In this document: one piece after another, positions 1-21,946 of the stretch
How positions within the stretch are numbered: position 1 is the first letter of the stretch
Layout: each line of letters opens with the position of its first letter
Assembly: GCA_024626585.2 (NCBI GenBank)
Contig: JANKJI020000001.1
Span: 6,361,615 to 6,383,560, forward strand
Length of the DNA: 21,946 nt
Reading direction: 5' to 3'
Source: Ginkgo biloba
Taxonomy: Eukaryota > Plantae > Ginkgophyta
Notes under the pieces: generated by a model
The model's database searches: none
What the model saw: only the letters and a program-made list of their open reading frames with translations
Told to the model about the DNA's origin: nothing
Program-made: the position numbers and the translations under genes

Positions 1-1104
1 TTTCCAAGAGGATATACTAAATATAACCTAATTATCCTCTCATAAAATTACCTTAAGGTTTTCATGTTATGTATTCTTCATTGTTATTTCTTGTAATTAT
101 TTAGAATAGAAATAAGGAAAAGAGAGAGTTTGGTATATTGTCCAAAGCGTGTGTAAATGTTATTTGTCTTTGATTTATCTTAGATTATTATTTTATGGTG
201 ATAGATATTATAGTATAAATATTATTTAATGCATATAATAACACAAGGATTGTTTGTAGGTTGATTTGATATCTTCACAGGATAGGTACATATGAACATC
301 AAGGTTGGTGTAGCCATCACATAGTGATTGGATTAAAATTCTCATTCTCAACTGAATTGTAGAGTGCATAGTGGAAGTGAGTTGTATTTCCATGGTACCA
401 TGGGTACACTCTCCCTAAGAGCACTAAATAACATGGTAAATTATTGATACATGCGTGTTTATATGGTATTCAAGAAAATTGACAGATAGTAAGTTGTACT
501 GACTGTACAAACTAACTAGACAGACTCATTCCAATAGACAGAGAGTACATAATAAGAAGAAAGAGGATTACCCCCTTGGTTTGGTCAAAATAATTTTTGT
601 TGCATATTGACAATAAATCCTCCAACACCAAGAAGGTACATCAATGTGAATAATAATTAAGATTTTATTATGAAATGTCATGGCATTACCCATATGTTAA
701 AAATGCACATAAATAATTTGTATTTAGAATTGATAAAGGTGTTGATATTTCCTATATATTTTTATTAATTATTTTAATGTCGTAAAATATGTTAGTAATT
801 ATCATACACTTTGTAATAACATTTTTAATTGAAACTATGATGATATTTAAGGTATGGATTGGATATATATAACCATAAAAATAAAGTTATAAATGCCTAC
901 GCATATGTATTTAGGGAATATGAATTAATGTTGAATATATTTATGCATTTGTGTATTATATATAATTAATAAGTTATATTTCTAAGCTCATAGATGTATG
1001 TATAGTTACACAAGTGGATGTATGCTTATACTTGTTATTGACGTACATACATAAATATGTAAATAATGAAAATATTCTTGTCTCTTTATGTGTTTGTATG
1101 CATT

Positions 1105-1285
1105 AATCAATCAACTTAGTATAATTTAGTCAATTCATATTTAGTCACTAAGTATTTACTCAACTTAGTATCACTCGATATATCTTTATACTCAGTATTT
1201 AGTCAACTCACTACAAGTTAATTTGTATGTATTTAGTCAACTTAGTATTCTTATGTATTCAAGTCACCTCAATCAATTTGTACAT
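1105..1285. repeat. Degenerate minisatellite (TATTTAGTCAACTYAG-like units)
   Basis: Repeated tttagtca, caacttagtat and tatttagtcaact motifs at short irregular spacing. Confidence 0.65.
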
Positions 1286-1330
1286 ATTGACTTAATTGAA
1301 TTTAATATACGTAAGAATTAACTAGATTCA

Positions 1331-1386
1331 ATGTATGTATGTGCACACACACATATGTGTGTGTGGATGTATGTATGTATGTATAT
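1331..1386. repeat. (TATG)n/(CA)n/(TG)n compound microsatellite next to an assembly gap
   Basis: atgtatgtatgtgcacacacacatatgtgtgtgtggatgtatgtatgtatgta is read directly. Confidence 0.85.
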
Positions 1387-1499
1387 TCCTACTTTAGTCN
1401 NNNNNNNNNNNNNNNNNNNNNNNNNNNNNNNNNNNNNNNNNNNNNNNNNNNNNNNNNNNNNNNNNNNNNNNNNNNNNNNNNNNNNNNNNNNNNNNNNNN

Positions 1500-2025
1500 T
1501 AAATCTAGTTTAACCTAGATATCAATCCAAGCATCCATCTTATAGGATAAAGGGAGTAGTGGTTTACCTCCTAGCCTATTTTTCAAGTGTTTAACTAGAT
1601 TAAAATTACGCAAGATAATCAAAGGGGAACTAGGAAGAATCATTTCCATCCAATCCCACAATCCAGTCATATCTTAAGGGGGAATTATAAGCATAGACAC
1701 TAATAATACCAAACCTAATGGAGTTAATTTTTATAAAAATATAAACTATTGTATTATTAGGGTGTTTCCCCATTGGAAAATGGATTCCTTTGTCCAATTT
1801 TTATAGCATATCACTACTCCACCACTACCCTCTTATGATTAGTTAACACAAAATTGAGGAAAGCTTGGATATTTTGGATAGCTTTCCTAAGATGGTATCC
1901 TTTAACCTTCATCTCTTGAAGTGTAAGAAGGTAAGGTATGCCAACTATGGATAGTACCACATGTCTAAGCATATCTCTCCTTTGTCGCAATCATAGGCCA
2001 TCCACATTCTGTGAACAACATGAAA
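1500..2025 (-). pseudogene. LINE (L1-type) ORF2 AP-endonuclease remnant
   Basis: Manual minus-strand translation with frameshifts: SQNVDGL (SWNVRGL)...LLTLQEMK...TNH..GSGGVVI...FGIISVYAYNS...LWDWMEMILPSSPLIILRNFNLV (GDFNMV)...RLGG. The APE motifs appear in the correct order. Confidence 0.85.
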
Positions 2026-2049
2026 AATTAATCAATTAACAACAGATTT

Positions 2050-2640
2050 CATTCTTGAAACATCACCATCCTTAAAGGCCGTGATCTCATTAACCTTCCT
2101 ATCCAAAATATCCATTTCCTCATTCACCTTGTAAATACTCTATTTCTTTTACCAAGTTTCCATCCTCCATAATAAGAAACAAGCTATTGATTACTAAAAT
2201 TAATCTCTTATCCATGGGAGAGGTGTGTGTTATATTCTTAAGGATCTTCTTCTTCCCAACTTCAGTCTTACCTTTACCCTTCTTTGAAGGGGAAAGAGGA
2301 GAGAAAATTTCCCTTCTATGCCATCTCTTCTTTAACATTCATAGTTATCTTTGGGGTAAGTTATCATACATTCCTTACCATTCCCACTATAGGTAAATAT
2401 AAACATAATGGAAATCCATCCCATACTTATGAATTTTGGAAAGAGGTGTTACACCTAACCTTATTAGGAGTGGCTAGAGACCTTTTGAATCCCACCTAGT
2501 AAAATTATTTCAACCAACTCCCAAAAAGAGGATAAAATTATCAAAATCACTACTCAAGAACCTCTTGAAGATTCTTCCATTCCTTCCCTTTCAACCTATT
2601 CCCTATTGATAGTGTTCCCTTAGGGATAAAAATGTCTTCC
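2050..2640 (-). mobile_element. Possible C-terminal remnant of LINE ORF1 upstream of the endonuclease
   Basis: Purine-rich, K/S/P-rich minus-strand reading (SPLSPSKKGKGK, ORF 2120-2338) directly upstream of the EN domain. Supported by position only; no diagnostic motif. Confidence 0.35.
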
Positions 2641-4099
2641 CCTAACTTAATCAATTGTTATTTTAATTGAAGTGTTTCCCTTTTATAAAGGAAATATATT
2701 TTTACATTGCCCATTTTAATGTCAAATTAGAGACTTCAACCTTCTCTAAGTGAAGGTTTATTATTAATCTTTAGTTTCCATGTTTAGAACCAACACATTG
2801 CTTATTAATGAATAATAGTAACTAACTAATTCAACAAATAATACAATGATAAATCTTAATAAATGTTGACCTAGTTTGTAAATTTTATTTTATCCAAGCA
2901 TTATAGCTTTGTTCCTTACATCACTAGCACATATATTATTTCCTATATTCCCTTTTTGAAACAAAAATAAGGGCATGTTGTATCATAGACATTTCTCCAA
3001 ATATTTTAACACATTAGTAAAACTAAATACTATTATGAAATCACTTTACAATCTATAATTCAATTTGTTTGTTTACAATAATTTGAATTTACATACAAAG
3101 GATAATGGTATAGTAAACTCCATAAATTTGACGTAGTTGATAGTTTTCTATAATAATATTATAAGGAAGAGTAGAATCATGTCTTATTAGTAGTTGATTT
3201 AAAGCTCAAATAATACCTATACATACTTAGCACAAAAATAAATTTAAGAAATTTATAATAATATAGTATAAGGATGGGTAGAATCCTTAGTTATCATGAA
3301 TATATTAAAATACATATCAAAGCCAATAACAACAACTTCTAAGAAAACATGAAAGCATAAGGCCTAATATTATAAACAAATAAAGAAAGTAACAAACATA
3401 TGACGCATTAGCTTCTACCAATATTATAAATAAATTAATTTTCAAATAATTTTAGAGTATTTAAAATTTATATAAGTTAAAAAAATTTCAAAGTTTTACT
3501 TAATAGGGAAAAAACTATTGACACTTATATTATCAAATATAAAAAAATTTTACTTGTCATAAATGACAAATGGAAACAAACTTATGAATTTATTTTGAAG
3601 GCTAATTTAATAATTAACATTCTATGACAAGTGAAATGTCCTTTAAAGGGCATTACATGTTGAAAAATTGATCCTTACTTCTTATACTTTTAATTGCATG
3701 GATATAGAAATGCATTGAACAATATCTCTCTATCTTACCTCCATTGTTGTTTTCCAATGAGAACGTAGCCAATAATAATGCAACACAACAACAAGGCTTC
3801 AGTTTCATCTCAATGCTTCTTTGAAAAATACAAAATTACAATTTTAAATATCATTTAAAGGAGGATGCCAAAATTATATAATATGCAATTTCTCAAACTT
3901 TTTAAAATAAAAATCAATCTGTAATAAGTTTATCCCCTTGGTTTCATTATATTCCCACCAAGTTATTGGTCTAGTATTAATGTAATTCCTTTTTACATAC
4001 TTATAGATGCATACTATGAGCACACTATTATTAACATTTTTATTTTCTTAAATATAAATATATTTTATGTGTAGGGAGGCTATAAAGTCTATATTACAT

Positions 4100-4352
4100 T
4101 TTTATTGCCCTTTTTTGCACCCTTGTATTTTCCTTTTCCATTTATGTAAATATATCCTCTATTTCTTATCTATCATTGAGCTTTGTACCCTTACAACTAT
4201 TTATTGGATCTCATGAGTGAATCCATTTATTTTCACTCCACACTCCTTATCTTATGCATCATTGTTATTAAATTCTATGGTTATTTAATATGTTCTCCTC
4301 ATTACACCATGTTATCTTACCAAATAGGATTTTTATATTCTTTTTACCACAT
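4100..4352 (+). repeat. Copy of dispersed LTR-like repeat family (segment A)
   Basis: Aligns by eye with 7315-7565. Shared anchors: tccttatcttatg (4244-4256 vs 7457-7469), ctatggttat, cctcattaYaccatg. Confidence 0.7.
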
Positions 4353-4452
4353 NNNNNNNNNNNNNNNNNNNNNNNNNNNNNNNNNNNNNNNNNNNNNNNN
4401 NNNNNNNNNNNNNNNNNNNNNNNNNNNNNNNNNNNNNNNNNNNNNNNNNNNN

Positions 4453-5478
4453 CTATTCTAAGTGTTCATCCTCATTTTTATAAAATTTCTAAATTGTTAT
4501 GTTTTTTGTGTTTTTTTTCATTTGAGGGATTTACCAATGACGCTATGTAGCAGTTTCCATGCTAAATTTTATCTTTGACCTATGTCTGAGTGTTTCTCAA
4601 TCCATGACCTCTCCTTTGCATATCTTTGGATCTATAGTATATAATAGATAAAATTCATGGTATGGTGGATCATGTTAATTCTCTTGACATCTATATACTA
4701 CATTCTGTGATTCTTTTATTTTGGAATTTTTTATTTTTCAAGTTATGAGCAACAATGTTTTTATATCACATGGCATCAGCCCATGTTTATGGGTTCTCTA
4801 CTCTAAATAGTATTTTATATTTTTGTTCTTTATTTATAGCCTATCACCAATCATGTTGTTCTTCAACATTTATAGCTTCAAATCTTATTTCTTTATTTTT
4901 TCTCAACGTTAAAGTCTTCCATCGTCATTTCTTTCTTCAAATACGACTAGGGTTATATTTATTGACTACCTAAGTTCTTTACACAAAGGATGTAACTTAT
5001 CTATGAATCCAAATAGTATTCTCAAGGATCTAAAATATTTATTCACTAGAGGCACTCTTACTGCAACTATAACTCTGGATTGTAGTAATCTTTCTCCAGA
5101 TTCAACAATCATGTTTAAGCATTTGTTTGAATGGTGTAGTAGTTACTTCTTGAAAATAACCCAACAAAAAAAAATTGTCAATAGATCAAAATAAATAACA
5201 AAATATTTATAGGCAAGTTTTCAAACTTTATTTGATACCATTCAAATATTTAAGATGCACACATAACTTAGAGTTTCAACATGAAAACCTCAACTTTGAT
5301 ATTGATAACATAACATGGAGAGAATATATCTAACACAATAATAACTCTATTATATTTCTCAATATATATTTTAATACAATCAACCTCTATTTATAAATAT
5401 AGAGGTCATAACTACTAACCACTGACCATAACCTCAACCATCTGACTGTTTACAACATATGAAAAATATGACTCTTAA
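4453..5478 (-). mobile_element. Putative decayed LTR retrotransposon 5' end: LTR remnant, PBS-like site and gag-like region
   Basis: Minus-strand TATAAATAGAGG near 5384-5395, TGGTATCAAA (tRNA-iMet-type PBS core) at 5231-5240, and a downstream purine-rich stop-riddled reading with a gag-like VENP*TWADAM. The LTR terminal CA is not preserved. Confidence 0.4.
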
Positions 5479-6279
5479 NNNNNNNNNNNNNNNNNNNNNN
5501 NNNNNNNNNNNNNNNNNNNNNNNNNNNNNNNNNNNNNNNNNNNNNNNNNNNNNNNNNNNNNNNNNNNNNNNNNNNNNNAAGTAGAGTAGGTGGATGTAGG
5601 TAGAAGAATAAGAATAAAGAACTAGGTATTGGGTATGTAGAAAATCCCTTATGTTATTCATTCATTTATGAGGTTAATAAGGCATGTTATAGACAAATAA
5701 TACTATATCTATCAAGGTCATTCTTAAAAATTAATACAATAGTTTACTATAAGACATGTTAGTTAGAGATATGTTTCTATGTTAGGTAGTGTTTATGATA
5801 AAAATCACCCCTATAATATATGGAAATGAGTTGAAGTAATTAATGGTATTAACACTAGAGACACTTTTTGTGTGTGATGGGAGATGAATCCTTATGTAGT
5901 GAGATATCTCTTTGATTTCTCTCATTCCCTTGGGGAACTCAAATCAAAGTCCTAGATAGATGAAAAACCTTTAGTGTGACAACACAAAGAGAACTAAGAG
6001 TAATGTATGAGGGAATATAATCACAAAAATAAGATTCCATACATTGATAAGATAAAGGACATGCACATATATTGAGATAATACAAAGAGAGAGAGATTCA
6101 ATAACATATAAAAGATATATTAATATGAAAAATAGTAAGGTGGTACAAACTAGAATATACATGGCAATAAAGGATTAGTACCCTATATGAATACAATCCT
6201 TCTCCCCTCTATCTTTCTAATAACCTACTCCCACGCATGATGGATATGATAGTGCCTCAATAATGTGACAAAAATTCAA

Positions 6280-6545
6280 TAGAGTTTTGCATTATGATTT
6301 ATAGCATGAATGGATTAATTCTTATCAACACTATATAATTATAATTGATAGATAATACACATGATAAAATAAAATGAAATAATATAATAAAATATTTCCC
6401 ATGATTTTTGGGATTGGATTCAAGAGGTATGTATATGATAAATGAGGCCTCATGACCTAAATAATGGAATGTAAGCATATAATATCATCTTATGAAAAGA
6501 CATGAGCATATGTGTACACATGGATGATTGATGCAATACTATATC
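6280..6545 (-). repeat. Inverted copy of dispersed LTR-like repeat (segment B)
   Basis: Reverse complement aligns with 7600-7850. Anchor ggcctcatgac (6446-6456) is the reverse complement of gtcatgaggcc (7684-7694); atttcattttattt and catgctata are also shared. Confidence 0.75.
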
Positions 6546-6566
6546 TATGAAATGAATGAAGATGAG

Positions 6567-6749
6567 TTTTATCACCCTTTTATGCACCTCTAAAATTTCC
6601 TTCCAAGTCACATTCATTGATATTTCTACCATTTCAACCATTTGTTGCAACTTGTGATTGTACCAATTCATTTCCACTTTATGGTCCTTAGCTTATTTAC
6701 TCATGTCAATTATTCCTATGGTTACCTTGATCATGGTCCTTATATCACC
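6567..6749 (+). repeat. Direct copy of dispersed LTR-like repeat (segment A)
   Basis: 20-bp identity tttctaccatttcaaccatt (6623-6642 vs 7395-7414), plus ttcatttcca and ttcctatggtta anchors. Confidence 0.8.
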
Positions 6750-7314
6750 NNNNNNNNNNNNNNNNNNNNNNNNNNNNNNNNNNNNNNNNNNNNNNNNNNN
6801 NNNNNNNNNNNNNNNNNNNNNNNNNNNNNNNNNNNNNNNNNNNNNNNNNTTATAAAAAGGCATCACATGAAAACAGTCACTACATTGATTTTGAATTTTT
6901 AATATTAATTGCATTATTTTGGAAAACTAGTTTTTTTAGATAATGAATTATATGTAATTTTATTTTTATGCATATTAAATTATTAGGGATCTCATTATCT
7001 AAGGGAGAGAGGGGGGTAAGATACGAGGTTAATTATTTAGGGTGCATTTAGGCCAAGAAATACCTTTTGAGGAATTATGGGCTCGTTAAGTTCTATTGAG
7101 CCCCTAGATTGAACACCCATATATTGAGTACCATTATTTATATTTGGAGTTACATGTGGGAGTGTGTTTATTATTGGGACTAATTCTTGTAAGTTACTTA
7201 AAAGAATATTCATTTTATCATTAGCCTATTACAAAGTGATTAGTTTATGTCATTTTAATGGGACTTACATAAGGGTTTGTATAAACATGTTATTTCTTAG
7301 AGGGTATGTGGTAG

Positions 7315-7895
7315 TGTTATCACCATTTTTTACACCTCCAAATTTTCATTTCCAATTGTACAAATCATATTGTTGTTTCTTATATTTATTGATTTTTCTA
7401 CCATTTCAACCATTCCTTGAAATTCATGAGTGCAACAGTTCATTTCCATTTCATGATCCTTATCTTATGAACTCATGACATTTTTTCCTATGGTTATCTC
7501 AATTATATTCCTCATTATACCATGGCCATTTTTCCACACATTATTTTTTTATACCTTTAACCATTTAACCATAATTGCATTGCCTCACATATTACACATA
7601 GTCTTATGTCAACAATCCATGTTCACTCATAAGCATGACCTCGTGTAATTCAACATCATATGATTACCTCCTATAATTTCAATGTCATGAGGCCCCATAT
7701 ATCATTATAAATATATTTTGAGACTAGAATAAAAATGTATAGGGAATATTTCATTTTATTTCGAGGAAGTGTATCATTCACCAACTATAATCATGGATTA
7801 TTAATAAGACTTATTACTTACATGCTATATAGTATAAGATGAGACTCTACTATATTTATATTATAATAAGGACTCATCCCCCATCACACACAATA
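7315..7895 (+). repeat. Longest copy (A+B) of dispersed LTR-like repeat family
   Basis: Non-coding; homologous to 4100-4352(+), 6567-6749(+), 6280-6545(-) and about 5865-5895(-). LTR identity is an inference. Confidence 0.7.
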
Positions 7896-8291
7896 ATTTT
7901 TATCTATGTTTATACCAATAATTACTTCATCCTTCGGGTTATTTTTGTCATAAATATAACTAGTGATCATACTATATCATTCCTAGTTTATTTTTTATAT
8001 TATATCCGTTATTCCATAGTTTTTCCATTTGTTATAGAAATATTTTCAATTCATCTTTCACTTTGTGGTTCCAAATATACTATTTACATTTTTTTTTTTA
8101 GGTTTAGTCAATTATTGGTTGTAATTATTTTCTAAATTTTCTATTTCAAAGGCGATGTAGTTTTGTCCTTGTCATGTCTTGATTTTTCCTCNNNNNNNNN
8201 NNNNNNNNNNNNNNNNNNNNNNNNNNNNNNNNNNNNNNNNNNNNNNNNNNNNNNNNNNNNNNNNNNNNNNNNNNNNNNNNNNNNNNNNNNN

Positions 8292-9318
8292 TCCATGATG
8301 CATCAAATGATAAATCAATATTTCATGTGTATAATAGGGATATTCTTCCATGTGAGATTTTTGCTAAGGTGGGAATATTCCCCCATGCACTTGATGTATT
8401 TAAAGAGGGAAATCTCATGAATATTAGTGAGACTCGCCCCATCACCATTTCCATAACTAACACTCTTGAAGAAATTTTTATTGGAGCCGAATATACTCCC
8501 CATGAGGAAATTCAATTTAAATCTCTCTGTCAAGAATACCATGACATCTTTGCTTGGTCTTATAATGAATTGCTAGGGATGGATCCCAATTTTATCTCTC
8601 ACCATATAGATACCTATTCCAAATTTATAATTCACCAAAAATAATGTCCCATAAAACCTAAATTAGATGAAGTTATTAAGAAATAAGTTAAAAAACTTCT
8701 TGATGATATGTTCCTTTTCCCTATCACATATATTAAATGGATAGCTAACATTGTGCCCATGATAAAGAAAAATAGATCCATCAAAATCGATGTTAATCTT
8801 ATATATCTCAATAGCGCCTCTCCTAAATATAACCATCCAACACCATTCATCAATGATATTATAGATTCCATGGTTGGGAACGAATTTATTTCCTTAATGG
8901 ATGGATTTTCAAGCTACAATCAAATTCTTATATTTGATCAAGATCATATCAAGACTGTATCTACTACTCCTTGGGGTACTTTCACCTATCATGTTATGCC
9001 TTTTTTATTAATAAACTTTGGTGCCCCTTATCAAAATGCTATGATAAGGTATTTTAATGATATGTTGAACATGCATGCCAATGCTTACCTTGATAATTTG
9101 AATGTTAAATATTTTAAATGTCAATATTATTTTGATGGTTTACATATTATATTTGAACATTATCATATGCACTAAATTAGGCTTAATCCATATAAGTGAA
9201 TTTTGGGTGTACATTCTTTATGCCTTTTAGGCTATATTATTTATGACCAGGGAATACATATAAATTCCACCAAAATTATGTCTATTGTGGATATGGATCA
9301 CCTAAAAATTTGAAGCAA
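8292..9318 (+). pseudogene. Ty3/gypsy (Tat-like) reverse transcriptase remnant
   Basis: One frame with stops: EGNLMNISETRPI...DIFAWSYNELLGMDP...WIANIVPMIKKN...MDGFSSYNQI...TPWGTFTYHVMPF...YLDN (YxDD with D>N, 9086-9097)...IRLNPYK*...LLGYII. Confidence 0.95.
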
Positions 9319-9418
9319 NNNNNNNNNNNNNNNNNNNNNNNNNNNNNNNNNNNNNNNNNNNNNNNNNNNNNNNNNNNNNNNNNNNNNNNNNNNNNNNNNN
9401 NNNNNNNNNNNNNNNNNN

Positions 9419-10022
9419 GAGATAACAGATGCATAGTAAATCCCTACTCTAATTAAGTTGCATAGACATCACAAGTATATTATGTTCACATACATAACAC
9501 TATACACAATCATCTAGAAAACCATCCAAATCTTTATATTAATGATTAAGTAGAAATACATATAGCTATTATATTATAGTATAACATAACCATCACCCCC
9601 TCATAATTAACCTATGAGATCTATATATACAAAGTGCAAATGGTTACATAATTATCGTAGTATTTACAAAATTCATAGACTTGTGTCGGATGTCTTTCTC
9701 TAATTCAGCGAGATGTTGTCATTCTATTGCATCTGGATTTGTTCCAAAATTTGTCGGTGGTATAAATCATGTCAATGTGCTTGGATGCTTCTCCCATGTT
9801 GGTGTTGGGTCACTCTTTTCTAACCCTCATCAATGGTTTCTCCTTTGTCGATATCGAGTCCTTTTTTCCCTGATGCTCATCGGTAGGTATCCCTTTGTTA
9901 GCGTTGGTTCTTCTCTTTTTGACACTCATCATTGTCCCTCCTATGTTGGCATCGATCAAGATAATATTTCACATGCGTTGATCAAGATAATATCCAACAT
10001 GCATCGACCTCTTCATCCAACA
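9419..10022 (-). mobile_element. Younger LTR (5' terminus TG at 10022) inserted into a protease remnant
   Basis: Minus strand starts TGTTGGATGAAGAGG, carries U3-like tandem subrepeats and a TATA-like tatatatag at about 9621-9629, and retains more CpG than its flanks. The other end is lost in a gap. Confidence 0.6.
9794..10007. repeat. About 49-bp degenerate tandem repeat (3 full units plus a partial) followed by a 26-bp tandem duplication
   Basis: Unit starts near 9794, 9842, 9892 and 9940, with ctcatc at 9826, 9876 and 9925. gatcaagataatat occurs at 9954 and 9980. Confidence 0.8.
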
Positions 10023-11031
10023 CCTGTACATGTAAAATATGAGAACTAGTATTAATATGTGAAAATCCTAATTATTTAAAGGTAGAGTGGGACATAATAG
10101 AGATGTTTGACCCTTAATTGACTATACATCACCATACTTTATGATGGATAATATGAACCATAATATTGAAAGGTTTGGAAGTAGTAGTCTCTTTAGAAAG
10201 AGTGGATTACTTAAATACTACTAGTTTGTTTATTAGAGTGTCCATTACCCATAAGAGATTTAAGAGTTATGCTCTTTGAGTTGTAGATGTTTGTAAAATC
10301 TCTAAGAGGTATATTAAGAATGAAGCTTAAAATATTTTTCACTAATGTAAAATGTGTCAATAAATTATTTATGGGTAGTCTTAGTCCCTTACAATTTTTC
10401 CAGTGGTCAAGGAATCTACAAAGGATAACTAAACTTGTTCACATTGGATTTAAGGGCATTCTTCTATTGATTTTATTCATATATATATCTAGTGATAATC
10501 ATAACTTTATCATCAACTTCAACCTGCATAATGTCAATAGAAGATGATGGGTCAAGCTTAGGCGGAATATTATTAGTAGTAAACCCTTAGTTTGTTGGAG
10601 GAAAAATAAGTACTCATGCCAAGGGGAAATAATTATTAAAGGTGTAATAGATACTTGGGGTTCATATACATTCTCCCTAATTTAAAGAAATGGATGTGTT
10701 AATAAATATTCTTATGTTCAATTTAGAGTAAAGCTATGCTCTTTCAAGTATGTTAAATATTTGGCCCAAGAGAGACACTCTTATTGATTATGGGTACATG
10801 ATTTTTAATATTCACATCACAATTGGGATTGACTTGAATTGTATTGATTTTGGTTTCAAGTTTGATTTTATTGTTGGCTTTGTTGTGGATGTCTTTTCCC
10901 CTATTTTGATAATGTTTTCTACCAAAATTAGGCCTAGGTCAATTCCTCCTATTCTAGTCTTGATTTAGGGGATTTTTGTTAAAATATTGAATATCACAAA
11001 ATGGATTTCAAAGTTGTATTCTTCAATTATG
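10023..11031 (-). pseudogene. Ty3/gypsy gag (zinc knuckle) and aspartic protease remnant
   Basis: Minus strand: CEY*KSCTHNQ*EC (CX2CX4HX4C spacing, 10775-10816), LEILQTSTTQRA*LL linker, then PFNIMVHII..VW*CIVN*GSNISIMSHSTFK*LG (decayed CIVDEGAS..IMS protease motif). Confidence 0.8.
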
Positions 11032-11131
11032 NNNNNNNNNNNNNNNNNNNNNNNNNNNNNNNNNNNNNNNNNNNNNNNNNNNNNNNNNNNNNNNNNNNNN
11101 NNNNNNNNNNNNNNNNNNNNNNNNNNNNNNN

Positions 11132-12347
11132 CCCATTAGGAACTTACCTTATTAGGACGACACTAACACATAAATCCATTTTCTCTATCCTTTCTTCATT
11201 ACCTTTAGAAGTAAATTCCTTAAATAATAGAAGTTATGAAATGCCTCTAAAAAATATTTAGAAGCAATGACAACCATGTCATCTTACTTAAGTTCCACAA
11301 TATTATATCTTGTATATTTATCTTTTAAATACTAAAAGAAATATTTAGACCCCTATCCCCTACTCTAAATGTTTTAACCTTGATCTATTCTAATTTCCTC
11401 CCTAATTAGGATTTATATTAGAGAGGGTAAATAATTCTTATGGCATCACATCAAAAGNNNNNNNNNNNNNNNNNNNNNNNNNNNNNNNNNNNNNNNNNNN
11501 NNNNNNNNNNNNNNATTAGTCACTTATTTACAAAATATACTTTAAAAATCCACCACTTTTTTCTCTGCAAGATCTTAACACAAAATATGACTAACATTCC
11601 CATTTCACATAGAAAATAGATTTTTTAAACAAGTAATAGCTTCCTTATAGGCATAGATTTCTAGTAAAGAAACATGCATCTTAAATAAGAGTGAGATATT
11701 TTTTGTCCCAAGTCCCTCCCTTTAATNNNNNNNNNNNNNNNNNNNNNNNNNNNNAAATGGCCAAAGATAAAATAAGGTAAAACTTGAATAAGATGGTTAT
11801 TTATTACATTCATATTTTCAAAAAAATGTAGAATATATCTATCCTTTTCATAACTCTCTTCCTTCCCTTTTTTTGTATTATTCAAAGTAAACTAGGGGAA
11901 ATATTTAGGAGCTAGTTTATTCCATATGGTATCTTTAATTCATAACTTCAACTCACACTATAACCAAGTAAACTTTTCTCTATTATTCTAGTTAAAGATA
12001 AAATATATTTTTATCTTTTTGGATCTCTATCATGTTCATACATAATGATCTCGGGAGTATAGATTCAAAATTCACTTCCATATAATTCCATAATTTTATC
12101 CTAACATCAATATAATTTAGCACATAAATAAAGGCCACCCCAAAAACATTGGCTTCATCTATTATTTTCACCTAAACTATCATATTACAAGGATTAACTC
12201 ATCTTCTTAACAACATTCCTTCGCATAAAATATCAACCAACAACATAAATCCACCTCTACCATCGTCATGATTTGTAAATATACAATTTAAATCCATCCT
12301 AATGTAATATGGTGCTCTCTATAGTTTATCATTTATTAACATGACCT
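11132..12347 (-). pseudogene. Second LINE (L1-type) ORF2 remnant: endonuclease plus EN-RT linker
   Basis: FTNHDDGRGGFMLLV...NPCNMIV*...FGVAFIYVLN...RIKLWNY...NMIEIQKDK...FTLNN...RIDIFY, then GDRG.KYFF...AFHNFY linker motifs, spanning two sized gaps. Confidence 0.85.
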
Positions 12348-12447
12348 NNNNNNNNNNNNNNNNNNNNNNNNNNNNNNNNNNNNNNNNNNNNNNNNNNNNN
12401 NNNNNNNNNNNNNNNNNNNNNNNNNNNNNNNNNNNNNNNNNNNNNNN

Positions 12448-13442
12448 ATGAATTTTAGTGGACTTCCTTATCTAAATATGCTCATGCTTGGTGCAAATGG
12501 TGTGACCTATTCCAACATTTAGGGAAACCAATAGTCTAAGACTTCATTCCCTTCAACCCAGTGTCAATGCAATTTCCTTTTGAAAAGTGGAGTATCAACT
12601 TCATTGGACCCATTAGAATTCCTACACATATAAACTACGCCTGATATATCATAGTTTCAATAAACTATGTCACCAAGTGGGTGGAGGTTAGAGCCACCTA
12701 AGATTATAAAACCATGATGACAAGTTACTTCTTATATGAAAGCATACTAGCACCATTTGGTTACCCAATTAAACTATTTAGTGATAGAGGGACACACTTT
12801 ATCAATGATGGAAATGACACATTAACATATGAATTAATGATATAATATAGGAGGAACACCCCCTACTATCCTATATTCAATGGTTTAGTTGAATCCTCCA
12901 AAAAAATCATATGTAATCTATTAACCAAGATTTGCACCAATGGATGACTAAATTGGGCGAAGAAACTAAACATAATATTATGGTCATTTGACACCACTTA
13001 TAAGCCAACCATAGGTCATACCCTAATCTAACTAGTCTACAGGTAAGAAGCAATTATTCCCATTGAACTCCAAACTCCTAGCCTTTTCATTTTAATTGAA
13101 TAAAAAAGGAATGAGGAATAGTCCTTAAAATAAAAGACTAATCCATCTAACTAAGCTAGAGGAAACTTGTGCTATATCCCTCTGGCATCAAGAAATTATG
13201 TAGAAGCATATGAAGGAAGACCATGACCATATAATTTAATATATACAATCTAAGGAAGGAGATTTCATCCTCCTCTTTTATATCAAATTCAAGAATATGA
13301 AGGGAAATCTCAAGACATGACAGCTTGGCCCCTATGTCTTAGCCCAACTGCATGAGAATGGCTCTCTAGTCTTACAAAGCTATGTAGAGAAGACATTCTA
13401 GATCAAGTTAATGAATCATGCCTAAAACTATTCAGAATATAA
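12448..13442 (+). pseudogene. Ty3/gypsy integrase remnant with GPY/F module
   Basis: AHAWCKWCDLFQ...FPFEKWSINFIGPI...NYVTKWVEV...FGYPIKLFSDRGTHFIN...TPYYPIFNGLVESS...EAIIPIEL...LGPYVL..LHENGSL...VNESCLKLF, with many stops. Absent from the ORF track. Confidence 0.93.
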
Positions 13443-13559
13443 AAATGGTACATAAGAGACACACTTGTACCATAGTGTAAATAATCACATATGTTTTTAA
13501 ACCATATTAGTGCAAAACCAAGGTGGTCACCTATTTTTTACCTACATAAAGAGTAGTAA

Positions 13560-13895
13560 ATCCCATCACGTACCCATTCTAAGGTGCAAGAAAAAATAAA
13601 ACGAATACCAACCATGATGATGTAATCTTGTGACGAGTCATCATCATTACATGACTACGAGTCATTACGAGTCATCATCATTAATCTTGTGTAGTCATAA
13701 AGAATACCAACTTCAATGATACAATATTATGACCAATCATATGTAACCCACCACTTTTTCACTCTAAGACACAAGGAAAAATAAAATAATCTAATTGCAA
13801 TGATGCAATATTGTGACCAGTTGTATTCAACCTATCATTTACACACTTTAATGCGTAAGAAAAATAGAAAGGATATTATCTTTGATGGTGTCACT
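13560..13895 (+). repeat. About 84-bp degenerate tandem repeat in the retrotransposon 3' UTR
   Basis: Y-aagRaaaata motif at about 13587, 13772 and 13856, each in a unit with tgatgYaatattRtgacca-like sequence. Confidence 0.65.
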
Positions 13896-13944
13896 TTACA
13901 CCTGTTCATGATTAGAAGAAGAATTTAAATAAATGATTCTTTCA

Positions 13945-14000
13945 TAATCATCAGAATTTCAACCCAGGAAATACCATAAGGGTTGGAAGTCTAATGATTA
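13945..14000. other. 21-bp inverted repeat / hairpin with 14-nt loop
   Basis: taatcatcagaatttcaaccc (13945-13965) vs gggttggaagtctaatgatta (13980-14000): 18 of 21 positions complementary. Confidence 0.85.
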
Positions 14001-14332
14001 AGAGTAAAAGTATAGGCGAGCAACAATTATNNNNNNNNNNNNNNNNNNNNNNNNNNNNNNNNNNNNNNNNNNNNNNNNNNNNNNNNNNNNNNNNNNNNNN
14101 NNNNNNNNNNNNNNNNNNNNNNNNTAAAGATTATAAAATTCTTTATCTTCTCATCATCCGAACACATTTCACTCTTTATGAGCTCATCAGCGGATAAAAC
14201 TTGCTTGAGTGATTAAGAGTAAAAGTATAGGTGAGTAGAAATTATATCGATAACCACACAATAATGAATATTCTAAAGTAACAAGAATAAAAAATAAACA
14301 ACAACGAATAAGAATGAATAAAAAACTTTTGA
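13995..14332 (-). repeat. Tandem repeat (period about 215 nt) carrying a hammerhead ribozyme; Penelope pLTR or retrozyme-like
   Basis: 36-bp block tgattaagagtaaaagtataggYgagYaNNaattat at 13995-14030 and 14210-14245 (32 of 36 identical), separated by a 94-N gap. The minus strand is T-rich. Confidence 0.6.
14154..14197 (-). ncRNA. Type I hammerhead ribozyme with minimal stem III, CpG-decayed
   Basis: Minus-strand RNA reads UUAUCCG-CUGAUGA-GCUC-AUAAA-GAGU-GAAA-UGUG-UU/CGGAUGA. It has an intact CUGAUGA and GAAA core, a 7-bp stem I, a 4-bp stem II and a GUH triplet. Predicted cut between 14161 and 14160. Confidence 0.85.
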
Positions 14333-14468
14333 NNNNNNNNNNNNNNNNNNNNNNNNNNNNNNNNNNNNNNNNNNNNNNNNNNNNNNNNNNNNNNNNNNNN
14401 NNNNNNNNNNNNNNNNNNNNNNNNNNNNNNNNCTCTCTTTCTAACTGCACTGCTGCACATTCACTTCC

Positions 14469-14489
14469 ATATATATATATATATATATA
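14469..14489. repeat. (AT)10 microsatellite
   Basis: Read directly. Confidence 0.95.
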
Positions 14490-15087
14490 CATACGGGAGA
14501 AAGCCAGAGTTAACCCTATCGATATATCAGACTTGCCACAATAATACCACTTTATGTCTAACGGAATCGTGAGCATTTCCCCCCAAGGGAAGAGGGTAAA
14601 GAAGATCATCGCCAAACCACGCGCATTTCCCTCCGCCAGACGTGTAGTTGGACAAAATATTTGAAGCGCGCCGTGGGTTGATTATACCCTTTTTTTTTGG
14701 GTAAGTGATGGTAACATTCCACCAAGTTATTATTTTCGCCAGCTTTGAGTATGCGGCTCGTAGACTGACGGTGCGCTTTCGTTCTAGATGTTATGGTAAT
14801 TATCTGACTATCTAAACACGTTTTTGTCGTCTTCTTAGGAAAACTCAAGTTGGTAGTCACCACCAACATGATCGTAATCTCGTATCCTTGGAAAATTGGT
14901 AGGGTAGGTCCCCCATTGTCTTTCCCTTTTGAAGAACATACGCACACGTGGTGCCAATCACATTTGCACACAAGGGAGCAACATGTCAAATGGAGTCTTG
15001 TAAGCATGTGCTTGTCTCATTATTAGTCTAGTACAAAGGATGATAAGGATTCCCAACTCAGAGTCCTCCATTGAACGTGTTGCCGAC

Positions 15088-15136
15088 AACCAATAGTTTT
15101 GATTCGTTGAACATAACCAATAGTTTTGATTCGTTG
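15088..15136. repeat. Perfect 22-bp direct repeat, period 27
   Basis: aaccaatagttttgattcgttg at 15088-15109 and 15115-15136. Confidence 0.95.
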
Positions 15137-16175
15137 GACACATCATACACTTGACAATAGACGAGTTGATGTTATCGCATCATGTCAATGCTTGCAAACT
15201 TGCAAGTGTGGTGGTGGTGGTTCTAGTGGTTGTAAAAGATGGTTAGAGGATCACACCAAAAGCATTTGGTCATATGTATGCGTAGAAATTGTATCGTATC
15301 CTTGTATGTTGTATCTCTTTTGATTTCTTTATGCATGCTTCTCATTTAAGGACTCTTTGTATAAAGAACCCCCATGTTGTGCCCTTTGCTATATTATAGA
15401 ATGTTATTATTTTTATTGGGGATAACGTGTGCTATTTGGCTATAGCACATACTTATGTTAATCTTTTCTTGATGATTTGAGTGTCAAGTCACATAAGCAT
15501 CAAAATCATTTTGACATTTTATGTGTTGCATTTAAAAGAATACCATATGCATCGCATTAGCCTCATACTATGGCTCTACATGGGTTGTTGCTTAGTACTC
15601 TCATTTATTATCAACCACACCCTAAATTATATGATCAAAGCAACCCTCACATAATGGAACGTGGATGAAGACATTTTCGATGGAGACTTTATTAATGGAG
15701 ATACATTATATCCTAGTATTAGAGCACATTCCTCTAATTCTTGACCACTGATCATTATGATTAGAGTTATGTTAATGCATCCTTGGAGATAAATTCACAA
15801 AGTATAACCCCTGGAATTGTGAAAGCAGGAGGAAACTCTAAGAACACTCGACATTGCTTCTCGTAATGATTTCAACTAATAGGAGGCTTCTACAATTATA
15901 GGTGATTGTTGTCATCTTTATCAAGGTTTGAAAATCTGCTCCAATTCTCATGAAATTGAATATAGGGAAAATGCACGATATTTACAATAGATGTTGTGTG
16001 TCTTCTTAAAGATGTTGCATGTTTGTTGCCATGCTATAGGTTTTTCTCATCTGCATTGCAAGTTTCCCTATGACANNNNNNNNNNNNNNNNNNNNNNNNN
16101 NNNNNNNNNNNNNNNNNNNNNNNNNNNNNNNNNNNNNNNNNNNNNNNNNNNNNNNNNNNNNNNNNNNNNNNNNNN

Positions 16176-17722
16176 GACCTTAAGTAGGCCCCTATTTCTA
16201 CTTTTATCCTTATGCCAATAAAATTTACCAAAGATTTCATCTTATACATTTCATTTTTTGATATGGCTATAAGCAAGGTCCTTGGCTCTTGCATTGAATA
16301 TGTCATATATTATGCAAGCAAATTCTTAGTTGGTTACAAATTGTACTATCCTGATATCGATAGATAGTGCCTCGCAATTGCTAATGCAACTACAAGTCCA
16401 AGGCATTATGTGCTCCATAACCATACTTAGGTTATGCTTCCATCTAATTCTCTAAAATATCTCTTATACTAGACAATCTTATCAAGATGATTTGGCCTCT
16501 AGACAATTCTCCTTTAATAGTTTGAGTTTGAATTTGTACATCCCAAAGCTAAGAAGGGCATGAGCTTAGCTGAAATCCTTATTGACTCCCTCCTCCACCT
16601 TAAGCTCATATCCCAATGGTCGACACTTTTCTTAGATGATACCTTACTTCTAATTTTAGACGAAGACGAATAGTTTGGAGATATCACTCGGCAATTTAGA
16701 GATTTGACCTATGCTCTATATCTTGAAAAAGCCCAACAACACTTCACATCTTAACTCTTGGCTATATCATCCTAGATGACACCTTGCACAAGAGGTCCAT
16801 AGATGGAGTTATATGTCATTGTGTTGCACAAGATAACGCAAAAATCATCCTTAATAAGTGTCATTTTGGTTTGTGTGGAGGTCATTTCTCCATATTTAGT
16901 ATAACATCTAAGATCATTAGAGGTAGTTATTATTAGCCTATACTTGTCAAAGATTGTCATGAAGTTATCAAGTATNNNNNNNNNNNNNNNNNNNNNNNNN
17001 NNNNNNNNCAAATAACATGCACCCCCGACTCCACTTCATCCTATAATTATTATAGATCCATTTGAAAAATGGGACATTGATTTTTTTTGGACCATTTGAA
17101 CCACTTGTGGGGACTCTATATTAGTAAATAATTATTATAGTTGACTATTTTACTATGTTGGTTGAGGTTATGTTAGTAAAGAGGGCTAATGGTGAAATAA
17201 CCACGATGTTCATATTCAACCCAATCATCACAATATTTAATACACCACTAGATATTGTTTTAGACCATGGAGCTCACTTTATTAATGAGTTGATGGAGGA
17301 ATTATTACATAAACCTGGGATCGATCACTCTAAGACTTCATATAATTACCCTCAAACCAACAAACTAGTTGAATCATTTAATAAGATGTTAGAGATGATT
17401 CTTCAATGTATAATTGATGAAAATCATCAAGACTAGGATATTAAAATATAGTCGACATTATGGTTCTATAGAACAACTACCAAAGTTACTACTAGTGTCA
17501 TACCTTTCCCACTCGTATCTTGGAGAGAAGTTATTCTTCCAACTAAAGTGCAAAAACAAAAGTAAGTACAAAAGTATGAAAGACAAATTGAAAATAAGAT
17601 GGCTTGGACCATATGTTTTGGAAAAGCTCTAAGAAAATGGATCAACATAATTGTCCAAGTCAATAGGAGAGTTAGTGCCAAGACGTGTTAATGATGATTG
17701 TCTAAAGCTTTTCAAAGAATGA
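16176..17722 (+). pseudogene. Ty3/gypsy (Tat-like) RNase H and integrase remnant
   Basis: FILYIS..DMAISKVL...VIYYASK.LVGY...CLAI...RHYVL...LKYLL...KAKKGMSLAEIL (RH), then CHFGLCGGHFS...YY*PILVKDCHE (zinc finger), PFEKWDIDF, IVLDHGAHF, YPQTNKLVESFNK (DDE residues retained), RWLGPYVL, VNDDCLKLF. Confidence 0.93.
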
Positions 17723-18849
17723 ATAATTCAAGAGAAGTTGAAATTATAAATATATATAGGTACAATATAAGCATATTAGATAAAAATAAAAATAAAAATG
17801 AGTTCAAAGACATGGCTGCATAAATGTGGAAAAGTCACAAAGAAGGGGAAGAAACAAGAGAATTTTACAAATGGTCATGACTAGTGACAAAGATAAATTA
17901 GACTAACAAAAATTTGATAATGGAAGGAAGGAAATTTGCTAATAGAGAAAGTTTGCAGTGAATGGAATTCTTACAAGTAAAGAAGAATCATAAAAAATAT
18001 ATGAAGGATGACTAAAATCAAACAAAGTCTACAAGATTTTACCTAAGGAAGGAAGAAATCATTTTCTAGTATTTAGATAATTTAAGTCCAAGATAAAGAA
18101 AATTAATCACTATAAGTGTTTAATTTAGAGAAATAATAAGTTGTGGTAACGATAAAAAGGATCAAAAAATATTTTATTAATGTAGAAAGAAAGACTGGCT
18201 TGCAAAAGAAAGAATTATACAATACATTGGCATAATTCTAAACAAATTCTTTTGATAAAAAGAGTATCAAAAGATTAAGGATTAGATAGAGATCCATGAT
18301 TTAAAGGAATCATGAAAAATCTTTAAGGAATTATTTTCCTTAGGGGAATGGACAAAAGAATTTATAAAAAGTTATGAAGTCACTAATCATGACATATTTC
18401 ATAGAATTTTAAAATTTGCATGTCCTTACACATTAGAGTGACTAAGTAAAGAAGGATTTGTCACTTAGCGTGACAAAATGAAAAAAATAGAAGGAATGAG
18501 TAAAAGTGCCCGAAATGGTAAAATAGTGTGAAATATTACACAAAGAAAAGAAAGAAGTTGCATGATGTTGCAAAATGTCATTAGCCATAAAAAACAGGTA
18601 ATGAAATTTGAAGCTTTTCTAAAGTGAAGAAGTGAGCAATAAAGTGTAAAGTCANNNNNNNNNNNNNNNNNNNNNNNNNNNNNNNNNNNNNNNNNNNNNN
18701 NNNNNNNNNNNNNNNNNNNNNNNNNNNNNNNNNNNNNNNNNNNNNNNNNNNNNNNNNNNAAAGAAAATTACAAGTAACTAATGTTGTAACATATGGATAG
18801 CATGGCAGAATTAATGCGTAATGGTGCAATTACATATATAGTTAAAATT

Positions 18850-20212
18850 CAATTTAATCATAATGGGAATTAGAGTTCTCAAGAACTAGAGCATTTTATA
18901 AAATGATTTGAGCTAATATTGAGAAGAGTGATTATAGTTATCTATGAATTGGTGATTGTGAGAAATGATTGTGTGGAGAGATTTGAACTGTGATTAAAGG
19001 TAATTAGCGAAAAATGGGATTTTCTTAGGTGAAATGAATACAAACCAAAGTGTTATCAAGCATCTAAGATATGTTTTAAGATTTAAATTCTTAGAAGATG
19101 GCTAAAATAGAATATTTATTCCATGATTTGGTTATGAATGATACTATTTCTTTTCACTAGAAAAGATAAAAGAAATCAACAAAGAAAATTGTGAAAGGAT
19201 TACATCTAAATTAGAATGAAACTACTCTTAGAGTGTGGGTTATAGAGACATATTTTACATATTATGAACTATGAAAAGAATCATATGATGCACAAATCTA
19301 GTTAAAGAGATGATTTGTGTTATTGTAGATAGGAAGATAATACTAGGTAGCAATTTTGTAGAAATTGATATGGAGACAATCATTAATATTCTTAGAAACT
19401 TGAATGAGGGAAAAATCATTAATCTTAAGCTAGAGAAGAAGTGGTTTAATGCTAAGAGATGGGATGTTGTAGATAATATATTGACACAAATTTTAAAGGA
19501 GTCTAATGATAAAATTACAACTCAAGTTTCTATATAAAAAAATTATTATTGTATCTTTTAAAGTTATTGTGATTGGTATTTAAGAATGTTAGAAGTTGAG
19601 GATGTAACACATCTACTAATGGAGTGGGTGAGACTCATATATAATGATTTGCATAATAAAGTGAAGTATAATTTGGGTAATTTTTATGCTAACAAAAATA
19701 TGTCAGATATGTATGCTATGCAGATGAATTGTTTAACATGTTTAGAAATTCAACAGTTTTATTAACTTTGACTTTAGCTAAGTATTCCTTGGATAGAGAA
19801 ATGTTGATATGGAAGCAACTGAAACATTTAGAGTTTATATTTTGAAGAAATTCTTTCATGATAGTAAATCAAGGCCTACTTTTGAGAAATCAAAAGTTGA
19901 GATTTCAAATGTGCAAAAATAAAGGATTTAAATTATTATAAATGCAGAAGAAGGCAAAAGAATATCCTATTCTAAGTGTTAAAAAAGTAAGATTTCAGGA
20001 TGTAGTTACAATCATCAAGAAAGCATCTAAAGAGATAGAGAATAGTAAAGGTAGTCAATCGATACCAATTGATAAATGCCATCCTAAGAATATCATGGAT
20101 GTGGGGAAGGAACTTAATATCCTACCACATCAGAAAATGAGGATATTAAAAGAAATGGCCGCTAATCGTGACATCAACATTCCTTTGGACACGATATTCA
20201 AGTGGTGGGAAG
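18850..20212 (+). mobile_element. Probable decayed gag region of another LTR retrotransposon
   Basis: FNHNGN*SSQELEHFIK*FE...RFEL*LKVISEKW resembles the retrotransposon gag N-terminal pattern, and ILKEMAANRDINIPL resembles a gag-protease linker. Heavily degraded. Confidence 0.4.
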
Positions 20213-21254
20213 NNNNNNNNNNNNNNNNNNNNNNNNNNNNNNNNNNNNNNNNNNNNNNNNNNNNNNNNNNNNNNNNNNNNNNNNNNNNNNNNNNNNNNNN
20301 NNNNNNNNNNNNCCTAATAAAATAAAGATTGTGACATGTAATAAAATGCCCATAGGGATGCCATTTGGACAAACCAGTCACCAACAACAACATAAGGGTG
20401 CCATGTCAATTTCCACCTAGCCAACAAGGATGGGTGGATTTTTTACCTACAACAAATATCATCAAGAAGGATATACCATATAGATCAAATATATTCTCTC
20501 TCTTCTCATGATGATCTTCAAAATTGAAAATCTCATTTCATTCTTATGGGGGGAGAAAAGATTAAGGCAACAAAAGATGTCAAATATGGAATATCCCCCC
20601 TTTCTCATCTATATAGAAGGGGTATGTATAGGATAATAATGGTTGTTGACGTTAACCATAGGGTAATCATGAAATACCATAAGGTCAAGTAAGAGACATG
20701 CAAGTGCTCAAGATACAAATAGTGATGCATAGGTTAAATGAATGGCATGGATATCATAGGTGCTAAAATGAAAAATAACATCATGTTAATGCGTACATAT
20801 TCATAAGATACCATGTCAGTGCACACTCTTTTAAAGAGTACCATATCATTTCATTCTTATGAAGAATGTTAAAATTTGGTATAGTACATAGAAATATGGT
20901 GTGACTTGCAAAATCCCAAAAACACAAACAAAAAATCTTAAGATGTGTTCCCTTGCATACAATCTAAGATGATGATTCATGCTTATCTATGACTATACCA
21001 AATCACCTACATATAATCCAATAACAAATATCCTGTGCACTCTCAAATATTTAAAATCAAGGATCTAGCTTAATCTAACTCAAGATTTAAAGCAAGATCA
21101 AAGATAAGCCTTCATAAAACCATTGGACAAATAAATCTCTCTTTATTCACTAGTGTGTAAACACAAGATTATAATTGACGATAAAACTTATATCAATCAA
21201 CGCACATTTATGTGAGAATATAAAGGCTAAGGCCCAATTTATAAGAAAGGCCTT

Positions 21255-21575
21255 AGGTTTGATTTAGTAAGGATCCTTGTAAGAAATATCCAATTCATAA
21301 TTACACTAACCTTACTAACCACATAAATATTAGATAATGGAACTAATAAGAAAGACTAAGAATGGTAGCATCCCCTTGCACATATATTATCTACAATTAG
21401 CCCATAGCTAAAGAAAGAGAGTAAATGAGATAATATAGTGAGAGAAAATCTAATATAATAAAAACTCTCAAATAGATTTTCCATGGTCATGGCCTCCTCA
21501 ATAAGCTTAGACCCCATATAACCATATTATATCCCTCTCTTGTTTGAGATGACGCATCATTTCCTCCCCCCTAAG
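21255..21575 (-). repeat. LTR-like non-coding remnant, weakly similar to 5990-6220
   Basis: gagataataYaNNgagaga and ttag(t)accc.atat..ccctct motifs are shared with 6074-6210 in the same order. Confidence 0.3.
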
Positions 21576-21946
21576 TAAGCAATGGACCCCATTTCTTGAT
21601 CCATAAGATGTGGAACAACCTTCTTCATATTATAGTACCCAACCACTTTGGAACAATATGCCTCTATAATAAGTTATGGTCTATAACTACCATGTGACAT
21701 ACATAACAACCCCAATATATAGATAAATCCATCCTTAAGATGATAATCCCACAAGGAATCCTCTTTAACCATAATAGGATATGAAAACTAAGATACCATG
21801 TAAGAAAATCCATCATTAAAAAACTAAAGACCTTTCCACTCAAGAAAGAAAAAATAAGAAGAATCTAATACCTACAATAAAGAATGCACTAGTGGTTAGT
21901 TTAATAAATATTCCATTATGTTTCTTTTCCCCTTTGTGTATTTGAT

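What the first reader, a model, noticed from the sequence alone, without database searches (positions are those of the whole stretch)
13995..14432. Ribozyme sits in a tandem array of about 215 nt; gap contents are predictable
A 36-bp block recurs 215 nt apart across a sized 94-N gap. After the second block, 87 nt of sequence are present before the next gap, nearly the length missing in the first gap. If the array is tandem, gap 14031-14124 holds a homolog of 14246-14332 and gap 14333-14432 holds another hammerhead. Two hammerheads about 215 nt apart would release a unit-length RNA able to circularise, as in retrozymes or tandem Penelope pseudo-LTRs. No Penelope RT or GIY-YIG ORF is visible, so this copy looks non-autonomous or truncated.
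Basis: partly seen in the sequence, partly recalled or inferred. Interest (0 to 1): 0.8.

Follow-up and report, generated by a model that had tools for sequence, protein, structure and literature searches.

The report
Hammerhead-ribozyme tandem repeat in a gymnosperm
The hammerhead ribozyme lies in a repeat unit of about 210 bases arranged head to tail, as gap-free copies on another plant contig show, and it looks like a long-dead plant relative of the ribozyme-bearing mobile repeats (non-LTR retrozymes) described so far mostly in animals.

Summary
A 36-nt block (13995-14030 and 14210-14245) matches at 32/36, BLAST E 1e-8. A type I hammerhead lies on the minus strand at 14154-14197.

One metagenome scan found a plant contig, L001, with terpene-synthase exons. 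It carries three gap-free units of the same family, 81-88% identical to the window. One is a solo unit. The other two form a head-to-tail dimer with a 209-nt period.

Their internal order is hammerhead, spacer, 87-nt segment, block. The window's 208-nt contig is a circular permutation of that order, so it contains a tandem junction.

A second hammerhead in gap 14333-14432 is plausible but untested.

No reverse transcriptase or GIY-YIG ORF lies nearby. The copies are old and CpG-decayed, and one of the four hammerheads has a mutated core.

Best reading: a relic of a non-autonomous, non-LTR-retrozyme-like or Penelope-derived repeat in a gymnosperm. No RNA evidence was obtainable. The scan has notes on this only in this window, not on other DNA.

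The parts
13995..14030 (-). Block copy 1: the last segment of the repeat unit and the 3' end of the array in ribozyme sense. Homology to the family stops at about 13988.
   Evidence: 32/36 identical to 14210-14245. The profile HMM of the family matches 14031-13988 with E 1e-7 and nothing beyond. Both L001 arrays end at the same unit position.
14031..14124 (.). Sized assembly gap (94 N). Predicted to hold about 5 nt plus a homolog of the 87-nt segment 14246-14332, 82-92 nt in all.
   Evidence: In all three gap-free L001 units the hammerhead-spacer part is followed by 5 nt, the 87-nt segment and the block (alignment A2). The gap itself was not read.
14125..14209 (-). Hammerhead plus spacer part of the unit.
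   Evidence: 88.6% and 86.7% identical to two of the homologous L001 stretches. Profile HMM E 1e-27.
14154..14197 (-). Type I hammerhead: 7-bp open helix I, CUGAUGA, 4-bp helix II with loop AUAAA, GAAA, 1-bp helix III with a 4-nt loop. Predicted cleavage is after U at 14161.
   Evidence: Descriptor hit, p about 0.017 per window. Homologous hits in L001 units a and b. 95.8% of pair cells are kept across the 4 copies. Rfam HH9 gives only 13.8 bits.
14210..14245 (-). Block copy 2, joined directly to the hammerhead: a tandem junction.
   Evidence: The same junction occurs between L001 units b and c.
14246..14332 (-). 87-nt A/T-rich segment of the unit, lying upstream of the block.
   Evidence: With block 2 (14213-14328), 86-88% identical to L001 stretches. 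Profile HMM E 4e-31.
14333..14432 (.). Gap of conventional 100 N, so of unknown size. It may hold the 5' start of the array with a further hammerhead. This is inferred and not tested.
   Evidence: Both gap-free arrays begin with a short leader and a hammerhead. Eleven of the window's 16 gaps are exactly 100 N.

Best explanation
The stretch is the decayed remnant of a short head-to-tail array, probably two units, of a dispersed non-coding repeat. The unit is 209-213 nt and about 28% G+C, and it carries one canonical type I hammerhead ribozyme on the window's minus strand.

In ribozyme sense the unit reads: hammerhead, spacer, 87-nt A/T-rich segment, 36-nt block. The array ends right after a block, at 13995.

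The sized gap 14031-14124 most likely hides the 87-nt segment of the last unit. The unsized gap 14333-14432 probably hides the first hammerhead.

By anatomy this is the genomic form of a non-LTR retrozyme or Penelope-derived hammerhead repeat. The inferred mechanism runs as follows. A multimeric transcript would be cut at each hammerhead; with a 1-bp helix III this works best as a dimer of neighbouring ribozymes. That gives unit-length RNA that can be ligated into a circle. A reverse transcriptase supplied in trans would copy the circle or multimer into short tandem DNA inserted elsewhere.

Shown here: the unit, its tandem junctions, its spread to unrelated loci, the ribozyme motif and the lack of coding capacity. 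Inferred: transcription, cleavage, circles and the mobilising enzyme. The copies examined look dead.
For: - The block repeat is real.
- The hammerhead descriptor hits once against 0.023 expected.
- L001 was found by an exact 25-nt scan. It carries three units 81-88% identical to the window: one solo unit on the minus strand (3005-2776) and a dimer on the plus strand (3929-4353) with a 209-nt period.
- Alignment A2 shows that the window contig is a circular permutation of the gap-free unit, with 5 columns missing between its two ends. This gives a unit of about 213 nt and a predicted gap content of 92 nt against 94 N.
- The flanks of the three arrays are unrelated, so the arrays arose by separate insertions.
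- L001 is plant nuclear DNA: three terpene-synthase exons, Pfam E 2.5e-11, best PDB match taxadiene synthase.
- The hammerhead pairs are kept in all four copies.
- The loop of helix III reads TGTG, CACA, CACA and TGCG in the four copies. This is the pattern expected from CpG decay of a CGCG loop.
- There are no RT, GIY-YIG or other long ORFs around the arrays.
- Array ends do not coincide with the predicted cleavage site, so the template was not a cleaved linear monomer.
- Literature: non-LTR retrozymes are 150-450 bp low-GC tandem units, each with a type I hammerhead, present as monomers, dimers and multimers (PMC7229834; bioRxiv 10.64898/2026.07.22.740005). Canonical type I hammerheads occur in the pLTRs of plant endonuclease-free Penelope-like elements (PMC4209133).
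Against: - The two gaps were not read, so tandem structure at this exact locus rests on scaffolding plus homology.
- Only four units were seen, three of them on a contig whose species is unknown.
- Rfam scores are far below gathering (13.8 and 20.2 bits).
- There is no covariation: 0 pairs change on both sides.
- The hammerhead part is no better conserved than the rest of the unit.
- Unit RNA folds no better than shuffles, z +0.72 and -0.74, unlike the highly self-paired retrozyme circles described in the literature.
- The window ribozyme has a G-U in place of the usual G10.1-C11.1 pair, U rather than C at the cleavage position, and a loop III that is no longer Watson-Crick palindromic.
- L001 unit c has a mutated core.
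- There is no expression evidence.
Confidence: 0.7

Rival explanations
1. Scaffolding artefact. The 208-nt contig comes from a paralogous array elsewhere in a repeat-rich genome and was dropped into this gap. At this locus there would be only a solo unit, or just the block.
For: The scaffold is highly fragmented: 16 gaps in 22 kb, with other contigs of 212 and 326 nt. The family is dispersed, so read pairs from paralogs could give the same apparent distance.
Against: The predicted missing length (92 nt) fits the sized gap (94 N). Block 1 sits exactly at the contig end, where the unit should continue. Wherever it belongs, the 208-nt contig itself contains a block-to-hammerhead tandem junction, so tandem arrays exist in this genome.
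Confidence: 0.15
2. The units are not an independent retrozyme-like family. They are the pseudo-LTR or 3' tail of strongly 5'-truncated autonomous Penelope-like elements, whose partial-tandem and inverted insertion habit produces the pattern.
For: PLE insertions are 5'-truncated, form partial tandems and adjacent inverted copies, and carry hammerheads near the 3' end (PMC8557442). L001 has two arrays head to head, 923 nt apart. Earlier notes of this scan report endonuclease-free PLE relics in the same genome (unchecked). A (TA)n tract lies beside the window array.
Against: No RT or GIY-YIG remnant was found in 21.9 kb of window or 6.7 kb of L001 among stop-free segments of 60 aa or more. The only RT relic in the window is Ty3/gypsy-like. 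Both L001 arrays start at the same unit position rather than at variable truncation points. The full period is only about 210 nt.
Confidence: 0.2
3. An ordinary local duplication or minisatellite in which a hammerhead-like string occurs by chance.
For: Rfam scores are sub-threshold. The DNA is A/T-rich and low in complexity. No covariation is seen.
Against: The full motif, with 7-bp helix I and 4-bp helix II, is expected 0.023 times per window. It recurs at the homologous place in three of four copies, with helix I kept through different base pairs. The arrays lie at unrelated loci.
Confidence: 0.03

Closest known systems
Non-LTR retrozymes of metazoans (Cervera and de la Pena 2020, PMC7229834; Li et al. 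2026 preprint, 10.64898/2026.07.22.740005)
   Same: Short non-coding tandem units in the 150-450 bp range, low G+C, and one type I hammerhead per unit. Helix I is 6-7 bp, helix II is 4 bp, and helix III is 1 bp capped by a tetraloop. They occur as monomers, dimers and multimers at dispersed loci, without LTR or ORF.
   Different: The host is a gymnosperm-type plant, whereas the papers read here place these elements mostly in animals and type III hammerheads in plants. The copies here are decayed. No circular RNA was shown. The unit RNA is not predicted to be highly self-paired.
Hammerheads in pseudo-LTRs of Penelope-like elements, including endonuclease-free plant PLEs of Selaginella (PMC4209133, PMC8557442)
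   Same: A canonical type I hammerhead in a plant genome. Partial tandem and head-to-head inverted arrangements. The same genome is reported to hold PLE relics.
   Different: No RT ORF is linked to the units. The period is about 210 nt rather than a pLTR flanking a coding body of several kb. No reverse-complement telomeric repeats lie next to the ribozyme.
Plant LTR retrozymes (Cervera et al. 2016, PMC4918200)
   Same: A non-autonomous plant repeat with hammerheads that could release a circular RNA.
   Different: LTR retrozymes have type III hammerheads inside LTRs of about 350 bp, flanking 600-1000 nt with PBS and PPT, and G+C above 55%. Here the hammerhead is type I, there are no LTRs, the units are about 210 nt and G+C is 28%.
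Rfam Hammerhead_HH9 (RF02275)
   Same: Nearly the same core and helix II string, which is why it is the best Rfam match.
   Different: The score of 13.8 bits is far below the gathering score of 52.

Membership tests
Hammerhead ribozyme, type I | Conserved core CUGANGA ... GAAA ... UH in the right order | tested here: met
   Window 14190-14161 minus strand. Also L001 units a and b. The L001 unit c core is mutated.
Hammerhead ribozyme, type I | Open helix I, closed helices II and III around the core | tested here: met
   Helix I 7 bp, helix II 4 bp, helix III 1 bp plus a 4-nt loop. 95.8% of pair cells are standard in the 4 copies, against 31-47% when partners are slid.
Hammerhead ribozyme, type I | Reaches an Rfam hammerhead gathering score | tested here: not met
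   HH9 13.8 bits against 52. L001 unit a reaches 20.2 bits against 48.5 for Hammerhead_3. There were no hits at gathering.
Hammerhead ribozyme, type I | Self-cleavage | not testable with these tools
   Needs in vitro transcription of natural monomer and dimer copies.
Non-LTR retrozyme | Head-to-tail units of 150-450 bp, each with a type I hammerhead | tested here: met
   L001 dimer with a 209-nt period. The window contig is circularly permuted and holds a tandem junction. The second hammerhead of the L001 dimer is decayed, and the window's second one is unseen.
Non-LTR retrozyme | Low G+C, no ORF, no LTR | tested here: met
   G+C is 27-30%. No ORF or Pfam hit was found in or beside the units. 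No long terminal repeats were found. PBS and PPT were not searched for.
Non-LTR retrozyme | Dispersed insertions at unrelated loci | tested here: met
   Three arrays share only the unit and their flanks are unrelated. Copy number in the genome is unknown.
Non-LTR retrozyme | Expressed as linear and circular unit-length RNA | not testable with these tools
Penelope-like element (pLTR) | RT (with or without GIY-YIG) ORF flanked by or adjoining the repeats | tested here: not met
   No such Pfam hit among stop-free segments of 60 aa or more in the window and L001. The window's RT relic at 8687-9172 is Ty3/gypsy-like. Gaps in the window limit this test.
Plant LTR retrozyme | Type III hammerheads within LTRs flanking 600-1000 nt | tested here: not met
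   Helix I is the open helix (type I). The period is about 210 nt and there are no LTRs.

The most novel reading that the evidence does not exclude
Gymnosperms once carried, or still carry, their own lineage of non-LTR retrozymes. These would be repeats of about 210 nt with a type I hammerhead, mobilised through circular or multimeric RNA by the endonuclease-free Penelope-like elements reported in the same genome. That would extend a class of elements placed mostly in animals to seed plants. Less decayed copies elsewhere in the genome might still yield small circular RNAs.
Probability: 0.3. Interest if true: 0.7.

Novelty: new member of a known kind. Interest (0 to 1): 0.55.

Why it matters
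Reviews and primary papers read here state that type I hammerhead tandem repeats (non-LTR retrozymes) are mostly metazoan, and that plants carry type III hammerheads in LTR retrozymes (PMC7229834, PMC7761336, 10.64898/2026.07.22.740005).

A type I, roughly 210-nt tandem family in a gymnosperm-type genome that also holds Penelope-like relics would extend the reported co-occurrence of the two element types outside animals. It would also give a plant system in which to ask which reverse transcriptase moves such repeats.

The permuted insertion ends are a small, testable clue that the template was a circle or a multimer.

Practically, the result shows that the content of an assembly gap can be predicted from family structure.

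Tried and rejected
I resent once with an N-free stretch in case the Ns were the slip.

2. Reaching other assemblies through proteins.
- The 133-aa ORF beside the gap is not on record.
- A 47-aa stop-free frame across the unit found no relative among 1.84 billion representatives.

3. Genome contigs and viral-contig scans with the 19-nt core. Three bacterial hits lack the following GAAA and any other similarity, so they are chance 19-mers. There were no viral hits.

4. Is the flank after block 1 (13994 downwards) a third, decayed unit?
- The local alignment score has p 0.07-0.10.
- The family profile finds nothing beyond 13988.
- The CTGATGA...GAAA string at 13940-13954 has no helix II.
- Not supported.

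5. Contig-overlap or haplotype artefact. Rejected: the blocks differ by 11% and the sequence on the non-gap side of each block is unrelated.

6. Selection on the ribozyme. There is no covariation, and the hammerhead is no better conserved than the rest of the unit.

7. Rod-like or strongly folded unit RNA. Not supported.

8. Telomeric repeats next to the window ribozyme. None found.

9. Terminal redundancy of the arrays, that is, whether the leader resembles the block tail. It is only weakly alignable, so it stays tentative.

Full report
**What is in the window**

The window is a fragmented, A/T-rich scaffold of about 29% G+C with 16 N runs. Eleven runs are exactly 100 N, the convention for unknown size. 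Five are sized at 28-105 N.

The stretch 14125-14332 is a 208-nt contig. A sized gap of 94 N lies on its left and a 100-N gap on its right.

13995-14030 and 14210-14245 share 32 of 36 bases, the first 22 identical, with BLAST E 1e-8. It is the only significant internal match of this region.

On the + strand, the sequence to the left of each block is unrelated. The blocks differ by 11%. So this is neither a contig-end overlap nor two alleles of one sequence.

**The ribozyme**

The ribozyme lies on the minus strand:
- helix I, 7 bp: 14197-14191 paired with 14160-14154;
- CUGAUGA at 14190-14184;
- helix II, 4 bp with loop AUAAA, at 14183-14171;
- GAAA at 14170-14167;
- helix III, a single A-U pair around a 4-nt loop;
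- U at the cleavage position, 14161.

A simple type I descriptor hits once in the window, against 0.023 hits expected in 1000 shuffles.

Rfam finds nothing at gathering score. Below threshold, the best match is HH9 at 13.8 bits, E 7.3. That alignment shows the type I topology.

**The gaps could not be read**

I resent it once with an N-free stretch, in case the Ns were a slip. No reads were laid, and nothing below is direct evidence of the gap contents.

**An independent, gap-free look at the family**

One exact-pattern scan of the metagenome contigs used 25 nt of the ribozyme. It returned a single contig, L001 (Ga0181472_100476, 6721 nt, JGI sample 3300013864).

L001 is plant nuclear DNA:
- three terpene-synthase exons on the plus strand between 943 and 2135, Pfam E 2.5e-11;
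- best solved relative taxadiene synthase, a gymnosperm enzyme.

Downstream of that gene lie three units of the same repeat:
- unit a, solo, on the minus strand (3005 to 2776);
- units b and c, a head-to-tail dimer on the plus strand (3929-4353), with a start-to-start spacing of 209 nt.

Identity to the window copy is 81-88%. That is the same range as among the L001 units themselves. Apart from the units, the window and L001 share nothing.

**Unit anatomy and the gap prediction**

The alignment gives the gap-free order: a short leader, the hammerhead, a spacer ending in AATCTTT, 5 nt, the 87-nt A/T-rich segment, then the 36-nt block.

Both L001 arrays stop within a few bases after the block. 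The window family match stops the same way, at about 13988.

Read on its minus strand, the window's 208-nt contig runs 87-nt segment, block, hammerhead, spacer. This is a circular permutation of the gap-free unit, with 5 alignment columns missing between its two ends. Two things follow:
- The contig contains a block-to-hammerhead junction identical in kind to the b-to-c junction of L001. Head-to-tail arrays therefore exist in this genome wherever the contig truly belongs.
- The full unit is about 213 nt. The stretch between the spacer end (14125) and block 1 (14030) should hold 5 + 87 = 92 nt, or 82-92 nt judging by the three L001 units. The scaffolder wrote 94 N.

**The second gap**

Both gap-free arrays begin with a leader of roughly 13-20 nt followed by a hammerhead. 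The window array is seen from the 87-nt segment onward.

If the window array starts like the others, about 105-115 nt lie in or beyond the 100-N gap of unknown size: leader, hammerhead, spacer and 5 nt. I put this at roughly 0.6. A 5'-truncated start inside the unit cannot be excluded.

**State of the copies**

- Cores are intact in the window copy and in L001 units a and b. Unit c reads TTGATAA and AAAA in place of the two core strings.
- The helix pairs are kept in 95.8% of cells, against 31-47% with slid partners. No pair changes on both sides.
- The hammerhead part is no better conserved than the rest of the unit: 84-92% against 83-90%.
- Adjacent units b and c differ by 17%.
- The helix III loop reads TGTG (window), CACA (a and b) and TGCG (c). 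This pattern is expected from CpG decay of a CGCG loop, and it agrees with an earlier first-stage note on this window.
- The window ribozyme has a G-U where G10.1-C11.1 is usual.
- Unit RNAs fold no better than shuffles.

These are old, neutrally decaying relics.

**What it is**

The genomic features match what the literature calls non-LTR retrozymes:
- low-GC, non-coding tandem units of 150-450 bp;
- one type I hammerhead per unit, with helix I about 6 bp, helix II 4 bp, and a 1-2 bp helix III capped by a small palindromic loop that favours cleavage as a dimer;
- monomers, dimers and multimers at dispersed loci (PMC7229834, PMC4209133, 10.64898/2026.07.22.740005).

Those papers place such elements mostly in animals and link them to Penelope-like elements. 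Plants are said to carry type III hammerheads in LTR retrozymes (PMC7761336, PMC4918200). The known plant exception is the canonical type I hammerhead in pseudo-LTRs of endonuclease-free Penelope-like elements of Selaginella (PMC4209133).

Earlier notes of this scan, which I did not check, call this genome Ginkgo and report dead endonuclease-free Penelope-like relics elsewhere in it.

I found no RT or GIY-YIG remnant next to the arrays. The window's only RT relic is Ty3/gypsy-like.

In L001 the solo unit and the dimer lie head to head, 923 nt apart. This recalls the inverted plus tandem insertions of Penelope-like elements (PMC8557442).

My searches of the held library found no report of type I tandem hammerhead repeats in gymnosperms. 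That library is incomplete.

**Mechanism**

Shown here: unit, tandem junctions, spread to unrelated loci, ribozyme motif, no coding capacity.

Inferred from the known families:
- transcription through the array;
- cleavage at each hammerhead, best as a dimer of neighbouring ribozymes;
- ligation of the unit to a circle;
- copying of circle or multimer by a reverse transcriptase supplied in trans, giving short tandem insertions.

One observation fits this. The insertion ends lie near the block-hammerhead junction, about 60 nt from the predicted cleavage site. Even the solo unit spans the cleavage site. So the template was not a cleaved linear monomer.

**Verdict**

- The tandem reading and the first gap prediction are supported indirectly.
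- The second hammerhead and any RNA circle are untested.
- The main rival for this locus is a misplaced repeat contig, about 0.15.
- The main rival for the family is that the units are tails of truncated Penelope-like elements, about 0.2.

I compared natural copies only.

Noticed in passing
window 8687-9172 (+): A stop-free 162-aa frame matches Ty3/gypsy reverse transcriptase in the PDB search (4ol8, E 1e-12). It is a decayed LTR-retrotransposon RT relic. Pfam gave only a spurious weak ABC_membrane_2 hit.
   Followed up: partly
window 17128-17433 (+): Weak integrase-core (rve) similarity, E 0.007 and below Pfam's cut-off. Possibly part of the same or another LTR-retrotransposon relic.
   Followed up: no
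window 13560-13870: A degenerate local repeat just left of the array. Three copies each of a 42-nt and a 40-nt block, 62-75% identical, with spacings of 84-185 nt. An exact 17-nt repeat sits at 13633 and 13667. It is unrelated to the hammerhead unit.
   Followed up: no
window 13940-13954 (-): A second CTGATGA...GAAA string lies 41 nt beyond the end of block 1 on the ribozyme strand. It has no helix II, and the family profile does not match there. The local alignment to the unit has p 0.07-0.10. It could be chance or a much older unit.
   Followed up: partly
window 14466-14490: A (TA)n microsatellite lies about 34 nt from the right-hand gap, on the 5' side of the array in ribozyme sense. Some Penelope-like elements prefer (TA)n targets (PMC8557442). 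No link was tested.
   Followed up: no
L001 3336-3349: Two tandem copies of the plant telomere repeat TTTAGGG lie in the 923-nt stretch between the two head-to-head hammerhead arrays. Endonuclease-free Penelope-like elements use reverse-complement telomeric repeats next to hammerheads, but here the repeat is 345-590 nt away from the arrays.
   Followed up: no
L001 943-2135 (+): Three terpene-synthase C-terminal-domain exons, the first including the DDxxD motif, with best PDB match taxadiene synthase. The hammerhead arrays lie about 640 nt downstream of the last exon. The species behind JGI sample 3300013864 is unknown.
   Followed up: partly
L001 2933-2941 (-): L001 unit a carries a 4-nt duplication (CGGA/TGGA) at the start of the 3' strand of helix I. 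This lengthens helix I to 8 bp.
   Followed up: no

What the first reader, a model, noticed from the sequence alone, without database searches (positions are those of the whole stretch)
14140..14218. Type I hammerhead ribozyme hidden between two assembly gaps
Seen: the minus strand has the complete catalytic core (CUGAUGA, GAAA, GUU), stem I UUAUCCG/CGGAUGA and stem II GCUC/GAGU. Stem I can extend past an 8-nt bulge (CUCA/UGAG, then UCUUAAUC/GAUAAAGA). Known: type I hammerheads with a minimal palindromic stem III are typical of Penelope-like elements and animal non-LTR retrozymes, whereas described plant LTR retrozymes use type III motifs. Inference: this may be an undescribed Penelope-type or retrozyme self-cleaving RNA family in a non-flowering plant.
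Basis: partly seen in the sequence, partly recalled or inferred. Interest (0 to 1): 0.9.

Follow-up and report, generated by a model that had tools for sequence, protein, structure and literature searches.

The report
Hammerhead ribozyme repeat family in Ginkgo
This is one worn copy of a roughly 213-base tandem repeat whose better-kept copies in the same plant genome (probably Ginkgo) carry a textbook animal-type self-cutting hammerhead RNA, an arrangement so far described in animals rather than seed plants.

Summary
On the minus strand, 14197-14154 holds a complete type I hammerhead. It is the only descriptor hit in the window, and 40 Mb of composition-matched random sequence gave none. Rfam does not call it (best match HH9, 13.8 bits, threshold 52).

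Contigs from independent public runs of the same organism show that 13998-14332 belongs to a multi-copy family. Units join head to tail every 203-216 nt, most often 213.

Most copies differ from the window at 14164, 14166 and 14171. These majority letters restore the G10.1-C11.1 pair and a palindromic helix III (A-CGCG-U), the classic newt/axolotl-type hammerhead that cleaves as a dimer. The window copy has lost these features through three CpG-to-TpG changes and is probably inactive. This confirms two companion first-reader notes on this window (tandem array; CpG decay).

The family looks and probably works like animal non-LTR retrozymes or Penelope-like element (PLE) repeats. Cleavage, circular RNA and a Penelope link were not shown, and raw RNA reads were very few.

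Type I hammerheads are already known in Selaginella Penelope-like elements. This is therefore a new member of a known kind in a new host group, not a new class.

The scan also holds an unchecked hammerhead note elsewhere in this genome (s1-603273). The species identity (Ginkgo) comes from earlier notes, not from my tests.

The parts
14154..14197 (-). Type I hammerhead domain. Helix I is 14197-14191 / 14160-14154. The core is CUGAUGA 14190-14184 and GAAA 14170-14167. Helix II is 14183-14180 / 14174-14171 with loop 14179-14175. The helix III remnant is 14167-14162, and H17 is U14161.
   Evidence: Sequence; descriptor scan; partial HH9 alignment; fold.
14160..14161 (-). Predicted self-cleavage site, 3' of U14161 (H17) and 5' of C14160 (position 1.1).
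   Evidence: Follows from hammerhead numbering applied to the sequence, and the HH9 covariance-model alignment uses the same register. Cleavage was not tested.
14164..14171 (-). Three positions (14164, 14166, 14171) where the window has + strand A (minus U) but most family copies have G (minus C). The majority letters restore C11.1 and the CGCG centre of helix III.
   Evidence: read-laying table 3. Shares of the majority letter in DNA-run contigs (X2) are 78%, 59% and 66%. In run X17 they are 94%, 96% and 73%. All three are CpG-to-TpG changes on the ribozyme strand.
14198..14218 (-). 5' strand of the distal extension of helix I: an 8-nt bulge at 14205-14198 (candidate loop 1), CUCA at 14209-14206 and UCUUAAUC at 14218-14211.
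   Evidence: The minimum-energy fold of 14218-14140 forms these pairs. Conservation among copies was not measurable. The family's end point at 14213 falls inside this helix.
14140..14153 (-). 3' strand of the distal extension of helix I: UGAG at 14153-14150 and GAUAAAGA at 14147-14140.
   Evidence: Loose-end consensus from other copies reads ...TTCTTGATC on the + strand here, a related variant (table 7).
14125..14332 (-). One repeat unit as far as it is assembled: 208 nt visible of about 213, 27% G+C, no ORF.
   Evidence: Head-to-tail joints run from 14305-14332 back to 14125-14128 with 2-35 extra letters. They appear in X2 and X17 contigs and give units of 203-216 nt (tables 5 and 5c).
13998..14030 (-). 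Piece of the neighbouring unit, 89% identical to 14210-14245. The array ends here against low-copy flank.
   Evidence: the repeat finder family D4, spacing 215. Depth steps up at about 13998, and an X2 contig covers 13600-14025 without any difference (tables 2, 7, 8).
14031..14124 (.). Assembly gap (94 N) hiding the rest of the neighbouring unit.
   Evidence: Contig ends that run into the gap read like the sequence after 14245 (table 7, place 14030).
14333..14432 (.). Assembly gap (100 N) hiding the other end of the array.
   Evidence: Low-copy depth resumes from about 14501.

Best explanation
The stretch is a decayed unit of a tandemly repeated, non-coding, AT-rich element of about 213 nt. 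It sits in a very large plant genome, most likely Ginkgo.

The intact form of the element encodes on the minus strand a canonical type I hammerhead ribozyme. It has a 7-bp helix I, a 4-bp helix II closed by G10.1-C11.1, and a helix III reduced to the A15.1-U16.1 pair around a palindromic CGCG.

Inferred mechanism, by analogy with newt/axolotl satellite and animal non-LTR retrozyme hammerheads:
1. Multimeric transcripts of the array fold so that two neighbouring ribozymes pair through their palindromic ACGCGU segments (a double hammerhead).
2. Each cuts after U17 (14161/14160). [quoted passage not shown]
3. A host tRNA ligase can circularise these RNAs.
4. A reverse transcriptase can copy the circles back into new head-to-tail arrays. 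The Penelope-like elements noted elsewhere in this genome are the obvious candidate source of that enzyme.

The window copy has lost C11.1 and both C's of the palindrome through three CpG-to-TpG changes. It is probably catalytically dead.

Shown here: the motif, the family, the tandem unit, the majority letters and the CpG-type decay. Inferred only: cleavage, the dimer mode, circularisation, and who mobilises the element.
For: - The motif is complete and unique in the window. A relaxed descriptor found 0 matches in 40 Mb of random sequence.
- The stretch 13998-14332 is covered by 186 contigs in DNA run X2. Their summed depth is 1,600-8,900, against about 78 on the right flank.
- Head-to-tail joints give units of 203-216 nt (tables 5 and 5c). 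The in-window repeat spacing is 215.
- The majority letters at 14164, 14166 and 14171 turn GAGU...UGUG into GAGC...CGCG (table 3).
- In X17 the three shares (94%, 96%, 73%) mean that at least 63% of the depth carries all three majority letters.
- The ACGCGU self-duplex is -7.5 kcal/mol. The window's AUGUGU gives 0.
- Eight of the ten variable sites listed are CpG transitions, as expected for a methylated, neutrally decaying repeat.
- Core, helix II and loop 2 align closely to the HH9 consensus.
- This architecture (helix I about 6 bp, helix II 4 bp, helix III 1-2 bp with a palindromic loop, tandem 150-450 bp units, low G+C) is the published description of canonical metazoan type I hammerheads and non-LTR retrozymes (PMC4209133, PMC7229834).
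- Earlier notes of this scan report Penelope-like reverse transcriptase relics in the same genome. I did not check them.
Against: - No cleavage, RNA-end or circle evidence. Read laying found no place where molecules begin or end.
- Only 5 and 1 raw RNA reads were laid, from about 2% and 6% samples of two RNA runs.
- Run X17 is only guessed to be RNA, and its head-to-tail joints could equally come from tandem DNA.
- Rfam thresholds are not met.
- No compensatory changes could be scored, because individual copies were not retrievable.
- The three majority letters need not co-occur in the DNA copies (lower bound 3% in X2).
- The unit as a whole does not fold better than shuffles (z = -1.66), unlike the highly self-paired retrozyme circles described in animals.
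- Arrays end at a fixed unit position (13998 = 14213) that is not the ribozyme cut site. The simple circle-copying model does not predict this.
- No Penelope-like ORF lies in this window.
Confidence: 0.6

Rival explanations
1. The repeat is not an independent non-autonomous element. It is the ribozyme-bearing terminal repeat (pseudo-LTR) of autonomous Penelope-like elements, seen here as a solo or tandem fragment. The hammerhead would then process the long tandem PLE transcript.
For: Canonical type I hammerheads lie in the pseudo-LTRs of endonuclease-deficient PLEs of the plant Selaginella (PMC4209133). In Xenopus, retrozyme families are sister to PLE pseudo-LTRs (bioRxiv 10.64898/2026.07.22.740005). 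Earlier notes report several PLE reverse transcriptase relics in this genome. The array has a fixed end position, as expected of an element terminus.
Against: Many distinct contigs join unit to unit at about 213 nt, which points to short arrays without an ORF between copies. No PLE-like ORF or Pfam hit lies within several kb on either side here. A 4.7-kb contig that leaves the repeat at 14213 runs into unrelated sequence (record 15), but I could not read it.
Confidence: 0.2
2. It is an ordinary satellite or dispersed repeat that carries a hammerhead-like string by chance, amplified with the repeat, with no catalytic history.
For: My own back-of-envelope estimate is that a genome of about 10 Gb holds a few chance matches to a loose descriptor. 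The window copy is weak (G-U at 10.1/11.1, no helix III). Rfam score is 13.8 bits. The ribozyme part is not better conserved than the rest of the unit.
Against: The family majority is more canonical than the copy, in exactly the three places that matter. The palindromic helix III and the G10.1-C11.1 pair are the marks used in the literature to tell real motifs from chance ones (PMC4209133). Helix II and loop 2 match HH9 closely. A relaxed descriptor found 0 hits in 40 Mb of random sequence.
Confidence: 0.07
3. It is an endogenised copy of a viroid-like or satellite circular RNA (a retroviroid-like element such as the carnation small viroid-like RNA) rather than a retrotransposon-type repeat.
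For: The element is small, non-coding and ribozyme-bearing, forms head-to-tail multimers, and has a plant host.
Against: Plant viroid-like RNAs carry type III hammerheads (PMC7761336 and PMC11722881) and usually have ribozymes in both polarities (my own knowledge). Here there is one type I motif and none on the + strand. G+C is 27% and the fold is not unusually stable. Tens of diverged, CpG-decayed copies indicate long genomic residence.
Confidence: 0.05
4. It is a domesticated hammerhead kept for a host function, like the intronic HH9/HH10 motifs of amniotes.
For: The best Rfam similarity is to HH9. Another unchecked note reports a hammerhead in a presumed RTEL1 intron of this genome.
Against: This copy is multi-copy, decayed at key positions, intergenic among retroelement debris and flanked by no exon.
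Confidence: 0.03

Closest known systems
Metazoan non-LTR retrozymes / satellite hammerheads (newt satellite 2, axolotl HHR_Amex1, coral, mussel; Cervera and de la Pena 2020, PMC7229834)
   Same: Both have one type I hammerhead per unit and head-to-tail units of a few hundred bp (here about 213; published range 150-450). Both have low G+C (27% here), no ORF, and no LTR, primer-binding site (PBS) or polypurine tract (PPT). Helix III is a single A-U pair around a palindromic tetranucleotide, as in HHR_Amex1 and newt, which cleave well only as dimers.
   Different: The host is a seed plant, not an animal. The copy number seen here is tens to about a hundred units, against up to 10^5 in axolotl. 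Expression looks very low in two raw RNA runs. Circular RNA and cleavage are not shown. The unit is not predicted to be unusually self-paired.
Canonical type I hammerheads in pseudo-LTRs of endonuclease-deficient Penelope-like elements of Selaginella (Cervera and de la Pena 2014, PMC4209133)
   Same: Both have a plant host and a canonical (not minimal) type I architecture resembling the Schistosoma and human motifs. A likely PLE association is suggested by PLE relics noted in the same genome.
   Different: Here the motif lies in short ORF-less tandem units. No PLE is adjacent, and I could not compare the unit with any PLE terminus.
Minimal hammerheads of animal Penelope-like elements and Terminons
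   Same: Both are type I, occur in tandem context, are presumed to act as dimers, and have a palindromic centre of helix III.
   Different: The minimal PLE motif lacks helix III nucleotides, has a longer helix II (about 6 bp) and an extra base between positions 9 and 10.1 (PMC4209133). This family has a 4-bp helix II and no extra base.
Plant LTR retrozymes (Cervera et al. 2016, PMC4918200)
   Same: Both are non-coding, hammerhead-bearing repeats in a plant genome, with a proposed circular RNA intermediate.
   Different: Plant LTR retrozymes use type III hammerheads inside LTRs. They have a primer-binding site and polypurine tract, 600-1000 nt between ribozymes, and G+C above 55%. Complete elements are known only in dicots. 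None of this applies here.
Rfam Hammerhead_HH9 (RF02275)
   Same: Core, helix II and the A-rich loop 2 align almost letter for letter.
   Different: The score of 13.8 bits is far below the gathering score of 52. The distal helix I and the longer helix III of HH9 are absent. HH9 is a single-copy intronic motif of amniotes.

Membership tests
Hammerhead ribozyme, type I | Conserved core: C3 U4 G5 A6 N7 G8 A9, G12 A13 A14, A15.1-U16.1, H17 | tested here: met
   All letters are present at 14190-14184, 14170-14167, 14162 and 14161 on the minus strand.
Hammerhead ribozyme, type I | Helices I and II flank the core, with helix I open-ended (type I topology) | tested here: met
   Helix I has 7 bp and helix II 4 bp with a 5-nt loop. 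The minimum-energy fold reproduces both.
Hammerhead ribozyme, type I | G10.1-C11.1 closing pair of helix II | tested here: inconclusive
   The window copy has G-U (14183/14171). The family majority (66% of DNA-contig depth, 73% in X17) has G-C.
Hammerhead ribozyme, type I | Helix III, or a palindromic substitute that allows a double hammerhead | tested here: inconclusive
   The window copy AUGUGU forms no self-duplex (0 kcal/mol). The majority form ACGCGU gives -7.5 kcal/mol.
Hammerhead ribozyme, type I | Reaches the Rfam gathering score of a hammerhead model | tested here: not met
   No hit at gathering thresholds. HH9 scores 13.8 bits against 52.
Hammerhead ribozyme, type I | Site-specific self-cleavage | not testable with these tools
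   Needs in vitro transcription or end-specific RNA sequencing. Read laying showed no pile-up of ends, but only 6 raw reads were laid.
Hammerhead ribozyme, type I | Loop 1 / loop 2 tertiary contacts | not tested
   An 8-nt bulge in helix I (14205-14198) and the loop AUAAA could play these roles. I had no set of copies with which to test conservation.
Non-LTR retrozyme (as defined in animals) | Short head-to-tail units (150-450 bp), each with a type I hammerhead | tested here: met
   Units are 203-216 nt, from joints in many contigs. Spacing in the window is 215.
Non-LTR retrozyme (as defined in animals) | Low G+C, no ORF, no LTR, primer-binding site or polypurine tract | tested here: met
   G+C is 27%. 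The ORFs that overlap the unit all run through the N gaps, and none gave a Pfam hit. The unit is too short for LTRs. I made no formal search for a primer-binding site.
Non-LTR retrozyme (as defined in animals) | Abundant unit-length linear and circular RNAs | tested here: inconclusive
   X17 (labelled RNA by a guess) covers the repeat at summed depth up to 1,496 and the flanks at 0. The two raw RNA runs gave 5 and 1 reads. Contigs cannot tell circles from tandem DNA.
Non-LTR retrozyme (as defined in animals) | Co-occurrence with Penelope-like elements in the genome | not tested
   Known only from earlier unchecked notes of this scan. There is no PLE in this window.
Non-LTR retrozyme (as defined in animals) | Metazoan host | tested here: not met
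   Earlier follow-ups name the host Ginkgo. My own support is weak: DNA-run contig sets of up to 8.4 billion letters, and a Streptophyta label on the nearest reverse transcriptase cluster.
Plant LTR retrozyme | Type III hammerheads in two LTRs, primer-binding site, polypurine tract, about 700 nt between ribozymes, G+C above 55% | tested here: not met
   The motif is type I, the unit is about 213 nt and G+C is 27%.
Minimal PLE hammerhead | No helix III letters, an extra base between positions 9 and 10.1, helix II of about 6 bp | tested here: not met
   Helix II has 4 bp, there is no extra base, and four letters lie between 15.1 and 16.1 (definition from PMC4209133).

The most novel reading that the evidence does not exclude
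Ginkgo, and perhaps other gymnosperms, harbours a true plant counterpart of the animal non-LTR retrozymes. This would be a roughly 213-nt element with a type I hammerhead that is still transcribed, self-cleaves as a dimer, circularises, and is copied back into tandem arrays by the plant's endonuclease-free Penelope-like elements. It would link the animal (type I, non-LTR) and plant (type III, LTR) retrozyme worlds. It would also place the hammerhead-Penelope partnership before the plant-animal split, or reveal an old transfer between the kingdoms.
Probability: 0.3. Interest if true: 0.7.

Novelty: new member of a known kind. Interest (0 to 1): 0.5.

Why it matters
Reviews state that type I hammerheads in tandem repeats belong to animals, and type III hammerheads in LTR retrozymes to flowering plants. 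A canonical, dimer-type type I hammerhead repeat family in a gymnosperm blurs that split.

It offers a test of whether retrozyme-like circular RNAs and their presumed Penelope-like helpers are an ancient shared eukaryotic system. It also gives a ready marker for repeat annotation, since it explains two assembly gaps here.

The particular copy in this window is a dead relic and has no likely function of its own.

Tried and rejected
- **Rfam at gathering thresholds on the whole window:** nothing. At E up to 10 on 1 kb, only a partial HH9 hit appeared.
- **Species check from window ORFs:** The look-up of encoding contigs had no record for two ORFs. The reverse transcriptase ORF found only two distant metagenomic relatives. 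Pfam gave nothing credible for seven ORFs. The Atlas gave only a generic RVT_1 cluster. The Ginkgo label therefore rests on earlier notes.
- **Metagenome scan for the same helix II plus helix III:** one unrelated contig, L001. It is not a relative of this repeat.
- **Fold of the whole 208-nt unit:** not significantly more stable than shuffles (z = -1.66). No support for a rod-like circle.
- **Strand of the RNA from raw reads:** too few reads (5 and 1), all under 95% alike, and the library protocol is unknown. No conclusion.
- **Telomere-complement reading:** I considered that the C/T/A-rich stretch at the RNA-sense 3' end of the unit (14245-14213) is a decayed reverse-complement telomere repeat, as in endonuclease-free PLEs. 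By eye the match to CCCTAAA is poor, and the family majority is no closer. I dropped this.
- **Alternative cleavage register (after C14160):** rejected because it breaks the 1.1-2.1 pair.
- **Consensus:** I built no full-length consensus of the unit. Only the three majority letters reported by read laying were placed into the 51-nt ribozyme stretch, for folding.

Full report
**What is in the sequence**

On the minus strand, 14197-14154 reads as follows:
- helix I 5' strand UUAUCCG
- core CUGAUGA
- helix II GCUC, loop AUAAA, GAGU
- GAAA, then UGUG, then UU
- helix I 3' strand CGGAUGA

In standard hammerhead numbering, the cut falls after U17, between 14161 and 14160. The HH9 covariance model aligns the stretch in the same register.

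It consists of an 8-nt bulge, then CUCA/UGAG, then UCUUAAUC/GAUAAAGA. The unconstrained minimum-energy fold of 14218-14140 is that structure (-15.3 kcal/mol).

The stretch lies between two N runs, 14031-14124 (94 N) and 14333-14432 (100 N).

**Is it more than chance?**

I wrote a relaxed type I descriptor: CUGANGA, helix II of at least 3 bp, GAAA, 0-12 letters, UH, and helix I of at least 5 bp. It finds this site and no other on either strand of the window. It found none in 40 Mb of first-order Markov sequence with the window's composition.

Rfam does not call the motif. There is no hit at gathering thresholds. With permissive filters the only hit is a partial one to Hammerhead_HH9 at 13.8 bits, E 4.6.

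The copy has two real weaknesses: a G-U at the normally invariant G10.1-C11.1 pair, and no helix III to speak of.

**The family**

The repeat finder showed that 13995-14030 repeats 14210-14245 at 89% identity and a spacing of 215.

The 208-nt island is held by 20 listed public runs from 10 studies. All but one carry the same organism label.

I laid the contigs of one DNA run (X2) and of one run guessed to be RNA (X17) on 13600-14800.
- 186 contigs (X2) and 75 contigs (X17) match 13998-14332.
- Summed depth in X2 is 1,600-8,900. The right flank sits at about 78 and the left flank at 85-350.
- Each distinct contig at a joint has a depth of about 70-86, which suggests tens to about a hundred distinct units.
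- Contigs join 14305-14332 back to 14125-14128 with 2-35 extra, mostly A-rich letters. The resulting units are 203, 203, 213, 213, 213, 213, 214 and 216 nt.

So this is a head-to-tail repeat of about 213 nt, and the two gaps are where the assembler failed on it. This confirms the companion first-reader note s1-637033.

**The majority form is a canonical hammerhead**

At three + strand positions the window has A, but most copies have G.

| Position | Share with G in X2 | Share with G in X17 |
|---|---|---|
| 14164 | 78% | 94% |
| 14166 | 59% | 96% |
| 14171 | 66% | 73% |

On the ribozyme strand these letters change GAGU to GAGC, restoring G10.1-C11.1. They also change UGUG to CGCG, so positions 15.1-16.1 read ACGCGU, a perfect palindrome.

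In X17 the three shares imply that at least 63% of the depth carries all three letters. In X2 the lower bound is only 3%, so co-occurrence in DNA copies is likely but not proven.

All three window letters are CpG-to-TpG changes on the ribozyme strand, as note s1-637046 predicted.

The other common variants are mostly the same kind of change: 14160 G>A, 14163 C>T, 14165 C>T, 14170 C>T and 14249 G>A. One of them, 14170 (10% of depth), destroys the essential G12. Eight of the ten variable sites listed are CpG transitions. This is the signature of a methylated repeat decaying neutrally, not of selection on each copy.

The self-duplex of ACGCGU is -7.5 kcal/mol. The window's AUGUGU forms none. The window copy is therefore probably inactive, both as a monomer and as a dimer.

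**What it resembles**

Cervera and de la Pena (PMC4209133) describe the canonical metazoan type I hammerhead. It has a helix I of 6 bp, a helix II of 4 bp, and a helix III of 1-2 bp capped by a small palindromic loop. That helix III is too weak for monomer cleavage, but the ribozyme is active as a double hammerhead when copies lie in tandem.

[quoted passage not shown] This is the architecture of the majority form here.

The same paper defines non-LTR retrozymes:
- tandem units of 150-450 bp
- low G+C
- no LTR, primer-binding site or polypurine tract

The unit here is about 213 nt with 27% G+C. The only ORFs that overlap it run through the N gaps, and none gave a Pfam hit.

The similarity of core, helix II and loop 2 to the HH9 consensus is close.

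The motif is not the "minimal" Penelope hammerhead. It has a 4-bp helix II and no extra base between positions 9 and 10.1.

**Host and novelty**

I could not establish the species myself. Several earlier follow-ups of this scan identify the genome as Ginkgo from annotated genes. In agreement with that, DNA-run contig sets reach 8.4 billion letters, and the window is full of decayed gypsy-type fragments.

Reviews assign type I hammerheads mostly to animals and type III to plants (PMC7229834, PMC7761336). Complete plant retrozymes are reported only from dicots (PMC11722881). Full-text searches found no paper linking hammerheads or retrozymes with Ginkgo or gymnosperms.

Type I hammerheads are nevertheless not new to plants:
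- Canonical ones sit in the pseudo-LTRs of endonuclease-deficient Penelope-like elements of Selaginella (PMC4209133).
- Some Chlamys elements of spike mosses and Chara carry them (PMC8557442).
- Conifers carry Dryad Penelope-like elements (PMC8557442).

Earlier notes also report several Penelope-like reverse transcriptase relics in this same genome, one of them followed up as a dead endonuclease-free element. In animals, non-LTR retrozymes co-occur with PLEs and are related to PLE pseudo-LTRs. The most economical reading is a plant member of that same partnership. I rate it a new member of a known kind.

**Expression**

X17 covers the repeat at a summed depth of up to 1,496 and the flanks at 0. 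In the DNA run the repeat-to-flank ratio is only about 25-115. X17 is therefore unlikely to be plain genomic DNA, and if it is RNA the family is transcribed. Its copies are also closer to the intact motif than the DNA copies are.

The RNA label of X17 is only a guess, and contigs cannot show RNA ends or circles. In raw reads, a 2% sample of a 118-Gb RNA run gave 5 reads and a 6% sample of a poly(A) run gave 1. All were under 95% alike to this copy. Expression in those samples is therefore low, and the strand and ends remain unknown.

**Unexplained**

At least two loci end the array at the same unit position. One is this window at 13998, which corresponds to 14213. The other is a 4.7-kb contig that leaves the repeat at 14213 (tables 7 and 8).

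This fixed end lies 52 nt upstream of the cut site on the ribozyme strand and inside the proposed distal helix I. A simple model of copying a ribozyme-cut circle does not predict it. It hints at a defined start point for reverse transcription, or at an element terminus as in PLEs.

The other end of this array is hidden in the 100-N gap, which is followed within 40 nt by an (AT)12 microsatellite.

**Limits**

Only one read-laying run was allowed, and individual copies could not be fetched. As a result I could do no alignment, no covariation test and no comparison with Penelope termini.

Noticed in passing
window 14469-14493: An (AT)12.5 microsatellite lies about 36 nt beyond the 100-N gap that hides the right end of the ribozyme array. 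Penelope-like elements are reported to insert preferentially into microsatellites, (TA)n for some clades (PMC8557442). The junction itself is not assembled.
   Followed up: no
window 13998 and 14213: The repeat family ends at one fixed unit position in at least two loci. One is this window's left junction, and the other is a 4.7-kb contig of run X2. The position is not the hammerhead cut site and lies inside the proposed distal helix I.
   Followed up: partly
window 8327-9175 (+) and 17155-17436 (+): Decayed reverse transcriptase and integrase-like ORF fragments of a gypsy-type retroelement lie 8 kb apart and are interrupted by gaps. The ribozyme array sits between them. Pfam finds no credible match, and the Atlas places the reverse transcriptase piece in RVT_1 clusters.
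   Followed up: partly
L001 819-883 (+), 934-988 (-), 4-702 (-): This 1.1-kb metagenome contig was found with the helix II plus helix III pattern. It carries a hammerhead-like core with a poor helix I (HH9, 19.9 bits). On the opposite strand it has a twister-P1-like motif (45.9 bits, below the gathering score of 67.2). It also holds a 232-aa ORF with no Pfam match. It may be a ribozyme-bearing circular RNA or virus-like agent, and it is unrelated to the plant repeat.
   Followed up: partly
window, 16 N runs (for example 1400-1499, 4353-4452, 14031-14124): Eleven of the 16 gaps are exactly 100 N (placeholders). The 94-N gap beside the ribozyme looks like an estimated size, and it gives the 215-nt spacing expected from the repeat unit.
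   Followed up: partly
window 4171-4302, 6612-6743, 7384-7515; 5832-5895 / 7866-7929: These are a three-copy 132-nt direct repeat family (64-79% identical) and a 64-nt inverted repeat pair (80% complementary) 2 kb apart. They are probably pieces of other transposable elements.
   Followed up: no
window 15079-15132 and 9949-10000: These are two short tandem duplications: 27 nt in 2 copies (96% matches by Tandem Repeats Finder, 85% ungapped identity by the repeat finder) and 26 nt in 2 copies (81% identical). Their meaning is unknown.
   Followed up: no
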